64,000 nt of DNA from a phage. This document shows positions 1 through 64,000 of this stretch, one piece after another; the first letter of the stretch is position 1, and the number at the start of each line of letters is the position of its first letter. The translations under genes and the position numbers were made by a program. Below the pieces are notes generated by a model. It had not been told where the DNA came from and did no database searches. It saw only the letters and a list, made by a program, of their open reading frames with translations. Location: sequence record PZ452579.1, one strand, 5' to 3'.

Positions 1-140
1 GGTTTAGTTCAAAACGATTCTTTTTAAGAATCTTTTCGGATTTTTTACGTGCTTCAGCTTCATTTTTCTTTTGGATTTCTTGTAGCATTTTAGCTACTGC
101 ATCTTCTGCTTCTTTATTTTCAATAATCTCGGTAGTCATA

Positions 141-356
141 TTATCTCATTAAATTAAAATAAAAACGTCCATCCTCTTCAATACAGAACTCGTACTCAAC
201 CGGAGTCCCATTTATTGAAAATGACACGTCATGTGGGTTCAAAGGGTCGATGTCAAAATTAATTTTAAATTCTCGACCCAACAGTTTTACCAAATAAGGG
301 ATTGCTTCGTCAAAAGGTTCTTCTAAGTAGTTAGAGATGTCAATTGTCATCCTCAT
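141..356 (-). CDS. hypothetical small protein
   Basis: Track ORF 141..434; first in-frame ATG at 356 overlaps 3' end of gene 55; no clear SD. Confidence 0.3.
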
Positions 357-897
357 ATAAAAAATCCAAACTAGGCGAATCGCTAACAACTTCCTTCTTT
401 TCAGCCCCAGGAGCTTTATAAGCGGATTCTTCATAATGCGTCATTTTATCGTAGATGTCTTGAATAAACGTTTCATCTACCAACGCTACCATATCATCGT
501 CATGACTGTCGTAGACATTATGAACGAAGTAACTATATTTCTTTGCAACTTCCTTACGTTCTTTTTTGATACGTTGGACAAAAGCATTAAAACAAGCTCG
601 AGTTATGTATGCATGTGGGTTATTGTACTTAGTTTCGTCGAAATTATGAAGTCCCTTAATAGAGGCTTCAATCCCATCTGCAATCATCTCCTGCTTCCAA
701 GACTGGGTATATCCTGAAAAGTTGAAACGTTTGGACAGGCCTTCGGCGATAAGCATAATTGCTAAACCGATGGTATCATTCTGACGAATAATTTTGTTTG
801 GGTCTTTATTATTTAAGAGCTCCTTTTTCCACTCGATTATAGCGGCGAGAAGCTCTTTATTATTCACATAGTTATTTTTAGGTTTTTGTTCAGTCAT
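340..897 (-). CDS. 55: late sigma factor gp55
   Basis: 185 aa from internal ATG ([17 protein letters not shown]...); matches recalled T4 gp55 along its length; SD AAGAGG upstream. Confidence 0.9.
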
Positions 898-969
898 AAG
901 TACCTCTTGGCTCAATTCATAGGTCTATTATATCATAATATTTAGAGACCTATCTTAAAGCACGAGATA

Positions 970-1239
970 CTATCGGAGCAAACAATAAGCCTGAAACACT
1001 TTTTCCATTAAACGTTTGAACTCATGGATATCGATATAAAGATCAGTAAGACCGGCATTATAAAGAAAATCTAAAAAGTTCTCATGTGTTTCGTTATAGT
1101 CGCCTTCGTTTAATTGAGATACATGAGTTTCCCAAAAACCAACACCTTTAACGAATGGAAAATACGTGACTTTCATGTATTCGTCAACATAAAATTCGCC
1201 CAGCTTTTCTTCAGTTATACTGATTCGAGTTAATTTCAT
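970..1239 (-). CDS. hypothetical protein (89 aa)
   Basis: ORF with SD AAGGA; ATGA start/stop overlap with upstream gene. Confidence 0.55.
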   Translation of the reverse strand: MKLTRISITEEKLGEFYVDEYMKVTYFPFVKGVGFWETHVSQLNEGDYNETHENFLDFLYNAGLTDLYIDIHEFKRLMEKVFQAYCLLR

Positions 1240-1463
1240 TCTAGTTCCTTTGCTGCTTCAAGAGCAGCATCCAGCGAATCAAATTGGTCAACGAAATCAA
1301 TATTCAACGCATCGTCAACCGTAGCATATAACCACCATTGTTTGAATTCATATTCTAGGATAAATCCAGGCCCTTCAATCTGAGGAAGACCTAGGCTATT
1401 TGTACCAACTTCGTAACCAGCTAGACGCAGGTCATTAATCAAAGTTTCTGTTAATACGCTCAT
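1236..1463 (-). CDS. hypothetical acidic protein (75 aa)
   Basis: ORF with SD AAGG; ATGA overlap coupling to neighbours. Confidence 0.55.
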   Translation of the reverse strand: MSVLTETLINDLRLAGYEVGTNSLGLPQIEGPGFILEYEFKQWWLYATVDDALNIDFVDQFDSLDAALEAAKELE

Positions 1464-1792
1464 TTTACCGCCTTAACAATTTTCAGGTCAACGAATTTTT
1501 TCTTACGTTGATTTTTCATACGACGGATAGTCTTTTCAGAGATTTCATGTTTCTGATAAGCTTTAGATTCAACACCAAATGCAGCAACGTCAAATTCAGA
1601 AAGAATATATTGTACTAGAATTTCACGAATAGAATTACGTCCAATTTTCTGGTCGTGTTTTTGCATGATTTCATAAAGACGGAATTCCCACGCGTCAAGA
1701 ACTTGAGGAGTAACAATATTGCCGGATTCCAGAAGAGCAACAACTTTATCGAAAGCGAAAGAATTAACTACGTTTTTGATTTTAGTAGACAT
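1460..1792 (-). CDS. hypothetical protein (110 aa)
   Basis: Start moved to ATG (MSTKIKNVV...) 8 nt after SD GAGG; promoter cassette directly upstream. Confidence 0.6.
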   Translation of the reverse strand: MSTKIKNVVNSFAFDKVVALLESGNIVTPQVLDAWEFRLYEIMQKHDQKIGRNSIREILVQYILSEFDVAAFGVESKAYQKHEISEKTIRRMKNQRKKKFVDLKIVKAVK

Positions 1793-1829
1793 ATTATTTT
1801 CCTCGGTTATTTTATTATCCAACGAGAGA

Positions 1830-1858
1830 ATTATACTCATCTCTCAAGAGTTTGTATA
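1830..1858 (-). promoter_or_regulatory. sigma70-type early promoter (-35 TATACA, 17 nt, -10 TATAAT) with -10 inside inverted repeat GAGAGA/TCTCTC
   Basis: Read on minus strand; near-identical cassette recurs at 31379..31407. Confidence 0.55.
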
Positions 1859-2098
1859 CTATTTTTTAAGCATGAAAAGTAAGTAATTTGTATCACGTGG
1901 AGTAATATCAACACCCATATCAAAGATGCCTTTATAGATTGGGTATTTGTTTTCGGTTGTATCGAAGCTGAAACTATTTCCATCACAACTAACAGTAATA
2001 GCATCTGTTAAAATGTCATACTCAATCCTAACAATTGAATCCCCAATTTTAACGTCGAGGTGTTTTTTGAATTTGATAAAATCTAATTCTTGGGCCAT
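1859..2098 (-). CDS. hypothetical protein (79 aa)
   Basis: ORF with SD AGGA 7 nt upstream of ATG. Confidence 0.55.
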   Translation of the reverse strand: MAQELDFIKFKKHLDVKIGDSIVRIEYDILTDAITVSCDGNSFSFDTTENKYPIYKGIFDMGVDITPRDTNYLLFMLKK

Positions 2099-2161
2099 GA
2101 TATTTTCCTCATTTTAAGACGATAGGAAGATAATAACATGTCTTCCTATCGTTGTACATTA

Positions 2162-2362
2162 TTAACCGAACTTTTTAGCGCCTTTCCAGCCTTCATACAT
2201 AACTGCGCAAGTCAATAGCACAGCATGTTGGCATTCTTTGTATTTGTAAATCCAGAACCAGCGTAAGAAGTCTTCGTCCTCAACACCGTTGAGTTTCATA
2301 TTGGCAAAGAATTCGGCACGTTCTTCACGAAGCTTTTGCGATAACATAGATTCAGGATTCAT
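2162..2362 (-). CDS. hypothetical protein (66 aa)
   Basis: Start set at ATG (MNPESML...) overlapping upstream stop as ATGA; track M1 is GTG. Confidence 0.5.
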   Translation of the reverse strand: MNPESMLSQKLREERAEFFANMKLNGVEDEDFLRWFWIYKYKECQHAVLLTCAVMYEGWKGAKKFG

Positions 2363-2493
2363 TTTGTGTTCCACGCCCCATTTTCATCGATGAACTTAAT
2401 CCAGTCATTTACAGACCATTTAGTTGTATCACCCTTTGGATTAACATTTAAAGTATATAATCCCTGCTTAAAAAGCATTCGTTTGATATTCAT
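2359..2493 (-). CDS. hypothetical small protein (44 aa)
   Basis: ATG (MNIKRML...) 7 nt after SD GAGG; upstream part of track ORF overlaps neighbour. Confidence 0.4.
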   Translation of the reverse strand: MNIKRMLFKQGLYTLNVNPKGDTTKWSVNDWIKFIDENGAWNTK

Positions 2494-2500
2494 AATTTCC

Positions 2501-2794
2501 TCAACTGTAACGATAACATTCGTTAGCTTTACGTTTGGCTTCAGTATGAGAAGTATTATAATCATAATCTTCTTTACTGTAAACATCTTTTTTCAACTTA
2601 CGAACTTCTTTGCGGAGTTGTCGATTCATTTCATTCTTGACTTCAGAATCAACGCCTTTCATACGTTTCCATTTATCTGAGCGGAAAATGTTTTCAACCA
2701 TGTCTTTGTGGCTAACACCGTCAGGAGCTTTACGCTTACCAAAATAGTCGTAATCGCGAACTTTCAAATCTTTACGACGATATGTTTTACCCAT
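2501..2794 (-). CDS. hypothetical basic protein (97 aa)
   Basis: Start at MGKTYRRKDLK... with SD GAGG; Lys/Arg-rich. Confidence 0.55.
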   Translation of the reverse strand: MGKTYRRKDLKVRDYDYFGKRKAPDGVSHKDMVENIFRSDKWKRMKGVDSEVKNEMNRQLRKEVRKLKKDVYSKEDYDYNTSHTEAKRKANECYRYS

Positions 2795-2801
2795 AAGTAC
2801 C

Positions 2802-3050
2802 TCAGAGGTTGATTGATACAATGCGTTTGATAAAATTCACTTCACTTACTGAAAGGTCTTTAAGACCGATTGATTCTAAACGCTGAGTAAGCGTCAACAT
2901 CGGGATATAGTCCCAATGTGTTTTAGACGTTTGATAAGTACGGACGCCATTAGCAATTTCAACATGCAAATCGGAAATGGTAACGAATACCGGTCGCTCG
3001 TCATTAACTTTAAGGGTTAGAACAACTTTCTTTGAATCTAAACTAATCAT
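2802..3050 (-). CDS. hypothetical protein (82 aa)
   Basis: ORF with SD AAGGA; ATGA overlap with upstream gene. Confidence 0.55.
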   Translation of the reverse strand: MISLDSKKVVLTLKVNDERPVFVTISDLHVEIANGVRTYQTSKTHWDYIPMLTLTQRLESIGLKDLSVSEVNFIKRIVSINL

Positions 3051-3229
3051 GACTTAATTTCCTTCGCAATTGAACAGAAGATACCACGGTCACAAAGCAT
3101 TTCGCCAATTTCTGGATATTTGATTGAACGGTACCAAACATCCAGGCTTGAAACTCTGGTTATCTGTACTGCATTACCGTTGACAGAATAGTACTGGTCA
3201 ACCTTAATTTCTTTATCTTCAATTGTCAT
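3047..3229 (-). CDS. hypothetical protein (60 aa)
   Basis: ORF with SD AGGA 8 nt upstream. Confidence 0.5.
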   Translation of the reverse strand: MTIEDKEIKVDQYYSVNGNAVQITRVSSLDVWYRSIKYPEIGEMLCDRGIFCSIAKEIKS

Positions 3230-3360
3230 TTTTATTTTCCTCTATAGTAGATGGTTTAATCTTAACACATCTATTGAGGATGTAAACTGTTTTATGAAAA
3301 TATTTTTGATTTGAGAGTGGCACAAGGAGATAGTGAAGTGAAGATTCCAATGGATTATAT

Positions 3361-3397
3361 TAGAAATGGGATAAAGAAGACCAGGCGGCACCTGGTC
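3361..3397 (-). terminator. hairpin GACCAGG-n5-CCTGGTC followed by U-rich tract
   Basis: Immediately after stop of glutaredoxin-like gene on minus strand. Confidence 0.45.
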
Positions 3398-3719
3398 AAT
3401 CTTCTATGATATCAGAGTCATATCCTAATGAAATCAAGGACTTTTTAAACTCTGCAATATTCTTTTGTTTCTTATCATTTAAAAATATGACAGGATAACG
3501 AATATTAAGTGAAGTGAATCCTGCACGTTTAGCAAGAGATACGATTAAAGGACGGTCATATTCAATCTTACCATTATTAGTGAGGACTTTATAAAATGTA
3601 TAAGGAGCGTTGAGCTCCTTTAAAAGTTTTGTAACAGTATAACATCCTGGACAACGTCCAACTTCTTCAGGGATGCCATAGATTTCAATCTTGTTCTTTA
3701 AGTTCGAGTTTTGTTCCAC
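3396..3719 (-). CDS. NrdH-like glutaredoxin (CPGC active site)
   Basis: IEIYGIPEEVGRCPGCY... redoxin motif; only in-frame start near domain is GTG with AGGA upstream; N-terminal part of track ORF overlaps neighbour. Confidence 0.55.
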   Translation of the reverse strand: MEQNSNLKNKIEIYGIPEEVGRCPGCYTVTKLLKELNAPYTFYKVLTNNGKIEYDRPLIVSLAKRAGFTSLNIRYPVIFLNDKKQKNIAEFKKSLISLGYDSDIIED

Positions 3720-4002
3720 GAGAAATAATTCCTTGGTAAGCCCAATAAGGAGGATTAACAGAATCCTCACCAGAGTTTTCTTCAGGAAAATAAACCTGGA
3801 TAACAAATCCAGATGCATCAAAGGTAAAATAAACCGTAGGTAGTTCACCTAACAATTCGGCACGAGCATTAATTTCTTCGAGATCTCGTTCACGTCCAGC
3901 CCAAAAACTAGGATTTAGATTACATTCGTAAAAATAATAGTCATTACCGAACATATCAAAACCCTTCCAACTCTCTACCACATACCGCTCAAAACTAATC
4001 AT
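3685..4002 (-). CDS. hypothetical protein (105 aa)
   Basis: ORF MISFERYVVESWKGF...; overlaps start of glutaredoxin-like gene. Confidence 0.5.
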   Translation of the reverse strand: MISFERYVVESWKGFDMFGNDYYFYECNLNPSFWAGRERDLEEINARAELLGELPTVYFTFDASGFVIQVYFPEENSGEDSVNPPYWAYQGIISRGTKLELKEQD

Positions 4003-4004
4003 AA

Positions 4005-4220
4005 TTAAGCCTTTTTATCAAGAACAGAATTCAGCTTGTTAGTAATTTTATCCAAACGTTCATTGAATTCGCTGGAGGATAAACCCTTTTCCGGAGAAAT
4101 TAAACTAATCACGAAAAATACACCAGTAAAAGGAATAAGAAAAATAACTCCAACTGCCATAAACAAAAAGAACGTTACAGTTGTAAGAAAATCAGCTAAA
4201 CCTTTACGAAATTTATACAT
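4005..4220 (-). CDS. small membrane protein (71 aa)
   Basis: Long hydrophobic stretch TVTFFLFMAVGVIFLIPFTGVFFVISLI. Confidence 0.55.
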   Translation of the reverse strand: MYKFRKGLADFLTTVTFFLFMAVGVIFLIPFTGVFFVISLISPEKGLSSSEFNERLDKITNKLNSVLDKKA

Positions 4221-4330
4221 ATTTACCCTTAATTAACTAAGCATTGATAAGCACTAAACTATATTGCGAATAAAATTCTGGACCAAAATGAAAAATCATA
4301 TCATTTATAGTATCCATAATGTAATTCAAT

Positions 4331-4801
4331 TTAATCATGTTTCCACACCCCATCGGTATTTGACCAAAGTCTCTGATTATCTGATCCTCGCCACAGTTTT
4401 TTGGTCGGAAGATTTTTCTCATACTTCCCATCAATAATAACATCAACATATTTAAGCATTTCTAGTTGTTTAATATCTTCAAACTTATATCCTGTCCACA
4501 ACCAAATGCTTTTATTGGGATAAAGATTTTTTACTGTTTGAACAATGCAATGAATGACGTCTCGATTGTCAGGATAGAGAGGGTCTCCTCCGGTTATAGT
4601 CAATCCTTCTATATAATCATTATTCAAATATTCAATCAATTGTTCTAGTGTTTCACCGGTGAATGGAATACCATTTCTAGCATTCCATGTTGATTTATTA
4701 TAACACCCTTCGCATTTATGCAAACAACCTGTAACGAAAAGAACGACCCTGCAACCAGGGCCATTCACAAAATCGCAAGGATAAAATCTATCATAATTCA
4801 T
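4331..4801 (-). CDS. nrdG: anaerobic ribonucleotide reductase activating protein (radical SAM)
   Basis: CxxxCxxC motif (CLHKCEGC) near N-terminus; 156 aa; directly downstream of nrdD with 4-nt overlap. Confidence 0.9.
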   Translation of the reverse strand: MNYDRFYPCDFVNGPGCRVVLFVTGCLHKCEGCYNKSTWNARNGIPFTGETLEQLIEYLNNDYIEGLTITGGDPLYPDNRDVIHCIVQTVKNLYPNKSIWLWTGYKFEDIKQLEMLKYVDVIIDGKYEKNLPTKKLWRGSDNQRLWSNTDGVWKHD

Positions 4802-6615
4802 TGATGCTTAACCCTATGCATGATTTCTTTATTTTTACCGAGATTAAATCCGCGTTCGTTCGGATTTCCCAAATAACCGCATGTTCTTCTTATGGTGTTC
4901 ATCTTTTTAGGATCAGTTTCTCCGCAAACTGAACAAACAAATCCGTTTTCAGTAGGAGTCATTTCATGGGTACTTCCACATGTAAAACATTTATCTACCG
5001 GCATGTTAACACCAAAATAATCTAAATGTTGTGCAGCATAATCCCATACGGCCTCAAGACCTTTTAAGTTATTTTTCATATCGGGAAGTTCAACATAAGA
5101 AATGTGACCGCCGGTCGCAATGAAATGATATGGTGCTTCACGAGAAATCTTTTCAAACGGAGTAATATTTTCTTCTACTGAAACATGGAAACTGTTAGTG
5201 TACCAGCCTTTATCGGTAACATCCTTTACACTTCCATATTTTTCTGTATCGAGTTTACAGAAGCGATAACAAAGGTTTTCAGCAGGAGTCGAATATAAAC
5301 TAAAAGCAAATCCAGTTCTTTCAGTCCACTGTTTAAGATGAGCATTCATTTTAGTTAAAATTTCTCGTCCAATATCACGTCCGACAAGAATATTCAATTC
5401 GTGAATACCAATGTATCCCAAAGACACTGAACTTCTACCGTTTTTAAATAACTCAATTATGTCGTCATCAGGTTTAAGACGGACCCCGAATGCACCTTCT
5501 TGGTAAAGAATAGGAGCAACAGTAGCTTTAACTCCTTTTAGGGAACTAATTCTACACATCAAAGCTTCAAAACACAAATCCATTCGTTCATTGAATAATT
5601 CAACAAATTTCTGTTCATTGAACTGTGTTCCAATATAAGAATCTAACGCGATGCGAGGAAGATTCAGTGTTACAACACCAAGATTATTACGTCCATCAAG
5701 AATTTCATTACCAGTCGAATCTTTCCATACGCTCAAGAAACTACGGCAACCCATTGGAGAAACAGGAACAGATGAACCAGTGATAGCTTTATTGTTCTTA
5801 GCTGAAATAATATCAGGATACATTCTTTTGCTTGCGCACTCTAGAGCAAGCTGTTTAATATCATAGTTCGGATCATCTTTATAAAGATTAACACCTTCTT
5901 CAACAAACATAACAAGTTTAGGAAAAATAGGAGTTATTCCATCACGACCAAGACCTTTAACACGATTTTTCAGAATTGCTTTCTGAATCATTCGTTCAGT
6001 CCAGTCAGTTCCCGTACCAAATGTAATTGTTACAAAAGGAGTCTGTCCGTTTGAACTAAAGAGAGTATTTACTTCATATTCATAAGCTTGGAATGCATCG
6101 TATACGTCTTTTTCTGTTTTAGATTGAGCATAATTCAACGTATCAGCGATTTGCCATTTTTCTGCATCCTCAATATGTTTTGCATAGGTGCGTTTAACAT
6201 AAGGAGAAAGTACTTTATCTACATTAGCAAAAGTCGTTCCGCCGTATTGGTGAGAAGCAACCTGTGCAGTAATTTGTGCCATAATTGCAGTAGCAACACC
6301 AATCGATTTAGGCGTTTCAATCTGCGCATTACCTAGCTTAAATCCGTTTTCAAGCATTCCTTTTAAATCTACTAAACAGCAATTAGTAAATGGAAGAGCA
6401 GGGGAATAATCAATATCATGGAAATGGATAATTCCGCTTTCATGCGCTTTCATAATAAAAGACGGGACCATATTTTTGGCAATGTGTTTAGACACAATAC
6501 CAGCCATAAGGTCCCGTTGAGTTGGAAAAACACGAGAATCTTTATTAGCATTCTCGTTTAAAAGGTCTTTATTAGTTTTATGAATCAATCCTTCAATTTC
6601 TTTTTCAATTGTCAT
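4798..6615 (-). CDS. nrdD: anaerobic ribonucleoside-triphosphate reductase
   Basis: 605 aa; C-terminal glycyl radical motif RRTCGYLG and CxxC...CxxC zinc site; uninterrupted ORF. Confidence 0.95.
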   Translation of the reverse strand: MTIEKEIEGLIHKTNKDLLNENANKDSRVFPTQRDLMAGIVSKHIAKNMVPSFIMKAHESGIIHFHDIDYSPALPFTNCCLVDLKGMLENGFKLGNAQIETPKSIGVATAIMAQITAQVASHQYGGTTFANVDKVLSPYVKRTYAKHIEDAEKWQIADTLNYAQSKTEKDVYDAFQAYEYEVNTLFSSNGQTPFVTITFGTGTDWTERMIQKAILKNRVKGLGRDGITPIFPKLVMFVEEGVNLYKDDPNYDIKQLALECASKRMYPDIISAKNNKAITGSSVPVSPMGCRSFLSVWKDSTGNEILDGRNNLGVVTLNLPRIALDSYIGTQFNEQKFVELFNERMDLCFEALMCRISSLKGVKATVAPILYQEGAFGVRLKPDDDIIELFKNGRSSVSLGYIGIHELNILVGRDIGREILTKMNAHLKQWTERTGFAFSLYSTPAENLCYRFCKLDTEKYGSVKDVTDKGWYTNSFHVSVEENITPFEKISREAPYHFIATGGHISYVELPDMKNNLKGLEAVWDYAAQHLDYFGVNMPVDKCFTCGSTHEMTPTENGFVCSVCGETDPKKMNTIRRTCGYLGNPNERGFNLGKNKEIMHRVKHQ

Positions 6616-7085
6616 TTTAAACTCTTTCTAAGCTGCTTCTTAAATGAAGCTATTAACTGTGTTTTTGTGTCAGATTCATTATATTCAAATCCTCTTTGAA
6701 GCATCTCAGCCATCATTTCCTCTTTACCTAGTCTTGAGAACTCTTTAGTTTTGTCTGGAACAAAATTAGGATGGATATTATTATCAGAATAATCTTGTTT
6801 CAAATAAGCAAGAAGAGCTTCAAGCCATTCTAGGTAGTCGACATCACGTCCTTTAAGACCGGAACGATTGAACTTATGCTTCATTTGGCCTTCTGCTGCG
6901 TTGCACAGATTACAGAGTAATCCACGAACTCTACCGGCTTTTAGCCCGTTTAATTCATGGTCGTGGTCAAGATGGTTACCTTGAACGTCAGGGTCTAATT
7001 CACGGTGGCAAATAGGACACTTACCATTCTGTGCATCATAAAATTTTTGTTTTTCTTCTTTATATTTTGCGCCTGATAATAACAT
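6612..7085 (-). CDS. 49: endonuclease VII (Holliday junction resolvase)
   Basis: 157 aa; matches recalled T4 endo VII sequence (MLLSGAKYKEEKQKFYDAQNGKCPICHREL...). Confidence 0.9.
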   Translation of the reverse strand: MLLSGAKYKEEKQKFYDAQNGKCPICHRELDPDVQGNHLDHDHELNGLKAGRVRGLLCNLCNAAEGQMKHKFNRSGLKGRDVDYLEWLEALLAYLKQDYSDNNIHPNFVPDKTKEFSRLGKEEMMAEMLQRGFEYNESDTKTQLIASFKKQLRKSLK

Positions 7086-7114
7086 GATAAACCCTTACCT
7101 TAAATAGATAAGGG

Positions 7115-7122
7115 TATTTATA
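7115..7122 (-). promoter_or_regulatory. T4-type late promoter TATAAATA
   Basis: TATAAATA on minus strand 30 nt upstream of gene 49 start. Confidence 0.6.
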
Positions 7123-7124
7123 AT

Positions 7125-7295
7125 TTAGTAAACGTTATAAAAGTTACGATGAGAACGTTTAGCTTTGCGAAGCTGACGTTTAGTAGGACGAACTGTAAAT
7201 GGTTGTCCAGAGAAAAAATTCGGATCGGTTTTAATAAGCAAATACCAATCATGTTTGCCATTTTTTAATAAACGGTACAATAATTTAACTTGCAT
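7125..7295 (-). CDS. hypothetical basic protein (56 aa)
   Basis: First ATG (MQVKLLYRLL...); track M1 is TTG; weak SD. Confidence 0.35.
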   Translation of the reverse strand: MQVKLLYRLLKNGKHDWYLLIKTDPNFFSGQPFTVRPTKRQLRKAKRSHRNFYNVY

Positions 7296-7423
7296 AATAA
7301 TCTCTTCCCATTTCCATATCAATTAATTCATTTATTGAAGGTTCATCATAACACGTTTCTTCGTCGTTGTAAACTGTTTCGACGTCTGGCTCGACTGTCT
7401 CCCATCGAGCCGAATACCATGGT

Positions 7424-7759
7424 TTAACCGCGGAGCTTATTGAGCTCTTCATAATCAACCCAGGATTCTAGCCCAGATGGCAAATCAGATTCAACATTCC
7501 ACAGAAGCTCTTCGATGGCTTGTAGGCGATTATATTCTTCAACAGTAATAGTAACCATTGTTTCAGGCTTTTTAACCATCATGTCATTCATCAGAATGTA
7601 CAGGTCTTCACAAACAGCTGGGTCGTCCCATGTCCATATTTCAGCATCTCTAACCAATGAAGTCGGAATCGAATTTAAAACTTCAAGCTTAGTAGGAGCG
7701 TCAGGGCCGAGAAGAGTTGCTACAAATTTATATGCTTTGGCGAAATCAATATTGTTCAT
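7424..7759 (-). CDS. hypothetical acidic protein (111 aa)
   Basis: ORF; ATGA overlap with nrdC stop. Confidence 0.5.
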   Translation of the reverse strand: MNNIDFAKAYKFVATLLGPDAPTKLEVLNSIPTSLVRDAEIWTWDDPAVCEDLYILMNDMMVKKPETMVTITVEEYNRLQAIEELLWNVESDLPSGLESWVDYEELNKLRG

Positions 7760-8019
7760 TTAAAATATTCTCGCAGTTGGTCAAATCCACCAATGTGACT
7801 TCCGTCAGGAGCAAACACTTGAGGCATAGTCAATCCGACTTGTGATTCACGTCCAAGCTTAACCAGAAGCTCAGCAATTTTCTCATCATCAAAAACACCT
7901 TTTTCTGGCATAACATTAATGAATTCGAATGGCTGTTTCTTAACAGTCAGCAATCGTTTCGCATTATCACAGAAAACGCAACGGTGAATAGTAGAGTCAT
8001 ACCCGTACACTTTAAACAT
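7756..8019 (-). CDS. nrdC: thioredoxin/glutaredoxin NrdC
   Basis: 87 aa from MFKVYGYDSTIHRCVFCDNAKRLL...; CxxC redox motif; matches recalled T4 NrdC; SD AAGGA. Confidence 0.85.
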   Translation of the reverse strand: MFKVYGYDSTIHRCVFCDNAKRLLTVKKQPFEFINVMPEKGVFDDEKIAELLVKLGRESQVGLTMPQVFAPDGSHIGGFDQLREYFK

Positions 8020-8425
8020 TATTTTTCCTTTCATCGATTAAATATGCAACACCAAATACAATACATGTAATAAAACCTGTTATACAGATAGAAACCAACA
8101 ACACTGTACCAAAGAACCAAATCAGGTTATCTTTAGTAGTTTGTTTGATATCCATCTCACGAATTTCTATAGCTATCGTATCACCTTTATTCAGAAGCGT
8201 ATAAAACGACGGTGATACATGCCTGTCAAAAACACGACCTTGTTCATCTTTATAAACTGCAATAAATTCTAATTTAGAATATTTTCCTGTAGATTGACCT
8301 GAAATTAATTCCACCACCTCCACAGGAATTACTTTAGTTTCCATGTAAGTATTCTGGCTGTTCCAAATGAATGGAATGATGGCAAAAACTAAAGCTGCAA
8401 TAAAACAACGAAGGCTATATCTCAT
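8012..8425 (-). CDS. membrane protein (137 aa, N- and C-terminal TM segments)
   Basis: Hydrophobic segments at both ends. Confidence 0.55.
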   Translation of the reverse strand: MRYSLRCFIAALVFAIIPFIWNSQNTYMETKVIPVEVVELISGQSTGKYSKLEFIAVYKDEQGRVFDRHVSPSFYTLLNKGDTIAIEIREMDIKQTTKDNLIWFFGTVLLVSICITGFITCIVFGVAYLIDERKNNV

Positions 8426-8730
8426 TATAATGTTCTCTCAAATTTGTGGAAGCATTTACGGCATTTCAATTTCAAGTTATCAGTGGTCCAGTTAACCAGT
8501 TGGACTTGGATAGTTCCACATTCCGGGCATGGATGTTTTGCTGCCGATTTGGCAGCATTTTCACGTCGTTCAACCATTTTCATGATTTCGTTCCATGCCG
8601 GAGGAACGAACTCTTCTTCACCGTGGATTTTATCTCGCTGAACAAATTCAATCTTTGAACTATCGTCAATAAACTTAACCAAGCGGTGATTAGTGCTCAT
8701 ATCAATATCCTCTAAAAGACGTAGTTTCAT
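8425..8730 (-). CDS. zinc-ribbon protein (101 aa)
   Basis: C-terminal CPEC-x17-CRKC motif. Confidence 0.55.
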   Translation of the reverse strand: MKLRLLEDIDMSTNHRLVKFIDDSSKIEFVQRDKIHGEEEFVPPAWNEIMKMVERRENAAKSAAKHPCPECGTIQVQLVNWTTDNLKLKCRKCFHKFERTL

Positions 8731-9680
8731 TATAACACCTCAATGGCATTTCGTAAACCATCCGCTTTCGCATTCAGAGCTTTTAACGATTTAGTCTGTT
8801 CTGCAATCTGGGCTTCGACTTCTTTCAGACGAGATTTGAGATATTCGCGTTCTTCTCTTAAGTTATCAACTTTTTCTACTTTAGGTTCTTTAATAGGCTT
8901 AGGCTTAAACACATTAGGGTTCTTCAGTTTAATTTGAATTCGAGAACTGAATAACATTGAACCGTTATCTTCGATTTCGTCAAACATTTCAACAACATCC
9001 ATAGTCTGTAACATCATGCGAAGTTTATAAGACAACGAACGAACGGTTTTGTTGCGCTTATTAATTTCTTCGGCTTTCATGGTACCGAGATTACGTGAGT
9101 AGTAATAAGGAACCTGGATATCAATTGATAATGATGCGTTACCATTACCGGTTGGTTTGAATACTGCAGTAACCCAATCTTTAACATGAACTTTATTTGT
9201 ACGACCATCACCGCCTGTGAATAATTTACGAGAATGTTTAAAAAGCATATTCACTTGGTTATTGAATTCACAAGCAAATTTATCAGCAAATTTAGTTTCA
9301 GGAATGGTAGAGAACCAATCAGCCAAATGAGTCTTTTTAACATCATTAACAATAGTGAATTCAACCAAATCGGTTTTAGATGTCACAGATTTAATAAAGT
9401 TCGGCTTCATAAAGTTTTTGATGTTATCACGAGCCACAGTAGAAGATAATAAACGAGAACGTTTGAACCATTGAAGCAGTGTCCCTAATGAATGAGAATA
9501 CGCATTTTGAGTATCTTTACAGATATGATTTTCTTGACCTGTGTATGTACCAAAATCACGAAGAATACCACTTACTACATCTCGGTGTTGAACATCAAAT
9601 CCTAGTGCACCAGCAGCGCGCTGAGCATGAACGTTAGCGATAAGACCGGCAAAGTATTCAATGTAATGTGAACGTGTCAT
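8730..9680 (-). CDS. paralog family A (316 aa), C-terminal coiled coil
   Basis: Shares ILR(D/N)xG...E(N)H and R-x-x-x-K-NF motifs with 10734..11729; heptad-like C-terminus. Confidence 0.65.
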   Translation of the reverse strand: MTRSHYIEYFAGLIANVHAQRAAGALGFDVQHRDVVSGILRDFGTYTGQENHICKDTQNAYSHSLGTLLQWFKRSRLLSSTVARDNIKNFMKPNFIKSVTSKTDLVEFTIVNDVKKTHLADWFSTIPETKFADKFACEFNNQVNMLFKHSRKLFTGGDGRTNKVHVKDWVTAVFKPTGNGNASLSIDIQVPYYYSRNLGTMKAEEINKRNKTVRSLSYKLRMMLQTMDVVEMFDEIEDNGSMLFSSRIQIKLKNPNVFKPKPIKEPKVEKVDNLREEREYLKSRLKEVEAQIAEQTKSLKALNAKADGLRNAIEVL

Positions 9681-9708
9681 AATATTTTCCTCTCGTTAAG
9701 ATAGAAAG

Positions 9709-9738
9709 ATTATACTCCAACCATCCTTGGTTGTAAAC
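9709..9738 (-). promoter_or_regulatory. early promoter cassette (-35 GTTTAC, 18 nt, -10 TATAAT) with CCAAGGATGG dyad
   Basis: Read on minus strand upstream of 8730..9680. Confidence 0.55.
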
Positions 9739-9742
9739 TGAT

Positions 9743-10678
9743 TTATGATTTTAATGCATTCATTGCGTTAAAAAGTTTAGAGTACTGCAACTGGAGCTTG
9801 GTAACTACTTGTTGAGCATCACGAAGCTTAGCTTGTGCTTTGTCAAGTTCAACAGACAGTTGGTCCATAGTGGCCTTGATTTGATTATAATAGTAATCTT
9901 CAGCAGGAAGAAGACCGTTAGAGATTTCCAATTTAGTCGACGGTGAAGTGTATATAGATGGAGCAGTAGAATATGCACCTAGAACTTCAGCATTGCCAAT
10001 TGGGGTTGCAGTAATTGATGCTTCGAACGTTGCATTTTCCTTTTTAAGATTTTGATAGTATTCAGAGTCTTTGTGCCACCATGGCGCAGGAACCTTTTTA
10101 CCAATAGATACACGAGCCTGGATAGCGATATGGCCCTTATTCTTGATAGGGTCGATAATATTAAGCTCACGAGAATAAATTGCTTTAATCTGGTGGATAT
10201 TATCACCTAAAACTTCCAACGCTTGGTGGAATACACGAGCAACGTTATCATTCTTAGGTTTATACGTAAGAGTGAACTCGTTCTCACTGATAACCATGAT
10301 TTCTAACTTATCGTAAGTATATTTCAAATGTTTCATGTTAATTGCTTGAGGACGAATACGAGAAGCAATGGCCATCAGATTGTTAAGGTTATTTCTGAAC
10401 TGTTTAGCAAAATATTGTCCGTAACCGCCAATACAAAAATTACGAAGTTTCTGCTTGGCTAATAAACGGCTGAACTCACCATTTTTAATGAACTCTTTAA
10501 CGGGTGTGTTAGTAACGCATTCAAATTGAGTAAACTTACGAGAAGTAATCCCATAATATGAACAGATTTCCTCAATCTCTTCAGGAGTCTTTACAGGCAT
10601 ACGGATGGGATTAGGTCCTGGGGTATATGCATTCGAGGTAAATTCTTTGATAAGTTCTCTACGTGTAATAGAAGCCAT
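9743..10678 (-). CDS. paralog family B (311 aa), C-terminal coiled coil
   Basis: CIGGYGQYF... and AIASRIRPQAINMKHLKY segments align with family C; coiled-coil tail. Confidence 0.65.
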   Translation of the reverse strand: MASITRRELIKEFTSNAYTPGPNPIRMPVKTPEEIEEICSYYGITSRKFTQFECVTNTPVKEFIKNGEFSRLLAKQKLRNFCIGGYGQYFAKQFRNNLNNLMAIASRIRPQAINMKHLKYTYDKLEIMVISENEFTLTYKPKNDNVARVFHQALEVLGDNIHQIKAIYSRELNIIDPIKNKGHIAIQARVSIGKKVPAPWWHKDSEYYQNLKKENATFEASITATPIGNAEVLGAYSTAPSIYTSPSTKLEISNGLLPAEDYYYNQIKATMDQLSVELDKAQAKLRDAQQVVTKLQLQYSKLFNAMNALKS

Positions 10679-10704
10679 TTTATATTCCTCATGTTGAAAA
10701 ATTT

Positions 10705-10733
10705 ATTATACTACAACCATCCTTGGTTGTACA
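10705..10733 (-). promoter_or_regulatory. early promoter cassette (-35 TGTACA, 17 nt, -10 TATAAT)
   Basis: Minus strand; same CCAAGGATGG dyad core as at 9709. Confidence 0.5.
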
Positions 10734-11729
10734 TCATTCCTTAAGAAGTTTTACTACTTGAATAAGATTAGCTCGTTCTGTTTTATTTTTACCGTTTAAG
10801 CCTGCTAATCGTGAGATTTCATCGTCAGTCTGTTGAATAGTTACATTAAGTTCGTTAATCAAAGCTTCAAAGTATTTGATTTGCTCAGCATGTTTTGATT
10901 CAAATTTCTGAACCGGAATAACGTCTTGGTTCAGTTCATCAATAAGGTCTTTAAGAGCATCTTCTTGGTTGATATCATATTCAACTTCTTTTATTTCTTC
11001 AGCGAGCTCGTCTTTATATCTAACATCTTTTAGTCCTGGAGCTGGACCTAAAATCTCTTCTTTAAGAGTACAAACATATCCAATACGATATCCAATGCCG
11101 TCTCGCTTGATATCAACTTCGTCGATAAATCCACAATGTTTAAGCCCGGAGCCAATTAGGTCAAAATATCCTTGACGACGTCCTTCAAACGTTACACGAA
11201 CTACTAAGACGGTTTTGCCACCGACCTTTTGAAGCTCACATTTATAAAAGTCTGTTGAACCTGAATAACGTGGATGAGTTTTAAAGTTCATCTGACGATC
11301 TAGGCCCATTTGTAAGCGTGCTGATACGGCCAGAAAACGTGTTTGGTTCTCGTTAAGATGAGCAACAATCCATTTCAAAGGCATTTTACCATGTTCACGA
11401 CCGAACAAATCAGTACGTCCTAAATTACGCAGGATATTGTTAGAGTTAATCATCGACAGAACGTTAAGTTTATTCAGCGCGCTGAAGATTCCATCGGCCA
11501 TTGATTTTCCGTAACCTTTACATGCTTTAATAAGCGCTCGCGGTAGATTAGTATAGATTTCAGACGGCATATGAAAATCAAATTTACTAACCAGTAATTG
11601 ATGAACTTGGATAGCAATTTGTTCATAATTAAGTGCTCTGCGATCATTATGGTCTTTAAACCACACTTTAATCTGTGAAGCACATAAACCGTTAATTTCA
11701 TGTTTTACCGCATCAGATGTAATGCTCAT
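10734..11729 (-). CDS. paralog family C (331 aa), C-terminal coiled coil
   Basis: CKGYGKSMADG... and NNILRNLGRTDLFGREH motifs shared with A and B. Confidence 0.65.
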   Translation of the reverse strand: MSITSDAVKHEINGLCASQIKVWFKDHNDRRALNYEQIAIQVHQLLVSKFDFHMPSEIYTNLPRALIKACKGYGKSMADGIFSALNKLNVLSMINSNNILRNLGRTDLFGREHGKMPLKWIVAHLNENQTRFLAVSARLQMGLDRQMNFKTHPRYSGSTDFYKCELQKVGGKTVLVVRVTFEGRRQGYFDLIGSGLKHCGFIDEVDIKRDGIGYRIGYVCTLKEEILGPAPGLKDVRYKDELAEEIKEVEYDINQEDALKDLIDELNQDVIPVQKFESKHAEQIKYFEALINELNVTIQQTDDEISRLAGLNGKNKTERANLIQVVKLLKE

Positions 11730-11764
11730 AACTATTTCCTCAGATTGAATTGGAACTCAAAACC

Positions 11765-11790
11765 ATTATAACCCGTCCTTGGGTAAAGCG
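11765..11790 (-). promoter_or_regulatory. middle-promoter-like element (MotA-box-like CGCTTTA 13 nt upstream of TATAAT)
   Basis: Minus strand; TATAAT at 11765..11770, box at 11784..11790. Confidence 0.4.
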
Positions 11791-11791
11791 T

Positions 11792-12319
11792 TTATGCGTG
11801 AACCGTCTTTAAACGTTCTTCAAATTTCCGAAGAGTACTAATACGTTCTGCTTTCTGTTTTGTATAGTTTGCAATACGTTCTGAAGTGAGAGCGTATCGT
11901 TCGTTTACTGTTTCTTTCATGAAGTCAGGGATTTCACGAGAAGCTTTAATTTCATCAAACTTATCGAGTACTGCCTGGTCTTCAGCGATTAAATTTTCGT
12001 ACATCTCGATATCTTTCTTAATGAAGTCGATATCTTCCTGGGTTACTTTGGATAAACGAGATGCTTTATCCTTTTTGTACTGCTCGTTAGTTTCGCGAGA
12101 CCAGAATAACGTACGTTTTTTGTTAGTGTTTTTGTAGACTTCCACAATTCCAACTGAATCGATGATAACAATCCAATTCCAGCGAGATTTGAAAATCTGA
12201 CCTCCGTCCACGGTAATCTCGTTACCATAAGCAACGTCGTTAAAGAACTTGCTTTGTGCTTCAGATTTAAATTTACCGTCGTTATAATTTACCAGGTTGA
12301 AAATATCTTTAGCGTTCAT
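11792..12319 (-). CDS. hypothetical protein (175 aa)
   Basis: ORF with SD GGAGG; promoter cassette upstream. Confidence 0.6.
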   Translation of the reverse strand: MNAKDIFNLVNYNDGKFKSEAQSKFFNDVAYGNEITVDGGQIFKSRWNWIVIIDSVGIVEVYKNTNKKRTLFWSRETNEQYKKDKASRLSKVTQEDIDFIKKDIEMYENLIAEDQAVLDKFDEIKASREIPDFMKETVNERYALTSERIANYTKQKAERISTLRKFEERLKTVHA

Positions 12320-12346
12320 GTTTTACCTCCAGTAGTTGATAGGTCT

Positions 12347-12375
12347 ATAATAACATAACCATAGACCTTGTAAAC
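12347..12375 (-). promoter_or_regulatory. early promoter cassette (PeSL-like: -35 GTTTAC, 17 nt, -10 TATTAT in inverted repeat)
   Basis: AGGTCTAT/ATAGACCT dyad around -10; minus strand. Confidence 0.55.
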
Positions 12376-12377
12376 AA

Positions 12378-12665
12378 CTAAAAGAAACTTTTTTCGGTAT
12401 TTTTTCCACTGAACCAAACCGACTTCGGTATTTTCTGTAATTTTTCAGATTTAAGTTTCTCTTCCTGTTCTTTCTTATATACACCCTTGTCGTACTGGAG
12501 CATCTCTATGGCATTCTTTTGCAAACGATCTAAGGTAATTAAGGCTTTAGTTTTTCCTTTCAAGGAAGAGTCCTGGCGAACCTCCTCGCTATATTGCATC
12601 GTAGAACTAACCATACGATGAGCATAGAGTTCGACTGCGGCTTTAATTTTTTGCATAAAATCCAT
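12378..12665 (-). CDS. hypothetical protein (95 aa)
   Basis: ORF; overlaps out-of-frame 68-aa ORF 12560..12766. Confidence 0.4.
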   Translation of the reverse strand: MDFMQKIKAAVELYAHRMVSSTMQYSEEVRQDSSLKGKTKALITLDRLQKNAIEMLQYDKGVYKKEQEEKLKSEKLQKIPKSVWFSGKNTEKSFF

Positions 12666-12803
12666 AACATATCCTCTTTGATTTGTACATCATTATTTTT
12701 AAATATTTCTATGCCCTCAGTAGGTTCCTGGTGTCCTTCTTTGAGGTAAGCCATATGATTATTCATCTTTATGGCTTTTGTTACCTCAGAACTTCCTATA
12801 AGC

Positions 12804-12926
12804 TTATTTCAGTAAAGTAACTTCCGAGATTTCTTCCCAACCATCTTTATCAGTTGAAATAAAATCTGCTACATAAAGAGCCGTACGTAATGATACATTG
12901 CGAAGACGAGATACGTTAGCCTTCAT
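12804..12926 (-). CDS. possible 40-aa ORF coupled to ATPase stop (ATGA)
   Basis: MKANVSRLRNVSLRTALYVADFISTDKDGWEEISEVTLLK; below track threshold. Confidence 0.2.
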   Translation of the reverse strand: MKANVSRLRNVSLRTALYVADFISTDKDGWEEISEVTLLK

Positions 12927-13762
12927 CCAGGACAATGCTTTATACGTTTCTGCATCATGTCAGTAGATAATATTACATCTTCAACTCGAACCATAATCTC
13001 TTCATTAGAGTGTACTCCAAGGTCCAAATACACTGAACGAGATACTAAAGCTTGAAGGTGGGGAGCAAGTTTCGAACCGCGTTCTAACTCTTTATCGATA
13101 TCAACGTTTGTAATGAAAACAATAGTACCTTCAAACTCAAATTCTTTATCAATACCCTTATCATCGAGATAAGATGACGCAGTGCTCCAACAAACTTTGC
13201 GTTTATCTCCGGTATCTAATGCTGCTTTAAGAAGGTTCAAGATGTCCATATCTGAGAATACGTCAACGTCGTCGATTAAGAGAACGCTGTCTGCATCACG
13301 GTTGAGCCAAAGTTGTTCGTAAAGGCCAATACCAGAGATTTTACCATTAATACTTTTGTATTTGATGAAACCATTATCATTAGCATTATTAAGTGCTTTA
13401 TCCAGAGAATACGTCTTACCAATACCGGCTGCACCTGAAATAATGAGTGAACGAATTTTGCCATCGATAATACCATTCGTCATCATGTTCATTACTTTAA
13501 AGCGTTTGTTGATACGAGTTTTCATATCTTCAGTGCTTTCAACAACTGCAACTGGTGATGTCTCAACTCCTTCCATTACGATGTCTGATTTGAAGACCCA
13601 TACTCCACGTTCAGAACCATCAATCATAACGAAAATTTTACCGTCACCTAAGTGGGAACATTCAGGATTAAGCTTTGCCGGGAACCATGTCTTTGTGGCA
13701 ACATAAGAACCAGAGATTTCGTTATTACGATAGATACCTTTTTTGATTTGAACGTTGAACAT
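12923..13762 (-). CDS. P-loop NTPase (Walker A GAAGIGKT, Walker B VLLIDDVD)
   Basis: Start at ATG (MFNVQIKK...) after SD GGAG; ~110-aa N-terminal extension before P-loop. Confidence 0.65.
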   Translation of the reverse strand: MFNVQIKKGIYRNNEISGSYVATKTWFPAKLNPECSHLGDGKIFVMIDGSERGVWVFKSDIVMEGVETSPVAVVESTEDMKTRINKRFKVMNMMTNGIIDGKIRSLIISGAAGIGKTYSLDKALNNANDNGFIKYKSINGKISGIGLYEQLWLNRDADSVLLIDDVDVFSDMDILNLLKAALDTGDKRKVCWSTASSYLDDKGIDKEFEFEGTIVFITNVDIDKELERGSKLAPHLQALVSRSVYLDLGVHSNEEIMVRVEDVILSTDMMQKRIKHCPG

Positions 13763-13801
13763 TTTATTCTCCAAATTTACTCATTTCGTTTCGATAGGTC
13801 T

Positions 13802-13830
13802 ATAATAACATGTTTAAAGCAAAAGTAAAC
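13802..13830 (-). promoter_or_regulatory. early promoter cassette (PeSL-like)
   Basis: -35 GTTTAC, 17 nt, -10 TATTAT on minus strand; GATAGGTCTATAATAACAT core. Confidence 0.55.
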
Positions 13831-13832
13831 AA

Positions 13833-14051
13833 TTATTTGCGACGAGATTTTTTGGTAAGAGGTTGAAAGAACACTGCTTTACCAGCAGGAGTCAAAGTGA
13901 CTCGTAATGCATTACCGATTCCCAAGGATGCTTTAACAAGACCTTTAGATTTCAGTTCACCGAATGCTTGACGTTGGTCTGCATCACGAGTGTTAACCAT
14001 AAGACCTTTATCACCAGCTTCACGAATCATTTCTAACATTTTGGTTTTCAT
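13833..14051 (-). CDS. hypothetical small basic protein (72 aa)
   Basis: ORF flanked by promoter cassettes on both sides. Confidence 0.5.
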   Translation of the reverse strand: MKTKMLEMIREAGDKGLMVNTRDADQRQAFGELKSKGLVKASLGIGNALRVTLTPAGKAVFFQPLTKKSRRK

Positions 14052-14081
14052 TTTGTTTTCTCCTCTTGTTTTGATAGGTCT

Positions 14082-14110
14082 ATAATAACATATCCTAAAA
14101 GCATGTACAC
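14082..14110 (-). promoter_or_regulatory. early promoter cassette (PeSL-like)
   Basis: -35 GTGTAC, 17 nt, -10 TATTAT on minus strand. Confidence 0.5.
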
Positions 14111-14120
14111 TACTTTTTAA

Positions 14121-14156
14121 AAATATTTTGACCCCCTAAAGGGCCCGAAGGCCCTT
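14121..14156 (-). terminator. hairpin GGGCC-UUCG-GGCCC plus U-rich tail
   Basis: Directly after stop of 14158..15156; same hairpin recurs at 55610. Confidence 0.5.
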
Positions 14157-14157
14157 A

Positions 14158-15156
14158 TCATTTATAATACGAATTGTGGTTTTCTAAGTAGACTTGCTCA
14201 AGGAAATCATCCCAGAAACTCATATCTACTTTTTGTTGCATACCGTTCTTAGCGGCTTGTTCTGATGCTTGTTCAACTTGTTCAACTTGTTCAACGATAT
14301 CTTCTAGGAATTCTTGCACAGTTTTAAACGTATGTTTACCAAGCTTAACATCGAGAATAAATGGAGCATCCTGAAGTGGGTAAACCAGGTCGCCGGTTTT
14401 GTAAATTTCCAATAGTTGAAGTCCACCACGGCATGCATGACTCAATGCTTTCCAATCAATACCTTCATTGGCTTCTGCCTTACGAGCACGTTCACCGTAG
14501 TTCTCTTCAAGTTTAACCAGGATGGCATTGAACTCTTTGTTAGTTAACGTATCTTGGAATTTACGGTCCAACAGACTATAGAATGTTTGCTTACCTGTTT
14601 TCTCGTTTTCAGTTTCAACCCATGAAGCAAATTCACCTATAGGCAGAACATTCTTCATATGTGATAAACGAATTACTGCACCGTTATCAAAGTATTGTCC
14701 CCATTCATTAGAACGTTTAAGGGCTTGACGAAGAACAGCCAGTCGAGAACCCTTGACACCGTATTTAGAAGCTTGCTTACGGACATACCCTAAATAAGAT
14801 TTCATGTTAGTGGTATAGAAACGAGACCTGTTATCTTGAATATACTTCCATACATCAGGCAAATCAGATTTAACTACTAGACTTTGTGGAGTGTGAAGCA
14901 TATCTAATGCGACGGTTTCACCATCCGCAGCTAGTTTAAAGAAATATTTGAGACTATACAACTCATGGTCTACGTCGTCTTTTGTGTTCTTAGAAGATGT
15001 GTTATTCGTGTTCTTGCTCATGTGTTCTTTAACGTTACCGGTCAAGATATCACGAGCATGAGGGACATAAATTTCTTTAAAATCGACGTCAGATTCAGGA
15101 GTAGACGTTCCATAAAGGTGGCTACCAAAGTAGCCTTTCATAATTGTTTTCATCAT
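14158..15156 (-). CDS. nucleotidyltransferase-fold protein (Pol-beta superfamily motif GS-x9-SDVDF)
   Basis: N-terminal GYFGSHLYGTSTPESDVDF; 332 aa; ATG overlaps upstream stop (ATGA). Confidence 0.65.
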   Translation of the reverse strand: MMKTIMKGYFGSHLYGTSTPESDVDFKEIYVPHARDILTGNVKEHMSKNTNNTSSKNTKDDVDHELYSLKYFFKLAADGETVALDMLHTPQSLVVKSDLPDVWKYIQDNRSRFYTTNMKSYLGYVRKQASKYGVKGSRLAVLRQALKRSNEWGQYFDNGAVIRLSHMKNVLPIGEFASWVETENEKTGKQTFYSLLDRKFQDTLTNKEFNAILVKLEENYGERARKAEANEGIDWKALSHACRGGLQLLEIYKTGDLVYPLQDAPFILDVKLGKHTFKTVQEFLEDIVEQVEQVEQASEQAAKNGMQQKVDMSFWDDFLEQVYLENHNSYYK

Positions 15157-15626
15157 TTAGCCTTATATTCAATAACAGGACACACTTTAGCTTTACGAGC
15201 TTTTAAAAATTCAACGATAATCGATTTCTTGGGTTGAATAGGCTCAAGTCCATTTTTGATTCGTTCTTCGTTTTGTACAATGATCTCAATTTCTTTATTG
15301 AGCTTTCGGTCGTTATATTTGTCTAACAACCAGGAAGGACCAATTACCGCCCCGACAGCAATAAGAACCATTACTGATAATGTTAAAATGCCTATACCAA
15401 TTGAAGCCGGAACTAATGTCCATAGACTACTAAAGACAAAGAATTTAATTAAAATTTCTTGGCCAATGATTGCGGCACCTGCTAAAGTTGCAAATCCAAC
15501 AATTGAAACAGCTAATACCGGGAGAAACGTTTTCCAAAAATAAGCACACAACGTTTTCGGACGATTCCATGTACTATTGAACGCGGCATAAATTTTAAAG
15601 TGCCAAGAGTTTTCATTGATAATCAT
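15153..15626 (-). CDS. multi-pass membrane protein (157 aa)
   Basis: Two or three long hydrophobic segments; coupled to downstream NTase-fold gene. Confidence 0.6.
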   Translation of the reverse strand: MIINENSWHFKIYAAFNSTWNRPKTLCAYFWKTFLPVLAVSIVGFATLAGAAIIGQEILIKFFVFSSLWTLVPASIGIGILTLSVMVLIAVGAVIGPSWLLDKYNDRKLNKEIEIIVQNEERIKNGLEPIQPKKSIIVEFLKARKAKVCPVIEYKAK

Positions 15627-15635
15627 AATAATTCC

Positions 15636-16166
15636 TTATTTCAAAGTTGGGATAATAGAATCAAGATAAGCTTTAAGAGCAACTGCTTCATCTTTGTCTA
15701 ATGTAATGATATGTTGACGAAGGTCATCAATTTGGCGAATAACTACGACATCACCGTCTTCATAAGAAGGATTAACTCCCAGGACTGTTGTATAGTCAGG
15801 GCGGTCCTGATTTGTAATAAAAGCATTACGGCATTTAGCCCATTGAAGTTTGGCCTTTTTGGCTGTTTCAGATTCCATGAATTCTTTCACCTTAGCGACA
15901 AATGTTTTCCAATTATTAATAGAAAAACATTCATCTTCGGTTTCGATATTAACCCCACTATAAAGTCCGTGATAAAAACGAACTTGAAGGTCTTCATCAA
16001 TGTTAATTACAGATGCATGACCGGGTGGATTGAGTTTCAAAATCTTGTCTAGTTCCATAGGAAGAATAGTAACAACATCATCTTCTTGCGTCAGAACGTA
16101 CGCATAACCACGTTTTTCGATACATAAATCACCAAACAACTCAGTCGTTTCAATTACAGTTTTCAT
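15636..16166 (-). CDS. hypothetical protein (176 aa)
   Basis: Start at ATG (MKTVIETTELF...); track M1 is TTG. Confidence 0.55.
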   Translation of the reverse strand: MKTVIETTELFGDLCIEKRGYAYVLTQEDDVVTILPMELDKILKLNPPGHASVINIDEDLQVRFYHGLYSGVNIETEDECFSINNWKTFVAKVKEFMESETAKKAKLQWAKCRNAFITNQDRPDYTTVLGVNPSYEDGDVVVIRQIDDLRQHIITLDKDEAVALKAYLDSIIPTLK

Positions 16167-16278
16167 ATTATTCACCAATTAAAGTTTCAACAAAATTCAC
16201 CAAATCATTCTGACGAGCATCAATCTGATTTCTATAAAAATTAAATAAGATCCATCAATTTATTAGCTTGTTCACAGG

Positions 16279-16389
16279 TCATTTTACCATACTCGCTTCA
16301 ATAAGATTCATTACACCATTTACCATGTTATACGTAAACATCGGATAATTGTATTGTACTACAACATAAGCAATAAGCAAAAGTTTCAT
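16279..16389 (-). CDS. possible hydrophobic micropeptide (36 aa)
   Basis: MKLLLIAYVVVQYNYPMFTYNMVNGVMNLIEASMVK with SD GGAG; sits between a promoter cassette and the next gene. Confidence 0.25.
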   Translation of the reverse strand: MKLLLIAYVVVQYNYPMFTYNMVNGVMNLIEASMVK

Positions 16390-16417
16390 TTTGTTCTCCG
16401 TTTGTTTTGGTAGGACT

Positions 16418-16447
16418 ACTATAACATAGTCCTACCAAGATGTAAAC
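16418..16447 (-). promoter_or_regulatory. early promoter cassette (PeSL-like; perfect dyad GGTAGGACTA/TAGTCCTACC)
   Basis: -35 GTTTAC, 18 nt, -10 TATAGT on minus strand. Confidence 0.55.
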
Positions 16448-16656
16448 TACCGATTGTGTTTTAAATGTTGATAAAGTTCTTCAACTTGTTTAGGGTCCAA
16501 AACAATTAAGTCATTTTCTTGGCGAAGATAAATCCATCCCTTATCCCCAGGGCCATTTTTACAAAACATCACTGCCGCCATATCATCATCTTCAGCGCTT
16601 TCAGGTAAAAGTTCAAGTACACCGTCTTCAGATTTTCCAGTATAATCGTAAAGCAT
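16447..16656 (-). CDS. hypothetical acidic protein (69 aa)
   Basis: Start at ATG (MLYDYTGK...) 5 nt after SD GAGGA. Confidence 0.5.
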   Translation of the reverse strand: MLYDYTGKSEDGVLELLPESAEDDDMAAVMFCKNGPGDKGWIYLRQENDLIVLDPKQVEELYQHLKHNR

Positions 16657-16663
16657 AATATCC

Positions 16664-16843
16664 TCACATAATCTCGTTAACATACATTTGCAATTCAGTG
16701 TGCGTATCAGCCATCTTTTTCATTGCCTTATTGATATCGATATCACCGTCTTCACACCCGTGGGCATTTTCCCAATCGGATACAGCGTTAGCGTACTCTT
16801 CAATCAAAAACATTAACTTAGAAATTTTTTCTTTACGTGACAT
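16664..16843 (-). CDS. hypothetical protein (59 aa)
   Basis: Start at ATG (MSRKEKISKL...) after SD AGGAG. Confidence 0.5.
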   Translation of the reverse strand: MSRKEKISKLMFLIEEYANAVSDWENAHGCEDGDIDINKAMKKMADTHTELQMYVNEIM

Positions 16844-16870
16844 AACGTTCTCCTCTAGTAAGTAAGGTCT

Positions 16871-16899
16871 ACTATAACACAACCTGAGGAGAAGTAAAC
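16871..16899 (-). promoter_or_regulatory. early promoter cassette (PeSL-like)
   Basis: -35 GTTTAC, 17 nt, -10 TATAGT on minus strand. Confidence 0.5.
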
Positions 16900-16910
16900 T
16901 GCTAAATGCA

Positions 16911-16937
16911 AAAAAGCCCCAACCTTTCGGAAGGGGC
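16911..16937 (-). terminator. rho-independent terminator GCCCCUUCC-GAAA-GGUUGGGGC + U5
   Basis: GNRA-loop hairpin plus T-tract after 16943..17500; identical 27-mer at 17534 and 33433. Confidence 0.6.
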
Positions 16938-16942
16938 TTTGA

Positions 16943-17500
16943 TTAGTTTTTGTAATATCGTAAAGGGTTGATATGGAATGAAAGCATTGCGCGTGGAATA
17001 GGACGACTCAAAAGACTCTTAAGTTTCCAACCACAGTAAACACGCAGATAAAATGTAATACCACCAACCTTAAGATAAGGTATAGCAGCGAATAATCCCC
17101 ATGCAGACTCGTTCCAAACTAAAAGATATCCATGATGTGCCGGATCAGGAGATCCAGATTTAGTTTCGGCGTTGCCTTTATAGTGCCATTCTGATGAAGC
17201 TTCGCGACCTAAAACATGATACGAAAAATTATATGCTTTGTTGCGCCATAGCCAAGCTACGCGTTGAGCATATTTACCTATAACAGGAATTTTACGTATT
17301 TTAGACCAACGTTCAACATGGCCGTGGTCACCATCGATAGGATTATCGTAAGTCATCATCCAGTCAAAGCCATAAGGTAGTTTACCGGTTTTTTCACTAT
17401 GGAATGGAACTACAAATGGTGCTAGAATAATTGCTAAAATCGCTGCGATCCAATCTATAGGAACAAGAACAACCCAACTTATGTATTTTAAAAATTTCAT
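16943..17500 (-). CDS. membrane-anchored protein (185 aa), rI.-1 position
   Basis: N-terminal TM (WVVLVPIDWIAAILAIILAPFVV); late promoter immediately upstream. Confidence 0.6.
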   Translation of the reverse strand: MKFLKYISWVVLVPIDWIAAILAIILAPFVVPFHSEKTGKLPYGFDWMMTYDNPIDGDHGHVERWSKIRKIPVIGKYAQRVAWLWRNKAYNFSYHVLGREASSEWHYKGNAETKSGSPDPAHHGYLLVWNESAWGLFAAIPYLKVGGITFYLRVYCGWKLKSLLSRPIPRAMLSFHINPLRYYKN

Positions 17501-17524
17501 ATATCCTCTCTTAGTTTACAAGGA

Positions 17525-17532
17525 TATTTATA
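17525..17532 (-). promoter_or_regulatory. T4-type late promoter TATAAATA
   Basis: Minus-strand TATAAATA 25 nt upstream of 17500 start. Confidence 0.55.
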
Positions 17533-17533
17533 C

Positions 17534-17560
17534 AAAAAGCCCCAACCTTTCGGAAGGGGC
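17534..17560 (-). terminator. rho-independent terminator (identical 27-mer)
   Basis: AAAAAGCCCCAACCTTTCGGAAGGGGC on plus strand; after rI. Confidence 0.6.
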
Positions 17561-17567
17561 AGGTAAA

Positions 17568-17870
17568 TTAGATAGATGTAGGCTCTAATTTTATTTTCAT
17601 GAACTCGGCAAATTGTCTGGCAGTTTTTATGCCTTGTTCATGACATTCAAATGCATCATCACAGGGGCTATTTTTGTAATGCTTTGCCATATACTTATAA
17701 AATTTTTCAGAATTCTCAACATTTTGAATTTCGAACAAAGTATATACGTTTTTAATCCCTGATTCCATAAAGTTGTCAAAGTACGGGTCGACATATGCAG
17801 TGCCAACGATAGGAGTTGTTGCTGCAAAAAACCCCAGCATCGCCACAATGGCTATCGCTCTTAAGGCCAT
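17568..17870 (-). CDS. rI: lysis inhibition regulator RI (antiholin)
   Basis: 100 aa; MALRAIAIVAMLGFF...VDPYFDNFMESGIKNVY matches recalled T4 RI. Confidence 0.8.
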   Translation of the reverse strand: MALRAIAIVAMLGFFAATTPIVGTAYVDPYFDNFMESGIKNVYTLFEIQNVENSEKFYKYMAKHYKNSPCDDAFECHEQGIKTARQFAEFMKIKLEPTSI

Positions 17871-17882
17871 ATAGGCCTCCTG

Positions 17883-18095
17883 TTAATTTTGGCCAGTATT
17901 TATTTTTCGCCTTTGGACGGCCTTAACATCTGCGAGGTATTTTTCCAGCTTACGCTTACGAGTATAATCTGCTTTAGAACCAGTTTGACGGATATCCTCA
18001 TTTAAATGAGAAATAGAATGTCCTAATTCTCTTCGGATTTCATCCAATTGGGTTACAGTAAGATTACGAAGTTGTCTTTCGTTTAATTGCTGCAT
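17883..18095 (-). CDS. hypothetical protein (70 aa), rI.1 position
   Basis: ORF between rI and tk. Confidence 0.5.
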
Positions 18096-18122
18096 ATATA
18101 CCTCTTGGTTAGATATTAGTAT

Positions 18123-18704
18123 TTATAACAACCCTGTCAAATCATTCCAATGCTTCCGGCATAATGACACATATTTATCGGTATCACCAATTTCAATTTG
18201 TCCGCCATCTATAATTGGAAGTCCATCTTCCGTGACTCTAGCTACCATTGTGGCTTTTTTACCGCAATGACAGACACCTTTAAGTTCAACAAGCTTATCG
18301 GCGATAGCCATTAATGCTTGAGAACCTTCAAATAGATTACCTTTAAAATCTGTTCGTAGCCCATATGCCATTACCGGCACATTGTATACGTCAACAATGC
18401 GACTAAGTTGATACACCTTTTCAGTAGTTAAGAACTGAGCTTCGTCAACAAATACACAGTGAATATCCTTTTGTGCTGCGGCCCATTTATAGAATTCAAA
18501 GATATCCATGTCTTTTGTAATTATATTGGCATCCTGACGAATACCAATACGAGAGACTATTTCACCTTTTGAATCACGAGTATCAATAGCCGGTTTAAGA
18601 ACTAATACACCCATGCCACGTTCTTTATAGTTATGTGCGGCGGTAAGTAATGAAGCAGACTTACCAGCGTTCATAGCGGCATAGGTAAAAATTAAACTAG
18701 CCAT
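18123..18704 (-). CDS. tk: thymidine kinase
   Basis: 193 aa; P-loop AAMNAGKS; matches recalled T4 Tk along its length. Confidence 0.9.
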   Translation of the reverse strand: MASLIFTYAAMNAGKSASLLTAAHNYKERGMGVLVLKPAIDTRDSKGEIVSRIGIRQDANIITKDMDIFEFYKWAAAQKDIHCVFVDEAQFLTTEKVYQLSRIVDVYNVPVMAYGLRTDFKGNLFEGSQALMAIADKLVELKGVCHCGKKATMVARVTEDGLPIIDGGQIEIGDTDKYVSLCRKHWNDLTGLL

Positions 18705-18713
18705 AAGAGCCCC

Positions 18714-18896
18714 TTATAGTGAATTCACATAGTCAATGAGTTCTTGTTCTTTCCTGTCAAATGATTCCATCAATGCTTGATATTCTTCATCTGTTAAAGG
18801 AGCATATTCATCGTACGCATTGGTGGCTGTTTGCTCATCCAATAGGTCATGGATAAGTTCGAACAGTTTAGTTTTCTCTTCTTTAGTCAATTTCAT
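18714..18896 (-). CDS. hypothetical acidic protein (60 aa)
   Basis: ORF downstream-adjacent to tk. Confidence 0.45.
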   Translation of the reverse strand: MKLTKEEKTKLFELIHDLLDEQTATNAYDEYAPLTDEEYQALMESFDRKEQELIDYVNSL

Positions 18897-19114
18897 TTAG
18901 GTTCACCTTCTTTAACGAAATCTGGGTAAGGGTAAAATCCTGAGTAAAACCCTTCACCTTTATGATTGCTACAACCTTTGTTCGAACAGTAACACCAATA
19001 ATCAAAATCACAAGCCATTTCGTCATTGCATAAAGCAAAAACTACAGGCCATTCGCATTTTTCGCATTTAGCACCTGTAAGAATTTTTGTTTGGCTCATA
19101 ACAATGGTTCCCAA
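18893..19114 (-). CDS. Cys-rich small protein (73 aa)
   Basis: CEKCEW...CNDEMACDFDYWCYCSNKGC cluster, probable metal binding. Confidence 0.5.
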   Translation of the reverse strand: MGTIVMSQTKILTGAKCEKCEWPVVFALCNDEMACDFDYWCYCSNKGCSNHKGEGFYSGFYPYPDFVKEGEPK

Positions 19115-19593
19115 TCAACAATCACAATTTCTAGTTTAGTGGAATATGTATCTAAAATCTCTTCGATGACATCCCAATTTCCACCACCGATACCTGCACC
19201 AATTCTTGGCATATAAATTACAGGCTTTGTTATCTTATTCTTTCCGAATTCATTTAATTCTATTATACAATTCATTAAAGCAGAGTACTCAAAATTAGGT
19301 CCCGGCTCAAACTGTGTATAAAGATTAAAGCAATAAGCTTTATGGGTCTTAAAATATTTTTCATAAACCGAATAAGTCCCGAGTTTAGACTCGTCTCCGA
19401 ATTCGGTTTGAAGTTTATCGGCTTCCAGAATTTTTGGATAAGCCTTTGCTAATTGTCCTGCCACACCGGCGCCCATTGTATGAAAACAATTACACCCATG
19501 AGCAATATTATTACCTTTAGAAAACAGGGCGACAATATCGCCCTTGATATAGTTTTTAATCACTTGCTGCAAGTCCTCTAGTATAAGAGTCAA
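19096..19593 (-). CDS. macro-domain protein (ADP-ribose binding/hydrolase fold)
   Basis: GNNIAHGCNCFHTMGAGVAGQLAKAYP and PRIGAGIGGGNWDVI resemble macro-domain signature loops. Confidence 0.6.
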   Translation of the reverse strand: MTLILEDLQQVIKNYIKGDIVALFSKGNNIAHGCNCFHTMGAGVAGQLAKAYPKILEADKLQTEFGDESKLGTYSVYEKYFKTHKAYCFNLYTQFEPGPNFEYSALMNCIIELNEFGKNKITKPVIYMPRIGAGIGGGNWDVIEEILDTYSTKLEIVIVDWEPLL

Positions 19594-19903
19594 CTAGACG
19601 GTCCACCATAGAATTGCATGCTGCCTTATCTTTAGGTTCCGCCACCGAGCATTCTAATATTTGCCATTTTTTATAGTATCTTTTAATTAAGGTAGACGCC
19701 TTGAACCTACTAGACGCCCCATCTTTTTCTCCGTCTTTATATGCGTATAACAATTTTTGTGAAAAATCTACTTTACACTCTTGACTTTTACCACAATAAT
19801 CAGACGCCGTTCTGTTTGTATACTCCGTTACATCAGTATATGTAGTATTAGCAAGAGCGTTAAATGAAACCAAGCCAACTATTAAAGCCAACATTTTGGT
19901 CAT
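19556..19903 (-). CDS. secreted small protein (signal peptide, 4 Cys)
   Basis: N-terminal MTKMLALIVGLVSFNALA signal-like sequence. Confidence 0.5.
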   Translation of the reverse strand: MTKMLALIVGLVSFNALANTTYTDVTEYTNRTASDYCGKSQECKVDFSQKLLYAYKDGEKDGASSRFKASTLIKRYYKKWQILECSVAEPKDKAACNSMVDRLVDSYTRGLAASD

Positions 19904-20442
19904 TCTTTTATTTCCAGTAGTTTATTTGATTTAAGGTAATTAGCCTTTTCTAGGACTTCAGAAGCATATTTACTTCCAGCACTTGTCTTCCATCCCGCAT
20001 TATATGAGGATATAGCTTTTCTTATATCCCCATTATGTATATTTAACCAATAAGAAAATTCGATATAAGCCCATCTGGCTGAATTAGACCGCTTAGATAG
20101 CATTTTCTTAATTTGGGCATCAGTCATATTATAACCAAGCTGGTTAATTCTTTCCCTCATTGTTGGTAGATAGTTTTGGAACATTCCATACGCATGGTGA
20201 CCTTTCTTATCTTTAAGATTAATACCGGCAGATGATTCCTGCCATAGTATTGCGGCCATTATGTATCCAAGTCCTTTCTTATGCATATTTTCATGCGTTT
20301 TAAATTTTCCATCCTTAGAAAACTGTTCCCCAAACTGATAAGCATAATTCAAGTTATCGAGTTGGACATTACTAAAAGTATGCTCGGAGCCATGTGCTGA
20401 TAACGAAAGAGCAAATAGACCAGCGAGTAGTGCTTTTCTCAT
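19900..20442 (-). CDS. secreted lytic-transglycosylase-like protein
   Basis: Signal peptide MRKALLAGLFALSLSAHG; SLT-like QESS...AYGMFQ motifs. Confidence 0.55.
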   Translation of the reverse strand: MRKALLAGLFALSLSAHGSEHTFSNVQLDNLNYAYQFGEQFSKDGKFKTHENMHKKGLGYIMAAILWQESSAGINLKDKKGHHAYGMFQNYLPTMRERINQLGYNMTDAQIKKMLSKRSNSARWAYIEFSYWLNIHNGDIRKAISSYNAGWKTSAGSKYASEVLEKANYLKSNKLLEIKE

Positions 20443-20450
20443 GTTTACCT

Positions 20451-20909
20451 CTAGATTTTAATCACTGCTTTAGAAGCTTTTCCTGGTAGTCGTTTACTGT
20501 TAATAATAGCCATTCTGCATTGAAGAGTCTTCATTTTGAATGCTGGATTTTCGCGACAAACTGTAAGTCCTAACCAAAGATTTCCATCAGTTATTTCTAA
20601 ACGGCCTGGGCGATATTCGACACCTTCGACAAAATCTTCATCAACATCTGGACGTGCCGGCATTGATAAAAATTCTGCAACTTCTTTAACATGATTTTTT
20701 ACTTTACGAAATAATTCAAAAACGTAATTCTCATCTATTTCTCTCTGGATGGCACGATCTAAGAGATGTTGAGAATACTTGATATGAAAGCCTGGTAGTC
20801 CAAGAGACTTTGCAGCATCTTTTATACAGGCATTGATTTGACGAAACTCCGTTTCAAAGATTCGACGGAGTTTATTGCGACGGATAAAAACTTCCGAATT
20901 GATAGTCAT
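20451..20909 (-). CDS. regB: RegB endoribonuclease
   Basis: 152 aa; MTINSEVFIRRNKLRRIFETEFRQIN... matches recalled T4 RegB. Confidence 0.9.
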   Translation of the reverse strand: MTINSEVFIRRNKLRRIFETEFRQINACIKDAAKSLGLPGFHIKYSQHLLDRAIQREIDENYVFELFRKVKNHVKEVAEFLSMPARPDVDEDFVEGVEYRPGRLEITDGNLWLGLTVCRENPAFKMKTLQCRMAIINSKRLPGKASKAVIKI

Positions 20910-20937
20910 TTTTATTTCTCCTCTAGTTGACAGGTCT

Positions 20938-20966
20938 ATAATAACACAACTACTGGAGAAGTAAAC
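20938..20966 (-). promoter_or_regulatory. early promoter cassette (PeSL-like)
   Basis: -35 GTTTAC, 17 nt, -10 TATTAT on minus strand upstream of regB. Confidence 0.55.
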
Positions 20967-20970
20967 TACT

Positions 20971-21186
20971 TTATTGATAAAATGGAGTTAAAGCCCAAGA
21001 TTCTTTAGATACCATATCGGCGAAATGCCTCATCTCTTCGATTTGGCGACGACGCTGGTCAGCATAGTCTTCTTCGCCTTCTTCCTTACAGTCTTCAAGG
21101 TCTTCTTCAAGATACTTTAAGTATTCACTACAAATTTTGTTGACCTTTTCTTGAAAGTCCAATAACCCAGTAATAGTAGAAGCCAT
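20971..21186 (-). CDS. hypothetical acidic protein (71 aa)
   Basis: ORF. Confidence 0.45.
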   Translation of the reverse strand: MASTITGLLDFQEKVNKICSEYLKYLEEDLEDCKEEGEEDYADQRRRQIEEMRHFADMVSKESWALTPFYQ

Positions 21187-21452
21187 TAGTATTTTTCCTC
21201 AGGTCGAAATACTGCACGACACGCCCACATGCTGGCTTCTTTTAGATGTTGCTTAGCATACTTAAGAGCCTGCACTGCATCCATATCTTCTTTGGTTTGT
21301 TGCTCTGTTTCATTTTCTTTCAAGATATATGCTTCTTCAATCAGAGCATCAAACATCAATCCAAGACGGACTTCTGCATCTTTAATAGCGTTCACTTTAC
21401 CGATTTTATCGTCGGTATGTGGCTTGTAGCCTTTAATATCTTCAATCGACAT
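21186..21452 (-). CDS. hypothetical protein (about 88 aa; start uncertain)
   Basis: Internal ATG (MSIEDIKGYK...) chosen to avoid overlap. Confidence 0.4.
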   Translation of the reverse strand: MSIEDIKGYKPHTDDKIGKVNAIKDAEVRLGLMFDALIEEAYILKENETEQQTKEDMDAVQALKYAKQHLKEASMWACRAVFRPEEKY

Positions 21453-21666
21453 AAGGAATTTCCTCATCTGTGGCAAGGTCATATTCGACCAATTGGATAG
21501 GCTCATTAATACCATATCCACGTACAGTGATATCAGTTGTCGGATAGTTTCCAGTAATATCACCCGTTCTAAATGCTTCAATGAATGATTGCTCGCCTGA
21601 GCAACTAAACCAGGCGGCAAAACATTTTAAAACATCTTCAGACCCTTCTATAATCAATTTAGACAT
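21442..21666 (-). CDS. hypothetical protein (74 aa)
   Basis: ORF. Confidence 0.45.
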   Translation of the reverse strand: MSKLIIEGSEDVLKCFAAWFSCSGEQSFIEAFRTGDITGNYPTTDITVRGYGINEPIQLVEYDLATDEEIPYVD

Positions 21667-22028
21667 TATAGACTCTCAGTAAAGGTACGAGCGATAACGT
21701 CGCGCTGCTGTTCTGGAGTCAGAGAGTTAAAGCGAACTGCATAACCGGATACACGGATGGTCAGCTGCGGATATTTTTCCGGATGCTTAACTGCATCTTC
21801 CAGAGTTTCACGACGCAGAACGTTAACGTTCAGATGTTGACCACCTTCAATTTTAACTTTAGGTTGATGTTCAATTTCAATTTCACGGGCATTCAAACCG
21901 TAGAAAATTTCCGGGTCTACAATAGCGTCTTCTTTAAAAGTCTTAGAGACAATAATCCGGGCTTGAGTGCCGTCTTCAAAATAAATAGTGCCTTTATGTG
22001 CACCTTCAAGAATTTGATATGCTTTCAT
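21666..22028 (-). CDS. autonomous glycyl radical cofactor (GrcA/YfiD-like)
   Basis: C-terminal ...[33 protein letters not shown] glycyl radical motif; 3' half E. coli-like in codon usage and GC. Confidence 0.85.
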
Positions 22029-22034
22029 ATAACC

Positions 22035-22232
22035 TCAATTAGAAAATAAATTTATCCAAGTTTTTTCTTTAATCAAAAATGGGTCGGAATTAAACGCCAT
22101 TAAACTTTGAGTGATTAATCCCTTAAATGGCCCATCAATAAATTCCATTTTGAAATGCGGAATACTAGTCATCAACCGTGCATTAGGAGCAGTACAAAGA
22201 ACTTGCTGCCCTGCGAACGGACCTTTAGTCAA
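22035..22232 (-). CDS. hypothetical ORF (65 aa)
   Basis: ORF only; no clear SD. Confidence 0.25.
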   Translation of the reverse strand: MTKGPFAGQQVLCTAPNARLMTSIPHFKMEFIDGPFKGLITQSLMAFNSDPFLIKEKTWINLFSN

Positions 22233-22339
22233 ACGATATCGTTTAGGTTTAAAATGGTAAATCTCATAATTTTCTACAAGGGCCCTTTTATTGCATACTG
22301 GGCTGTTATATCAATACTCAAAAACTTCAATAGTGGTCA

Positions 22340-22879
22340 TCATTGCATTCCAATCACAAAAAATTGAGGACGAGCATTACCGCCGATGCAATATTTGCTT
22401 TTGCAGCAGTGCTGTAATGTTTTAATGTGGACGTTGTAAATCTTATCCATATCAGGAGCTTTAATAGGCTCGTCAATTATATACAGAATACGAGAAAGCG
22501 TTAATCCACGGAATTTAGAACCTTCATTGCCAATAAAACTACGAACAGAATCAGTAAATAAACGGAATCGAATATCATCGCTAGAATAACGAGAAAATTC
22601 TTTTTCAATGTTGCCAGCAGAAATTTTAGCATAAGCTGAAGTATTAGAAAGAACAATAACTGTTCCGCCATCATACAACCAATTAGCAGCAAAGTTAGTC
22701 ACAGCAATTGATTTACCGGATTGACGTCCACCGTCTAAACGAAGTGTACAGTACTGTTTGAGTACGTCTTCAAACGGTGGGATATAACCATTCTTACAAA
22801 TTTCTTCTACTCTAGCATCAGAATGGTGTGTAAAAGCATTCATCAGGGATAGATAAGGACCAGTTAAAAATGTTCTCAT
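22340..22879 (-). CDS. P-loop-containing protein (GGRQSGKS)
   Basis: Walker-A-like motif; 179 aa; weak SD. Confidence 0.5.
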   Translation of the reverse strand: MRTFLTGPYLSLMNAFTHHSDARVEEICKNGYIPPFEDVLKQYCTLRLDGGRQSGKSIAVTNFAANWLYDGGTVIVLSNTSAYAKISAGNIEKEFSRYSSDDIRFRLFTDSVRSFIGNEGSKFRGLTLSRILYIIDEPIKAPDMDKIYNVHIKTLQHCCKSKYCIGGNARPQFFVIGMQ

Positions 22880-23052
22880 TTAGTTTCTCTTTTAGGTTGG
22901 GGCCATTCCGTGGCACATGTTAGGTCCTTCGACTCGCTATGTAAACCCATTACCGCATTGCGCTCGACCTTATTACAGGTTGGAAAAGGTACATCACTCA
23001 GAGGACTCGACGTTCATGAGGAGAGGTTGCGTTTCCCTTTATTAGGCAAGAA

Positions 23053-23382
23053 TTATACTCTAGGCTTTTGAGCTTGTTTGGTATTGGATTCCCATGCGGC
23101 TTTGGTAATTTTGTTAGCGGCATAACCAAAGGCATTAGATAGAACACCTTTAGAGTTGAATACATCCAATCCAATAAGTACACCGGCTGTGTTAAATTTA
23201 GGAGCAAAGTACGCATTAGTTTTAGAAAGAGCTTTTTTCAATTCAGGGTCTTGAACCAAGCCATCAAAAACGCCTTTACTATTTACTTTATATGTTACTT
23301 TGGGATTTTTACCTTCTTCGATAGCAGCTTTCTGTTCCGCAGATAATGTAACTTCAGTGATAAACTCTTGATACGTTTTCAT
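23053..23382 (-). CDS. internal-protein-like, capsid-targeting leader MKTYQEFITE
   Basis: N-terminal 10 aa match T4 IP capsid-targeting sequence; SD AGGA. Confidence 0.7.
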   Translation of the reverse strand: MKTYQEFITEVTLSAEQKAAIEEGKNPKVTYKVNSKGVFDGLVQDPELKKALSKTNAYFAPKFNTAGVLIGLDVFNSKGVLSNAFGYAANKITKAAWESNTKQAQKPRV

Positions 23383-23407
23383 TTTGTTCCTATTGTTTTA
23401 ATTTATG

Positions 23408-23722
23408 TTATTCTTTAGGGAAGTTTTTAGAGTATGCGTCATAAAGTTTATTACCGATGCGACGGAAGACTTTAGCTGCAAAACGGTTTTCAGGGTTTTT
23501 AATCATGATTTGCATCATGTAAGTTCCTGCATCCGAAAGAGCTTCTTCGTAGTACCCATTAATTTCTTTAAGAGTCCTACGTTTACCACCAGGACCATCA
23601 ACAGTAATTTTCCATTTACCTGTAGAAGTGCGGCTCGGTGGCTCAACTTGTTCAATCCAAATATAACCACCTTCAACGCGTTGGTTGGCGGATTCTGCAA
23701 TAAATTCTTTATATGTTTTCAT
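23408..23722 (-). CDS. internal-protein-like, leader MKTYKEFIAE
   Basis: Leader matches T4 IP consensus; 104 aa. Confidence 0.7.
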   Translation of the reverse strand: MKTYKEFIAESANQRVEGGYIWIEQVEPPSRTSTGKWKITVDGPGGKRRTLKEINGYYEEALSDAGTYMMQIMIKNPENRFAAKVFRRIGNKLYDAYSKNFPKE

Positions 23723-23753
23723 TTTTTGTTTCCTTGTTTGTTTTGATAGAGTA

Positions 23754-23783
23754 ATTATACCATATTAATACTTAAGCGTAAAC
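23754..23783 (-). promoter_or_regulatory. early promoter cassette (-35 GTTTAC, 18 nt, -10 TATAAT)
   Basis: Minus strand upstream of 23408..23722. Confidence 0.55.
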
Positions 23784-23786
23784 AAT

Positions 23787-24047
23787 TTAAGCTTTACCGC
23801 CAGAAATAATTCCGAAGTTGTTAAAATCGTATCCAATATCGTCAACATCTACTTTAGGACTTACTACAACATAAGCAATTTCACTACGTTTTGCATAGGT
23901 GTTGATTTCTTTACCATCGCCACCTAAGAAAGAATACCCATTACGTTTTAATGAGCCAAAGTCTTCCGCATCACCAATGAAAGCTTTAACTTTAAATTTG
24001 GGGTCTTTGGCATCTGCTTCAGCTATAAATTCTTGATACATTTTCAT
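23787..24047 (-). CDS. internal-protein-like, leader MKMYQEFIAE
   Basis: Leader matches T4 IP consensus; 86 aa. Confidence 0.7.
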   Translation of the reverse strand: MKMYQEFIAEADAKDPKFKVKAFIGDAEDFGSLKRNGYSFLGGDGKEINTYAKRSEIAYVVVSPKVDVDDIGYDFNNFGIISGGKA

Positions 24048-24053
24048 TTTTCC

Positions 24054-24467
24054 TTAGTAAATTGATTTACCATAGTATTTGTACCAAGTCGGACGTTGAG
24101 CAATTTTTTCATCTAAGCGTGCTTGACTTATCGCAATGGACGCTTCGGACGGGACGTAATTATTACGAAATTCTACAGGGATGTCGGAAATATCCTGGAC
24201 AGTCGTGTCCTTGATTTTGAAACCACGTTTCAAACATTCGGCGATTAGCTCGATTTGTCGTAAACGTAAAAATTCAAGTTTGTCGTAAAAGAATGTTACG
24301 TGACCTGTGCCTAAGATAAATGTTGGAGAGATTTTAAAATCCTTTACACGTTTACCGTTTTGAACATGTTTACGGACTGCACCAAATACGCGTGGTAATT
24401 CACGATACTCAGCCATAAGATGTTGGTCGGTCAGTTCAGAAACAAGTGTTAAATTGATACGGGTCAT
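24054..24467 (-). CDS. denV: endonuclease V (pyrimidine dimer DNA glycosylase)
   Basis: 137 aa from [33 protein letters not shown]...; matches recalled T4 DenV. Confidence 0.9.
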
Positions 24468-24494
24468 AATTTCCTCCAAGTAGTTGATGAATGT

Positions 24495-24524
24495 ATAGTA
24501 TCAAAACCCTTGGAGGAAGTAAAC
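24495..24524 (-). promoter_or_regulatory. early promoter cassette (-35 GTTTAC; -10 TACTAT-like)
   Basis: Minus strand upstream of denV. Confidence 0.5.
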
Positions 24525-24525
24525 A

Positions 24526-24807
24526 CTATTTTTCTGAAGCGCCTGAAATATATTTTTCAAGTCGTTGCTTCATTAGCGAGCCGTTCTTAGCGATTTCTTC
24601 CGGTTTATCGCACATACGTAACAAGGCTTCAAGCTTAGCGATATCGCTGGTACGTTCAAATTTGCGAGTATCTATCTTACTAGCAAGTTCAGAAATACGT
24701 GCTAATAGACTTTCGGCTTCAACCAAAGCTGCACCTAGCTTAGTTGCAAATGTGTCAGTAGCTTCGTTAAGAATAGATTCTGATAAAAATTCACTATATG
24801 TTTTCAT
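24526..24807 (-). CDS. internal-protein-like, leader [10 protein letters not shown]
   Basis: ATG overlaps lysozyme stop (ATGA); leader matches IP consensus. Confidence 0.65.
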
Positions 24808-25292
24808 ATATACGCTTTCCAAGTTCCTGTTTTAAATGTTGAGATTACGCGTTTCGCGCGATTAGGTGTCTGACGATACCATTTAGATTGGGCTAGATTT
24901 ACTGCCGCCTCGTCCCAACGTTTCTGTTGAAGCATACGAAGAGAATTAGTAAAACCGGCGACGCCTGCTACACCCATTTGGAAGACCATATTGACCAATG
25001 CACATCGACGAACCGCATCTAAAGAATCATATACCGGTTTAAGTTTAGCATTACCCAAGATTCCGCGAACGGCTTTATCAACGTCTTCATTAAATAGCTT
25101 TTCAGCCTCATCAAGGGTAATTGTACCGTTGCATTTACGTCCGATCATTCTGTCAAGTTCAGCTTTAGCTACGGCTAAAGACGGGTTCTTTGTTACTAAA
25201 TGGCCTATGCCAATCGTCCAAAAGCCTTCAGTGTCTTTGTATAAAGTCAGTCTAAGACCTTCGTCATTACGAAGCATTTCAAATATATTCAT
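24804..25292 (-). CDS. e: lysozyme (endolysin)
   Basis: 162 aa from [31 protein letters not shown]...; matches recalled T4 lysozyme; SD GGAGG. Confidence 0.9.
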
Positions 25293-25326
25293 AATACCTC
25301 CCACGTTTATAGGAGGTATTTATTAC

Positions 25327-25785
25327 TTATAGGAGGGTAGTGAGCACCTTATATAATGATTTGCCCATTACATATTCCCATTGAGAAGGTTTAATTAAAG
25401 CGAATGCATCAAATTCAGGAATCTGTCGTCCGTCTGGGAATGTATGATAGGAATTACAAACACTGTTTCTGAATTGCTCGTGCTCTACAGGGATGGTATA
25501 TTGGAACAGATGAATATTCTTATTGTCTGAGTAATGATGTTCACCTAGGTCTTTCAGGAAGGCAGGGTCATATTGTGTAAACCCAGTTTCTTCTTCGCAT
25601 TCACGAATAGCGGCTTCAATAGGAGATTCGCCAGGTTCGACACGGCCTTTAGGAATATCCCACCGATGAGCTAATGCACCTTTAGGACGAGAACCAGTTA
25701 CACGCCCCATGAATAATTCTTTATCTTCGGTAAGGAAAATAATACCGGCTGATAGTTCTTTCACTTTATTTTTCTTACTCATCAT
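25327..25785 (-). CDS. nudE: Nudix hydrolase
   Basis: Nudix box GRVEPGESPIEAAIRECEEETG; 152 aa; T4 e.1 position. Confidence 0.8.
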   Translation of the reverse strand: MMSKKNKVKELSAGIIFLTEDKELFMGRVTGSRPKGALAHRWDIPKGRVEPGESPIEAAIRECEEETGFTQYDPAFLKDLGEHHYSDNKNIHLFQYTIPVEHEQFRNSVCNSYHTFPDGRQIPEFDAFALIKPSQWEYVMGKSLYKVLTTLL

Positions 25786-26026
25786 CTCGGTCCCATGATT
25801 TGGCCATTAATTCGGACATAAATTCTTCAATACGCGTTTCTTTAGATGGACTTTCACTATTAGAGACCGCAAGTTTGTAATCTGCAATAGGACAGAACAT
25901 ATCAAGGTCCATATTAAGGTCGTCTTTGATTTTTTCTTCTGACACATCTTTATCGTATGTGTACAGATAACTATCACATGATTCTGATTTAATGTAAATT
26001 GCTATACTCATCTCAAATTCCTGCAT
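25775..26026 (-). CDS. hypothetical acidic protein (83 aa)
   Basis: ORF. Confidence 0.5.
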   Translation of the reverse strand: MQEFEMSIAIYIKSESCDSYLYTYDKDVSEEKIKDDLNMDLDMFCPIADYKLAVSNSESPSKETRIEEFMSELMAKSWDRDDE

Positions 26027-26487
26027 TCGGTAATAAAACGTTCAACTTCATTATTCTTGGCTTTTATCTTGTCTTTATGTTCTTGTAAACTACTTTTAAC
26101 AAGATTAATAATGATGCCTACAGCACCTCCACCAATAATACCACCAATAATACTTACGATAGTAGATGCTAATACGATAGCGATAATATCTAGTACAGCA
26201 AAGGCACTTACTTTAGTACTAAAAAACCATACCGACGGTACAAATATAATCCATCCTGTTATCCATTGACACTTATTGAAAAACTTTTCAAGCTCAGCTT
26301 GAGTTGTTCGTATTACTTCATCGATAGGTTGATATCCATTAATGTATCTGTTCACGATAATACCTGCTGGCTGGTCGATTTTAAATTCTTGGCAAATATG
26401 TTTCACTAAGTAGGATGGACATCCTGTCCAATCTACTGAATAATACGAAATACCTTCGTTGCCATCATCTATATTATTGTTAATCAT
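26008..26487 (-). CDS. membrane protein (159 aa)
   Basis: Hydrophobic segments incl. Gly-rich IIGGIIGGGAVGIII. Confidence 0.55.
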   Translation of the reverse strand: MINNNIDDGNEGISYYSVDWTGCPSYLVKHICQEFKIDQPAGIIVNRYINGYQPIDEVIRTTQAELEKFFNKCQWITGWIIFVPSVWFFSTKVSAFAVLDIIAIVLASTIVSIIGGIIGGGAVGIIINLVKSSLQEHKDKIKAKNNEVERFITECRNLR

Positions 26488-27173
26488 TACCAGCCTTCCA
26501 TAGGGAATTCCAGATAAACTTGAGCGTTGACACGAATTTCATTGGTAATCTTTTTAACTCGGTCTGTATTACGAGATACACGCCCGAACCAACGCCATCC
26601 ATTACTAATTGCACGAGAACCAGTGTGCCATGTTTGCCAATCAAACTGAAGAAGAGTACGGTCTGGAGCTTCCCATTTCTCTAGTTCGCCTTTTTCGATT
26701 TTTTCGAGGACTTCTTTGTGCCACTGACGATAGATAAGTTCGCCATCAGGAATCTGACTGAACTCTGCAGTTCCTGTTGCAAAATGAGTAGGACACACAT
26801 CAGCGTTAACAAGACCAAGAATATGTTCAGAATGGTAACGAGGGTTGTCATAATCAGGTTGTCCTGCAGTAATAAAGTGTTGACCAACCGGAATATCCGG
26901 GCGTGGTACATCGTCATGGTGATATCCAGGAATAGCAGGGTACCAACCAGGCATCAGCATGTGGACTCGTGAATCAAATACAACCTGGTCGGTGTTCCAA
27001 TCATCCGGCAAGTTCATGATAAAGCTACGAGTAATTGGGCCGCCATTATCAAAAGCAAAATTCAAATCGCAGTTAAAGAACATAGGCTCGTTTTTAATCT
27101 GGTCGTTTTTAATCGCATGAGCAAAACCACCTACTGCACGAGCTTGACTATTAAACACTTTAGAACTATTCAT
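26487..27173 (-). CDS. hypothetical protein (228 aa) with His/Asp-rich motifs
   Basis: PGYHHDD...YHSEH segments; function not assignable by eye. Confidence 0.55.
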   Translation of the reverse strand: MNSSKVFNSQARAVGGFAHAIKNDQIKNEPMFFNCDLNFAFDNGGPITRSFIMNLPDDWNTDQVVFDSRVHMLMPGWYPAIPGYHHDDVPRPDIPVGQHFITAGQPDYDNPRYHSEHILGLVNADVCPTHFATGTAEFSQIPDGELIYRQWHKEVLEKIEKGELEKWEAPDRTLLQFDWQTWHTGSRAISNGWRWFGRVSRNTDRVKKITNEIRVNAQVYLEFPMEGW

Positions 27174-27174
27174 A

Positions 27175-27480
27175 TTATTTTCCTCGACATTCTTTAATGA
27201 AATTTTCTAGATTGGTAGATTCAATAGCTTTTTTACGAGCTTCTGCGTGTTCTTCTTCAGACAATTTACGTTTATAATTGACCCAGACATTATGGTCGAA
27301 ACTAGTCGTGGCATATAATAACAAAGCTCCGACGAATAATAAAAACGGTGATAAGAATACAAAACCAGGAACACCATCCATACTGTAAGCCTTTTGTAAT
27401 ACTGCAACAGAAAGAGTTGCGTAAAAAAGTGATGCAAATATTGTTAAAAGACCAATTCGGTTGGTTTCGCCTAATTTCAT
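27175..27480 (-). CDS. membrane protein (101 aa)
   Basis: Two hydrophobic segments. Confidence 0.55.
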   Translation of the reverse strand: MKLGETNRIGLLTIFASLFYATLSVAVLQKAYSMDGVPGFVFLSPFLLFVGALLLYATTSFDHNVWVNYKRKLSEEEHAEARKKAIESTNLENFIKECRGK

Positions 27481-27508
27481 AATATTCTCCTCATGTTTTA
27501 ATAGGACT

Positions 27509-27538
27509 ACTATAACATAATCCTATAATTGTGTAAAC
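27509..27538 (-). promoter_or_regulatory. early promoter cassette (PeSL-like)
   Basis: -35 GTTTAC, 18 nt, -10 TATAGT on minus strand. Confidence 0.55.
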
Positions 27539-27550
27539 AGTTTTGCGAAA

Positions 27551-28507
27551 TTATTTGAAAGGTTTTACCATATGGAAATTTTGTTTGAAACGTTTGACGT
27601 AATCGTCATGTCCTAAGCTTTGGTACATACTTACTACTTTGCTGTAGTTTTCCCAGGCATACTCACGGAACCAACCGGAGGTGATGCTTGTACAGACTTT
27701 TTCCAATGCCATCATGAAACTGGCTTCAGGGTTAATTTTAAAGTCATTAGGAATTTGAGAACGTTCTAATGCTAGTACACATGATTCTTCGTATACACCA
27801 GCCAGTTTAATCATTTCCGGTAACGATTCGAACTTCTCGCGTGAGGTCATGACTTCAGAACCGTCTTTCATATAAAATGTATACGCTGGACGGTCTGTTA
27901 GTGCAATGGCTTCGTGAATAGTATCATGGTCATATGTATAGATGTCATCTTTAAAGAACGCACTTTTAGAAGTGTCAAGAACTGGGTGAGCATAGTTCAA
28001 GGTTTCTTTCTGGCGTTTCAGCATAATTTCAGTAAGTTCATCGTTCAGTGTAACACCTTTACCACGAAGATACTGAATATGGTTCATAGTCTTTAAAAAG
28101 AATGGATTATTTTTCTTGAAACGATGAGACATCTTAATTGCAAGACATATCTCAGGAGTTGCCCAGTAAAACCCGTTCAAACGGTCTTTAGTCAAATTTT
28201 TCTTGGCGTATTTTAAAAGGTCATAAGAAGACGTGAAATCTTCGGGAGTGAGTTCACCAACTAATTCACGGACATTAGTGATTGCCGGAACAATATATGC
28301 TTCAAAATGAGTTTCGCGTCCATTATGGAAGCATTTGAAAACTTGGACATCAGGGTTATCTTGGTGGACATATACACCCATCATTTGATTTTTGAATGCA
28401 TTCCAAGAACATTGGTCCGCAATAAAGTCCCAGTCACTATTTTTGATAGCGCTAGAATCAATAAGACCATGATAGTGAAGTGCACGAGAACCAATAACTA
28501 ACATCAT
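27551..28507 (-). CDS. nucleotidyltransferase-fold-like protein (GS-x17-SDWDF)
   Basis: N-terminal VIGSRALHYHGLIDSSAIKNSDWDF resembles motif of 14158..15156; 318 aa. Confidence 0.55.
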   Translation of the reverse strand: MMLVIGSRALHYHGLIDSSAIKNSDWDFIADQCSWNAFKNQMMGVYVHQDNPDVQVFKCFHNGRETHFEAYIVPAITNVRELVGELTPEDFTSSYDLLKYAKKNLTKDRLNGFYWATPEICLAIKMSHRFKKNNPFFLKTMNHIQYLRGKGVTLNDELTEIMLKRQKETLNYAHPVLDTSKSAFFKDDIYTYDHDTIHEAIALTDRPAYTFYMKDGSEVMTSREKFESLPEMIKLAGVYEESCVLALERSQIPNDFKINPEASFMMALEKVCTSITSGWFREYAWENYSKVVSMYQSLGHDDYVKRFKQNFHMVKPFK

Positions 28508-28535
28508 AATATTTTCCTCGGATTAATTCATTAAC

Positions 28536-28775
28536 TTAAATTTCACGACATGCGATATTATATTCATCCCAGAGGTCATCATGTGAAGCCTCTACCAATG
28601 GAACGATTGTACCGTTTATGTCTTCATTATAAGGGCAAATTGTACAGTGCGCATCTTCGAATCGGATGCCTTTGTGTTCAGATTTTTTATAACGCATATC
28701 GAATATCTTTGCAAACTTTTCACGAGTAATGGTTTTAGCAACCACTTCGGTTCCAATACTTTCGTAATAAATCAT
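28536..28775 (-). CDS. hypothetical protein (79 aa)
   Basis: Start at ATG (MIYYESIG...) after SD GGAG. Confidence 0.5.
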   Translation of the reverse strand: MIYYESIGTEVVAKTITREKFAKIFDMRYKKSEHKGIRFEDAHCTICPYNEDINGTIVPLVEASHDDLWDEYNIACREI

Positions 28776-28803
28776 TGTGGACTCCATTTAATTTGATAGG
28801 ACT

Positions 28804-28833
28804 ACTATAACATAGCCCTATCTTGTTGTAAAC
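28804..28833 (-). promoter_or_regulatory. early promoter cassette (PeSL-like)
   Basis: -35 GTTTAC, 18 nt, -10 TATAGT on minus strand. Confidence 0.55.
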
Positions 28834-28837
28834 TGTT

Positions 28838-29035
28838 TTAGCAAGAATAACTAGATGATACCCAGCCTTGAACAGTAATACTATTATTTGATAACGAGAT
28901 TGCGTCCTGGAGATTCAGACCTGCGTTATCTTCAATCCATAATGTAACTTCTTCGCGTTCTTCTGTTGCAATTTGGAACAGGTTTTCCAGAGCAGCTACT
29001 GCCGTACGTACAGCACAATCTAATTCACGAGACAT
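28838..29035 (-). CDS. Cys-tail family member 1 (65 aa; ends GWVSSSYSC)
   Basis: Shares C-terminal motif with the next two genes. Confidence 0.55.
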   Translation of the reverse strand: MSRELDCAVRTAVAALENLFQIATEEREEVTLWIEDNAGLNLQDAISLSNNSITVQGWVSSSYSC

Positions 29036-29044
29036 ATGGTTTCC

Positions 29045-29317
29045 TTAGCAAGTGTGAGAAGATGCAACCCAACCGCCATCTTCAAGGCTCAAGTTGTAGT
29101 CGTATTGGTAAACGTCAGCCCATTCAGCATAGCCGTTTTTTGTACAACGTTCAAGATCGGCTTTAAGATGTCCGGGTGAATGATAGGTTCCACCCATACC
29201 ATAAGCTGGATACAAGTCGAATGTTGTGTTTTGTTTATCAGCAATTTCTTTGGCGGCCTCAATAGCTGCATAGATTTTTGCTACAGCTTCAGCCAGTTCG
29301 GTTTGTTCTTTAGACAT
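29045..29317 (-). CDS. Cys-tail family member 2 (90 aa; ends GGWVASSHTC)
   Basis: Shared IADxQ...YG-G-TY and C-terminal tail with 29327..29632. Confidence 0.6.
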   Translation of the reverse strand: MSKEQTELAEAVAKIYAAIEAAKEIADKQNTTFDLYPAYGMGGTYHSPGHLKADLERCTKNGYAEWADVYQYDYNLSLEDGGWVASSHTC

Positions 29318-29326
29318 AATAATTCC

Positions 29327-29632
29327 TTAGCACAACGCAGAAGACGAAACCCAAGCACCTTCAGTAATAACGTAACCATTACCTTCACGCTTAACATCGC
29401 CACCATTATTTTCAATTTCATCTTTCATCCACTGGGATACGATTTCACCCTTAGGATAATAAGTACGACCGCTACCATAATCACCTACAGAAAATGATAC
29501 GGCATATTGGTCTGCGATCTTTGTTGCTTCTTCTTCGATACGTTCAGCTTGATTCAGAAGTTTATAAATTGCATCTGAAGCGGATTTGGCATCATTAAAC
29601 TCTGGCACTTTAATTTCAATAATCTTACTCAT
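29327..29632 (-). CDS. Cys-tail family member 3 (101 aa; ends GAWVSSSALC)
   Basis: Paralog of 29045..29317. Confidence 0.6.
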   Translation of the reverse strand: MSKIIEIKVPEFNDAKSASDAIYKLLNQAERIEEEATKIADQYAVSFSVGDYGSGRTYYPKGEIVSQWMKDEIENNGGDVKREGNGYVITEGAWVSSSALC

Positions 29633-29730
29633 TTTCTACATTCCTTAATAAAGTTTTCGATTGTTTCATTTTCACGTTTAGCTAGGAGTTCATTATAACT
29701 AATCATTTGAGAAGCGTAAACAGCATAAAT

Positions 29731-30123
29731 TCAGTTCAGGCTTTTGCATCTTATCTCCTTAACGAATTCCATGGCTTCGTCATATTCATACTTTTTAACA
29801 GCTTCATCATACTGAGCTTGGGCTTTTGCACATTGAATTTTCCATTCGCGTACTCGAGCTCTATAATGACGTCCTTGGTACCAATATCCCACCCAATTAA
29901 TAGGCATTAATAAAAATGGCACAATAAACGACCCGGCTATAATAAGTAAAAACACTGCATCAGACGATATAACTTCACTAGAATCTAAAACAGCTCCTAT
30001 AATCATAAGGATTAAAAATGCTAAAGCTAAAATAGGGCCAAATAGTACTTCGTTTGGGATTAATTTACGTTTGTATTCGTATGCCCAGGGCTTAATTGGC
30101 ATGTACAGGGTTGGCTTTGACAT
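29731..30123 (-). CDS. membrane protein (2 TM)
   Basis: Start at ATG (MSKPTLYMPIK...); hydrophobic segments. Confidence 0.5.
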   Translation of the reverse strand: MSKPTLYMPIKPWAYEYKRKLIPNEVLFGPILALAFLILMIIGAVLDSSEVISSDAVFLLIIAGSFIVPFLLMPINWVGYWYQGRHYRARVREWKIQCAKAQAQYDEAVKKYEYDEAMEFVKEIRCKSLN

Positions 30124-30694
30124 ATTCTCTACATTCCATAATAAATTGCTCAAGGATTAAATTGTTAGTGAAATTAGGACTAACAACCATAGTTTCATAA
30201 AGCGCATCAATAGCACTTAAAGCATCAACTCTTTTAAGCAAAGGCTTGCCTTCATACATAGTTTCAGAATCGATGATTAACGTAAAGTAATATTTTTTAT
30301 TATCGACTAGAACTTCTGTATCAATATAAAACATATTAGACCTCAGAAGCTTATCTCTAAAACCATAATAATCTTTAGAGCGTTCGCTGATATATTCCCA
30401 TTCAGTGTTTAAACAACAAACAGACCATGTAGGAGCAACGAAATCGGTGAATCTAATATCATGGTCTGCAACTAGTTTAGCAATAGCTCCGATATCATGA
30501 ATCATAATACCTGGGGCTAATAAAGATTTTCTGCTATGGCTAGCCGTTTTCTCAGTAGTCTCATAAGAAGACGACCAGTACCATTTACGTCCAGTTGCAA
30601 CATATCGTAATGAATCAACTAAAGACGTAGGTGGATTTACCTTATCTCGGAACTCTTCGAACATTGAGTCAATATCATTATTTTGGTTTCGCAT
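30092..30694 (-). CDS. hypothetical protein (200 aa)
   Basis: Start at ATG (MRNQNNDIDSMFEEF...) 5 nt after SD GGAG. Confidence 0.55.
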   Translation of the reverse strand: MRNQNNDIDSMFEEFRDKVNPPTSLVDSLRYVATGRKWYWSSSYETTEKTASHSRKSLLAPGIMIHDIGAIAKLVADHDIRFTDFVAPTWSVCCLNTEWEYISERSKDYYGFRDKLLRSNMFYIDTEVLVDNKKYYFTLIIDSETMYEGKPLLKRVDALSAIDALYETMVVSPNFTNNLILEQFIMECREYVKANPVHAN

Positions 30695-30710
30695 GTTAAC
30701 TCCTTTATTA

Positions 30711-30735
30711 TCCAAAAGGAGGACCGGAGTCCTCC
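30711..30735 (-). terminator. hairpin GGAGGAC-n4-GUCCUCC followed by UUUUGG
   Basis: After stop of 30744..31337. Confidence 0.5.
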
Positions 30736-30743
30736 GTATTATT

Positions 30744-31337
30744 TTATTTCAAAGAGTTAATATATTCTTGTACATCAGCAGAAGTGGTTTCGACACCGGC
30801 TGGAGTGCCATTGAACGTTTCAACACGAGTCAGAGTGTCTTCGATATCAACCTTAGTCAGTGCAGCGATTTCAATTACATCATCAGCCGTAGAGATACCA
30901 AGGGCATTGGCTGCTCGAGTTTCACGAATGTATTCGAGTTTGATTGCCAGGTTCTGACGAGCATCGTCAAGTTCAACCACCTTACGAGCAATTTCAATTC
31001 GCATAGCGGCATACCCGTCAGCTTTTGTATTAAGTTGTTCGGCAGTTCGACGATACAGAAGACCAAGCTTAGCATGCATGGTAACATCTTGTCCTTCGGC
31101 CAGGAGCTTACGAATTTCACGTTCCTTAGAAGCGGCTTGCTTGTTCTTTTCATTAACAAGTTCGCGAATACGTTTTTCTTCATTAATAGATTTAACAGAA
31201 GCCGTTTTTAGTTCTTTGATTTGGGTAATCAACTTATCTGCAGCTGCGTTATACTGTTCTTCGACAGTCAGATTTTTAGCCATAGCAGTACCCAGTTTAG
31301 TGCGGATGAATTCAACAAGTTTCTTCAGTGTGTTCAT
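30744..31337 (-). CDS. coiled-coil protein (197 aa)
   Basis: Start at ATG ([10 protein letters not shown]...); track M1 is TTG; long helical heptad-like sequence. Confidence 0.55.
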
Positions 31338-31378
31338 ATTATTACCTTTCAATTGGTGGTTTATTATCCAACGAGAGC

Positions 31379-31407
31379 ATTATACTCTGCTCTCAAGAGT
31401 TTGTAAA
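31379..31407 (-). promoter_or_regulatory. sigma70-type early promoter (-35 TTTACA, 17 nt, -10 TATAAT) with -10 inside inverted repeat GAGAGC/GCTCTC
   Basis: Copy of the 1830 cassette with compensatory base change in the stem. Confidence 0.55.
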
Positions 31408-31635
31408 TTATTTTTTAATCAAATTGACATAAAACTTGGCGTCTTCGGGGTGCATGCCTTCGCAGTATTCTTCAACCATGAACTTCTTAATAGCTTCATA
31501 AGGACCACTCAGATTAAGCTCAGTTGTCCAGAACTTGGAATCTTGGGCTGAATCGATACGAACTTCAGGGTGGCGGTTGCGAATAACTTCTTCAGTGTAT
31601 TCATAATCAACGACATCAATACTAACTTTAGCCAT
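31408..31635 (-). CDS. hypothetical acidic protein (75 aa)
   Basis: ORF. Confidence 0.5.
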   Translation of the reverse strand: MAKVSIDVVDYEYTEEVIRNRHPEVRIDSAQDSKFWTTELNLSGPYEAIKKFMVEEYCEGMHPEDAKFYVNLIKK

Positions 31636-31663
31636 TTTGTTTTCCTCTTGATTTGATGTGATT

Positions 31664-31692
31664 ACTATAACATAAACTTACTTAGATGTAAA
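31664..31692 (-). promoter_or_regulatory. early promoter cassette (-35 TTTACA, 17 nt, -10 TATAGT)
   Basis: Minus strand upstream of 31408..31635. Confidence 0.5.
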
Positions 31693-31844
31693 TTATTTCA
31701 ACGTCACCTTTAGCTGCTTTATAACCTTCAGCCCAAGATACAACAGAGTTTTTATCTGAGGATTCAAATTCAGGCATTGGACTTTCACCAATATTCACAC
31801 AATATGTTTCTTCATTTTCATCGAACCAAATAATTAAAGTAGTC
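31682..31844 (-). CDS. possible small protein (about 54 aa)
   Basis: MTTLIIWFDENEETYCVNIGESPMPEF... with SD AGGAG; below track threshold. Confidence 0.35.
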
Positions 31845-31876
31845 ATTTTGTTTACTCCTCTGTAGTTGATAAGTCT

Positions 31877-31905
31877 ATAGTATCACCATCCTTGGTGCTT
31901 GTACA
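31877..31905 (-). promoter_or_regulatory. early promoter cassette (-35 TGTACA; CCAAGGATGG-type core)
   Basis: Minus strand. Confidence 0.45.
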
Positions 31906-31914
31906 TCATTATTT

Positions 31915-32247
31915 TTAATTTTTCCAACTTAACAACTTGTAGTGTCCTTCATTCATACGTGGTTTATCCCAAGAAATACTAATATATGATTCGCTGTCAA
32001 TAGAAGTCGCCGGGTTTTTCTCTACCGTAAGACCTTCACTTTCCAGCCATTCAATAGTATTTGCGCATAAATCTGAAGAACACCTAATCGGAAACCGGCA
32101 AGATTTTTCACCTTTAGCTGCAGTGTTATACATCTTTTCTAAAATACGCTTTTGCACGTTTTTAAAAATAGTTTCAGCAGATTCTTCAGATTTTTTATTC
32201 AGTTCAGTGTAAAGACTCATAACATTCTTCTCATTAATAGGGCTCAT
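31915..32247 (-). CDS. hypothetical protein (110 aa)
   Basis: ORF. Confidence 0.5.
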   Translation of the reverse strand: MSPINEKNVMSLYTELNKKSEESAETIFKNVQKRILEKMYNTAAKGEKSCRFPIRCSSDLCANTIEWLESEGLTVEKNPATSIDSESYISISWDKPRMNEGHYKLLSWKN

Positions 32248-32277
32248 AATATCTCAATCATAAGCCCATGTACGCGT

Positions 32278-32553
32278 TTATTTCATATTATCGAAATATT
32301 CTTCAGCGATTTCGTCATTATCATGGTAAACTTTAGAAGACAGTTTAACATAACCTTCTGCGGTGAACATATTAATCACAACCTTTATAGTATACCACTG
32401 TCCGTCTTCATTACCCATTACTGCGTAAGTTTCAAACATCGGATGGTCAGGTCCAATAACTTTAATATCATTCACCGTACGACCAAAATCTTCTGGAACG
32501 CATTTCATAAAGAAGTTGAACAGTTCACCGTAATTATCCATTTCATTCTCCAA
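32278..32553 (-). CDS. hypothetical acidic protein (91 aa)
   Basis: ORF. Confidence 0.5.
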   Translation of the reverse strand: MENEMDNYGELFNFFMKCVPEDFGRTVNDIKVIGPDHPMFETYAVMGNEDGQWYTIKVVINMFTAEGYVKLSSKVYHDNDEIAEEYFDNMK

Positions 32554-32583
32554 GTTTTTTCTGTATCGGTAGTTGATAGTTGT

Positions 32584-32613
32584 ATAGTACCACGGAAGAA
32601 CAGGGATGTAAAC
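32584..32613 (-). promoter_or_regulatory. early promoter cassette (PeSL-like)
   Basis: -35 GTTTAC, 18 nt, -10 TACTAT on minus strand. Confidence 0.5.
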
Positions 32614-32721
32614 AGTTTTGTGAAAAAATTTTTAAAAAGTTTTGGGGAATTCTAGGGCAGGGAGAGGAAATTAAAAGGTAGGATAATATATTATAAAGGG
32701 TTAAACTAAATGATGCCTAGA

Positions 32722-32769
32722 GAGGCCCGGAAAGGCCTAGATACCAAAAAGCCCTATCATTTAGATAGG
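32722..32769 (-). terminator. tandem hairpins (CCCUAUC-n5-GAUAGGG + U-tract; AGGCC-n6-GGCCU)
   Basis: Immediately after stop of 32779..33342. Confidence 0.55.
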
Positions 32770-32778
32770 GATTTAAAA

Positions 32779-33342
32779 TTATTTACCTAGTTTAGTTATT
32801 ATAGCTTCGGCAGCAGCTTTTAGCTTAGATGCAGTGTTAATACGATTTTTAATTTCAGTATACGCATCGCCAAGAACATCAAGGCTATCAGAATAAACAC
32901 TTACACTATTGCGTTCGCTATTTGAAATAGAACCTTTAGTTTTACGATCAAAATCAGTGTACACGTCTTGAAGATCACGGGCTGCCTTCTTTGCATCATC
33001 CAATGCATCAAGAGCTTTATTCAAAGCATTGACATATTTTTTAGTGTCAAACATATTCTTAGAAATTTTAACAGGTGCACGTTCAGGAGTAGCTAAGGCG
33101 GATTTAGGAACCTGCGTGCCAGATGCCAGTTTCTTAGAAATTTTGAAAAACGCTTTATTGAAACTATTTTCTTGTCTCATCGTAAAAGAACTAGTATCGA
33201 TGTTATACATTTCAATAGCTTTAGCTTTCCACTTAAGAAAATCGCCGCGGTCTTTTGGATCCAAGTGGAAGAATACTTTAGTAAGATCTGCTTCAGATGG
33301 TAATTTTGCTGCTTCGGTTAAAAATTCGGCATAGGTTTTCAT
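32779..33342 (-). CDS. internal-protein-like (187 aa), leader MKTYAEFLTE
   Basis: Leader matches T4 IP consensus; Lys/Ala-rich helical body. Confidence 0.7.
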   Translation of the reverse strand: MKTYAEFLTEAAKLPSEADLTKVFFHLDPKDRGDFLKWKAKAIEMYNIDTSSFTMRQENSFNKAFFKISKKLASGTQVPKSALATPERAPVKISKNMFDTKKYVNALNKALDALDDAKKAARDLQDVYTDFDRKTKGSISNSERNSVSVYSDSLDVLGDAYTEIKNRINTASKLKAAAEAIITKLGK

Positions 33343-33432
33343 TTAAAATCCTTGAAATAATTTATCGGTTGGTTATTAATTATTTATTACTTTGTTATTA
33401 TCAGTAACAGCATTCTCTGAGTGATTCAAACT

Positions 33433-33459
33433 AAAAAGCCCCAACCTTTCGGAAGGGGC
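33433..33459 (-). terminator. rho-independent terminator (identical 27-mer)
   Basis: Third copy of AAAAAGCCCCAACCTTTCGGAAGGGGC. Confidence 0.6.
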
Positions 33460-33771
33460 TAAGCCTTGCGGCAACCTTGTCGGGGTTCCACCTGCTAAGG
33501 CAAGTGTTTGTACGAAACGCCGGGATTCGAACCCGGTTATTAAGTAGTTGACGCTACTCAATATTTTTAAAAGGCCATATCTCGACCATATCCGAACGTT
33601 CCGTCAAAAACGCTACTCGGCTTACGGCAAAGATATTTCCTCGAATCGATAATTCTGTGCGCCGTTTCTGCTGTGATGTAATGGGATATTAACAAATCGT
33701 AAAGATTTATTAAGACCAGTCCTTACTCAGGGAACATCAGTCCGACGACTTACCGGTAGCGACCCGGCTTC
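33460..33771 (-). ncRNA. candidate small stable RNA with tRNA-like T-arm
   Basis: No credible ORF; CCGGG-TTCGAAT-CCCGG T-arm-like element at 33516..33536 (minus sense); no canonical cloverleaf found. Confidence 0.25.
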
Positions 33772-34116
33772 TTATTTTGACATATCATCAATTTGCTCTC
33801 GACGCCGACGCCATAGATTAATCGCTTCATTAACACATTCGGCGTTTGGTATATGACGGCAATAATATAATGATTCACGTTTCTGGAACCGATGTTGCAA
33901 TGGTATTTCGTTTAAAAGGTCTTTACGGTCAAAGTATTCAAAACTAGTTAACCCAGAACGGTTTTTAATGAACTTCCAATGTCCAAATTCATTTTGAACA
34001 TAGATGTAATCGGCATGCTGATACAGCGAATTAATCAATCGATGAGAAATAACTGTGTCATATTCGTTAAAATAAAACGTTAAATCATGAACTACCAGAT
34101 AAATATTGCCTTTCAT
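33772..34116 (-). CDS. hypothetical protein (115 aa)
   Basis: Start at ATG (MKGNIYLVVHDL...) after SD GAGG; track ORF start lies inside tRNA-Arg. Confidence 0.5.
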   Translation of the reverse strand: MKGNIYLVVHDLTFYFNEYDTVISHRLINSLYQHADYIYVQNEFGHWKFIKNRSGLTSFEYFDRKDLLNEIPLQHRFQKRESLYYCRHIPNAECVNEAINLWRRRREQIDDMSK

Positions 34117-34134
34117 ATTTTCCTCACTTAAAGT

Positions 34135-34211
<77 letters not shown>

Positions 34212-34217
34212 AATATA

Positions 34218-34291
34218 TGACCCAGACCAGATTCGAACTGGTAACCTTTCCCTTATGAGGGGACTGCTGCTAACCATTGAGCTACAGGGCC
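34218..34291 (-). tRNA. tRNA with CAU anticodon (Ile2-like or Met)
   Basis: 5' end and T-arm resemble E. coli tRNA-Ile2; anticodon loop CTCATAA; imperfect acceptor and D stems. Confidence 0.55.
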
Positions 34292-34370
34292 TAAATAACT
34301 TTCTATTATGAAAGGCACTTTAGAGTACCTTTGGTAATAGAGGGTATTAATTAATAATAACACATAATTC

Positions 34371-34886
34371 TTAAAGCAAATCAATCATTTTAACAGTTGG
34401 CAAAACGATTTCTTCTTCAATATAAGCAAATTCAACACATTCAACTACACGCAAGAAATCATAATCATAATATTCAGAAGCATGGCCAAGAATATCAATG
34501 AGACCTTCTGATACCAAATATCCATTCTCACGGAACAGGTCGAATACACGCGATTCGTCTTCTTCAGATTTATCGCCAAGGTCAACTTCAATACCAAAGA
34601 CCTTTTTAATGAATTCCGGCTGGAGCTGGTCAGAGAACAGTCCTTCAACCAGATATTCGTAGATAATAAGCGAGCAACGACCGAATGGCATATTACCACA
34701 GTAACGTTCAGCTTTAGTGCTAGAATGACGACTCTTAAATTTCTTCAAAAGATATTTAAACTGTTGGAGCTCATGCTCTTCTACACCAAACAACGTTTTA
34801 GTTTTATAGTTGTCGCCGTCATTTTCCCAAGTAGTGACATCAATTACGTAACCCTTAGGAATTGTACTGCCTAAACAAATATTCAT
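34371..34886 (-). CDS. hypothetical protein (171 aa)
   Basis: ORF. Confidence 0.55.
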   Translation of the reverse strand: MNICLGSTIPKGYVIDVTTWENDGDNYKTKTLFGVEEHELQQFKYLLKKFKSRHSSTKAERYCGNMPFGRCSLIIYEYLVEGLFSDQLQPEFIKKVFGIEVDLGDKSEEDESRVFDLFRENGYLVSEGLIDILGHASEYYDYDFLRVVECVEFAYIEEEIVLPTVKMIDLL

Positions 34887-34890
34887 TTAC

Positions 34891-35181
34891 TCACCGTACC
34901 ATATTAATGTAATTATATTCAATGCAACGTAATTTCAAAGGATTCTTGAAAATATCATATTCAAGAGGGCCTTTTTCTGTTTCAATAAAGAAATCAAAGT
35001 TAACTGTGTTAAATTTATCGTCTTCACAGAGTAATTTAACTTGCGAAGATGAACGGTCGATATAAACCTTTTCAACCTCAAAGTTAGTCAGAATACCATA
35101 GTCATTAACTAGTGCTTTAGCTGCACGTTGATCGCTTTCATATCCATTCTCGACAGATTTTACTTTAGCATAAAGAATCAT
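34891..35181 (-). CDS. hypothetical protein (96 aa)
   Basis: ORF. Confidence 0.5.
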   Translation of the reverse strand: MILYAKVKSVENGYESDQRAAKALVNDYGILTNFEVEKVYIDRSSSQVKLLCEDDKFNTVNFDFFIETEKGPLEYDIFKNPLKLRCIEYNYINMVR

Positions 35182-35540
35182 GAATGTTCCACCACTTCAA
35201 AGGTATGAGCATCAACAATATGATACCAGTCAAAATTTTCTTCTGCGTTTTTATAAATTTCGCGAAGAGCCTCAACAGTTTTTCCTGTAGCAACAAGGTC
35301 GTCAATACCACCAAGAGGATAACAGTCATAACCAGCAAACAGAAGGAAATTAATAGTTTCTGTAGGTTCTGGATGCAGAACTCCGTTATCGTCTACCACT
35401 TCAAAGAAAGTGTAAGAAGGAGTACAAGTTTTAATCCAAGCCCATGCTTGAGCCGCTGAATCAAATGGTCTGCGTATCAAACGACAATCAGAGTCTTTAG
35501 AAGGATTTGCTTCAAAATCTGCATATACATGATATTTCAT
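35178..35540 (-). CDS. hypothetical protein (120 aa)
   Basis: ORF overlapping neighbours by 4 nt. Confidence 0.55.
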   Translation of the reverse strand: MKYHVYADFEANPSKDSDCRLIRRPFDSAAQAWAWIKTCTPSYTFFEVVDDNGVLHPEPTETINFLLFAGYDCYPLGGIDDLVATGKTVEALREIYKNAEENFDWYHIVDAHTFEVVEHS

Positions 35541-35747
35541 TTACTCACCTTTTGCAATTTTATCCATAACAATAGCGATTAAACCGATTAGAAATGCTAC
35601 TACCAATGAGATAGAATTTTCTGTTGTTGTCAGTAGTCCACAAATGAATCCTACAAACATCGAAAAACTAAAAGCCATTGAAGCAATTACTACAGCAACA
35701 TTACGAATCAGTTCAGCGCGTTTCATTTTATTTCTCCATTTACTCAT
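35541..35747 (-). CDS. small membrane protein (68 aa)
   Basis: Two hydrophobic segments. Confidence 0.5.
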   Translation of the reverse strand: MSKWRNKMKRAELIRNVAVVIASMAFSFSMFVGFICGLLTTTENSISLVVAFLIGLIAIVMDKIAKGE

Positions 35748-35762
35748 TTGTTTTGATAGGAC

Positions 35763-35791
35763 TACTATAACATATCCATATAGGCTTGTAT
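35763..35791 (-). promoter_or_regulatory. early promoter cassette (PeSL-like)
   Basis: -35 TATACA, 17 nt, -10 TATAGT on minus strand. Confidence 0.5.
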
Positions 35792-35795
35792 ACCT

Positions 35796-36059
35796 TTATT
35801 TCAAATATATTGCGTATTTTTTATAGCCACCAGGCTCGTGTCGAAGACCTTTATCATTCGCAAAACGTTGAATGTTATTGAACTGATTTTCATCAAGTTC
35901 GGATGTGTCAAATATAAAAAAGTTTCGTTTGTTACCAAGCGTGATATGCGGAGTTAAGTCAATGTTATACAAATTAAGAATATCAGCAATAACCTGATTG
36001 ACTGCTTTGTTAATTTTCACACCAGACGATTCTGAGATGAATTCGTTGAAAGTTTTCAT
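35796..36059 (-). CDS. internal-protein-like, leader MKTFNEFISE
   Basis: Start at second ATG; leader is a variant of IP consensus. Confidence 0.6.
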   Translation of the reverse strand: MKTFNEFISESSGVKINKAVNQVIADILNLYNIDLTPHITLGNKRNFFIFDTSELDENQFNNIQRFANDKGLRHEPGGYKKYAIYLK

Positions 36060-36091
36060 TTTAGGTTCCATTTGGTTGTTTTGATAGGACT

Positions 36092-36121
36092 ACTATAACA
36101 TAGTCCTACCATGATGTAAAC
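36092..36121 (-). promoter_or_regulatory. early promoter cassette (PeSL-like)
   Basis: -35 GTTTAC, 18 nt, -10 TATAGT; dyad TAGGACTA/TAGTCCTA. Confidence 0.55.
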
Positions 36122-36432
36122 TATTTTATGCCTTTAGATGAAATAGTATTCTGGCGTTTGACCCCAGTTTGTGAAAAATCATGGTTATCAATTTGGTCAA
36201 CTCGCATAACACCAAACGCAGATTTAATTTTGGCCTTTGAACCTTTTTTGATACTAATTACCATATAAGTATCATTTTTCTTATATTCGAAATTTGATAC
36301 TTCAACGCCTTGATTAGAAATTGACTTAATAATAGCATTAGCGTATTCATCATCTAACGGGCCGTTAGTGTTAATAACAAAATTTTTATCCGCTTTAGTA
36401 GCTTCCGCGATGAATTCTTGATAGGTTTTCAT
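36121..36432 (-). CDS. internal-protein-like (ipI position), leader MKTYQEFIAE
   Basis: Exact T4 IP leader; 103 aa; adjacent to 57B as ipI is in T4. Confidence 0.7.
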   Translation of the reverse strand: MKTYQEFIAEATKADKNFVINTNGPLDDEYANAIIKSISNQGVEVSNFEYKKNDTYMVISIKKGSKAKIKSAFGVMRVDQIDNHDFSQTGVKRQNTISSKGIK

Positions 36433-36466
36433 TTTATTTCCTTGAGGTTGTTTATTTGATAGGATG

Positions 36467-36496
36467 ATAGTAACACACCATCATCCTTATGTAAAC
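36467..36496 (-). promoter_or_regulatory. early promoter cassette (PeSL-like)
   Basis: -35 GTTTAC, 18 nt, -10 TACTAT; dyad AGGATGATAG. Confidence 0.5.
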
Positions 36497-36509
36497 TGTT
36501 TTGTGAAAA

Positions 36510-37195
<686 letters not shown>

Positions 37196-37199
37196 TTTA

Positions 37200-37934
37200 T
37201 TACCTTAAGATTTTTTCAATTTTAGAATAAAGCTCTTCTAACGAGCCGTCGTTTGTAATAACTAAGTCGCCTTCTTCAATAGGCAACCCAGCTTCTGTAA
37301 TATGTTTATCAGTGGATTCCGTACCAGAGCGAACCACATGAATAACTGTAGCACCCATCGCTCTAGCGGTTTCCATTTCATGGACTTGGCGTGTATCGGT
37401 TACAACATAGTAATCAAAATCACTTCCAATATAATCCATATAGTTTAATGCAAAAAGTTTAACCCAATACATACGGTCAAATAAATTAACGACAACATCC
37501 GTACCGAGGGCTTGCATAAGACGGCGGATTGACCATGTGTCGTTGATATTATTTATAGCTTCACGCAGGGCTTCATACGGTTTAATATCTAGATATGAAT
37601 ACCTACCTTCTAATGATGATAATACTTTAACATTATTAATTGGTAAATATTGACTTTGTAAATAAATTAGCGCTTCTTCCAATAATTCAATAACATCCAA
37701 CTTATTGAGATTTAATGGTGTTTCACGGTCATATCCAACACCTTCAAAGTATTCATATTTCAACTCGGTGAATACATCAGGGTTTTCGGCATGTCTACGT
37801 CCCCAGGCTATTGCTAGAGCGTCTTTAATCGGATATGCCAATTGGTATTTTACGGATTTAAAGTTTGAATTGATGTAATCAGCAGTAGTGTCTTTACCAC
37901 TACGTTTGATGCCGCTTAAAAAGATTAGCTCCAT
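37200..37934 (-). CDS. 1: dNMP kinase
   Basis: 244 aa; MELIFLSGIKRSGKDTTADYI... P-loop; matches recalled T4 gp1. Confidence 0.9.
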   Translation of the reverse strand: MELIFLSGIKRSGKDTTADYINSNFKSVKYQLAYPIKDALAIAWGRRHAENPDVFTELKYEYFEGVGYDRETPLNLNKLDVIELLEEALIYLQSQYLPINNVKVLSSLEGRYSYLDIKPYEALREAINNINDTWSIRRLMQALGTDVVVNLFDRMYWVKLFALNYMDYIGSDFDYYVVTDTRQVHEMETARAMGATVIHVVRSGTESTDKHITEAGLPIEEGDLVITNDGSLEELYSKIEKILR

Positions 37935-37987
37935 AGGTTTTCCTCATATAATTTATGAGTGATTATAACATACGGAGCTAGAAGCGA

Positions 37988-38572
37988 TTAACGCAAGGAA
38001 GGGTGTCTAGAAATGGATTTAGATTCGACCGCTTGACGTGGTTGTTGAGATACAATGACTTCGCCATCCTTTTCTATCGTCATATACGCATAGTGAATAG
38101 TTGCTACGCACGTAACGGCAGGGTCGGAGTCTTCAGTGTAACTAAATTCAATTTCGCTCAAATCGGAAATCCATGGTTTATAGAAATTTGCCGTCAAAAC
38201 TACTTCAGTCTTATTGTTGTTTAAAATGTGCAAAGTAACAAACTCAGGACCATCGGAGTGGGCCGTATTATGTCCGGTTATATAGTTATTAGTGCTGAGC
38301 ATCCATTTATACATGTTCATCCAGGACGTCATGTCTTCATCAACTATAAATCGTACAACAAAAGGGTCATATTCAAATGTGGTGCCTGCACGCATTGCAC
38401 GTCCTAACCCCATTGTGCCTGTCACAGTTTCAACAACAGGAATTCTCACACCTGGCAATGGAGCTGTTTGGGCATTGAGCACAAAACCTGAAGTTCGTGT
38501 ACTATCCGGGATATCCACAACAAAGTTTGTTATATTTGTTTGGTTAAAAATCTGTCTCGTTGGACGAGTCAT
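37988..38572 (-). CDS. 3: tail completion/sheath stabilizer gp3
   Basis: Assigned by T4 synteny (1-3-2-4) and C-terminal ...HPSLR; ATG after GTG track start. Confidence 0.7.
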   Translation of the reverse strand: MTRPTRQIFNQTNITNFVVDIPDSTRTSGFVLNAQTAPLPGVRIPVVETVTGTMGLGRAMRAGTTFEYDPFVVRFIVDEDMTSWMNMYKWMLSTNNYITGHNTAHSDGPEFVTLHILNNNKTEVVLTANFYKPWISDLSEIEFSYTEDSDPAVTCVATIHYAYMTIEKDGEVIVSQQPRQAVESKSISRHPSLR

Positions 38573-38675
38573 AAGCACCTCAAAAACGCTTTAATAAAAA
38601 TGCAGTATAATGGTTTTAGGTCTCTTCCATTAATCTGGTTCAACAGAATATCAAGAAGAACGGAAGAGAATAGAA

Positions 38676-39497
38676 TTAAGATTTCCAAACAGTATTCGCA
38701 GAGAAACGTTTTCCTTTTGACATAAACTGCTGAGTAGGTAACATGATTATGTTAGCCCAGTCTTTAGGAGCTATTTCTGTTATTGTTCCTCTAATGTGGC
38801 CTGGCAGGTATGCTTTAATCATTTTGTCAGCACCTTGAAATCCTTTCACCTTGCTCCAGTCTATCTTCAACTTTGTGTTATTAGTAATAGTAGTTGTGCT
38901 AGCATATTGCTTCAGCAATTCTTCAAGAAACTGTTGTCGTGCTTTAGGTGGGATATAGTGCAAGTTTAACCCGTACATCAAATTATGTTTACCTAATCCT
39001 AAATAAATAATCAAAGGATATCGGTCCCAGTATGGCAGAGTATCTTTATGTTTAGCATCATACACGTAAGTATAAATTTTGCCTGGCGCAGGCTTGACTA
39101 CTTTATGACCTTTTACACTTTTCTTAATTGTTTCAACAAACCACTTAGATGATTTGTTGTTTACTGCTGCGCCTTCATTTCTAATCTTTTCTCGTATTGA
39201 ACTGCGAAACGAGTTTATCATCAGAAGTTGACGTTCTTGCTTATTGAGTTTATTTTTAGGTTTAGATTCAAGCGTTTCAATTTTCTGTGCAGTCTTAATA
39301 GATGATGCATATCTAGACATTGCAGATGTAAACGACGAGTATTTTATTCCTTTTGATTCTGCAAATGCTTTTGCAGTGATTCCTTTCTCTTTAGCTTTCT
39401 TGTATTCTAATCCTATCTCAATCCATTTTCTTTCATTCATAGACTGAGCAATCTTAGGGGCTTGTACGCCTTCAGATATAATTTGGAATATGCTCAT
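38676..39497 (-). CDS. 2: DNA end protector gp2
   Basis: 273 aa; T4 gp2 size and synteny. Confidence 0.75.
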
Positions 39498-39499
39498 AA

Positions 39500-39952
39500 T
39501 TACCCCTTGTATCCGAGTTTTCTAAGACCATCTTCAGTTAGAACTCGAAATTTTATATTTCTCTTTTCAGCAACAGCTGAGGCAGCTTTCCATTTGTCAC
39601 AGTTCACAGACCAGGTATATATTTCATTCATATAACGTTTCTTTGCTGCGGTAGTAAGATTTGCAGGCTTAATAGGTGGTTGAGTTTCTTTCTTTGGTTT
39701 TATTTCTACAAAGAACTCTTGACCTGATGCATCTTTCATCCATATATCCATAAAGTATCGACGTTTTTTACCTTCTGCGTTACAGAAATATGGAATTACT
39801 GCTGTTTCGCTGCCCCATGCAATAATTTCTGGATTTTTATCTAACCATTCGAAAAAGAATTTTTCCCAGTTTGAACGATACGTTATTTTGGTATGGTCTC
39901 CACGGTATTTTTTTAAATTTTTTGGGACCCATTTACCAGAGTAGGCCATGTT
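39500..39952 (-). CDS. 4: head completion protein gp4
   Basis: 150 aa from [18 protein letters not shown]...; matches recalled T4 gp4. Confidence 0.85.
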
Positions 39953-39960
39953 GTCCTCCT

Positions 39961-39968
39961 TATAAATA
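39961..39968 (+). promoter_or_regulatory. T4-type late promoter TATAAATA (gene 53)
   Basis: TATAAATA 43 nt upstream of gene 53 start. Confidence 0.65.
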
Positions 39969-39975
39969 GTATTAT

Positions 39976-39983
39976 TATTTATA
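39976..39983 (-). promoter_or_regulatory. T4-type late promoter TATAAATA (gene 4)
   Basis: Minus-strand TATAAATA 24 nt upstream of gene 4 ATG. Confidence 0.6.
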
Positions 39984-40010
39984 CCAATTTCATATTGGAA
40001 GGAGACTATC

Positions 40011-40586
40011 TTGTTATTTACATTCTTCGACCCAATAGGATATAGTGCTAAAACCATTAATAAGAATGCACCTACTATTCCTATGACAGACATATTTCGT
40101 AATTATAAAGAGTACTTTAAACGTGTTGCGACCAACTATAGATTACAAACTTATTATATTAAAGGTTCTCCACGCCCAGAAGAACTAGCAAATATCATTT
40201 ATGGTAATCCACAATTATACTGGGTCCTTTTGATGTGTAATGATAATTATGATCCGTATTATGGATGGATTACATCTCAGGAAGCGGCGTATCAGGCATC
40301 TATTCAGAAGTATGCAAATGCAGGTGGAGACCAAATTCTTTATCATATTAACGAAAAACGCGAGAAATTTTATAACTTAGTTTCATATCCAGATGAGCCA
40401 TTAGTATGGTATGATAAAGGCGATAAAGCTCGTAAGTATCCACAATATAAAGGACCTTTAGCTGCAGTAGATACTTATGAAGCGGCTGTACTAGATAACG
40501 AAAAACTTCGTAAAATAAAAATTGTTGCAAAAGAAGATATAAACTCGTTTATCACAGATTTGATTCGTGAGATGGAGATTGCATAA
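40011..40586 (+). CDS. 53: baseplate wedge protein gp53
   Basis: MLFTFFDPIGYSAK... matches recalled T4 gp53; first codon is TTG with strong SD AGGAG 7 nt upstream. Confidence 0.85.
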   Translation: MLFTFFDPIGYSAKTINKNAPTIPMTDIFRNYKEYFKRVATNYRLQTYYIKGSPRPEELANIIYGNPQLYWVLLMCNDNYDPYYGWITSQEAAYQASIQKYANAGGDQILYHINEKREKFYNLVSYPDEPLVWYDKGDKARKYPQYKGPLAAVDTYEAAVLDNEKLRKIKIVAKEDINSFITDLIREMEIA

Positions 40587-42319
40587 TGGAAATGATTAGT
40601 AGTAGCCTTAATTGGTTTGTGGGTGTTGTTGAAGACAGAATGGACCCATTGAAACAAGGGCGTGTTCGAGTACGAGTCGTAGGCCTGCATCCAGCACAGA
40701 GAGCACAAGGTGATGTACAAGGTATTCCTACAGAAAAACTTCCATGGATGACTGTTATTCAACCTATTACATCTGCATCAATGTCGGGTATTGGTGGTTC
40801 TGTTACAGGCCCTGTTGAAGGAACTCGAGTATATGGTCATTTCTTAGACAAATGGAAAACAAACGGGATTGTACTTGGTACATACGGCGGAATAGTACGT
40901 GAAAAGCCTAATAGACTTGAAGGTTTTTCAGACCCGACAGGCCAGTATCCGCGACGTTTAGGTAATGATACGAATGTATTAAACCAAGGTGGTGAAGCTG
41001 GTTATTATTCGAACTCTAACGTAATTCAAGATAACAACTTGGATTATGGTATAAACCCAGACGATACAGATTTAGCAAATATTCCAGAAGATGATGACCC
41101 TAATTTTACAATAACAGAAATGTTACGTCGTGATGAAGGTCTTCGTGATAAAGTGTATTGGGACCATCTAGGGTATCCTACAGTAGGTATTGGACACCTT
41201 ATCGTAATGGAAAAGACCCGAGACATGACTCGAATTAATAAATTGTTATCCGATCAAGTAGGGCGTGAAGTAACAGGAAATCCCGGGACTATTACATTAG
41301 AAGAAGCAACAGCTCTATTTGAGAAGGACCTTGCTAAGATGCAGAAAGACATTCGTTCTAATTCTAAAGTAGGTCCTGTTTATGCTAAAATGAACAGGTC
41401 TCGCCAAATGGCATTAGAAAACATGTGCTTCCAAATGGGCGTTGGCGGTGTAGCAAAATTCAATACTATGCTTAAAGCAATGGCCACAGGCGATTGGAAA
41501 ACCGCATACAAATCCGGACGCGATTCGTTATGGTTCCAACAGACTAAAGGGCGTGCTTCACGTGTAACAACAATTATTTTAACCGGTAACATGGAATCAT
41601 ACGGTGTTCCTGTTAAAACACCGCCTTCACCAGGAGTTGGTGCCGATTTAGTTACTAGAAATACCGATCCAGAAGACCCGGCTGGTCCTCCTGTTCCGTT
41701 AGATTCACGTATCCTTTTTAAAGAACCGGAATCAAGTTATCGTGGTGAGTATCCATACGTTCATGCTATGGAAACAGAAAGTGGTCATATCCAAGAATTT
41801 GACGATACTCCAGGTAGTGAACGTTATCGCTTAGTTCATCCAACAGGGTCATATGAGGAAGTTTCTCCGTCTGGTCGTCGCACTCGTAAAACTGTAGAAG
41901 ACCTTTTTGACATCACTAATGGTGATGGGAATTTCCTGGTTTCTGGTGATAAACTTGTTAACGTTGGTGCTAACGAAATATATTATAACATGGCAGACCG
42001 CCTCCATCAAATAGACGGCAACGACACAATCTTTATTCGTGGCAACCAAGTTAAAACTGTTGAAGGTGATGGAACTCTTTACGTTAAGGGCAATATCAAA
42101 ATAGTCGTTGACGGGAATGCAGATATTCTTGTTAAAGGCGATGCTAAAACTCAAGTTGAAGGGAATCATGACTATACTGTCAATGGTAATGTTAAATGGA
42201 CGGTTAATGGTAATGTTGATATGACTGTTGCTGGTAATTGGACAGAGACAATGTCTACAATGAGCTCAATAGCTTCAGGACAATATACTGTCGACGGGTC
42301 TCGTATTGATATTGGGTAA
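40586..42319 (+). CDS. 5: baseplate hub + tail lysozyme gp5
   Basis: 577 aa; lysozyme-like segment EMLRRDEGLRDKVYWDHLGYPTVGIGH; C-terminal repeat-rich region. Confidence 0.95.
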   Translation: MEMISSSLNWFVGVVEDRMDPLKQGRVRVRVVGLHPAQRAQGDVQGIPTEKLPWMTVIQPITSASMSGIGGSVTGPVEGTRVYGHFLDKWKTNGIVLGTYGGIVREKPNRLEGFSDPTGQYPRRLGNDTNVLNQGGEAGYYSNSNVIQDNNLDYGINPDDTDLANIPEDDDPNFTITEMLRRDEGLRDKVYWDHLGYPTVGIGHLIVMEKTRDMTRINKLLSDQVGREVTGNPGTITLEEATALFEKDLAKMQKDIRSNSKVGPVYAKMNRSRQMALENMCFQMGVGGVAKFNTMLKAMATGDWKTAYKSGRDSLWFQQTKGRASRVTTIILTGNMESYGVPVKTPPSPGVGADLVTRNTDPEDPAGPPVPLDSRILFKEPESSYRGEYPYVHAMETESGHIQEFDDTPGSERYRLVHPTGSYEEVSPSGRRTRKTVEDLFDITNGDGNFLVSGDKLVNVGANEIYYNMADRLHQIDGNDTIFIRGNQVKTVEGDGTLYVKGNIKIVVDGNADILVKGDAKTQVEGNHDYTVNGNVKWTVNGNVDMTVAGNWTETMSTMSSIASGQYTVDGSRIDIG

Positions 42320-42322
42320 TAT

Positions 42323-42838
42323 ATGGCACAAATACTTCCTTTAAATACCGACTTAGGAGAAGACATGGAAGGGGCGTCTATTGACGTCCTTTTTACTCCA
42401 CAGTTAGAAACTACCGAAACTTTGGTGTCAATAAATATAATAGATTATGAACCAGCACAAGGCATTACGGTGGACGGTAATCACTTATATGGAACATATG
42501 AAAGCGTATTTAGCTTTTCTTCAGATGCATTGAAATATCGATTAAACGATGATTTTAAAACTGCATCTTCATGGGAAGATTTACCGCAAGACCAAAGCAC
42601 TCAACTATATTTGTGGAGAGCTCCTCAGAACCTCCGTAAAGTATTTAGTTATACGGTTGAAATGATTTATAACTACCAAGAAGAAAGTTCATCGGGCGGT
42701 TCTAGAAGTGACTCTGGTACAGAACCTCCACCGGCTCCAGTACAAAAAACTCTTACTAAGGTTTATACAAAAACTATAGTAGGAAATTGGAGCAAATGGG
42801 CTCATCAATTACGAAACTATGTTTATGTGAGGCCGTGA
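42323..42838 (+). CDS. 5.1: gp5.1-like protein
   Basis: 171 aa ORF between genes 5 and 5.4. Confidence 0.65.
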
Positions 42839-42840
42839 AA

Positions 42841-43134
42841 ATGTCTGGCTTAAGTTACGACAAGTGCGTTACAACAGGTCATGAAGCATGGCCTCCTACT
42901 GTAATAAATGCTTCCCAATCTAAAGTGTTCACTGGCGGTATTCCTGTTCTTGTAGCAGGAGACCAAATAACACCTCATACAGAAATTAAAAAACCGTACG
43001 AGACTCATGGAGGTGTTACTGAACCTCGTACATCTAAAGTATATGTCACAGGTAAAAAGGCCGTTCAAATGGCTGACCCAATTTCATGCGGGGATACTGT
43101 TTCTCAGGCCTCGTCAAAAGTCTTTATAAAATAG
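42841..43134 (+). CDS. 5.4: PAAR-like spike tip protein gp5.4
   Basis: 97 aa from [17 protein letters not shown]...; size and position as T4 gp5.4. Confidence 0.7.
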
Positions 43135-43142
43135 GAATTAAA

Positions 43143-45113
43143 ATGGCAAACACTCCTGTAAATTATCAGTTAGTCAGAACGGCGAATGCTATTCCCGAAA
43201 TTTTTATCGGGGGCACATTTGCCGAAATTAAAACAAACATAATCGAATGGCTCAATGGACAGAACGAATTTCTTGATTATGATTTTGAAGGTTCGCGTTT
43301 AAACGTATTGTGTGACCTTTTAGCATATAATACTCTTTATATCCAACAGTTCAGTAATAGTGCAGTGTATGAAAGCTTTATGCGTACTGCTAACTTGCGC
43401 AGTTCCGTTGTACAAGCGGCTCAGGATAATGGATATCTGCCTGCATCTAAATCAGCAGCACAAACAGAAATTATGCTCACATGTACGGATGCATTAAATA
43501 GAAACTATATCACTATTCCACGTGGTACTCGTTTCCTGGCGTATGCTAAAGGTACTTCTGTAAATCCATATAACTTTGTTTCCACCGAAGACGTCATTGT
43601 AGTTAAAGACAAAAATAATCAATATTTCCCACGTCTTAGGTTAGCTCAGGGACGTATTGTTCGTACTGAATTAACATTTGATAAATTAAAACCTATCATT
43701 ATTCGTGATAAGAACATTGACCGTAATTTGGTTAAATTGTATGTTGACGGAGCAGAATGGATTAACTGGACTCGCAAATCGATGGTTCATGCTGGTTCTA
43801 CTTCAACCATTTATTATATGCGAGAAACTGTTGATGGGAACACTGAATTTTATTTTGGTGAAGGTGAAATCTCTATTAACACATCAGAAGGTGCTTTAAC
43901 ATCTAACTACATTGGCGGCCTTAAACCTGTCCAGGGTTCTAAAATCGTAATTGAATATATTTCTACTAATGGTGCTGAAGCAAATGGTGCAGTAGGATTC
44001 TCTTATGCTGATACATTAGCTAATATCACAGTTATTGGAATTAATGAAAACCCAAGTAATAACCCTGACTTCGTTGGTGCGGATGGCGGTGGCGACCCTG
44101 AAGATATTGAACGTATCCGTGAATTAGGTACAATTAAACGTGAAACTCAACAACGATGTGTGACTGCGACAGATTACGACACATTCGTCTCTGAACGATT
44201 TGGTTCTATTATTCAAGCGGTTCAGACATTTACGGATTCATCTAAGCCTGGGTACGCATTTATTGCTGCTAAACCTAAGTCTGGGTTATATTTGACTTCC
44301 GTCCAACGAGATGATATTAAAAATTATCTTAATGAGTATAACTTAGGGACGATAACTCCTGTTGTTATTTCTCCTGATTATTTGTTTATTAAAATGAATA
44401 TTCGCGTTACGTATGCATTGAACAAATTACAAGAATCTGAACAATGGTTAGAAGGCCAAATTATTAATAAAATCGACCGGTATTATATTGAAGACGTGGA
44501 AATTTTTAACTCGTCATTCGCAAAATCTAAAATGCTAACGTATGTCGATGACGCAGATATTTCTATCATTGGTTCGTCTGCGACTATTCAAATGGTTCGC
44601 GAGGTACAGAACTTCTACAAAACACCTGAAACAGGTATTAAATACAATAACCAGATTAAAGATAGAACATTAGAATCTAACGTGTTTTCATTTGATAGTT
44701 TACGCGTTGACCCTGAAACGGAAGCTACTATTAAATATGACGTTCGCATTGTAGGTTCAGATAGAAATGACCGTGGCATTGGACAAGTTATCATTGGTCC
44801 GTTTGCAGATGGCGACGTTATAGAAAATGCTTATATTCAACCATATACTGGTGACGATTTTAATAAACTTCATGTTACGGACGGAAGAAACAAATATTAC
44901 TCTATAGGTGAAGTAAATTATCCGGCTGATTCAATTTATTGGAATATAGCTAAAATTGATTTAACTTCTGATAGGTTTGAAGTTCAAACTATTGAACTCT
45001 ATTCAGACCCAGCTGATGATGTTATCTTTACTAAAGACGGGTCATTAATTGTATTTGAAAATGACTTACGTCCGCAATATTTAACCATAGATTTGGAGCC
45101 TATTTCACAATGA
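43143..45113 (+). CDS. 6: baseplate wedge protein gp6
   Basis: Start at MANTPVNYQL with SD AGGA; 656 aa. Confidence 0.9.
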   Translation: MANTPVNYQLVRTANAIPEIFIGGTFAEIKTNIIEWLNGQNEFLDYDFEGSRLNVLCDLLAYNTLYIQQFSNSAVYESFMRTANLRSSVVQAAQDNGYLPASKSAAQTEIMLTCTDALNRNYITIPRGTRFLAYAKGTSVNPYNFVSTEDVIVVKDKNNQYFPRLRLAQGRIVRTELTFDKLKPIIIRDKNIDRNLVKLYVDGAEWINWTRKSMVHAGSTSTIYYMRETVDGNTEFYFGEGEISINTSEGALTSNYIGGLKPVQGSKIVIEYISTNGAEANGAVGFSYADTLANITVIGINENPSNNPDFVGADGGGDPEDIERIRELGTIKRETQQRCVTATDYDTFVSERFGSIIQAVQTFTDSSKPGYAFIAAKPKSGLYLTSVQRDDIKNYLNEYNLGTITPVVISPDYLFIKMNIRVTYALNKLQESEQWLEGQIINKIDRYYIEDVEIFNSSFAKSKMLTYVDDADISIIGSSATIQMVREVQNFYKTPETGIKYNNQIKDRTLESNVFSFDSLRVDPETEATIKYDVRIVGSDRNDRGIGQVIIGPFADGDVIENAYIQPYTGDDFNKLHVTDGRNKYYSIGEVNYPADSIYWNIAKIDLTSDRFEVQTIELYSDPADDVIFTKDGSLIVFENDLRPQYLTIDLEPISQ

Positions 45114-48100
45114 CAGTAAAAGCGCCAGCAGTCACGAGTCTCAGATTATCTAAATTGTCCGCAAACCAAGTTCAAATTCGCTGGGATGAGGTTGGCGCTA
45201 ATTTCTACTATTTTGTGGAAATAGCTGAGACCAAAACAGCTAACGGGGAAGTAATTCCCCGTAATAGCTATAGATGGACTAATTTAGGATATACCGCTGA
45301 TAACAATTTCTTTGAGTCTGGTTTAAATTCATTAACAACATATATGATGCGTGTGGCTACAGCAGCGGAGGGATTTGAGCAGTCTGATTGGAGATACACC
45401 GAAGAGTTTGAAACATTTGAAATAAACGCTTATACATTCCAACATATGATTGAAATGCAATTAGCTAACGAGTTTATTTCTGAAAAATTTACAAAAAATA
45501 ATACCAACTACGTTGATTTTAATAATGACACGATCATGGCAGCACTGATGAGCGAGTCGTTCCAATTTAGTCCTGCATACACCGATGTGTCATCGATTAG
45601 AAATTTTATAATTGGTGAAAATCAGTATCATGAAATCCAGGGGCATATCCAGGACGTATGTAAAGATATAAATCGAGTATATCTAATGGAATCTGAAGGA
45701 ATTCTTTACCTTTTTGAAAGATTCCAACCTATTGTAAAAGTGTCTAATGATAAAGGCCAAACATGGAAAGCGGTTAAATTGCTTAATGACCGTGTAGGAT
45801 ATCCACTTTCACGAACTGTATATTACCAATCAGAATATACGACGTATTTGCTCGGCTATGATAAGATTTTTTACGGGCGTAAATCATCCGATATTCGTTG
45901 GTCTGCTGATGATGTTCGTTTCAGTTCACAAGATGTAACATTTGCTAAAATCGGGGACCGATTAAATTTAGGTTTTGATGTAGAGATTTTCGGTACATAC
46001 GCGTCATTACCAGGAAACGTATCACGTATTGCAGAAGCTATTACTTGTAATGATGACTATGTTTATATTGCGGCCAGAGATAAAGTTCGCTTCGTTAAAA
46101 CCAGTAACGCTCCTATTGATTCAGATCCATTATCTCCAACCTATTCCGAACGGTTGTTTGAACCTGAGACGTTTACAATAACAGGCAACCCTAAAGCAGT
46201 TTGTTATAAAATGGATTCTGTTGGTGGAAGAATATTCGCTCTTATTATTGGTGAAGTCGAAAACGTTAATGACGACCCAAGAACAAAGCCTATTTTAGAT
46301 TCCGTTGATAAAGGTGTATACGTTTTAGACCATGACGCTGGAACATTTAAAAGGATATTTGGTAATACCGAAGAAGAACGCCGTCGTATAGAACCGGCTT
46401 TCACCAATATGTCTACTGATGGTGTTGAGCTTTATATCTCTTCTAGTAATTTTAAATTTTTAGAATCTGATATTGTTGACGACCCAGAAACGCAATCTAA
46501 GTATGGACTTTTAAGAGCAGTTAAGTATGAATATCCTAGAGAATGGCTCGCAGATAAACATTACCATATGATGATTTTCGCATCAAACGAAGAAAGTAAT
46601 TGGGAAACTTTTTCACCAACTCCTATGCAGTATTATGCAGAACCTTTCTTTAGTTATTCTAGAAAATCAGGCACACGTTCTTGGATTAATAACTCTGATA
46701 GAGCGGTAGTGATTTATTCTGATTTGCTTTACACAAAGGTAGTGGAAAGCCACCCTAGCACTTCACCTGATCGTAAAGTTCATGAATACTGGAATGATGG
46801 CGATTGTAAGATTGTTATGCCGAATATAGAATTCACTGGATTTAAAAAATACGCATCTGGTATGTTGTTTTATAAATCGTCAGGTGAAATAATTTCATAT
46901 TACGATTTTAGTTATCGTGTTAGAGATAACGTTTCTATAATTTGGAAGCCCACTAACGTATTTTTGACCGCCTCATTACAAAACCAAGAAAAAGAAACTT
47001 CTTGGGTTCCTGTTGAAGAGACAGGTCTAGCTGACCCGGATTTACGCCCATTACTCACTACAATGATGCCAGAGTCTTATCTGTTGGATAATACAAACTT
47101 TGAAGCATTTTGTGAAGCGTATATTCAATATCTTTCTGATGGATACGGGACTCATTATAATAACTTATTGAATTTGATTAAAAATAAATACCCACGAGAA
47201 GAACACGCATGGGAATATCTTTGGTCTGAAATTTATAAACGGAACATTTATTTGAATGCTGAGAAACGTGATTTAGTTTCTAGGTTCTTTGAGTCCAGAA
47301 GTTATGATTTTTATTCTACTAAAGGAACTGAAGCGTCGTATAAGTTTTTGTTTAAAGTTCTTTATAACGAAGACGTTGAAGTGGAAATTGAGTCATCTGC
47401 TGGAACAGAGTACGATATCATAATTCAATCTGATTCTATAAGTGAAGATTTGGTTGGACAAACTATATACACCGCTACAGGTAGATGTAATGTTACATAT
47501 TTAGAAAGAAGCTATTCTAAAGGTAAATTACAATGGACTGTGACTATTCATAACCTTTTAGGTAGGCTTTTAGTCGGTCAAGAAGTAAAAGCCGAAAGAC
47601 TAGCAGATTTTGAAGGTGAAATAGTTCGCGGTATTAAAGGTAAAGAACTTGCCCAAAACACTATCGATTATTTTAATCGTGGTAGAGCTTATTACGTCAT
47701 GAAAATAAAGTCAAATCTTCCATCCTCTCGTTGGAAATCTGACGTACTACGTTTTGTACATCCGGTAGGATTTGGATTTATTGCAATAACCTTATTAACA
47801 ATGTTTATTAATACAGGATTAACGCTTAAACATGTTGAAACTATTATTAATAAATATAAAAATTATAAGTGGGATTCCGGACTACCTACGGAATATGCAG
47901 ACCGCGTCGCTCGTTTAGACCCTCAAGGTAATGTAGAATTCAATCCTGTTACAGGTGAAGTAATTTATGATGCCGGTCCTTATGCCGGTATCGAATACCC
48001 TTTACCTGTAAATTATAACGAAGAAAATGATAACTCTATTTTCCAAGGACAATTACCGTCCGAACGACGCAAGCCAATGAGCCCATTATTTGATGCATCA

Positions 48101-48208
48101 GGTACAACGTTCTCTAGATTTAGAGAGCTTGTTAATGAAAGATTGTTAGATAACGTGGGAAATCCTAGAGACCCGATTAATCCACCACAGGTTAAATTAG
48201 ATGAATGA
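45110..48208 (+). CDS. 7: baseplate wedge protein gp7
   Basis: 1032 aa, same length as T4 gp7; ATGA overlap with gene 6. Confidence 0.9.
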   Translation: MTVKAPAVTSLRLSKLSANQVQIRWDEVGANFYYFVEIAETKTANGEVIPRNSYRWTNLGYTADNNFFESGLNSLTTYMMRVATAAEGFEQSDWRYTEEFETFEINAYTFQHMIEMQLANEFISEKFTKNNTNYVDFNNDTIMAALMSESFQFSPAYTDVSSIRNFIIGENQYHEIQGHIQDVCKDINRVYLMESEGILYLFERFQPIVKVSNDKGQTWKAVKLLNDRVGYPLSRTVYYQSEYTTYLLGYDKIFYGRKSSDIRWSADDVRFSSQDVTFAKIGDRLNLGFDVEIFGTYASLPGNVSRIAEAITCNDDYVYIAARDKVRFVKTSNAPIDSDPLSPTYSERLFEPETFTITGNPKAVCYKMDSVGGRIFALIIGEVENVNDDPRTKPILDSVDKGVYVLDHDAGTFKRIFGNTEEERRRIEPAFTNMSTDGVELYISSSNFKFLESDIVDDPETQSKYGLLRAVKYEYPREWLADKHYHMMIFASNEESNWETFSPTPMQYYAEPFFSYSRKSGTRSWINNSDRAVVIYSDLLYTKVVESHPSTSPDRKVHEYWNDGDCKIVMPNIEFTGFKKYASGMLFYKSSGEIISYYDFSYRVRDNVSIIWKPTNVFLTASLQNQEKETSWVPVEETGLADPDLRPLLTTMMPESYLLDNTNFEAFCEAYIQYLSDGYGTHYNNLLNLIKNKYPREEHAWEYLWSEIYKRNIYLNAEKRDLVSRFFESRSYDFYSTKGTEASYKFLFKVLYNEDVEVEIESSAGTEYDIIIQSDSISEDLVGQTIYTATGRCNVTYLERSYSKGKLQWTVTIHNLLGRLLVGQEVKAERLADFEGEIVRGIKGKELAQNTIDYFNRGRAYYVMKIKSNLPSSRWKSDVLRFVHPVGFGFIAITLLTMFINTGLTLKHVETIINKYKNYKWDSGLPTEYADRVARLDPQGNVEFNPVTGEVIYDAGPYAGIEYPLPVNYNEENDNSIFQGQLPSERRKPMSPLFDASGTTFSRFRELVNERLLDNVGNPRDPINPPQVKLDE

Positions 48209-49205
48209 TTCAAGTGTTGTCTATCGTTCGATAGTTACTTCAAAATTTAGAACTGAAAAAATGTTGAATTTCTACAATTCAATAGGTGATGGTGATAATA
48301 AAAACACCATCTTTATAACGTTTGGTCGGTCTGAACCATGGGCTGCTAATGAAAATGAGGTGGGCTTCGCCCCACCGTATCCAACAGACTCGGTTTTAGG
48401 TGTAACAGATATGTGGACTAACATGATGGGTTTAGTTAAAGTTATCCCATCTATGTTAGACTCGGTTATTCCTAGACGTGACTGGGGAGATATTCGTTAT
48501 CCGGACCCTTATACATTCAAAATAAATGATATAGTCGTATGTAATACAGCCCCATATAATGCCACTGAAGTCGGAGCTGGATGGTTAGTATACCGTTGCG
48601 TAGATGTTCCTGATGTTGGGATGTGTTCTATTGAGTCTCTCGACAACAAAGAAGAATGTCTTAAATTAGGTGGTAAATGGACTCCGTCTGTTAGGTCTTT
48701 AACCCCTCCTGAAGGCCGTGGAGATGCTGAAGGGATTATCGAAGTTGGTGATGGATATATATGGGAGTATCTTTATGAGATTCCACCTGATGTGTCTATA
48801 AACCGATGTACTAATGAATATATAGTCGTTCCATGGCCGGAAGAAGTTAAAGAAGACCCTGCTCGTTGGGGATATGAAAACAATCTAACCTGGCAACAAG
48901 ATGATTTTGGCCTTGTGTATAGAGTTAAAGCAAACATAATTCGTTTTAAAGCCTATTTAGACTCAGTTTATTTCCCTAATGCAGCACTGCCTGGTAATAA
49001 AGGATTTAGACAAATTTCTATTATCACAAACCCCTTGGAAGCTAAACTCCGTCCTAATGACCCTAATATAAAAGCTGAAAAGGATTATTATGACCCTAGA
49101 GATTTACAGCGTCATTCTGGTGAAATGATTTATATGGAAAACCGTCCACCTATTATTATGGCAATGGACCAAACCGAAGAGATCAATATTTTGTTTATGT
49201 TCTAA
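48201..49205 (+). CDS. 8: baseplate wedge protein gp8
   Basis: 334 aa, T4 gp8 size and position. Confidence 0.9.
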   Translation: MNDSSVVYRSIVTSKFRTEKMLNFYNSIGDGDNKNTIFITFGRSEPWAANENEVGFAPPYPTDSVLGVTDMWTNMMGLVKVIPSMLDSVIPRRDWGDIRYPDPYTFKINDIVVCNTAPYNATEVGAGWLVYRCVDVPDVGMCSIESLDNKEECLKLGGKWTPSVRSLTPPEGRGDAEGIIEVGDGYIWEYLYEIPPDVSINRCTNEYIVVPWPEEVKEDPARWGYENNLTWQQDDFGLVYRVKANIIRFKAYLDSVYFPNAALPGNKGFRQISIITNPLEAKLRPNDPNIKAEKDYYDPRDLQRHSGEMIYMENRPPIIMAMDQTEEINILFMF

Positions 49206-49209
49206 TTTA

Positions 49210-49230
49210 GGGAGACTTCGGTCTCCCTTT
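49210..49230 (+). terminator. hairpin GGGAGAC-UUCG-GUCUCCC + UUUCG
   Basis: UUCG tetraloop hairpin right after gene 8 stop. Confidence 0.55.
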
Positions 49231-49234
49231 CGTG

Positions 49235-49242
49235 TATAAATA
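49235..49242 (+). promoter_or_regulatory. T4-type late promoter TATAAATA (gene 9)
   Basis: 26 nt upstream of gene 9 ATG. Confidence 0.65.
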
Positions 49243-49267
49243 TTATAAACTATTAAGGATTAGCCAC

Positions 49268-50131
49268 ATGTATATTCAAACTCCAAAACAATTGATTGAC
49301 GTTGGCGAAATTGGTAACGCTTCTACAGGCGATATCCTTTTTGACGGCGGTGTTAAAATAAACAATGATATAAATGCTATTTACAATGCGTTTGGTGACC
49401 AACGAAAAATGGCAACTGCTAATGGTACAGGACCAAATGGACAAATAATCCATGCCACTGGATACTACCAAAAAGGAGGTCCTACTGATTATTTCACCCC
49501 TGTTCCAGTAGGAAGTAGACACGACATAGATGCTTCTACCGGTGGTGTTATTGTTACTGTTGCTAGAGGTGAACTCGGCGATTCCGTGGAATTTATAAAT
49601 TCAAACGGGTCAATTTCGGTAAACAACCCATTAAGTATCCAAGCATTAGATTCTATTAAAGGTGTTGCAGGTAATTTAGTTATAACCACACCTTATACTA
49701 AAGTTACTCTTCGTTGTATTTCTTCTGGTGCAGGCGGTTCAATATGGGATTATTCTACAGAAAGTATGTTTAGTCATACCGAAATTCCTGTAGACGGGAC
49801 ATGGAATATTATTTCAGACTATGTCAATATTCCTCTATTTTATAAAACTGAATATAATGCTGCTAAACTTTTGGTTACATGCCAATCTGCCAACGGCAGA
49901 AAAATTAAATCATGCGAAATAAATATTCTAATAGATACAATTAATTCAAGAGTTATTTCAACCGAATACGCAGTGATGCGCGTTGGTAATGATAACGAAG
50001 AAGATGAAATTGCGAATATTAGTTTTTCGATAATTAACAATTTTGCCACTATGACAGTTTCTTCACATATAAATGGTCTTCGAGTGGCAGCTAAAGTTAT
50101 TTCAACTCAGAAAATTAGGGTCGCTCAATAA
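49268..50131 (+). CDS. 9: baseplate wedge / long tail fiber socket gp9
   Basis: Start at MYIQTPKQLIDVGEIGNASTGDILFDGG; matches recalled T4 gp9 N-terminus. Confidence 0.9.
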   Translation: MYIQTPKQLIDVGEIGNASTGDILFDGGVKINNDINAIYNAFGDQRKMATANGTGPNGQIIHATGYYQKGGPTDYFTPVPVGSRHDIDASTGGVIVTVARGELGDSVEFINSNGSISVNNPLSIQALDSIKGVAGNLVITTPYTKVTLRCISSGAGGSIWDYSTESMFSHTEIPVDGTWNIISDYVNIPLFYKTEYNAAKLLVTCQSANGRKIKSCEINILIDTINSRVISTEYAVMRVGNDNEEDEIANISFSIINNFATMTVSSHINGLRVAAKVISTQKIRVAQ

Positions 50132-51945
50132 TGAAACAAAATATTAAAATTGGGAACGTCGTTGATGACGGACAAGGCGATTACCTTCGTCGTGGTGGTG
50201 CAAAAATTAATGAAAACTTTGATGAGTTGTATTATGAATTAGGCGATGGCGAAGTTCCATATTCCGCTGGTGCCTGGAAAACATACCATTCTTCAGATGG
50301 ACTTAATTTAGCTGCTGAATGGGGTAAATCATACGCAATTGATACTTCAACAGGGCGTGTTTCTATAAATTTACCTAAAGGAACAGTGGAAGATTATAAT
50401 AAAGTAATTAGAGCCCGTGATGTATTCGCCACATGGAATATTAACCCTGTAACATTAATTGCTGCCAGTGGTGATACTATTAAAGGTTCTTCTAGCCCAG
50501 TAGAAATCAATGTGCAGTTTTCAGACTTAGAATTAGTTTACTGTTCTCCTGGGCGCTGGGAATACGTTAAAAATAAACAAATAGACAAAATTACTAGTTC
50601 TGATATTAGTAGTGTAGCTCGTAAAGAATTTTTAGTCGAAGTTCAAGGTCAAACTGATTTTCTTGATGTATTTGGGTCTGTTTCTTATAATGTGAATAAT
50701 ATCCGTGTAAAACATCGTGGTAACGAATTATACTACGGTGATGCGTTCAGTGACAATAGTGACTTTGGTTCTCCAGGAGCTAATCCTGGAGAAATCGTTG
50801 CATTAGATGGTAAAAACATCCGTTTAAGACAACCATGTAATATTGGCGACACCGTACAAATTGAAACCTTTTTGGATGGGATTACACAATTACGCAGTTC
50901 TTATTCTCGCCGCCAAATACGTATTTTAGATTCGAAATTAACAACCCGTCCTTCCTTAGAAGGAAGTGTATATGTCGCTGATTTGTCAACTTTGAAATCT
51001 ATTCCTTTTTCGGCATTTGGAGTTAATCCTTCAGAACCGGTCAATACTAATTCTTTAGAAGTTCGTTTTAATGGTATTCTTCAAGAATTAGCTGGTACTG
51101 TTGGTTTACCTATGTTCAGATGTGAAGGTGCTGATGCAGAAACTTCTACCGAGTGTTCAGCTTTAGGTGGGACTTGGGTTACATCTAACACCGATTATTC
51201 TATTGAATATGATGATAACGATGCAACTATTGCACGTGCTTTAGTCTTTGACCGTAAGTTTGAAGACCAAGACATTATTGATATTACATGGTTTAATAAC
51301 GATTTAGGCACTTTATTAAGTATCGATGACATTTTAGATACAACTGATGAAAGGTATGTCGCACAAGGTGCAACCGTAAATGTGACCGGCGATGTGGCTT
51401 TGACCGATTTCAATAATATCGGATGGCCTAATGTAGAATCTGTTCCGGCATATAGCAGGGAATTCTCATCTATTGCAAATATTTTTAACACTATTTACCC
51501 TGTCGGTACTATTTACGAAAATGCAGTGAACCCTAATAACCCAGCCACGTATTTAGGATTTGGTTCTTGGAAATTATGGGGACAAGGAAAAGTATTAGTT
51601 GGATGGAACGACGATATTAGCGATCCTAATTTTGCATTAAATAATAACGACCTTGATTCTAGCGGGAATCCTACACATACCGCCGGTGGAACAGTCGGAA
51701 CAACGTCTAACACACTAACTAATTCTGATTTACCTCCTACTCAAACTGACGAGAAAGTTCTTATTTCCGATGAGAACGGTACAATTATTATTGGTGGCTG
51801 TCAATACGACCCTGATGCAGAAGGTCCTATATACACCAAATACCGTGAAGGCCACGCCACAACGAATAGTACACACGTACCGCCTCAAGCCGTAAATAAT
51901 ATTCAACCGTCAATTACCGTATACCGTTGGGTAAGGATTGCATAA
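50131..51945 (+). CDS. 10: baseplate wedge protein gp10
   Basis: 604 aa; synteny; 1-nt overlap with gene 9 stop. Confidence 0.9.
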
Positions 51946-52604
51946 TGACCGTACTTAATACTAAAGCGGGAGTAATATCCCGCGAAGCAGATTTTTTAGG
52001 ATTTAGAAAAAATCCTACTCAAATTGATATTTTAAACAACCAAGGCGTAGGTTCTGTAACCATTTCTCAATTGGCAAAAGGATTCTACGATGATAACGTA
52101 GAATCTGCAATAAACGATGTTCATAATATTGCTAGAGCAGATGTAGGAACAGTTACAATTAACACCTCAGGTGTATCTCCTGAAGGAACTTCACAGGTAG
52201 ATTATTGGTCCTTTAGTGGAAGTGTAACTGACCCTAGTTTGCCCGATGGAAGCCCTGTTATTGTAAAAGTTTACGGGCTTCCTGTTAATGCTACTGTAGG
52301 TATGACAGCCGACGAATTTGTTGTACAATTACGTACTACTCTCCGGAATGCGATTTCCGACCAATTGGCTATTGCAGAGTATAAAGATGACCCTACTGTT
52401 GGGACTAAATTACAAATAACATATTTAGATAACCAAAGACACGTACTCCCAACGTATTCCTCTTATGGTATCACGGTTTCTCAAGAAATAGTGTCTCAGG
52501 CTAAGTCCGGGTACGGCACTTGGAATTTACTAGGTGCGCAAACCATTACTCTTGACAGCCATACTTCACCTACAACCTTTTATTATTTTGTGAGAACCGC
52601 ATGA
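51945..52604 (+). CDS. 11: baseplate wedge protein gp11
   Basis: 219 aa from [20 protein letters not shown]...; matches recalled T4 gp11. Confidence 0.9.
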
Positions 52605-54151
52605 GTAACAATACATATCAACACGTTTCGAACGAATCAGTATATGTTGAATTTGACCCGGTAGGGTCAAATTTTGATAGTTCAATAACCAATGTCCAGG
52701 CAGCCTTAGCCTCAATTAGCGCATATGGTGTTAAAGGTGTTCCGGACGCAAGCGAAGCAGAAAAAGGTGTAATTCAATTAGCGACAGAACAAGAAGTTCT
52801 TGATGGATTTAATAGTACTAAAGCCGTTACACCCGCCACATTAAATGCAAGACTTCAGTATCCAAATGCGTCAGAAACACAATACGGCGTAACTAAATAT
52901 GCAACACAAGAGGAGGCCATTGCTGGCACTTTAGACACTGTTTCTATTACTCCGCTTAAATTAAACCAAACTATTGATAACACGTTCTCTACTCGTTATT
53001 CAACAGAAACAACTAACGGTGTTATTAAAATTGCAACTCAAACCGCTGCACTTGCCGGGTCTGATGACACCACAGCAATGACTCCGCTTAAAACGCAGCA
53101 ATTAGCAATAAAATTAATTTCTCAAATAGCTCCTAATAACGACCCGGCTTCAGAATCTATTACCGGTGTTGTGCGTTTAGCTACGGTGGCTCAAACACGT
53201 CAAGGAACTCTTCGCGAAGGATATGCAATTTCCCCGTATACCTTTATGAATTCTGTTGCAACACAAGAATATAAAGGTGTTATACGTATAGGAACACAAG
53301 CGGAAATTAATAGTAATTTGGGAGATGTTGCTGTAACAGGTGAAACGCTAAATGGTAGAGGAGCTACCGGTTCTATGCGTGGAGTCGTAAAATTAACGAC
53401 GCAGGCCGGTGTTGCACCCGAAGGCGATAGCTCTGGAGCATTAGCATGGAACGCAGATGTAATTAATACACGCGGTGGACAAACTATTAATGGTTCTTTA
53501 AATTTAGATCACCTCACCGCAAATGGAATTTGGTCGCGTGGCGGAATGTGGAAAAACGGTGACCAGCCAGTTGCAACAGAGAGATATGCATCTGAACGTG
53601 TTCCTGTTGGAACAATTCAAATGTTCGCAGGTGATAGCGCTCCTCCAGGTTGGGTTTTATGTCATGGCGGGACCATTTCTGGAGACCAATTTCCGGACTA
53701 TCGAAATGTGGTTGGAACAAGATTTGGCGGTGATTGGAATAATCCTGGAATTCCGGATATGCGCGGCCTTTTTGTTAGAGGAGCTGGTACTGGCAGTCAT
53801 ATTTTAAATAATCGTGGCCAAGACGGCTATGGAAAGGATAGATTAGGTGTAGGATGTGACGGCATGCATGTTGGTGGTGTCCAAGCACAACAAATGTCAT
53901 ATCATAAACATGCCGGTGGATGGGGCGAATACTCACGTCATGAGGCACCGTTCGGAGCATCCGTATATCAAGGTTATTTGGGTACTAGAAAATACTCTGA
54001 TTGGGATAACGCATCATATTTCACAAATGACGGCTTCGAATTAGGTGGTCACCGCGACGCAACAGGCACTCTTAACCGTGAAGGACTTATCGGATATGAG
54101 ACTCGTCCATGGAATATATCTTTAAATTATATTATTAAAGTCCATTACTAA
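52601..54151 (+). CDS. 12: short tail fiber gp12
   Basis: 516 aa; synteny and N-terminal similarity to T4 gp12. Confidence 0.9.
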
Positions 54152-54160
54152 GGGTAAAAA

Positions 54161-55603
54161 ATGATCGAATTAAAAAGTCTACCATATGTTGATGGCCCTC
54201 CTGACGAGGGTCAAAAACGTTTAAACTGGATTAAAAATTCAGAAGAAATAACTGGTGCTGACACGTTATATGGTTCTGAAGGAGTAATGAACCGTCCAAT
54301 AACAGAAGTTCAACGAAATGTGGAAACAATTAACGATAACGTTAAGACTATCGCAGAATCTTTAGATACCGCTAATGCCGATATTGCCACAATTAAAGGT
54401 ATCTTGGATGTTTCTGGTGACGTAGATGCTTTAGCACAAATTGGACATAACACTGATGATATTGAAGTATTAAAACATACTGTAAATTCACACGGTGTTG
54501 ATATTTTAAACACTGAAGAAAAACTAGATGATACTATTGCTAATATCGGAGTAGTTAATCCGGAAACAGATTCAGTGTATCGTACGGTGCGTAACGACCT
54601 TCTTTGGATTAAAACCGAATTAGGGCAATATACTGGACAAGATATTAATGGTGTCCCGACCGAAGGTAATGAAAGCACCGGGATGAAACGACGTATTATT
54701 ACTAACAGCTCAGTGTTGGTTGACCAAGGCGTTCGTTTAACCGAGTTGGAAAATAAATTTGCCGATTCTGATGTTGGGGCTCTGACAACTGAAGTTGAAA
54801 ACCTCCGCCAAGAAATGGGTCCTAGACCATCGTTAACAGTACCGGTTTACACTCGTTTATCTGGTATTGATTCATCCATTTCTATCCAAACTAGAGATAT
54901 TGCGGCATTAAAAGATTTTGTTGGATATCCTAATTCAACCGCTATTAAAACTCAAGTCGAGGCCAATCGTCTTTCTATATCAACAATAAATTCAGACATT
55001 AACTCGCCTGGCGGTATTAAACCACGTTTGACAACGTTAGAAACTACTATAGGCTCTCCAGATTTACCAACTACTCTTCAGGGTAAGATCAAATTAAATA
55101 CCGATTCCATTTCAGGTATTAACACAGTTTTAGGTGTTGATTCTTCTAGTGGTTTACGTTTTAACGTAGCATGGCTTAATCAGGTGGTTGGCGTTGATTC
55201 AAATGGTGGACAACCTGAACCGGCTGGTTCGCTTTTATATAGGACTCGTATTCTTGAAACTGGTGTTACTGACCTAGGCAATAACATTCAAAACGTTCAA
55301 ACCGAATTGGGAACTAATTCGTCCGGTATTAAAGGACAAGTGACTAGTTTAAATAAACTTATAAGCGGCACCAACCCAAACGGTCAAACCATAGAAGAAC
55401 GTGGTATATTGCCAACAGTTAAAAACCATGACACGACAATTACGGATTTAACTACGCGTGTTACCACTTTAGAAACAGACCTTGCTGCAGCAGAAGCAGA
55501 AATTCAGGCCCTTAAAGAGGCTGGATATATCGAAGATGCTCCTTCAGACGGTAAATTCTATGTTCGTAAAGATGGTGCTTGGGTTGAACTTCCTACAGCT
55601 TAA
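54161..55603 (+). CDS. wac: fibritin (whisker) wac
   Basis: 480 aa; C-terminal foldon-like GYIEDAPSDGKFYVRKDGAWVELPTA. Confidence 0.9.
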   Translation: MIELKSLPYVDGPPDEGQKRLNWIKNSEEITGADTLYGSEGVMNRPITEVQRNVETINDNVKTIAESLDTANADIATIKGILDVSGDVDALAQIGHNTDDIEVLKHTVNSHGVDILNTEEKLDDTIANIGVVNPETDSVYRTVRNDLLWIKTELGQYTGQDINGVPTEGNESTGMKRRIITNSSVLVDQGVRLTELENKFADSDVGALTTEVENLRQEMGPRPSLTVPVYTRLSGIDSSISIQTRDIAALKDFVGYPNSTAIKTQVEANRLSISTINSDINSPGGIKPRLTTLETTIGSPDLPTTLQGKIKLNTDSISGINTVLGVDSSSGLRFNVAWLNQVVGVDSNGGQPEPAGSLLYRTRILETGVTDLGNNIQNVQTELGTNSSGIKGQVTSLNKLISGTNPNGQTIEERGILPTVKNHDTTITDLTTRVTTLETDLAAAEAEIQALKEAGYIEDAPSDGKFYVRKDGAWVELPTA

Positions 55604-55607
55604 TGAA

Positions 55608-55625
55608 AAGGGCCTTCGGGCCCTA
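55608..55625 (+). terminator. hairpin GGGCC-UUCG-GGCCC
   Basis: Between wac stop and gene 13 start; weak U-tract. Confidence 0.4.
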
Positions 55626-55635
55626 AAGGATTTAT

Positions 55636-56562
55636 ATGTCAGGTTATAATGCACAAAACCCTAAAGAATTAAAGGATGTAATATTACGTCGTTTAGGCGC
55701 TCCTATTGTAAATGTTGAATTAACTGCAGACCAAATTTATGATTGTATTTCACGGGCGTTAGAACTTTATGGCGAATATCATTTTGACGGATTGAATAAA
55801 GGTTTTCACGTATTTTTTGTTGATGACGAAGAAAAATATCGTCATGGTGTGTTTGATATGCGTGGTTCTAATGTATTTGCTGTAACAAGAATTATAAGAA
55901 CAAACGTTGGCTCTATTACTTCAATGGACGGTAATGCAACTTATCCTTGGTTCACTGATTTCCTTTTAGGAATGGCAGGTGTTTCTGGTGGCATGGGTAG
56001 TAATTGTGGTAAATTCTATGGACCGAACGCTTTTGGCGCTGACCTTGGGTATTATTCTCAATTAGTATCTTATATGGGTATGCTTCAAGATATGATTGCT
56101 CCTCTTCCAGATTTTTGGTTTAACTCCGCAAACGAACAATTAAAAGTAATGGGTAACTTTAGACAGAAAGATGTCATTATTGTTGAATCGTACGTTCGTT
56201 CTTATATTGAGACCCATAAGATGGTAGGAAATACAGTAGGTTATGGGCAGGTCGGTCCTCGTGATTCATGGTCTATTTCTGAGCGGTATGACAACCCGGA
56301 CCATAATTTGGTCGGACGACGAGTTGGTGAAGATCCTGCAACTAAACAAGGCGCATATAACAACCGCTGGGTTAAAGATTATGCGTCTGCATTAGCTAAA
56401 GAGCTTAATGGACAAATTCTTGCTAAACATCAAGGTATGATGTTACCTGGTGGTGTCACTGTTGACGGTGTTCGATTAATTGAAGAAGCCCGTTTAGAGA
56501 AAGAAGCTTTACGAGAAGAGTTATATTTACTGGACCCTCCTGCAGGTATTTTGGTAGGTTAA
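55636..56562 (+). CDS. 13: neck protein gp13
   Basis: 308 aa; synteny. Confidence 0.9.
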
Positions 56563-56563
56563 T

Positions 56564-57328
56564 ATGGCAACTTATGATAAAAATCTTTTCGCCAAGCTAG
56601 AAAATCGTGGTGGGTATTCTCAGACAAATGAGACCGAAATCCTCAATCCATTTGTCAATTTTAATAACTATGAGAATAGTCAGACATTAGCCGATGTTCT
56701 AGTGGCAGAAAGCATACAGATGCGCGGTATTGAATGTTTTTATGTTCCACGTGAATATGTTGCTGTGGACCTTATCTTTGGTGAGGACCTTAAAAATAAA
56801 TTTACTAAAGCATGGAAATTTGCTGCATATCTGAACTCATTTGAAGGTTATGAAGGAGCGAAATCGTTCTTCAGCAACTTCGGAATGCAAGTTCAAGACG
56901 AAGTTACATTATCTATTAACCCAGGTCTTTTCAAACACCAGGTCAACAATCAGGAGCCCAAGGAAGGTGATTTAATATACTTCCCAATGGACAACAGTTT
57001 GTTTGAGATTAACTGGGTTGAACCATATGACCCATTCTATCAAGTAGGTAAAAATGCGATTCGTAAAATTACTGCAGGCAAGTTTATTTACTCTGGTGAA
57101 GAAATCAATCCAGTGCTTCAGAAAAATGAAGGTATCAATATACCTGAATTTAGTGACTTGGAACTTAACCCTGTTAGAAATCTTGACGGTATCCATGACA
57201 TTAATATCGATGAATATTCTGAAGTTGAGCAAATCAATTCAGAGGCAAGTGAATACGTTGAACCATATGTAGTAGTTAACAACCGTGGTAGACAAAATTC
57301 ACCATTTGACGATGGGTTTATGAATTAA
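56564..57328 (+). CDS. 14: neck protein gp14
   Basis: 254 aa; synteny. Confidence 0.9.
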
Positions 57329-57351
57329 TAAATAAATAAGATAAAGCAAAC

Positions 57352-57369
57352 ACCGGTCGAAAGGCCGGT
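57352..57369 (+). other. short hairpin ACCGG-n8-CCGGU in gene 14/15 spacer
   Basis: 5-bp stem; no TATAAATA present in this spacer. Confidence 0.3.
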
Positions 57370-57380
57370 TAGGAGAAATG

Positions 57381-58202
57381 ATGTTTGGTTATTTTTACAA
57401 CTCGTCGTTCAGGCGATATATCACAATGATGGGCGATTTGTTTTCAAATATCCAAGTTAACCGTCAATTGTCTACAGGCAATAAATTAATTAGAGTTCCT
57501 ATTACGTATGCATCTAAAGAGCACTTTATGATGAAACTTAATAAATGGACCTCTATAAACTCACAAGAAGATGTGGCTAAAGTCGAAACTATTCTACCAC
57601 GTATAAATCTCCAAATGGTAGATTTCGTTTATAATCCGACTTTTAAAACGAATATATTGAATAACTCTCTTTTGAGTAAATCGACTAAGGATATTGTAGA
57701 CCAATACAACCCATCACCAATTAAAATGATTTTTGAACTGAGCATCTTTACTCGTTATGAAGATGATATGTTCCAAATCGTTGAGCAAATTATTCCATAT
57801 TTTCAGCCGCATTTTAATACGACTATGATTGAGCAGTATGGACAGGATATTCCATTTGAAAGGGATATTAAAGTCGTATGGATGGCAGCAGCAATGGATG
57901 AACAGATAGACGGTGATAATTTATCCCGTCGACGTTTAGAGTGGTCATTAACATTTGAAGTAAATGGATGGATGTATCCTCCGGTAGGCGCAGCTGAAGG
58001 CCTTATTAAAACGACTTATCTTGATTTTCATGCTAATGAACGAGACCTTCAAACAGCCGCCAGCGTTTTTGAATCAGTTGATACAGAAATTAAACCGAGA
58101 GACGTTGAAGCACAAGATTGGAATGGTGAAGTTGAACAAACTTATACTCACGATATTCCAATCCCGACTCCACCAACCCCTCCTGGTCCTAGAAAACAAT
58201 AA
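57381..58202 (+). CDS. 15: tail sheath stabilizer/terminator gp15
   Basis: MFGYFYNSSFRRY... matches recalled T4 gp15; second of two tandem ATGs. Confidence 0.9.
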   Translation: MFGYFYNSSFRRYITMMGDLFSNIQVNRQLSTGNKLIRVPITYASKEHFMMKLNKWTSINSQEDVAKVETILPRINLQMVDFVYNPTFKTNILNNSLLSKSTKDIVDQYNPSPIKMIFELSIFTRYEDDMFQIVEQIIPYFQPHFNTTMIEQYGQDIPFERDIKVVWMAAAMDEQIDGDNLSRRRLEWSLTFEVNGWMYPPVGAAEGLIKTTYLDFHANERDLQTAASVFESVDTEIKPRDVEAQDWNGEVEQTYTHDIPIPTPPTPPGPRKQ

Positions 58203-60528
<2,326 letters not shown>

Positions 60529-60555
60529 AAATAAAGCAAATTAAGAGGAATTAAA

Positions 60556-62538
60556 ATGGCACTTCTCTCTCCGGGCGTTGAGCTCAAAGAAACTACCGTA
60601 CAGAGTACGGTAGTTAATAACTCCACTGGTACTGCTGCCCTGGCTGGAAAATTCCAATGGGGACCTGCATTCCAGATTAAACAAATCACCGATGAAGTTG
60701 CGTTGGTTGATATGTTTGGTACTCCTAACACAGACACCGCAGATTATTTCATGTCTGCTATGAACTTCCTTCAATATGGTAATGATCTTCGTGTTGTACG
60801 CGCTGTTGATCGTGATACTGCTAAGAACTCATCTCCTGTGGCAGGAAACATTAATTTTACTATTTCTTCGGCTGGCACCAACTACAGAGTCGGTGATAAA
60901 GTTGTAGTTAAATATTCTACAGATATTATCGAACCAGACGGTGAAGTTACTTCAGTTGATTCTGACGGTAAAATTTTGAATATCTTTATTCCTTCAGGTA
61001 AAATTATCGCTAAAGCGAAAGAAATCGGCGAATATCCTGAATTAGGTTCAAACTGGACCGCAGAAATGTCTGGGTCTTCTTCTGGTCTGTCTGCAGTAAT
61101 TACTATTGATTCCGTTATAATGGATTCTGGTATTCTGTTGACTGAAGTTGAAACTTCAGAAGAAGCTATTACTTCTCTAACTTTCCAAGAATCTATTAAA
61201 AAATATGGTGTCCCAGGTGTAGTTGCTCTTTATCCAGGTGAACTTGGAGACCAGCTCGAAATTGAAATCGTATCTAAAGCAGACTATGACAAAGGTGCTT
61301 CAGCCCAGTTAAAAATTTATCCTGATGGTGGCACTCGTTATTCTACTGCTAAAGCAATCTTTGGGTACGGTCCACAGACTGATGACCAATATGCAATTAT
61401 CGTTCGTCGCAACGACGCGGTAGTCCAGAGCGTAGTTCTTTCTACTAAACGTGGTGAACGAGATATTTATGGTAGCAATATCTTCATTGATGATTTCTTT
61501 GCTAAAGGCGCAAGCAATTATATTTTCGCTACGGCGCAAGGTTGGCCAAAAGGTTTCTCTGGTGTAATCAAACTGAATGGTGGCTTATCATCTAATGAAA
61601 CGGTTGAAGCCGGTGATTTAATGGAAGCTTGGGATTTGTTTGCTGACCGTGAATCGGTTAATGCGCAGTTGTTTATTGCCGGTTCTTGTGCAGGTGAATC
61701 TTTAGAAGTTGCTTCTACAGTTCAGAAACATGTTGTAGCAATTGGTGATTCTCGTCAAGATTGCTTGGTTCTTTGCTCGCCTCCACGTGCAGCTGTAGTT
61801 GGTATTCCTGTTAATCGTGCAGTTGATAATCTGGTTGATTGGCGTACAGCGTCAGGAACTTACACTGATAATAACTTTAATATAAGTTCTACTTATGCTG
61901 CTATTGATGGTAACTATAAATATCAATATGACAAATATAACGATGTGAATCGTTGGGTTCCATTAGCTGCTGATATCGCCGGTCTTTGTGCTCGAACAGA
62001 CAATATTTCTCAGCCTTGGATGTCTCCAGCCGGTTATAACCGTGGACAAATTCTTAACGTTATTAAGCTTGCAATTGAAACTCGTCAAGCACAACGAGAT
62101 CGTTTGTATCAGGAAGCTATTAACCCTGTTACTGGTACCGGTGGTGATGGATATGTTCTGTATGGTGATAAAACTGCCACTTCTGTTCCTTCGCCATTTG
62201 ACCGTATTAACGTACGTCGTTTGTTTAACATGGTTAAAACGAACATTGGTTCGGCATCCAAATATCGCCTATTTGAATTGAACAACGCATTTACCCGTTC
62301 TTCTTTCCGTACAGAGACTTCTCAATATCTACAGGGTATTAAAGCTCTTGGTGGTGTATATAACTTTAAAGTTGTTTGTGATACTACCAATAACACCCCA
62401 GCAGTTATCGACCGTAATGAATTTGTAGCTACTTTCTACTTACAACCTGCCCGCTCGATAAATTATATTACGTTGAACTTTGTAGCAACAGCAACTGGCG
62501 CTGATTTCGACGAACTGATTGGTGCTGTAGGTGGCTAA
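60556..62538 (+). CDS. 18: tail sheath protein gp18
   Basis: 660 aa; T4 gp18 size and position. Confidence 0.95.
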   Translation: MALLSPGVELKETTVQSTVVNNSTGTAALAGKFQWGPAFQIKQITDEVALVDMFGTPNTDTADYFMSAMNFLQYGNDLRVVRAVDRDTAKNSSPVAGNINFTISSAGTNYRVGDKVVVKYSTDIIEPDGEVTSVDSDGKILNIFIPSGKIIAKAKEIGEYPELGSNWTAEMSGSSSGLSAVITIDSVIMDSGILLTEVETSEEAITSLTFQESIKKYGVPGVVALYPGELGDQLEIEIVSKADYDKGASAQLKIYPDGGTRYSTAKAIFGYGPQTDDQYAIIVRRNDAVVQSVVLSTKRGERDIYGSNIFIDDFFAKGASNYIFATAQGWPKGFSGVIKLNGGLSSNETVEAGDLMEAWDLFADRESVNAQLFIAGSCAGESLEVASTVQKHVVAIGDSRQDCLVLCSPPRAAVVGIPVNRAVDNLVDWRTASGTYTDNNFNISSTYAAIDGNYKYQYDKYNDVNRWVPLAADIAGLCARTDNISQPWMSPAGYNRGQILNVIKLAIETRQAQRDRLYQEAINPVTGTGGDGYVLYGDKTATSVPSPFDRINVRRLFNMVKTNIGSASKYRLFELNNAFTRSSFRTETSQYLQGIKALGGVYNFKVVCDTTNNTPAVIDRNEFVATFYLQPARSINYITLNFVATATGADFDELIGAVGG

Positions 62539-62549
62539 TAAGACGCCTG

Positions 62550-62571
62550 ATGGGCTATTTCGGTAGCCCAT
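62550..62571 (+). terminator. hairpin AUGGGCUA-n6-UAGCCCAU after gene 18
   Basis: Perfect 8-bp stem abutting the next late promoter. Confidence 0.5.
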
Positions 62572-62578
62572 ATAAATA
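62571..62578 (+). promoter_or_regulatory. T4-type late promoter TATAAATA (gene 19)
   Basis: TATAAATA 73 nt upstream of gene 19 ATG. Confidence 0.6.
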
Positions 62579-62650
62579 TACTATATCGTTTAAAAATTAA
62601 TTCTATGGGCATCCGGTTAATCCTAAGCCCATATTACTACAGAGGCTAAT

Positions 62651-63142
62651 ATGTTTGTAGATGACGTAACTCGTGCCTTCGAATCTGGTGATTTCGCTCG
62701 CCCTAACCTGTTCGAAGTAGAAATCTCTTATCTTGGGCAAAACTTTAGCTTCCAGTGTCGTGCTACTGCTCTTCCTGCTGCGATCGTTGAAAAGGTTCCT
62801 GTTTCTTATATGAACCGTAAAATTAACGTGGCCGGTGACCGTACATTCGATGATTGGACTATTACAGTAATGAACGACGATGCTCATAGTATTCGTCAGA
62901 AATTCGTTGATTGGCAAGGTATTGCAGCAGGACAAGGTAATGAAATTACCGGTGGTAAACCTGCTGAATATAAAAAGTCTGCTATCGTTCGTCAATTTGC
63001 TCGTGATGCTAAAACTGTCACTAAAGAAGTTGAAATTGTTGGCTTGTGGCCTACTAACGTTGGCGAAGTATCTCTTGACTGGGACAGCAATAACGAGATT
63101 GAAACGTTCGAAGTAACTCTTGCTCTTGATTGGTGGGAATAA
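62651..63142 (+). CDS. 19: tail tube protein gp19
   Basis: 163 aa, same length as T4 gp19. Confidence 0.95.
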   Translation: MFVDDVTRAFESGDFARPNLFEVEISYLGQNFSFQCRATALPAAIVEKVPVSYMNRKINVAGDRTFDDWTITVMNDDAHSIRQKFVDWQGIAAGQGNEITGGKPAEYKKSAIVRQFARDAKTVTKEVEIVGLWPTNVGEVSLDWDSNNEIETFEVTLALDWWE

Positions 63143-63149
63143 TCTTGTT

Positions 63150-63163
63150 GGGGAGAAATCCCC
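63150..63163 (+). terminator. hairpin GGGGA-GAAA-UCCCC after gene 19
   Basis: GNRA tetraloop hairpin 8 nt after stop. Confidence 0.45.
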
Positions 63164-63190
63164 AGCTTCCCGTGATGACGGAGAAGTCCA

Positions 63191-63198
63191 TATAAATA
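63191..63198 (+). promoter_or_regulatory. T4-type late promoter TATAAATA (gene 20)
   Basis: 29 nt upstream of gene 20 ATG. Confidence 0.65.
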
Positions 63199-63226
63199 TA
63201 ACTATAATTCCCATTCGGAGAATACA

Positions 63227-64000
63227 ATGAAATTTAATATCTTAAGTTTGTTTGCTCCATGGGCAAAAATGGACGAACGTGATTACAAAGACCAAGAAAA
63301 AGAAAATTTAGAATCGATCACCTCACCAAAATTAGACGACGGCGCTAAAGAATACGAAGTATCTGAAAATGAAGCACAGCAAACATATAATGCTATGTTT
63401 CAGAGAATGTTCGGTAGCCAAGAACCAGGGCTCAAATCAACGCGTGAATTAATCGATACGTATCGAAATTTGATGACGAACTATGAAGTGGATAATGCAG
63501 TCTCTGAAATAGTTTCCGATGCTATCGTATATGAAGATGATACAGAAGTCGTTTCTATAAATTTAGACAACACAAAATTTAGTCCAAATATCAAATCAAT
63601 GATGTTGGATGAATTTAACGAAGTGTTAAATCATTTATCTTTCCAACGTAAAGGTTCAGATCATTTTAGACGTTGGTATGTGGATTCTCGAATTTTCTTC
63701 CATAAAATTATTGACCCTAAACGCCCTAAAGAAGGTATTAAAGAGCTTCGTCGTTTAGACCCACGTCAAGTTCAATATGTCCGTGAAGTTATTACAACCA
63801 CTGAAGCCGGTGTTAAAATAGTCAAGGGTTATAAAGAATATTTCATTTATGACACATCACACGAATCTTATGCTTGTGATGGTCGCATATATGAAGCTGG
63901 CACAAAAATAAAAATCCCTAAAGCCGCGATTGTTTATGCCCATTCTGGTTTAGTTGATTGTTGTGGTAAAAATATCATTGGTTATTTGCATCGGGCTATT
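63227..64000 (+). CDS. 20: portal vertex protein gp20 (3'-truncated by window end)
   Basis: [25 protein letters not shown]... matches recalled T4 gp20 N-terminus. Confidence 0.9.

Follow-up and report, generated by a model that had tools for sequence, protein, structure and literature searches.

The window, a stretch of 64,000 nucleotides of phage DNA (sequence record PZ452579.1), is a genome segment of a Tequatrovirus (T4-like phage), and its bases 18000-21000 share ~98% identity with many phages, among them Escherichia phage ST2 and Shigella phage JK45. Within this region lies a minus-strand open reading frame that encodes a small protein with two Gly-rich motifs, GCNCFHTMGAGVAGQLAKAYP and PRIGAGIGGGNWDVI. 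A sequence-only reading, which left the strand unstated, had placed this frame at 19096-19593, between tk and regB; the frame, both motifs and the location are as it described, with tk.1, a CxxC protein gene, vs and vs.1 also lying in the interval. The minus-strand order regB, vs.1, vs, macro gene, small ORFs (here the CxxC protein gene and tk.1), tk is that of the early-gene cluster in T4 and JK45. The genes and features of the locus are the following.

20451..20909, minus strand: regB
19900..20442, minus strand: vs.1
19556..19903, minus strand: vs (valyl-tRNA synthetase modifier), the upstream gene (PHROG 1256, E=5e-35; JK45 and T4 annotations)
19564..19593, minus strand: in-frame 5' extension of the maximal ORF (TTG at 19593), inside the 3' end of vs and probably untranslated, judging from the starts of homologues
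19096..19563, minus strand: tk.4/adfM orthologue, a standalone macrodomain protein of 155 aa, GTG start, TGA stop
18893..19099, minus strand: 68-aa CxxC protein gene, downstream (PHROG 2306, E=3.7e-35; 100% identical to JK45_00110)
18714..18896, minus strand: tk.1
18123..18704, minus strand: tk

The length of 165 aa given in the sequence-only reading is that of the maximal ORF (19096..19593), which opens with TTG, and it stands as such; the gene itself is probably shorter. We prefer the GTG at 19563 as the start codon because homologues of the protein are ~155 aa long, because the ATG of T4 tk.4 aligns exactly with this GTG in a DNA alignment, where the upstream GAGGA is also conserved, and because JK45, the closest annotated phage, annotates a 155-aa form that starts at the same GTG position; on these same grounds the TTG start was rejected. 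The 10-codon 5' extension (19564..19593) has no counterpart in 58 relatives. From the sequence comparisons, the real gene most likely spans 19096..19563 and encodes 155 aa between a GTG start and a TGA stop.

With this start, the gene overlaps the stop codon of vs by 8 nt (GTGATTAA), and its own TGA overlaps the ATG of the CxxC protein gene (ATGA). The packing of overlapping start and stop codons suggests co-transcription and translational coupling of the cluster. A terminator-like hairpin inside the gene (19544..19526) and promoter-like sites belong to classes whose regional counts are not above the shuffled expectation, and we read no regulatory role into them.

Fold and class of the encoded protein

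The sequence-only reading had called the protein a macro domain and named a profile search as the check, and the profile search agrees: the protein matches Pfam Macro (PF01661) well above chance, with 28.1 bits where the gathering cut-off is 22 (E=2.2e-6), and the match extends over 116 of the 118 profile positions. It also matches PHROG 335 (E=7e-67), a family labelled 'phosphatase'. A sequence search of the PDB with the protein returned BT1257 (6e-11), yeast Poa1p, SCO6735, human TARG1 and the DarG macrodomains, and hhalign gives a probability of 98% to DarG, TARG1 and BT1257. With 58 relatives as input, AlphaFold2 gave a model with a mean pLDDT of 96 and a pTM of 0.91; Foldseek with this model finds TARG1, Poa1p, DarG and BT1257, all with a probability of 1.0. 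The predicted fold is a three-layer α/β/α arrangement around a central mixed sheet, with a cleft for ADP-ribose between the two Gly-rich loops. The nearest relatives in both structure and sequence are TARG1, DarG, SCO6735/BT1257 and Poa1p, and not macrodomains of the MacroD, PARG or viral nsp3 types. On the profile matches and the predicted model, the protein is a single-domain macrodomain of the ALC1/TARG1-like class.

Orthology to T4 tk.4 and relation to DarG

The 155-aa protein is 85% identical to T4 Tk.4 (NP_049723; 131/155 residues, 94% positives, no gaps). Because this identity extends over the full length and the gene occupies the same slot between the tk.x genes and vs, it is, by sequence and synteny, the orthologue of T4 tk.4, which has been renamed adfM (anti-DarT factor Macrodomain). 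In both phages vs lies upstream of the gene and the tk.x genes lie downstream of it, and Tk.4 has all the family-invariant residues of the window protein, none of the 24 substitutions between the two falling at an invariant position. There are differences in the layout: T4 has an ATGA overlap with vs, whereas the window has the GTG start and the 8-nt overlap, and T4 has tk.3 following tk.4, whereas the window has no tk.3.

What is known of the function comes from T4. T4 lacking adfA and adfN is still resistant to DarTG2, from which a further factor was predicted (PMC11825919). In a HIDEN-SEQ preprint of November 2025, a T4 transposon library was grown on E. coli expressing DarTG2, and tk.4 was the single significant hit; a clean T4 tk.4 knockout was sensitised to DarTG2, and the gene was given its new name (10.1101/2025.11.20.689424). 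A role in countering DarTG2 is therefore already known for the T4 orthologue, from the genetics of one preprint, in T4. The proposal of the sequence-only reading that the protein reverses a host ADP-ribosylation defence, with DarT-like toxins as the test, is thus borne out genetically for the orthologue. For the activity itself, the preprint goes by analogy and fold similarity only: that the enzyme takes ADP-ribose off DNA 'seems likely' to its authors (10.1101/2025.11.20.689424). The adfN gene is gene 30.3 and encodes a NADAR enzyme that acts against DarTG1 (PMC11825919). Because loss of AdfN alone sensitises T4 to DarTG1 (PMC11825919), Tk.4 does not cover that system.

Given the resemblance to DarG, we considered whether the gene might be a captured DarG antitoxin. 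The sole PADLOC match of the protein is DarG, in its macro half (profile positions 4-145 of 329, E=9e-9), and with the NCBIfam DarG equivalog NF048014 it reaches 31.9 bits, where the cut-off is 250, over profile positions 4-146 of 338. DarG (DarG2; PDB 5m3i, 5m31, 7omu) has a C-terminal DarT-binding domain that the 155-aa window protein lacks, the identity between the two is ~21%, and lysine K80 of DarG is replaced by Gln84. The neighbours of the gene in the window are vs and the CxxC protein gene, not darT.

In a set with one genome per bacterial and archaeal species, 386 stretches encode relatives with 35-45% identity, many of them on chromosomes or large contigs. At the 80 cellular loci that we fetched, the relatives are standalone proteins with a median length of 152 aa, and all 80 have the glutamine. 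A tblastn search with one P. aeruginosa DarT2 query found no DarT2 within ±4 kb of these 80 relatives (best E 0.8), and DarT is not among the recurrent Pfam families of the 127 nearest flanking ORFs (≤450 aa), which belong to varied housekeeping families along with NADAR (4) and NUDIX (2). We find no support for an origin as an orphan DarG2 antitoxin: the lysine and the C-terminal domain are absent, and the 80 standalone relatives have no DarT2 nearby, as judged with one query and ±4 kb. As far as a single query and short flanks can show, we seem to be dealing with a lineage of standalone proteins from cells and phages and not with an orphaned DarG2.

Active-site composition

For residue-level comparison we used a family profile, an alignment of 59 phage or metagenome members, and a joint hmmalign table with the references DarG (5m3i and 5m31), TARG1, BT1257 and SCO6735, whose identities had been checked against the PDB entries beforehand. 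Three segments of the gene encode the predicted active site.

19489..19500, minus strand: codons of H22-G23-C24-N25 (H-x-C-N motif), N25 being the conserved macrodomain Asn
19312..19326, minus strand: codons of N80-L-Y82-T83-Q84, with Q84 at the position of DarG K80, TARG1 K84 and SCO6735 Gln85 (hhalign, hmmalign)
19174..19209, minus strand: codons of P119-R-I-G122-A-G124-I-G-G-G-N-W130, the second Gly-rich (diphosphate/distal-ribose) loop

In the first segment, N25 and G23 never vary among the 59 relatives, and 58 of them have H22; N25 is equivalent to Asn27 of SCO6735, Asn22 of DarG and N23 of the PhiKZ protein gp104. The second contains the motif N80-x-Y82-T83-Q84, invariant throughout the 59-member alignment. 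In the third, P119, I121, G122 and G124 are invariant, and the loop aligns with PRIGCGLAGG(K/T)W of BT1257/SCO6735 and with PPLGVGNGGLDW of DarG.

It is at position 84 that the references divide. All 59 phage or metagenome relatives, all 80 cellular relatives, BT1257 and SCO6735 have glutamine there, whereas both DarGs, TARG1 and, by hmmalign, PhiKZ gp104 have lysine. The lysine is required in the enzymes that have it, the DarG K80A and TARG1 K84A mutants being inactive (PMC9967889). TARG1 uses Asp125 in addition to Lys84, and the corresponding residue of the window protein is Gly126. We found no mention of a glutamine at the lysine position of T4-type AdfM in the literature within our reach.

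A glutamine at this position is compatible with hydrolysis in SCO6735, whose Gln85 is essential: the Q85A and Q85E mutants are dead and N27S is nearly so (PMC9411070). SCO6735 cleaves DarT-made thymidine-ADPr on ssDNA faster than DarG or TARG1 does, and in E. coli it rescues the cells from DarT toxicity; the mechanism proposed for it is water-mediated and substrate-assisted, with the glutamine positioning the distal ribose (PMC9411070). H22, N25, Q84, G122 and G124 of the window protein align with H24, N27, Q85, G126 and G128 of SCO6735, and all of them are invariant or nearly so. Thus the window protein shares the glutamine, the conserved asparagine and the preceding histidine with the Gln-type subclass represented by SCO6735 and BT1257 (PDB 5e3b and 2fg1/2afc). 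It differs from that subclass in several respects. The extension of the mobile loop that contains Lys89 (/Lys94) is missing in the window family, which has a gap of 6 residues relative to BT1257 and 5 relative to SCO6735, and whose mobile loop equals that of DarG and TARG1 in length; in SCO6735 this loop with Lys89 has been credited for the high activity on DNA (PMC9411070). SCO6735 K34 is an alanine in the window protein, Y-T-Q in the window family stands against I-G-Q in SCO6735/BT1257, and SCO6735 is encoded by a cellular, DNA-damage-inducible gene rather than a phage counter-defence gene. Human TARG1/OARD1, which reverses thymidine-ADPr, and yeast Poa1p are of the same fold class as the window protein and have loops of similar length.

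The family HMM scores 65.7 bits to TARG1, 62.0 to BT1257, 55.1 to SCO6735, 55.0 and 51.0 to the two DarGs and 36.0 to PhiKZ gp104, so that the scores to SCO6735/BT1257 (55-62 bits) are no higher than the score to TARG1 (66 bits), the highest of all. Because the profile is about equidistant from TARG1, BT1257, SCO6735 and the DarGs, we treat T4-type AdfM, which shares the Gln-type active site, as a branch of its own within the ALC1/TARG1-like class.

A second phage protein bears the same name. PhiKZ gp104, independently named AdfM, is also a standalone phage macrodomain that counters DarTG2 and needs the conserved Asn; it removes DarT2-made ADP-ribose from DNA in vitro, and its N23A mutant has lowered activity (Cell Rep 2026, PMC13309987). 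Unlike the window protein, gp104 is imported into a phage nucleus and is of the Lys type: translation of the construct given in the methods of PMC13309987 reveals the DarG-type FPTK lysine motif. The two proteins are remote from each other, with 23 residues aligned by BLASTP, 21% identity by hhalign and 36 bits to the family HMM. The motif register of gp104 is off by one in hhalign, at low confidence, whereas hmmalign pairs FPTK with LYTQ as expected. We rejected carrying the PhiKZ biochemistry over to the window protein, given the remote relation and the different catalytic residue. There are, then, two different proteins named AdfM, with biochemistry for the Lys type and genetics for the Gln type, and because of this division neither body of work alone proves thymidine-ADPr hydrolysis by the T4 type.

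Taking the active site together with the cellular relatives, we see about an even chance that T4-type AdfM represents no captured DarG2 antitoxin but an independent, widespread ALC1/TARG1-like lineage with a Gln-based, lysine-free mechanism and short loops. Two macrodomain lineages would then have been recruited against DarT2, a Lys type in PhiKZ and a Gln type in T-even phages. The Gln type might also accept more substrates, such as uracil-ADPr RNA or Asp/Glu-ADPr proteins, and so counter more than DarTG2.

Proposed activity and rival explanations

We consider it likely that the gene product is a DNA ADP-ribosyl glycohydrolase that erases DarT2 thymidine adducts from phage ssDNA by means of a Gln-type site. 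The fold, the orthology, the synteny and the composition of the active site were computed here, and the requirement for the gene in the presence of DarTG2 comes from the T4 literature; from these we infer the hydrolysis and the role of the glutamine. The protein would be expressed from the tightly packed minus-strand cluster regB-vs.1-vs-tk.4, with its overlapping start and stop codons. DarT2 of the host would attach ADP-ribose to N3 of thymidine in phage ssDNA, at TNTC-type motifs, and thereby block replication; the macrodomain would take up this ADP-ribose between the Gly-rich loops and hydrolyse the thymidine-ribose bond, releasing free ADP-ribose and restoring the DNA. The target would be the lesion rather than the toxin, because the protein has no counterpart of the C-terminal DarT-binding domain of DarG. 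Catalysis would probably follow the SCO6735 scheme and not the lysine scheme of DarG and TARG1: Gln84, held by Asn25 (both are invariant), may position the distal ribose and the transition state, while the chemistry may be performed by a water molecule that the backbone of residue 23 and the substrate diphosphate keep in place.

The structural match to yeast Poa1p, an ADP-ribose-1''-phosphate phosphatase of the same fold class, is equally good, and the H-x-C-N-C motif is common to both proteins. This raises the alternative that the protein processes small molecules, as an ADP-ribose-1''-phosphate phosphatase or an O-acetyl-ADP-ribose deacetylase that clears NAD+ by-products or signalling derivatives instead of repairing DNA. 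Such a reading would agree with the RefSeq label of T4 tk.4 ('phosphatase; contains A1pp phosphatase motif') and with that of PHROG 335; the 'phosphatase' label, however, is motif-based and not experimental, and Poa1p, read by eye, has a serine and not the invariant glutamine at the catalytic position. T4 RNA repair is not known to use the Tpt1 pathway that makes Appr-1''-p, and the sole reported phenotype of tk.4 is specific to DarTG2, a DNA-modifying system. No phenotype speaks for the small-molecule reading, and we give it a small chance, although it could describe a side activity of the protein. A non-catalytic role, in which the protein binds ADP-ribose or ADP-ribosylated DNA, or inhibits DarT2 directly, with no hydrolysis, would fit the lack of the lysine on which DarG and TARG1 depend; in the ALC1 class some macrodomains act as readers only, and DarG mutated at K80 still partly counteracts DarT by binding (PMC9967889). 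Yet in SCO6735 a glutamine at this position supports catalysis and is essential for it (PMC9411070), and the residues that mutagenesis marks as important in SCO6735 and that have counterparts here (H, N, Q, GxG) show little or no variation across 139 relatives, a pattern to be expected of an enzyme. There is also no DarT-binding half, the match to DarG being limited to profile positions 4-145 of 329-338, and it seems implausible that a small protein would shield many DNA lesions stoichiometrically. We hold the non-catalytic role to be quite unlikely.

The sequence-only reading had also suggested that the protein tunes the phage's own ADP-ribosyltransferases. In T4 terms, it would remove or tune ModB RNAylation, or the marks that the transferases Alt, ModA and ModB write on host proteins. 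We find no support for this and judge it highly improbable. Alt, ModA and ModB of T4 are arginine-specific and make arginine-linked ADP-ribose, and we know of no cleavage of arginine-linked ADP-ribose by TARG1-class macrodomains. For the TARG1/DarG/SCO6735 class, the substrates characterised so far comprise Asp/Glu esters and adducts at N3 of thymine and uracil (PMC9967889, PMC9411070, PMC13036486). A pairing of writer and eraser would be logical in T4-like phages, which encode three ADP-ribosyltransferases (PMC9503650), but tk.4 is conditionally needed only with DarTG2 (10.1101/2025.11.20.689424) and bacterial relatives of the protein are abundant. An eraser of broader range, which beyond DarT2 lesions would also act on uracil-ADPr RNA or Asp/Glu-ADPr proteins and so counter other ADP-ribosyltransferase defences, is compatible with erasure of DarT2 lesions, and we find nothing directly against it. 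SCO6735 also cleaves Asp/Glu-linked ADP-ribose on proteins (PMC9411070, PMC9967889) and uracil-linked ADP-ribose on RNA (PMC13036486), and the family is very widespread in phages of many hosts (2801 of 50,697 phage records). We would not expect NADAR-type or adenine-directed systems (DarTG1, CmdTAC) to be among the substrates. As the better description of the protein, the broader range seems rather unlikely to us.

If the protein does erase DarT2 thymidine adducts by means of a Gln-type site, the T4-type enzyme would join SCO6735 as a second, compact case of the lysine-free mechanism proposed there, and inhibitors or engineered variants that take DarG as their model might not apply to it. DarT-mediated DNA ADP-ribosylation is a common bacterial anti-phage defence, and phage-encoded erasers help to decide which strains a phage can infect, which bears on phage therapy and on the prediction of host range. 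In this setting T-even phages answer DarTG2 with tk.4/adfM and DarTG1 with AdfN (gene 30.3). As this role has already been reported, the gene adds little by itself; our contribution is the observation on its active site, namely Gln84 in place of the lysine.

The gene is already annotated as 'macro domain protein' in several close relatives of the window phage.

Neighbours of the macro gene in bacteria and in the window

From the loci of cellular Tk.4-like macrodomain relatives (L003-L079), we sampled the 127 nearest flanking ORFs of the bacterial macrodomain genes. A NADAR domain was found in four of these ORFs (best E=5e-53) and a NUDIX domain in two, while Exo_endo_phos was the domain found in 7/127. 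In T4, AdfM (Tk.4) is the probable eraser of thymine-ADPr and AdfN (the gene 30.3 NADAR enzyme) that of guanine-ADPr; a bacterial Macro+NADAR pair would be the counterpart of these two proteins, but with the genes adjacent.

Downstream of the macro gene, we compared window positions 18893-19114 with positions 2393-2808 of the Shigella phage JK45 locus (L001) and 3532-3926 of the phage T4 locus (L002). In both T4 and JK45, tk.3 (70 aa) lies directly downstream of the macro gene, whereas the window has no tk.3 homologue, and because of this absence the megablast match is broken in two by a gap of ~210 bp. The macro gene of the window now adjoins the gene for a 68-aa CxxC-rich protein, which belongs to PHROG 2306, is 100% identical to JK45_00110 and bears no relationship to T4 tk.2.

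Upstream genes and signal-like elements

Around the start of the macro gene and upstream of it lie the following elements.

20938-20965, minus strand: promoter-like site, TTTACT-16-TATTAT with TG upstream; consensus match only
19900-20442, minus strand: vs.1 homologue
19556-19903, minus strand: vs, directly upstream of the macro gene
19526-19544, minus strand: terminator-like hairpin inside the macro gene, at its 5' end

The promoter-like site, just upstream of regB, is the only one placed to drive the run of overlapping genes regB-vs.1-vs-tk.4; promoter-like sites in the region show no enrichment over shuffled sequences. Within this run, vs is reported to be the T4 gene most strongly depleted in minimal medium relative to LB (10.1101/2025.11.20.689424), and the vs.1 homologue has an N-terminus resembling a signal peptide. 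One related record annotates the latter as an SLT transglycosylase-domain protein.

The hairpin, flagged as terminator-like, consists of an 8-bp stem, AGGGCGAT-ATT-GTCGCCCT, followed by GTTTTCT. Its stem-loop, which codes for the conserved KGDIVAL, is the same base for base in T4 and JK45; the T-run that follows is not kept in T4. Since terminator-like hairpins in the region do not exceed the count expected from shuffled sequences, coding constraint alone may account for this conservation.

Protein names and public annotations

The name AdfM was given independently by two groups, to PhiKZ gp104 (PMC13309987) and to T4 Tk.4 (10.1101/2025.11.20.689424). The two macrodomain proteins are only remotely related. 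In PhiKZ gp104 the catalytic residue is a Lys of the DarG type (FPTK); in T4 Tk.4, as in the window protein, this position is occupied by Gln. The shared name is likely to cause annotation confusion.

Some public product names at the comparison loci are also questionable or mislabelled (JK45, 3609-4151 and 5744-6209; T4, 1353-1535 and 3714-3926). The JK45 vs.1 homologue is annotated 'endoribonuclease ... RegB', the true regB being the next gene, and two JK45 vs.x genes, also annotated 'endoribonuclease', are among the possibly questionable labels. The T4 RefSeq entry names tk.3 'Tk.2 conserved hypothetical protein'; for mobD.4, with its 60 aa, it gives 'molybdopterin-guanine dinucleotide biosynthesis protein MobD'.

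Follow-up and report, generated by a model that had tools for sequence, protein, structure and literature searches.

A patch of Escherichia coli grcA inside vs.6, the glycyl radical cofactor gene of an RB69-like phage

The vs.6 gene of an RB69-like Mosigvirus, located in a 64,000-nucleotide stretch of phage DNA (sequence record PZ452579.1; hereafter, the window), is a mosaic, in which the segment encoding the glycyl radical domain comes from Escherichia coli grcA, while the sequences on both sides of it are of the phage type. The gene is very probably a spare-part gene of the T4 type into which a gene-conversion patch was copied from the grcA of the host. The host-derived segment is an internal patch of vs.6, and not a replaced 3' end. 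The positions of its parts, together with neighboring and related genes, are summarized in Table 1.

Table 1. Positions in the window of the vs.6 gene, its segments and other genes mentioned in the text
Feature	Position	Strand	Remarks
vs.6 coding sequence, 120 aa	21666..22028	(-)	ORF; orthologue of T4 Vs.6/Y06I and RB69 vs.6
Phage-type 5' half, gene nt 1-178, residues 1-59	21851..22028	(-)	AT-rich, GC 0.36; anciently diverged GrcA N-terminal homologue
Host-derived patch, gene nt 179-353 at most	21676..21850	(-)	173/175 identical to E. coli grcA
Host-derived patch, minimum extent, gene nt 189-351	21678..21840	(-)	E. coli-type bases
Phage-type 3' end, GAG AGT CTA and stop TAA	21666..21675	(-)	same as in RB16 and KP15
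Codon GGT, Gly95 in the RVSGYAV motif	21744..21746	(-)	predicted glycyl radical site
Shine-Dalgarno-like GAGG, 4 bases 5' of the vs.6 ATG	22033..22036	(-)	minus strand ATTGAGGTTATATG
vs.5 ORF	21442..21666	(-)	start ATG overlaps the vs.6 stop (TAATG)
nrdD	4798..6615		present in the window
nrdG	4331..4801		present in the window

Judged by its sequence, the ORF is the autonomous glycyl radical cofactor gene of an RB69-like Mosigvirus and the orthologue of the gene for T4 Y06I, from which it differs at 26 of 363 nt. The first-pass annotation, which had proposed a GrcA/YfiD-like cofactor and noted that a T4 homolog (Y06I) is known, was right in both respects. The gene is 98.3% identical at the nucleotide level to vs.6 of RB69, which carries the annotation 'autonomous glycyl radical cofactor GrcA'. 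It is placed in the T4-like vs.6 orthologous group by its location in the tk-vs-regB-denV early region between vs.7 and vs.5 (the gene order vs.7-vs.6-vs.5 is common to the window, RB69, T4, RB32 and others) and by the phage-type N-terminal half of its product (MKAYQILEG...). The GAGG upstream of the start codon is a candidate Shine-Dalgarno sequence by its resemblance to the consensus. In a comparative paper of 2006, vs.6 was already listed as a conserved Gly_radical ORF, and neither the gene as such nor the biochemical role of its product in T4 is new. Dhakavirus JS98, which was sought as an intermediate genus to time the event described below, lacks vs.6, and a vs.5-like gene and vs.7 adjoin there; it is therefore uninformative on the timing, and the gene is dispensable at least under some conditions.

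The last 60 residues of the window protein are identical to those of E. coli GrcA (60/60), in agreement with the match noted in the first-pass annotation, and the Pfam Gly_radical domain was recognized in residues 60-101 (E = 2e-18). The protein matches the structure of E. coli GrcA (PDB 6OWR; E = 2e-42) and aligns to GrcA residues 27-127 as well as to the C-terminus of PflB (1H16 residues 696-759). Like the members of the GrcA/YfiD group (about 120-130 aa), it is a small stand-alone protein made up essentially of its C-terminal glycyl-radical domain, which is homologous to the C-terminus of PflB. Its segment IRVSGYAVR contains the radical-glycine motif RVSGY(A/T)V, and the glycine of this motif, Gly95, aligns with Gly102 in E. 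coli GrcA and with Gly734 in PflB, which, by analogy with the residues described in the literature, makes it the predicted radical-carrying residue. The score obtained with the NCBIfam model TIGR04365 (spare_glycyl), 159.1 bits over residues 18-120, lies below the 170-bit equivalog cut-off, because the N-terminal region has diverged. The RefSeq name of the RB69 and T4 orthologues is GrcA, despite this sub-cut-off score of the window protein.

The codon alignment of vs.6 with E. coli grcA falls into three parts: 89 of 178 positions are identical in the upstream part (50%), 173 of 175 in gene nt 179-353 (98.9%), and 4 of the 7 last bases. The maximum chi-square breakpoint was found at nt 179 (chi2 = 104, Fisher p = 1.8e-27), and the step from 50% to 99% identity spans only a few bases at the 5' edge of the patch; with blastn, only gene nt 133-363 align to E. 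coli grcA. The GC content is 0.36 in nt 1-178 and 0.48 in nt 179-353, against 0.374 in the whole window, and GC3 rises from 0.25 (nt 1-180) to 0.38 (nt 181-360). Thus, the compositional and chimeric boundary suspected in the first-pass annotation, with a higher GC content in the 3' half than in the AT-rich 5' half, does exist. However, its term 'E. coli-like codons' understated what is a near-total nucleotide identity, and its host-like 3' half extends too far, as the host-type sequence stops short of the gene end and the last three codons are of the phage type.

The patch codes for the glycyl-radical domain (EGGQHLNV...ARTFT). Beyond it, the gene ends with ACA GAG AGT CTA TAA, exactly as in RB16 and KP15, whereas E. 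coli has GAA AGC CTG. RB16 and E. coli differ at 31 sites in gene nt 181-363, with the amino acids being the same, and at these sites the window has the E. coli base at 27, a private base at one and the RB16-type base at three (nt 354, 357, and 360), the latter all lying beyond the patch. At the sites separating RB16, KP15 or Jiaodavirus from E. coli, the window showed the pattern EEEE...Eppp (E, E. coli-type; p, phage-type). Recipient-type sequence therefore flanks a donor-type tract on both sides (nt 1-178 phage, nt 189-351 E. coli, nt 354-363 phage), which gives two breakpoints. The retained phage-type 3' end probably bears the ribosome-binding purines for vs.5.

The 5' half is still homologous to GrcA at the protein level (35% identity over 40 aa, E = 3e-6), and its nucleotide identity tracks phage taxonomy, amounting to 87-99% across the T-evens, with 87-89% to Tequatrovirus, and to 73-78% in the comparison with Jiaodavirus, Karamvirus, and Kanagawavirus. 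This bears on the possibility that a T-even ancestor recently captured the whole host grcA, the N-terminal half of which then diverged fast. The detectable homology of the 5' half, as well as the description of the corresponding GrcA region as disordered (PMC13450708), would fit such a history, but the scenario is very improbable and is contradicted by the phage 5' halves (of the same length and with the same indels) shared with Jiaodavirus, Karamvirus, and Kanagawavirus, the 3' halves of which are not E. coli-like, and by the phage-type last three codons beyond the patch. The abruptness of the identity step and the conservation of bacterial N-termini (85-99% nucleotide identity within Enterobacteriaceae) also speak against it. 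Moreover, among about 1,589 phage records and 80 IMG/VR loci, there was no full-length vs.6 more than 90% identical to a bacterial grcA.

The E. coli patch is carried by about 634 T-even genomes, including the reference genomes of T4, T2, RB69, and RB32, and it is also present in Tequatroviruses isolated on Salmonella or Yersinia. The boundary, which had been presented as the novelty in the first-pass annotation, is thus real, but common to T4 and its relatives rather than specific to the window. The same distribution leaves a next-to-nil chance for an assembly chimera or host-DNA contamination in the window sequence. Metagenome assemblers do mis-join at the vs.6/grcA repeat, as exemplified by contig OCHD01000040.1, in which phage vs.6 is continued by the E. 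coli DNA that lies downstream of grcA, and by two other metagenome contigs that stop inside the patch. In the window, however, the patch is in frame and has phage-type sequence on both sides, and its occurrence in about 634 independent phage records rules this explanation out.

In the last 60 codons, the window is identical to E. coli at 175 of 180 positions, to Escherichia sp. MOD1 at 173, to Citrobacter at 162 and to Salmonella at no more than 153. The corresponding values for other phages are 151/180 (RB16-type), 152/180 (Jiaodavirus) and about 125-149/180 (other non-T-even homologues). The nucleotide alignment to host grcA proposed as a check in the first-pass annotation thus gave a clear outcome, since the identity to E. 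coli exceeds that to all phage homologues outside the T-evens (at most 152/180) and to all non-Escherichia bacteria (at most 162/180), and recombination with the host gene is the best explanation. In the sampled T-evens, the longest exact run shared by phage and host measures 71-175 nt, the window having 119 nt, against 17-38 nt for most of the other phages. The last 183 nt of the gene (nt 181-363, containing the patch) have a 95-99% match in all 5,426 complete E. coli genomes searched, whereas the rest of the 64-kb window gave no megablast match in them. The dS of the tract to E. coli is 0.043, compared with 0.36-1.0 between enterobacterial genera. Therefore, the synonymous identity is donor-specific and lies far above that of equally constrained homologues, as expected of gene conversion.

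The same data bear on an explanation without recombination, namely that constraint on the 3' half of the protein, combined with selection for host-optimal codons, led to convergence. It is true that the C-terminal 60 residues are 58-60/60 identical across many phage and bacterial genera, and that the 3' half exceeds the 5' half in similarity by about 8-10 points throughout the T4-like phages. Nevertheless, RB16-type tails (60/60 aa) and RB43-type tails (58/60 aa) reach only 147-149/180 nt to E. coli, with exact runs of at most 29 nt in the RB16-type (60/60 aa, 149/180 nt). Citrobacter, with the same 60 residues, remains at 162/180, and Salmonella (at most 153/180) has two residue differences. 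The window agrees with E. coli also at non-optimal or alternating codons (AAG, TAT, TTT, CGT/CGC, and GTT/GTA), while the Klebsiella phages follow the codons of K. pneumoniae. The RB16/RB43 control and the host-specific matches effectively refute convergence, which we regard as extremely improbable.

As concerns direction, identity alone gives none, and phages of the family are abundant and carry the domain, so that a phage origin of the 3' half of bacterial grcA had to be considered. The 5' half of E. coli grcA shows dS values of 0.07, 0.57, and 0.80 to Escherichia sp., Citrobacter, and Salmonella, respectively, and the 3' half values of 0.05, 0.36, and 1.02. Since they are similar in both halves, the host gene is native, its divergence from the enterobacterial genes follows taxonomy, and a phage-to-host transfer is ruled out. 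The GC and GC3 of the patch are host-like and depart from the phage background of 0.374; in addition, the E. coli and K. pneumoniae sequences are distinct, yet each is matched by its own phages. The likelihood of the reverse transfer is thus minimal, and the comparisons of synonymous sites identify E. coli grcA as the donor of the patch, with the direction from host to phage.

An analogous patch, located at the same junction but derived from K. pneumoniae, was found in about 138 genomes of Klebsiella Jiaodaviruses (80 + 58 phage-database records with a match of at least 90%). For the gene tail of Klebsiella phage pKp20, identity amounts to 96% with K. pneumoniae grcA, against 86.7% with that of E. 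coli. Relatives in IMG/VR agree with K. pneumoniae in uninterrupted runs of 140-146 nt; their 5' junction is the same, and their 3' end is of the phage type. Jiaodavirus relatives vary in the end point of the K. pneumoniae patch. These alignments identify the Klebsiella-phage patch as an independent event with K. pneumoniae grcA as the donor. A recent host patch was not seen in Slopekvirus KP15 (145/180 to K. pneumoniae), in T5-like phages (about 125-136/180 to Salmonella or E. coli), or in Karamvirus and Kanagawavirus (about 135-144/180). Two further observations were made in this survey. Human-metagenome phages of ~152 kb share a 56-nt exact run with a Haemophilus MAG, which may represent a host patch, although it could also stem from shared AT-rich codon bias. 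The tail in contig L111 is 164/180 identical to Yersinia with no compositional step, and this 'viral' contig may contain bacterial DNA.

Whether the T-even patch was acquired once or is copied repeatedly was approached through its divergence between and within genera. For the pair Tequatrovirus and Mosigvirus, dS falls from 0.454 in the 5' half to 0.082 in the patch, and the latter value is close to the figures obtained within a genus (0.06-0.07). Fixed differences between the two genera number nine in the 5' half, but the patch has none (fixed-vs-polymorphic Fisher test, p = 0.043), while the window and T4 differ by 12 synonymous changes in the 5' half and two in the patch (Fisher p = 0.002). 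At every polymorphic site of the patch, the consensus base is the E. coli base. It should be stressed that the case for more than one event among the T-evens is a statistical one, built on 18-24 sequences. Taken together, the low dS of the patch and its E. coli consensus point to repeated conversion, and we infer that re-conversion of the patch is ongoing. Three of seven variant states of the host (192G, 282A, and 282T) are also present in phage patches (p about 0.07), and this sharing of E. coli grcA alleles is suggestive only.

A single ancient conversion in the common ancestor of Tequatrovirus and Mosigvirus, followed by slow decay and no repeated exchange with the host, would require the fewest events; it is also consistent with the 5' junction and nearly the same 3' edge shared by both genera and with the phage-type GAG AGT that follows the patch in most members. 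However, the same junction arose independently in Jiaodavirus, so a shared junction need not mean a shared event, and the Jiaodavirus relatives differ in the end of their K. pneumoniae patch. Considering also the contrast in dS and in fixed differences between the two parts of the gene, and the E. coli base being the consensus throughout, a single event seems rather unlikely. One conversion with subsequent spread of the patch from phage to phage is another conceivable course. RB69 has been reported to be unable to recombine with T4 (PMC6024577). Our tentative reading, to which we give slightly less than an even chance, is that the patch is not a one-off scar, but a tract in continuous concerted evolution with the grcA of the main host of the lineage, in which ~175 nt of perfect homology trap recombination and the T-even and Jiaodavirus phages keep copying chromosomal DNA.

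The events leading to this structure were very probably as follows. T4-like phages have long held their own diverged grcA homologue, and in the T-even lineage its central and 3' part (nt 179-353) was overwritten by homologous gene conversion with the chromosomal grcA as the template, presumably by UvsX-type strand invasion of the phage or by break repair on host DNA fragments. The patch edges probably mark the places where phage-host similarity is too low for recombination: on the 5' side upstream of EGGQHLNV, and on the 3' side the last three codons together with the vs.5 start. Once installed, ~175 nt of near-perfect homology should ease further conversion, and from then on the tract would share the evolution of the host gene, not that of the rest of the phage genome. 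The patch may bring no advantage at the protein level and may be a neutral scar, because, with an RB16-like ancestor, these 60 amino acids would have been in place beforehand.

As for the function of the protein, T4 Y06I and E. coli YfiD have been shown to restore O2-cleaved pyruvate formate-lyase (PFL) once PFL-AE has activated them (Wagner 2001, cited in PMC8683613), and Y06I is described in the literature as activated by the host PFL activase and as serving host PflB, not the phage reductase. Given its 93-94% identity to Y06I, the window protein would likewise receive its radical from PflA and rescue O2-cleaved PflB. On the model of T4 Y06I and E. coli GrcA/YfiD, the radical on Gly95 would come from the pyruvate formate-lyase activase of the host, and the protein would then dock on host PflB cut by oxygen at its radical glycine and bring the activity back. 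Such a rescue may keep the fermentative output of acetyl-CoA, formate, and ATP going in micro-aerobic infected cells. The first-pass annotation saw vs.6 as a complement of the anaerobic nrdD/nrdG module; both genes are indeed in the window, but the link is loose, as Y06I, according to that literature, serves the PflB of the host.

Within the searchable literature, we found no paper on a host-derived DNA patch in vs.6, although a mention in Wagner 2001, in the 2003 T4 review or in Mosig 2001 is possible. T4, T2, RB69, and hundreds of their relatives destroy the host chromosome and otherwise have no DNA in common with it, yet carry a near-exact copy of ~175 nt of E. coli DNA in this gene, and their Klebsiella-infecting cousins have the corresponding K. 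pneumoniae sequence in that place. If repeated conversion is true, vs.6 offers a natural and quantifiable example of homologous recombination from a host to virulent phages and a brief stretch of sequence from which the evolutionary host of a T4-like phage could be told; it also flags a hazard, as the shared repeat can give chimeric or broken phage-host contigs in metagenome assemblies. The repeat may mislead host-prediction or contamination filters as well. If concerted evolution is true, the patch would be a record of the recent host species of a lineage, and even of the host allele, and natural evidence that fragments of the host chromosome are routine repair templates in T-even and Jiaodavirus phages.

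Among the known systems, the closest is T4 Vs.6/Y06I, which, like the window gene, encodes 120 aa between vs.7 and vs.5, is 93% identical to it at the nucleotide level and has the same host-type patch, 3 of 183 nt off E. coli. The two proteins differ at 7 of 120 residues: six of the differences fall in the 5' half (A10T, T21I, A35S, I36F, N46H, and K57T; codon 54 is also variable) and R73H is the sole one in the patch, while the last codon is CTA in the window, which represents the RB69 group (Mosigvirus), and TTG in T4. With E. coli GrcA/YfiD (6OWR), the window protein shares the C-terminal 60 residues, RVSGYAV and the presumed partners PflA and PflB. In contrast, its N-terminal region is about 35% identical to that of GrcA, seven residues shorter and set apart by several indels, and the gene is expressed from a phage early/middle cluster and not from a host promoter.

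The vs.6 genes of the Pseudotevenviruses RB16 and RB43 and of Slopekvirus KP15 encode an identical or nearly identical tail and have the same GAG AGT CTA TAA, but their radical half consists of phage-type codons (147-149/180 to E. coli in RB16/RB43, 145/180 to K. pneumoniae in KP15), and they present the look of the gene without a recent host patch. Jiaodaviruses (pKp20, Nispero, and the JD18 group) have the same architecture as the window, i.e., a phage 5' half that joins a host patch at the same codon, and a phage 3' end. Their patch, however, is 96-97% identical to K. pneumoniae grcA, with exact runs of up to 146 nt, and encodes the Klebsiella-type LLDAVEH in place of LEDAVKH.

A broader parallel is provided by psbA and psbD of cyanophages, viral metabolic genes that swap segments with the host copy by homologous recombination, which results in mosaics and host-like GC patches. 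Those cases concern marine cyanomyoviruses and whole-gene homologues of similar divergence. In vs.6, unlike there, the recipients are virulent coliphages with hydroxymethylcytosine or arabinosyl-hmC that degrade the DNA of their host, and the exchange is confined to about 175 nt, the remainder of the gene being unalignable.

The ORF analyzed here, vs.6, belongs to a T-even phage of the RB69-like type (Mosigvirus), and its RB69 counterpart, 98.3% identical at the nucleotide level, is named in RefSeq "autonomous glycyl radical cofactor GrcA". The gene order tk-vs-regB-vs.4-vs.5-vs.6-vs.7-vs.8-denV is common to the window, RB69, and T4, and vs.6 (Y06I) of T4 differs from the window gene at 26 of 363 bases. 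A Gly_radical domain was recognized at residues 60-101 (Pfam, E = 2e-18), and among solved structures the best match is 6OWR (E. coli GrcA; E = 2e-42), with the PflB C-terminus next. The NCBIfam GrcA equivalog model gave 159.1 bits, just under its 170-bit cut-off, because the N-terminal part has diverged. The gene itself thus falls within an already known family, vs.6/Y06I/GrcA. The ORF was delimited exactly by the first-pass annotation, and the nrdD and nrdG genes that it reported in the same window were found.

Features of the vs.6 gene and the anaerobic nrd genes in the window
Feature	Position in the window	Strand	Remarks
vs.6 ORF	21666..22028	minus	120 codons
GAGG	four bases upstream of the vs.6 ATG	minus	read off the sequence
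TAATG	vs.6 stop overlapping the start of the next gene (vs.5)	minus	ORF calls
nrdD	4798..6615		
nrdG	4331..4801		

The last ~60 residues had initially been matched to E. coli GrcA, and all 60 C-terminal residues proved identical. The higher GC content noticed for the 3' part was also confirmed (0.36 in gene nt 1-178, counted from the ATG, and 0.48 in nt 179-353; window mean 0.374). When the gene was compared by blastn with the complete genomes of 5,426 E. coli strains, only nt 133-363 aligned, always at grcA. The codon alignment revealed 57 codons in a row with just two synonymous differences from E. coli grcA, while upstream of this tract the identity is 89/178. Gene nt 179 was identified as the breakpoint in a maximum chi-square scan (chi2 = 104, Fisher p = 1.8e-27), a sharper boundary than originally described.

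Recipient-type sequence was taken from other T4-like phages, i.e., RB16, KP15, and a Jiaodavirus (a T4-like phage of Klebsiella). The vs.6 gene of RB16 encodes the same 60 C-terminal residues as that of the window with other codons, and over gene nt 181-363 there are 31 sites at which it departs from E. coli grcA. At 27 of these sites (nt 189-351) the window agrees with E. coli, at one its base is private, and at the final three (nt 354, 357, and 360) it agrees with RB16; the pattern was unchanged when KP15 or the Jiaodavirus served as the reference. The gene ends with GAG AGT CTA TAA in the window, RB16, and KP15, and with GAA AGC CTG TAA in E. coli; the junction is preceded by ...CAA CCT ACA GTT AAA ATT/GTT in all T4-like phages and by ...AAA CCA GAA GTT CGC GTT in E. 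coli. The resulting order, phage-type (nt 1-178), E. coli-type (nt 179/189-351/353), and again phage-type (nt 354-363), is the mark of gene conversion into a homolog that the phage already had, and not of a captured 3' end. Hence, of the host-like 3' half initially proposed, the tract itself is real, but it ends before the stop codon. The 5' half, though diverged, is still homologous to the GrcA N-terminus (E = 3e-6, 35% identity over 40 aa). Its nucleotide identity tracks phage taxonomy, with 95-99% among Mosigvirus members, 87-89% between these and Tequatrovirus, and 73-78% in comparison with T4-like phages of Klebsiella, Enterobacter, and Cronobacter.

Among 81 bacterial grcA genes, the last 180 coding bases (the tail) matched E. 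coli at 175/180 positions and an Escherichia cryptic-clade genome at 173/180, followed by Citrobacter amalonaticus (162/180) and all the remaining genes (at most 161). Recombination with the host gene, suspected at first reading, is therefore supported by donor-specific identity as well as by phage-type sequence on either side of the tract. Constraint on the protein does not explain this identity: many of the bacterial genes at or below 162/180 still encode 58-60 identical residues, and the tails of RB16 and RB43, both E. coli phages, are identical to E. coli GrcA at 60/60 and 58/60 residues, respectively, but only at 147-149/180 nucleotides. The longest exact phage-host run is 119 nt in the window, 71-175 nt in the sampled T-evens, and 17-38 nt in most other phage groups.

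Transfer from phage to host was likewise rejected. The divergence of E. coli grcA from other enterobacterial grcA genes is about equal in each half and in line with taxonomy (dS for the 5' and 3' halves: Escherichia sp. 0.07 and 0.05, Citrobacter 0.57 and 0.36, Salmonella 0.80 and 1.02), which indicates that the host gene is native and the direction was from host to phage. Nor is the patch an assembly problem of the window, since it is also present in T2, RB32, RB69, and T4 (where 3 of 183 nt differ from E. coli, one difference causing R73H), and 634 phage records match at 95% or more, followed by a gap down to at most 85% (blastn). The rest of the window (63.5 kb; 1-21600 and 22100-64000) gave no megablast match in any of these 5,426 genomes, which leaves the vs.6 patch as the sole stretch of host-identical DNA in the 64 kb.

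Three metagenome contigs deserve a separate mention. In OCHD01000040.1 (170.9 kb, Mosigvirus-like; locus 7717-9670), vs.6 runs straight into E. coli chromosomal DNA from downstream of grcA (eamB side), which forms the last ~1.7 kb of the contig, and two further T-even contigs (L184 and L187) stop inside the patch. Although OCHD01000040.1 could represent a real phage-host hybrid molecule, this reading is not favored; assembler mis-joining or breakage at the 175-nt phage-host repeat is most likely for all three.

A second case was found in Klebsiella phages. In the vs.6 gene of the Jiaodavirus pKp20, GC3 rises from 0.23 in the 5' half to 0.60 in the 3' half, and the identity of the latter to grcA is 96.0% for K. 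pneumoniae, 92% for K. aerogenes, and 86.7% for E. coli. Exact matches of 140 and 146 nt to K. pneumoniae occur in its IMG/VR relatives. The junction falls at the same codon as in T-evens (...AAA ATT/GTT | GAA GGC GGT...), the 3' end is phage-type (ACA GAG GCA CTA TAA), and the 3' edge of the patch varies slightly among the pKp20 relatives. Patched Jiaodaviruses carry the Klebsiella-type residues LLDAVEH, and E. coli and its phages LEDAVKH. The K. pneumoniae tail matched 80 phage database records at 95-99% and 58 at 90-95% (next band at most 88%), and among the matches listed at 90-99% all are Klebsiella phages. With a K. pneumoniae-type tract in Jiaodavirus and an E. coli-type one in T-evens, vs.6 has been overwritten independently from two host species in two phage genera. 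The Klebsiella grcA sequences were drawn from a plasmid collection, namely from CP125156.1 (K. pneumoniae "plasmid unnamed2", 5.37 Mb) and LR134122.1 (K. aerogenes "plasmid 2", 568 kb), both evidently of chromosomal origin but filed as plasmids; in LR134122.1, the annotated grcA CDS falls 60 nt short of the usual length and did not align with the other grcA tails.

Whether the T-evens acquired their patch once or repeatedly was considered using 6 Mosigvirus and 12 Tequatrovirus sequences. Between the genera, dS falls from 0.454 in the 5' half to 0.082 in the patch, the latter being about the same as the within-genus values (0.06-0.07); dS between phage and E. coli patches is 0.043, about half of that between phages. 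All nine fixed differences between the genera lie in the 5' half, the 171-nt patch having none, and the window and T4 differ by 12 synonymous changes in the former vs. two in the latter (p = 0.002). At each polymorphic patch site the majority base is that of the common E. coli allele. The variants 192G, 282A, and 282T match alleles segregating in Escherichia, an overlap that is not significant (p ~0.07). A single conversion followed by phage-to-phage spread of the patch is possible, but the low patch dS, the lack of fixed differences, the E. coli consensus, and the reported absence of recombination between RB69 and T4 (PMC6024577) favor, without proving, separate or repeated host conversions. 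In Tequatroviruses isolated on Salmonella (pSe_SNUABM_01, L181) and Yersinia (PYps15T, L166) the patch is likewise of the E. coli type (the pSe_SNUABM_01 tail matches E. coli at 177/180) and not that of the isolation host; it may reflect the usual host of the phage lineage.

Beside vs.6, two blocks of the vs.8 homolog (window 22340..22879, minus strand), 22820-22879 and 22640-22699, are 100% identical to T4, the blocks adjoining these 60-nt stretches are 77-93% identical, and vs.7 is about 40-80% identical, which suggests phage-phage mosaicism in this region.

In PMC8683613, which cites Wagner 2001, T4 Y06I and E. coli YfiD are described as restoring O2-cleaved PFL. By orthology, the host PFL activase would install a radical on Gly95 of the vs.6 protein, which would substitute for the PflB C-terminal fragment lost to oxygen cleavage and so restore pyruvate formate-lyase. 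Most likely, the conserved half of the phage gene, ~83% similar to host grcA, was still close enough for occasional homeologous recombination with pieces of the host chromosome in infected cells; the patch limits would be the points where phage-host similarity collapses and, at the 3' side, where the vs.5 translation start must be preserved. Once present, ~175 nt of near-identity would make re-conversion much easier. T4 recombines with cytosine-containing plasmid inserts, for which ~50 bp of homology is enough. Since these residues were encoded by an RB16-like ancestor before any patch, the change may be neutral for the protein; host-type codons may benefit the phage.

About 1,589 phage database records encode a GrcA homolog, among them jumbo phages of Klebsiella, phages of Aeromonas and Vibrio, and T5-like phages of Salmonella and E. 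coli; in the T5-like copies examined (127 aa, 52-54% identical) no host-identical patch was found. In Dhakavirus JS98 (NC_010105, 57097-57604), vs.4, a vs.5-like ORF, vs.7, and vs.8 are present, and the vs.5-like and vs.7 ORFs abut, vs.6 being precisely missing and thus evidently dispensable in that genus. A Jiaodavirus-like IMG/VR sequence (2974754850, locus 1501-1862, L109) has a frameshift in the vs.6 5' half, and in Escherichia phage vB-Eco-KMB39 (Tequatrovirus) the gene lies in two pieces over 415 nt, with two annotated CDSs. Pseudogene formation, an insertion, or a sequencing error may explain such copies. The ~91-kb IMG/VR contig L104, whose relatives (L101-L106) are ~152-kb phages from human metagenomes, shares in the 3' part of its GrcA gene a 56-nt exact run with Haemophilus grcA (~74 nt if one mismatch is allowed). 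A third host patch, of greater age, is one possible explanation, and a preference for AT-rich codons on both sides is another.

In a comparative paper, vs.6 was treated merely as a conserved Gly_radical ORF (PMC1524935). No description of its host-identical tract was found in the searchable literature, although an earlier remark in subscription papers is possible. Intragenic exchange between a phage metabolic gene and its host copy has been described for cyanophage psbA. The vs.6 patch, where a phage-borne metabolic gene has likewise exchanged an internal segment with the host copy, is a well-supported fresh instance of this known process in the best-studied virulent phages.

Follow-up and report, generated by a model that had tools for sequence, protein, structure and literature searches.

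A conserved structured RNA element upstream of vs.8 in T4-like phages and its core in other virulent phage groups

The intergenic gap upstream of the P-loop gene vs.8 in a T4-type phage very probably holds a functional structured RNA. We analysed a window, which is the whole stretch of 64,000 nucleotides of record PZ452579.1, and identified in this gap a pseudoknotted element on the minus strand that is conserved among T4-like phages. The core of the element is a three-way junction that is shared by at least four unrelated virulent phage groups infecting Enterobacterales and Vibrio. Although T4 and RB69 rank with the most thoroughly studied viruses, the element (~140 nt) is not annotated in any record that was inspected. 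The first-pass annotation had listed a structured leader and a regulatory RNA among its options for this segment, and these options are backed by covarying base pairs and strong conservation.

Results

Location, gene neighbourhood and base composition

The window belongs to an RB69-like (Mosigvirus) T4-type phage whose best BLAST matches are 97-100% identical to it. The gap of 173 nt (22880-23052) is located between an internal-protein-like gene and vs.8, and every gene around it is on the minus strand. The local gene order is lysozyme e, an internal-protein-like gene, denV, three further small genes that bear the MKTYQEFI capsid-targeting leader, the gap, and vs.8 (Table 1). The Vs.8 protein was assigned to PHROG 1488, which has unknown function, and the Pfam and PHROGs searches of the neighbouring genes gave no link to function.

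The segment had been described earlier as a GC-rich island, and the computed composition agrees with that description. The GC content is 48.2% at positions 22885-23050 and 46.8% over the whole gap, whereas the window averages 37.4% (sd 4.0). The segment at 22885-23050 has a z-score of 2.7, and its GC content is reached by only 0.44% of the 166-nt windows.

The nearest upstream promoter-like site is of the early type (TTTACG-17-TGnTATAAT) and was identified by consensus scan only, and the same kind of scan found no terminator-like site between this site and the RNA element. Both observations suggest that the gap is transcribed in an early polycistronic mRNA, and the transcript that carries the element probably starts at this promoter-like site. 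The minus strand was assigned as the RNA strand from the co-orientation of the element with genes, tRNAs, promoters, and terminators, and not from G-U/A-C counts.

Table 1. Features of the RNA element and its gene neighbourhood in the window, and PK2-like segments in other phages
Feature	Position or source	Strand	Remarks
Lysozyme e	24804-25304	minus	first in local gene order
Internal-protein-like gene		minus	between e and denV in order
denV	24054-24479	minus	after the internal-protein-like gene
Early-type promoter-like site	23754-23782	minus	nearest upstream; consensus scan only
Internal-protein-like gene, leader-bearing	23053-23382	minus	upstream neighbour of the gap
Structured RNA element, ~139 nt	22902-23040	minus	first base of P-a to last base of P-e; alignments A1, A3
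P-a 5' strand, AAAGG	23036-23040	minus	partner CCUUU 22985-22989
PK2 5' strand, CGC	23029-23031	minus	internal loop of the 5' domain
P-b, CUCA/UGAG	22997-23020	minus	around apical hairpin GAAC...GUCC; 98.8% paired
P-a 3' strand, CCUUU	22985-22989	minus	helix counts on A3
Conserved core, three-way junction	22938-22987	minus	covariance model R1
P-c	UCC 22982-22984 with GG(U) 22945-22947	minus
H1	ACCU 22977-22980 / AGGU 22967-22970	minus	loop GUAAUA
Junction CGA	22964-22966	minus
H2	22955-22963	minus
Junction GGUAAUG	22948-22954	minus
PK1 3' strand, UUAC	22941-22944	minus	partner GUAA in H1 loop, 22973-22976
PK2 3' strand, GCG	22935-22937	minus	~95 nt from its partner
P-d	22917-22940	minus	AU 22939-22940 with AU 22917-22918; third pair mismatched in window
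P-e hairpin, GCC-ACGGAAU-GGC	22902-22914	minus	GGA in loop; T4-like-specific; 93% paired
24-codon ORF, MGLHSESKDLTCATEWPQPKRETK	22876-22950	minus	TGA overlaps vs.8 ATG as ATGA; judged spurious
vs.8, P-loop protein	22340-22879	minus	directly downstream of the RNA element
PK2-like 5'/tail segment, GGGUA/UACCC	L033		by eye
PK2-like 5'/tail segment, CCAG/CUGG	L030		by eye
PK2-like 5'/tail segment, GAGG/CCUC	rV5-like		by eye
PK2-like 5'/tail segment, CGGA/UCCG	N4-like		by eye
PK2-like 5'/tail segment, AACCA/UGGUU	L130		by eye
PK2-like 5'/tail segment, AUCGU/ACGAU	L057		by eye
PK2-like 5'/tail segment, ACCAA/UUGGU	L029, L158		by eye
PK2-like 5'/tail segment, CAGA/UCUG	L148, L172		by eye

Conservation in T4-like phages

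The element was found in 992 phage records by a sensitive BLAST search of the gap, a set of about 990 T4-like genomes. These include T4 itself, where the element is located at about 64,790-64,935. The vs.8 gene was found in 1010 phage records by a protein search. In Klebsiella and JS10-type phages, the element retains 82-88% nucleotide identity while the Vs.8 protein retains only 35-39% identity, hence the non-coding gap is more tightly constrained than the gene that adjoins it. The segment was once considered a possible remnant of foreign DNA, a proposal that is contradicted by its retention in so many phage genomes, by its conservation above that of vs.8, and by the lack of a bacterial counterpart in the genomes searched (see below).

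The placement of the element is uniform in T4-like phages. In all 36 distinct T4-like sequences examined, it is co-oriented with the start codon that directly follows it, which belongs to vs.8 or, in K65 copy 1, to an internal-protein gene. The 5' end of the element coincides with the stop codon of the preceding gene or follows it closely, and ~20-45 nt separate the 3' end from the next start codon. BLAST and the covariance model found no second copy in the 64-kb window, and the consensus scan found no promoter or terminator of the element's own in T4-like phages.

Conserved core of the element

The core consists, in order, of the P-c 5' strand, one free base, H1 (with a loop of 4-6 nt), CGA, H2, GGUAANG, and the P-c 3' strand. 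Its base pairs were counted on alignment A2, which comprises 41 distinct core sequences from all lineages and covers several phage families. The covarying columns had been left free by the retrieval patterns that were used to gather the sequences. The two inner pairs of P-c exhibit CG 31, UA 5, GC 3, AU 1, and GU 1, and CG 29, GC 8, AU 3, and GU 1, respectively, while the variable pair of H2 exhibits CG 36, GC 3, and UA 2. None of these pairs exhibits a mismatch. Over the core, 87.5% of cells are paired, and the covariation score is 0.262 compared to 0.076 in shuffled alignments, none of which (0/500) equalled it. Sliding the partners by 1-3 columns as a control reduced pairing to 26-43%.

Across phage families, there is almost no variation in the junction strands (N, CGA, and GGUAANG) or in the H1 stem. 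The H1 stem never varies, so H1 is uninformative on covariation. However, L158 has a GAAA tetraloop on a shortened H1 stem in place of the hexaloop, as a hairpin would predict, and RNAalifold recovers H1 and H2, and those two only, from the mixed alignment unaided.

The covariance model R1 of the core gives a single match in the window (22987-22938 on the minus strand, 63 bits, E = 2.6e-17), where the runner-up scores 10 bits. Across the collected loci, 58 matches of 36-74 bits were taken as genuine. These include second copies in L004, which is a Klebsiella phage, and one tandem copy in L024.

Peripheral helices and pseudoknots in T4-like phages

The full T4-like fold was modelled on alignment A3 (24 RB69-type sequences) as nine helices, two of which are pseudoknots. 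In this model 93.7% of cells are paired and the slid controls reach 21-42%; none of 500 shuffles was as high, a statistic that overstates independence since most of the sequences are from related T4-like phages, so that the cross-family alignment A2 is the fairer test. An all-against-all covariation scan of the T4-like alignment was too noisy, owing to phylogenetic structure and to misalignment between the 5' domains of T4-type and RB69-type sequences, and it was replaced by targeted helix counts.

The 5' domain consists of P-a and P-b. The inner pair of P-a is GC in 16 sequences, CG in 7, and AU in 1, with no mismatches, and the helix takes the form GGGAA/UUCCC in T4-type phages and GGGAG/CUCCC in L035. 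P-b changes from CUCA/UGAG to CUA/UAG in FBB1 and L038, which is a correlated loss of one base on both strands. The 5' hairpin of T4-type phages is simpler (GGGAA/UUCCC with CCUCAU/AUGAGG), and its plan is unchanged.

Both pseudoknots are paired in all the sequences of A3. PK2 pairs the internal loop in the 5' domain with the tail 3' of the core, and it is the strongest single structural feature of the T4-like version: its middle pair is CG in 13 sequences, AU in 5, GC in 3, and UA in 3, and its next pair is GC in 16 and CG in 8. PK1 is 100% paired in the 24 T4-like sequences and exhibits stepwise covariation from GUAA/UUAC (L050) through GUGA/UUAC (L143) to GUGA/UCAC (L079).

The 3' part of the element consists of P-d and P-e. 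P-d is confined to T4-like phages and surrounds a conserved A(U/A)GGA motif. It is 76% paired, with one pair that is UA in 21 sequences and AU in 3, and with a fifth pair that is A-U in L008 and U-A in VR26. P-e ends 22 nt 5' of the vs.8 AUG, and FBB1 exhibits a compensatory change in this hairpin from GCC/GGC to GUC/GAC.

The short hairpins that had been noted in the gap by eye understate the structure, for the real fold is pseudoknotted, and simple folding lends them no support. Folding and covariation had been proposed as a check, and the two gave different answers. Covariation upholds the RNA, whereas the nested minimum free energy of the 191-nt stretch over the gap is poorer than that of shuffled sequence (z = +2.3). 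This is attributed to the pseudoknots of the real fold, and the fold is therefore drawn from comparative evidence alone.

Occurrence and context outside T4-like phages

The contigs outside T4-like phages were retrieved with the string CCTGTAANAAGGTCGAG and with a looser pattern, AAGGTCGAG-N7-11-CGGTAANG. The matches of the looser pattern were mostly chance or coding matches, such as those in one gene of ~43-kb phages, and they were filtered by context and by model R1. Another pattern, ACCTATAANAAGGTCGAG, gave only chance matches beyond two known loci.

The same core was identified in Vequintavirus (rV5-like), in Schitoviridae (the N4-like KpCHEMY26), in contigs related to a Vibrio phage, and in several uncultured lineages, as assigned by BLAST and annotation. 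Only the core is alike outside T4-like phages; the flanking helices differ in sequence and are equivalent in position. A PK2-like complementarity between the tail 3' of P-c and the loop or flank of the 5' hairpin is consistent across these lineages (Table 1), where the pairings were found by eye on the sequences and not by alignment counts. The N4-like version is ~115 nt long with the closing helix GUUGUGAC/GUCACAAC, and the rV5-like version is ~100-110 nt long.

In rV5-like phages, N4-like phages, and several uncultured contigs, the element occupies unannotated gaps at most a few hundred bases from tRNA arrays, with which it shares its orientation. In the Vibrio-phage-like L148 and L172, a sigma-70-type promoter is located ~45 nt 5' of the element and an intrinsic terminator 3' of it, and this promoter-to-terminator unit would give an RNA of ~125-140 nt. 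L130 and L057 have a strong terminator within ~15-30 nt past the element. In KpCHEMY26, the element is closed by an 8-bp helix, is flanked by long repeated hairpins, and lies within a gap of ~1 kb that has no annotated genes. The layout of these arrangements resembles that of a small RNA gene.

The search of 185,579 bacterial and archaeal species genomes gave 3 pattern matches, where ~5 are expected by chance according to our estimate. All 3 are on MAG contigs, in unrelated sequence that lacks the flanking features of the family. The BLAST search against 5,426 complete E. coli genomes gave no match.

Coding potential of the region

A mini-ORF coupled to vs.8 had also been reported in the gap. 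The ORF is present and does overlap the vs.8 start codon as ATGA (Table 1); the claim of coupling did not hold up, as the frame appears to have arisen by chance and its start is absent from most relatives. The AUG of the mini-ORF is the final three bases of the junction GGUAAUG, and most relatives have AGG or AAG in its place (junction GGUAAGG or GGUAAAG). The open frame at this site covers only 7-35 codons in relatives and has differing ends. Near-identical genomes differ by a one-base indel in the H2 loop. The test for a small protein-coding ORF was negative: start codon, frame, and length are not conserved, and the substitutions are compensatory and do not fall at synonymous sites. The 24-codon ORF is best read as a chance reading frame within the RNA.

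Other reading frames over the element behave similarly. Plus-strand ORFs of 42 and 53 aa are present here in the window, and an antisense ORF of 49 aa is annotated over the element in one Klebsiella phage record. ORFs on either strand were rejected as candidates, as they are broken by one-base and 10-12-base indels and by frame changes between close relatives. The vs.8 of the T4 RefSeq record (219 aa) starts 120 nt farther upstream and spans the RNA element. The shared bases fall in different frames in the long T4 vs.8 and in the window, a 10-nt deletion interrupts the long frame in T4-type relatives, and an in-frame TAA is located immediately 5' of the vs.8 ATG in the window. The T4 annotation of vs.8 is over-long and hides the RNA element. 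Judged by these comparisons, the region shows no coding behaviour on either strand.

Discussion

The element would act as an RNA rather than as a peptide or a DNA site. The junction strands, which are not loops, are invariant while the paired helices around them vary freely, and this combination is the signature of a pocket or an active site. Together with the apparent stand-alone units in other phages, this signature leads us to favour, with moderate confidence, an autonomous RNA module that has a binding pocket or a catalytic junction and that serves in T4-like phages as a vs.8 leader as well. The data establish the conservation, the fold, the distribution, and the non-coding character of the element, whereas its transcription, its autonomy, and its biochemical activity are inferred. 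The minus-strand element would be read in an early polycistronic transcript that extends from the internal-protein genes to vs.8. It folds into a compact, double-pseudoknotted body in which PK2 ties the 5' domain of P-a and P-b to the tail that follows the junction of P-c, H1, and H2. The T4-like additions are PK1, between the H1 loop and UUAC, and the P-d/P-e extension, which ends ~20 nt before the ribosome-binding site of vs.8. The invariant junction, positioned by the covarying helices, may form a pocket or active site that binds a conserved host component or small molecule, or that catalyses a reaction. The element may be made as a separate small RNA in other phages, and its folding probably also sets the translation of vs.8 or the processing of the transcript in T4-like phages.

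The main rival to an autonomous module is a purely cis-acting leader, either riboswitch-like or a protein-binding operator, in which the core would be the sensor and the 3' part the expression platform. The platform would gate the downstream gene through P-d/P-e and the Shine-Dalgarno sequence in T4-like phages, and through an intrinsic terminator elsewhere. T4-like copies always abut a start codon in the same orientation and lack a promoter or terminator of their own, and a purely cis-acting leader fits these copies equally well. It is also in line with the order of element, terminator, and gene in L057, L130, L148, and L172, and with a conserved core that has lineage-specific 3' ends, which is the classic riboswitch pattern. 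A GGA is present in the P-e loop and a second GGA upstream, an arrangement that may resemble CsrA sites. We nevertheless consider this explanation rather unlikely, as the downstream genes are unrelated (vs.8, the internal-protein gene, tRNA arrays, a tail-like protein, an HNH endonuclease, and unknowns) and the next annotated gene in KpCHEMY26 is ~640 nt distant. Inspection also revealed no terminator strand that overlaps a core strand so as to form an anti-terminator, and no Rfam riboswitch matches the element. The element might instead be a putative new small self-cleaving or otherwise catalytic RNA that would cut an early polycistronic transcript or a tRNA precursor. Its length (95-140 nt), its compact pseudoknotted fold, and its invariant junction nucleotides would suit a ribozyme, as would its scatter in unrelated phages with no steady gene partner, with occasional tandem copies, and with tRNA genes near. 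Hammerhead, twister, pistol, hatchet, and HDV-like theta ribozymes have a similar scattered distribution in phages. However, no ribozyme model matches short stretches over the element even at E up to 10, the order of the junction lengths (1, 3, 7) misfits the hammerhead core, CUGANGA/GAAA is absent, and no candidate cleavage site can be named. A ribozyme is improbable, yet a serious possibility.

Explanations at the level of DNA or coding are effectively excluded. The element contains a weak match to an early-type promoter (TTTACA-17-TAACAT, 22945-22917) that could serve vs.8, but T4-type copies lack the TTTACA box, whose UUAC covaries with the H1 loop instead. A PeSL cassette would be multi-copy and would have a terminator-like stem, whereas the element is single-copy, has no such stem in the window, and also occurs in families other than T4-like phages. 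A small protein gene or a longer N-terminus of Vs.8 would account for the long T4 annotation, the Klebsiella antisense ORF, and the plus-strand ORFs, but indels and frame changes break every ORF on both strands, the in-frame TAA precedes the vs.8 ATG, and the substitutions are compensatory. For decaying foreign DNA, no source was found in the bacterial genomes searched.

A more specific proposal is possible and is put forward as tentative: the element may be the founding member of a class of virulent-phage RNAs that is either a ribozyme or an aptamer capturing a host small molecule or protein. Such an aptamer could be, for example, an RNA 'sponge' or decoy against host defence. The local gene block carries what we take to be counter-defence genes (internal proteins and vs.4/Acb2). 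Under this proposal, the vs.8 annotation that covers the element would explain why it escaped notice for decades in T4.

The core is more conserved than the nearby proteins, occurs in several phage groups, and has no copies in the bacterial genomes searched, which argues for an RNA function that is specific to phages and strongly selected. Whether it acts as a sensor, a catalyst, or a decoy, the element would add an RNA class to phage biology. The minimum gain is a corrected annotation of vs.8 and the removal of several spurious small ORFs from phage records.

Comparison with known RNAs and phage elements

The Rfam 15 search of the whole window at gathering thresholds passed only two tRNAs (34.1-34.3 kb), and no tRNA or tmRNA is present at the site, as ARAGORN and Rfam find only tRNA-Arg and tRNA-Met at 34135-34291. 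Searches at E up to 10 on the 551 nt around the element, and on seven loci outside T4-like phages together with short rV5-like and L130 stretches, gave nothing relevant. The weak 'rnk leader' match in L130 was rejected (26.9 bits against a cut-off of 55), and it lies over the terminator. Several short likenesses were also dropped, namely the HDV ribozyme 'GGUAAUGG', twister 'CCCAAGC', the 16S rRNA 530 loop 'GCGGUAAU', the 23S H44 hexaloop GUAAUA, the SRP Alu UGUAAU, and the tRNA-Tyr anticodon loop CUGUAAA, because each covers 6-9 bases and is variable in the family or has a differing structural context. Literature searches, which had incomplete coverage, returned no description of the element, and the core sequence was absent from the searchable text. 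The paper on RegB and S1 concerns the denV Shine-Dalgarno site and not this RNA element (PMC1702504).

The element resembles the stable RNAs C and D of T4 (rnaC and rnaD, also called species 1 and 2) as a small structured RNA of T4-type phages whose function is not known. Both RNAs lie beside tRNA genes in T4, as the element does in other phage families. However, the loci differ (70.9-71.2 kb in T4 for rnaC and rnaD and 64.8 kb for the element), there is no sequence similarity on inspection, and R1 gave no match in the T4 tRNA region L053.

PeSL promoter/stem-loop cassettes of T4-like genomes were reportedly the subject of work by Arbiol in 2010. PeSL combine a terminator-like stem-loop with an early promoter (TTTACW-N17-TAYWAT) and are short, multi-copy, and located in hyperplastic regions (PMC4122927, Comeau 2014). 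The element is likewise a conserved intergenic motif in a hyperplastic T4-like region, and its RB69-type version contains TTTACA-N17-TAACAT. Unlike PeSL, it is ~140 nt long and essentially single-copy (one copy in the 64-kb window), has no conserved promoter, terminator stem, or terminator-like site, covaries as RNA, and also occurs outside T4-like phages.

The put RNA of HK022 consists of two simple stem-loops and is a processive antitermination RNA. Like put, the element in L148, L172, L130, and L057 is a structured RNA that precedes phage genes and has a promoter on one side and an intrinsic terminator on the other. The two appear to share no sequence or architecture, and T4-like copies of the element have no following terminator.

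The phage hammerhead, twister, twister-sister, pistol, hatchet, and theta ribozymes are alike to the element in size, compact pseudoknotted fold, conserved junction, patchy spread among unrelated phages, location near tRNA genes, and tandem copies in some cases. The element differs from them in that the covariance models of small self-cleaving ribozymes give no match to it, and in that its junction strands (N, CGA, and GGUAANG) do not form a hammerhead core and have a different order of lengths.

The riboswitch aptamers and orphan candidates that combine a three-way junction with a pseudoknot also have invariant junction nucleotides within covarying helices. They share with the element a fold closed by a long-range pseudoknot, a position 5' of genes, and a lineage-specific 3' end that is either a hairpin on the Shine-Dalgarno side or an intrinsic terminator. 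A covarying aptamer-like domain upstream of a gene is thus found here, whereas a consistent class of regulated genes is not, as the downstream genes have no common theme. The element also differs from riboswitches in that it matches no Rfam 15 family at any threshold tried and in that some copies resemble stand-alone genes. Terminators follow the core in four lineages, where inspection showed no strand overlap with P-c or PK2. Set against these known systems, the element appears to be an RNA family not recognised before that is widespread in virulent phages.

Start of vs.8 in T4

The P-loop protein gene vs.8 is annotated in the T4 RefSeq record as encoding 219 aa (NC_000866 64253-64912; locus L003 3254-3913). 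Codons 1-40 of this version overlap the conserved RNA element, and the reading frame over these codons is not kept among relatives. The correct start is probably that of the 179-aa version found in other records, rather than the T4 RefSeq start.

Genomes with two copies of the element

The element occurs twice in Klebsiella phage vB_Kpl_K65_evo2 (L004), at 1485-1634 and 2089-2190, and the two types of copy are compared in the table below. The antisense 49-aa "hypothetical protein" annotated across copy 1 of this phage is probably spurious. A T4-like viral contig (L024 5089-5250) exhibits two elements in tandem that score 64.5 and 36.3 bits with R1, the covariance model of the conserved core.

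Copies of the element in L004 and features of the window
Feature	Position	Remark
L004 RB69-type copy		Follows one internal-protein gene
L004 T4-type copy, weaker		37 bits; GGCAAUG junction; precedes vs.8
Early-type promoter-like site	window 23782-23754	Among MKTY(Q/K/S)EF-leader genes
Four small genes with N-terminal MKTY(Q/K/S)EF leader	window 23053-24047 and 24526-24822 (-)	Leader typical of T4 internal proteins; interspersed with denV
Other stretches that attain the GC level of the island	window 53289-54080, 33394-33633, 26827-27056, 7354-7530	

A separate group of short viral contigs

Short viral contigs of about 2-3.3 kb (L068, L087, L092, L093, L116, L124, and L153) have AAGGTCGAGGAAGACGTAACGGTAACG in common, and the helices 5' of it covary from contig to contig. 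This group falls below the threshold with model R1. It probably represents a structured RNA that is unrelated to the element, possibly one from small RNA phages.

Surroundings of the element in other phages

Two unrelated-looking contigs (L130 7873-7915 and L057) carry the conserved string CGACTAAACAAACAATTACCCGACAAGGAATTGTAGG upstream of the element, and this string may be a phage-specific promoter. Both sides of the element in the rV5-like phages (L042 8460-8640, L039, L047, and L128) bear a 25-nt sequence that reads CCCTTAGAGGGCTTGATAGTGCACC or a closely similar variant. Promoter-like strings are also present, TGCTATACT upstream and TTGACA-17-TAAACT downstream. The N4-like Klebsiella phage KpCHEMY26 has a gap 3' of its tRNA array in which no genes are annotated over about 1 kb (L160 2368-3372). 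The element lies in this gap, flanked by repeated long hairpins (AAGAGCAYTG...CANTGCTCTT), and a second GTTGTG-type start follows. The gap may be the source of several processed small RNAs.

The only tRNA genes of the window, tRNA-Arg(TCT) and tRNA-Met(CAT), are encoded on the minus strand at 34135-34291. N4-like and rV5-like phages have this same pair adjoining the element, whereas in the window it is located 11 kb away.

Follow-up and report, generated by a model that had tools for sequence, protein, structure and literature searches.

Around the denV gene of a phage (sequence record PZ452579.1), four short genes open with nearly the same ten residues and continue with unrelated bodies, which raises the question of what they encode and what their products do. 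The window, meaning the whole stretch of 64,000 nucleotides analysed here, belongs by sequence to a Mosigvirus. Its 2.6-kb locus around these genes matches 842 phage records, about 80 of which cover at least 80% of it, and its identity is 97.3-98.5% to the best 40 records and 97.6% to RB69. The explanation preferred here, which we hold to be probable, is that all four are genes for T4-type internal proteins that are packaged, injected and block host nucleases. The four open reading frames (ORFs) that a first-pass annotation had picked out for this leader are indeed present, all on the minus strand, which carries every gene between 22.3 and 25.8 kb in the order nudE, e, IP-a, denV, IP-b, IP-c, IP-d, vs.8:

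25327-25785, minus strand: nudE, with a NUDIX domain by Pfam
24804-25292, minus strand: e, T4-type lysozyme (Pfam Phage_lysozyme, E=7.5e-14), syntenic with e of RB69 and T4
24526-24807, minus strand: IP-a, leader-bearing ORF of 93 aa
24054-24467, minus strand: denV, endonuclease V, pyrimidine-dimer glycosylase (Pfam Pyr_excise, E=3e-14)
23787-24047, minus strand: IP-b, 86 aa, leader MKMYQEFIAE
23408-23722, minus strand: IP-c, 104 aa, leader MKTYKEFIAE
23053-23382, minus strand: IP-d, 109 aa, leader MKTYQEFITE
22340-22879, minus strand: vs.8, the gene downstream of IP-d

All four IP genes map between e and vs.8 and flank denV, an interval that is one of the two T4-type Ip loci. The TGA stop of e and the start of IP-a overlap as ATGA at 24804-24807, the junction from which translational coupling of IP-a to lysozyme had been proposed, and IP-b starts 6 nt past the denV stop. 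denV itself, 77-91% identical to denV of T4, SP18, PSD9 and CC31, is a conserved anchor gene and no internal protein.

Each of the four proteins opens with MK(T/M)YxEF(I/L)xE. Translated in all six frames, the window has six matches to the pattern MK[TM]Y.EF[IL].E, where 4.7e-6 are expected, and 200 shuffles have none. A looser pattern brings the window total to seven leader-bearing proteins, four at the denV locus and three elsewhere; one of the seven deviates from the strict motif, with F at position 4. The three further genes are:

36121-36432, minus strand: leader ORF of 103 aa, MKTYQEFIAE, adjoining 57B, equivalent to RB69p156
35796-36059, minus strand: leader ORF of 87 aa, MKTFNEFISE, in the slot of the T4-like ipI of RB69, phrog_7673 'internal head protein'
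32779-33342, minus strand: leader ORF of 187 aa, MKTYAEFLTE, intact in the window

The first two of these adjoin 57B, which is the position of ipI in T4. A homolog of T4 IPI, reported for RB69, is absent from the window, and the unrelated 87-aa cassette occupies its slot. The 87-aa protein and RB69 IPI have the same MEPKMKT context and unrelated bodies in near-identical phages.

Whether the leader is really translated can be judged from its start codons and its variation. The motif coincides with the first ATG of the ORF in all seven cases, and an AGGA/GGAA Shine-Dalgarno sequence lies 3-8 nt upstream of that ATG in six, the exception being IP-a, which overlaps the e stop. Leaders of homologs vary synonymously (ACA/ACT/ACC/ACG, TAT/TAC, GAA/GAG, ATT/ATC/CTC/TTA) but preserve the peptide; the leader is thus translated, and selection acts on it as a peptide, not as DNA. 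Some records annotate a shorter ORF for IP-b, from the further ATG at its third codon; the first ATG is taken to be the ancestral start because the SP18 and L021 homologs open with MKTYQEFITE. Taken from these comparisons, translation of the four genes from the MKTY ATG contradicts the reservation attached to the first-pass annotation, namely that the true starts might lie downstream of these codons.

The same leader recurs well beyond this phage. A set of 83 leader-bearing ORFs contains 53 distinct leaders with the consensus M-K-T-Y-[QNK]-E-F-[IL]-[TA]-E-[AS], and E10 is present in 51 of the 53. Conservation is confined to the leader; it concerns the amino acids and reaches across genera as well as unrelated bodies. 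Residues Y4 and F7 are targeting determinants, and I/L8 and E10 are processing determinants (PMC9026906). All four IPs keep M1, K2, Y4, E6 and F7, and I/L8 and E10 as well. The gp21 site predicted from sequence, (I/L)-x-E followed by a small residue, reads FLSE/S, FIAE/A, FIAE/S and FITE/V, with the slash marking the expected cut.

If T4 is a guide, the leader would dock each protein onto the prohead scaffolding core (PMC9026906, PMC3012670). The gp21 prohead protease would then cut after Glu10 (I/L-x-E) to give mature proteins of 8-11 kDa, which would remain inside the head alongside the DNA and be ejected into the cell at infection. RB69 encodes gp21, gp22, gp67 and gp68; the window stops at genes 17-19, short of gene 21, and RB69 has genes 20, 67, 68, 21, 22 and 23 just beyond. 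By analogy with T4, packaging and gp21 processing of the four proteins are very probable, and the literature searched contained no virion proteomics for any Mosigvirus. It is extremely unlikely that the leader occurs without packaging, the ORFs being either ordinary cytoplasmic proteins made early or remnants that have lost their function. Three of these genes are frameshifted or damaged in the leader in the RB69 record, which would fit such a reading, but the leader match is far beyond chance, the leader peptide is conserved between genera and between unrelated bodies, and IP-a, IP-b, IP-c and IP-d each have an unbroken ORF in the window, as they do in most relatives. Moreover, the first 10 residues suffice to package foreign proteins in T4 (PMC9026906).

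RB69 and about 80 Mosigvirus genomes hold the same four genes in the same order (ORF127c, 125c, 124c, 123c), and the damage in the RB69 record can be read directly against the window. A 1-nt insertion truncates ORF124c and a -1/+1 frameshift pair scrambles the leader of ORF127c, whereas the window copies, IP-c and IP-a, are intact; ORF123c has Ala at position 10, where IP-d has Glu10. Away from denV, the ORF at 32779-33342 is single in the window, and the RB69 record has it in two parts, ORF148c/149c. If the record is free of error here, the damaged leaders of ORF127c and ORF123c suggest that a laboratory phage may tolerate the loss of a working leader.

The mature bodies, taken as residue 11 to the end, were compared with the leader removed. 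Mature IP-a is predicted to have 83 aa (9.2 kDa, pI 6.3) and corresponds to RB69ORF127c. It matches phrog_3499 'internal head protein' (E=2e-46), the RefSeq RB69 annotation likewise reads 'internal head protein', and tblastn on the phage collection finds its body in 497 records, with an identity of less than 60% in 258. Among the matches listed, these more distant homologs come mostly from Tequatrovirus-type phages and lie at the ipI locus. IP-a was considered as a homolog of the McrBC inhibitor Bas37_0260, and this was rejected; its homolog is the adjacent gene Bas37_0261, at 47% identity. Mature IP-b, with a predicted 76 aa (8.2 kDa, pI 5.2), corresponds to RB69ORF125c, also an 'internal head protein' in RefSeq RB69, and its body occurs in 218 phage records (tblastn).

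IP-c is the full-length form of RB69ORF124c, with a predicted mature protein of 94 aa (10.8 kDa, pI 9.6). By sequence it belongs to the Ip10 family, matching Ip10 of Shigella phage SP18 at 71-72% identity over the full length (E=1e-40 to 2e-44); no such match to Ip10 was found for IP-a, IP-b or IP-d. Ip10, a protein of phage Pol annotated in SP18, has the same leader as IP-c, but its gene directly follows denV in SP18, whereas IP-c is the second gene after denV in the window. The IP-c body occurs in 190 phage records (tblastn), Enterobacter phages and CC31 among them. Its AF2 model (pLDDT 84, pTM 0.75, from a shallow alignment of 10 sequences) has a beta-beta-beta-alpha-beta-beta arrangement, for which a fold search against PDB and BFVD gave no convincing match outside its own family.

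IP-d, the window copy of RB69ORF123c, is an orphan family. Its predicted mature form has 99 aa (10.7 kDa, pI 9.7), and its body occurs in 91 phage records (tblastn). The annotation is 'hypothetical protein' in 24 of the 25 rows listed and 'RNA polymerase ADP-ribosylase' in the other, and none of the records examined labels it an internal protein. A search for remote homologs among 1.84 billion protein representatives returned just its own two clusters and three weak matches, which are long proteins aligned in several short stretches. The AF2 model, a helix with a small beta-rich domain, comes from a 4-sequence alignment and is moderately reliable only (pLDDT 75, pTM 0.59). Pfam, NCBIfam and PADLOC gave no meaningful match for any of the four small ORFs.

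That the four bodies are unrelated to each other, as the first-pass annotation had supposed, is borne out by BLAST and profiles and, in the case of IP-c and IP-d, by the predicted folds as well. Pairwise BLAST of the bodies, mutually and against T4 IPI, IPII and IPIII, detected no significant similarity, so that alignment to the T4 proteins leaves the leader as the common part. Without their first 10 residues, the 83 leader-bearing ORFs fall into 17 BLAST families, with IP-a, IP-b, IP-c and IP-d in four separate ones, and all-against-all hhalign of the leaderless family alignments found no link (maximum probability 6.5%). Paralogy of IP-c and IP-d was considered, as both match phrog_3966 over their full length even when leaderless, and was rejected: their BLAST E-value is 0.96, leaderless hhalign gives less than 1% probability, and the AF2 topologies differ (H-E-H-E-E-E-H-E for IP-d, E-E-E-H-E-E for IP-c). 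phrog_2667 similarly groups IP-b with the 36121 ORF, also when leaderless. Because BLAST, hhalign and the AF2 topologies separate IP-c from IP-d, phrog_3966 is regarded as a cluster merged through the common leader, and phrog_2667 likewise.

The arrangement in T4, e-ipIII-ipII-denV-vs.8, uses the same interval and strand as the window, and it has two such genes, ipII and ipIII, between e and denV, as had been stated. Both open with MKTYQEFIAE, a 10-residue leader of the same type with a predicted gp21 site after Glu10. Mature T4 IPII, at about 10 kDa, resembles the window proteins in size, whereas the denV locus of the window has no member of the size of IPIII (20 kDa), and the bodies of T4 IPII and IPIII are not homologous to those of the window. 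Where T4 has two genes between e and denV, the window has four in the interval, three of them downstream of denV. How unusual this is was judged from 80 denV loci taken from IMG/VR, of which 29 are T4-like with e and vs.8 flanks. Leader ORFs are distributed over these 29 loci as follows:

Whole e-to-vs.8 interval: none in 1 locus, one in 7, two in 9, three in 9, four in 3
Between e and denV: none in 4 loci, one in 19, two in 6, three in 0, four in 0
Between denV and vs.8: none in 8 loci, one in 11, two in 8, three in 2, four in 0

At least one leader-bearing gene thus lies between denV and vs.8 in 21 of the 29 loci, and at least 15 unrelated body families occupy the e-to-vs.8 interval across them. 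In the same survey set, marine and jumbo-phage denV loci had no leader-bearing ORF in the interval. Individual genomes vary in the same way: the order is e-denV-Ip10-IP-IP-vs.8 in SP18, e-ipIII-denV-(IP-d-like)-IP-vs.8 in PSD9 and e-IP-denV-(Ip10-like)-vs.8 in CC31, and six internal-protein genes lie between e and vs.8 in the Mosigvirus phi25-307. From the survey and these genomes, internal proteins beyond denV, three of them here, are a common layout, and T4 is one variant among others. The idea of an expanded, rearranged locus therefore holds as far as the four genes and the three beyond denV are concerned, but the locus is not unusual, since RB69 and about 80 relatives have the same one and 21 of 29 loci have leader-bearing genes beyond denV.

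Exchange of bodies within this frame is visible at several points. Six different body families occupy the position immediately behind e, and the IP gene there starts before e has ended in 19 of 25 loci (an overlap of 14 nt in 16, and of 4 nt, as ATGA, in three of Mosigvirus type). Some families are shared by both Ip loci: the 36121 ORF at the 57B locus has a homolog, SP18 gp122, at the denV locus, and IP-a lies at the denV locus while its T4-like homologs lie at the ipI locus. Judged from sequence, body families pass from one Ip locus to the other. In the preferred explanation, the interval is an arms-race hotspot in which bodies are swapped as cassettes behind a fixed leader and between the fixed flanks e, denV and vs.8. 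Polymorphic Ip loci were reportedly described by Repoila et al. in 1994 and, it is said, again by Comeau et al. in 2007. Hypervariable internal-protein loci with a capsid-targeting sequence are established T4 biology (PMC3012670, PMC9026906).

Much of this picture is already known: these are T4-type internal proteins at a known hotspot in a known phage lineage. Two of the four carried a matching label in RefSeq RB69 (ORF127c and ORF125c) and a third is an Ip10 homolog. That such genes exist, where they lie, which leader they carry and what they probably do is established, so the window adds no new principle. Mildly new are the recognition of IP-d, the ORF123c family, as an internal protein and the damage to several genes in the RB69 reference record.

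To our knowledge, every characterised internal protein inhibits a different type IV restriction enzyme. Ip1, Ip2 and Ip3 of T4 each inhibit a distinct GmrSD system without cross-protection (PMC12373910). IPIII is required to infect ECOR17, and its leaderless form works when expressed in the host (PMC9391042). The leader-bearing Bas37_0260, from the ipI locus, inhibits McrBC (bioRxiv 10.1101/2025.11.20.689424). With Ip1 (IPI*), Ip2, Ip3 and Bas37_0260, the window proteins would share small size, location in an Ip hotspot and leader-dependent delivery. Like Mosigvirus, the phages that carry these inhibitors have DNA that is a substrate for type IV enzymes; Mosigvirus DNA contains arabinosylated cytosines, and BrxU, an enzyme of the GmrSD family, cuts it (PMC13390438), and RB69 is restricted by GmrSD enzymes (PMC6024577).

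BLAST, tblastn and profiles found no homology of the four bodies to Ip1, Ip2, Ip3 or Bas37_0260 beyond the leader, so function is not transferable by homology and inhibition by the window proteins is putative. Silas et al. tested ip4-ip10, Ip10 included, against active GmrSD variants and saw no reproducible inhibition. By analogy, there is about an even chance that at least one of the four IPs inhibits a type IV restriction enzyme. The proteins may instead be packaged and injected with a target other than type IV restriction enzymes, for instance other first-response defences, RecBCD-like host nucleases or take-over targets of the kind met by the co-packaged Alt ADP-ribosyltransferase, and this we rate as unlikely.

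Charge bears on a further reading, in which the proteins are mainly structural, serving as DNA counter-ions or core components that aid head assembly, DNA packing or ejection and having no specific host target. IP-c and IP-d are basic (pI 9.6-9.7); each T4 internal protein has a copy number of about 360, with lysines that contact DNA, and loss of IPIII raises polyheads (PMC3012670, PMC9026906). IP-a and IP-b, however, are not basic (pI 6.3 and 5.2), and the T4 internal proteins are dispensable for growth (PMC9026906). A structural role would also leave unexplained the at least 17 unrelated body families, the range from 0 to 6 genes per locus and the swaps between near-identical phages, and we regard it as quite unlikely.

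The preferred explanation, nuclease inhibition by injected proteins, would run as follows. By analogy with the characterised cases, each mature protein would bind and block one specific host nuclease, which would otherwise cut the incoming arabinosylated DNA before phage genes are expressed. Being delivered with the DNA, internal proteins would act ahead of phage gene expression and thus as first-line counter-defence tools. For arabinosylated phage DNA we know of no inhibitor-enzyme pair. One tentative and rather doubtful possibility is that at least one body is the first inhibitor specific for an enzyme that recognises arabinosylated 5-hydroxycytosine DNA, or that it inhibits a defence other than type IV restriction. 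IP-d would be the strongest candidate, because it has only two clusters among 1.84 billion representatives and is nearly always called 'hypothetical'; if this is true, such an inhibitor would have a fold that is new to the PDB. The proposal that these genes are candidate injected anti-defence effectors agrees, by analogy, with the literature (PMC12373910; bioRxiv 10.1101/2025.11.20.689424). The four uncharacterised IPs, or seven in the window, are sensible candidates for anti-restriction screens and for engineering host range in phage therapy.

The stretches between the genes hold some candidate regulatory elements:

23754-23782, minus strand: candidate sigma-70 early-promoter-like site upstream of IP-c, TTTACG, 17 nt, TG-TATAAT, with 10 of 12 matches and an extended -10 TG
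24471-24518, minus strand: perfect inverted repeat of 10 bp, TTCCTCCAAG / CTTGGAGGAA, around a promoter-like stretch, GTTTAC...TACTAT

The first is a candidate only, because such sites are no more numerous in the region than in shuffles. The denV Shine-Dalgarno sequence sits in an arm of the inverted repeat, a placement with a putative role. No canonical late promoter TATAAATA occurs near the four IP genes, which counts against the preferred explanation. The 173-nt gap at 22880-23052 yielded no Rfam family and no tRNA, and its folding is poorer than that of shuffles (z=+1.76). Several modules are flanked by early-promoter-like elements with stem-loops. Promoter-stem-loop cassettes have been described for T4-type phages (PMC2839356), and the elements in the window may be of a similar kind.

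Three further ORFs in the window begin with the 10-residue capsid-targeting leader carried by the four internal-protein genes between e and vs.8 (IP-a to IP-d). This brings the number of candidate internal proteins in the window to seven, up from the four of the first-pass annotation.

Further leader-bearing ORFs in the window
36121-36432, minus strand, capsid-targeting leader MKTYQEFIAE
35796-36059, minus strand, capsid-targeting leader MKTFNEFISE
32779-33342, minus strand, capsid-targeting leader MKTYAEFLTE

Comparison with the close relative RB69 reveals a difference in content at the ipI slot. In RB69, this position holds a T4-like IPI (L005 4950-5249, RB69 ipI), whereas in the window (35796-36071) it is filled by an 87-aa body unrelated to RB69 IPI; the two proteins have the N-terminal context MEPKMKT in common. 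Elsewhere the two phages are about 98% identical, and the difference in this slot looks like an exchanged cassette. Four leader-bearing genes also differ between the RB69 reference record and the window, and these differences may be sequencing errors in the 2003 record or genuine decay in a lab stock.

Differences of the RB69 record relative to the window
L001 3151-3423, ORF124c (IP-c), truncated by a 1-nt insertion
L001 4226-4507, ORF127c (IP-a), leader scrambled to MKTYMNFYQN by a -1/+1 frameshift pair
L001 2753-3082, ORF123c (IP-d), Glu10 replaced by Ala
L005 1929-2491, ORF148c/149c, the window's 187-aa protein split in two

Other phages vary the body behind a constant leader as well. At 16 IMG/VR loci (L011, L013, L016, L017, L020, L021, L023, L024, L028, L030, L032, L033, L035-L037 and L042), the first four codons of the leader (ATGAAAAC.TATAA) coincide with the final codons and stop of e over 14 nt, so that one set of bases encodes the capsid-targeting leader as well as the C-terminus of lysozyme. 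Downstream of this fixed junction lie six different body families. Elsewhere, a 149-aa leader-bearing protein (L027 4929-5378) fuses an extra N-terminal domain to a C-terminal domain resembling Ip10, the family of IP-c. A Tequatrovirus homolog of IP-a with 47% identity, Bas37_0261 of phage Bas37 (KarlGJung), directly adjoins the McrBC inhibitor Bas37_0260 (L092 2864-3121 and 2554-2787); the leader of Bas37_0261 is longer and of T4-IPI type (MKTFKEFATKTTITE).

The leader may also bear on classification. phrog_3966 and phrog_2667 each match two internal-protein bodies that lack similarity to each other when profiles are compared without the leader, and for phrog_3966 the predicted folds of the two bodies differ too. 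Both families seem to have been merged via the leader that their members have in common, and automated annotation could be misled as a result.

Several non-coding features accompany these genes.

Repeats, gap and tRNA genes
25293-25301 / 25312-25320, perfect 9-bp inverted repeat (AATACCTCC / GGAGGTATT) at the 5' end of e
24471-24480 / 24509-24518, perfect 10-bp inverted repeat enclosing a promoter-like stretch and the denV ribosome-binding site
22880-23052, 173-nt gap between IP-d and vs.8, gene strand free of ORFs
34135-34291, minus strand, two tRNA genes, Arg-UCU and Met-CAU

The 9-bp repeat includes the Shine-Dalgarno sequence of e and is similar to the hairpin that blocks early translation of lysozyme in T4. 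The gap contains a GTTTAC promoter-like site and has less structure than shuffled sequence; no Rfam family matches it. The two tRNAs match the two of RB69; T4 has eight in the corresponding region.
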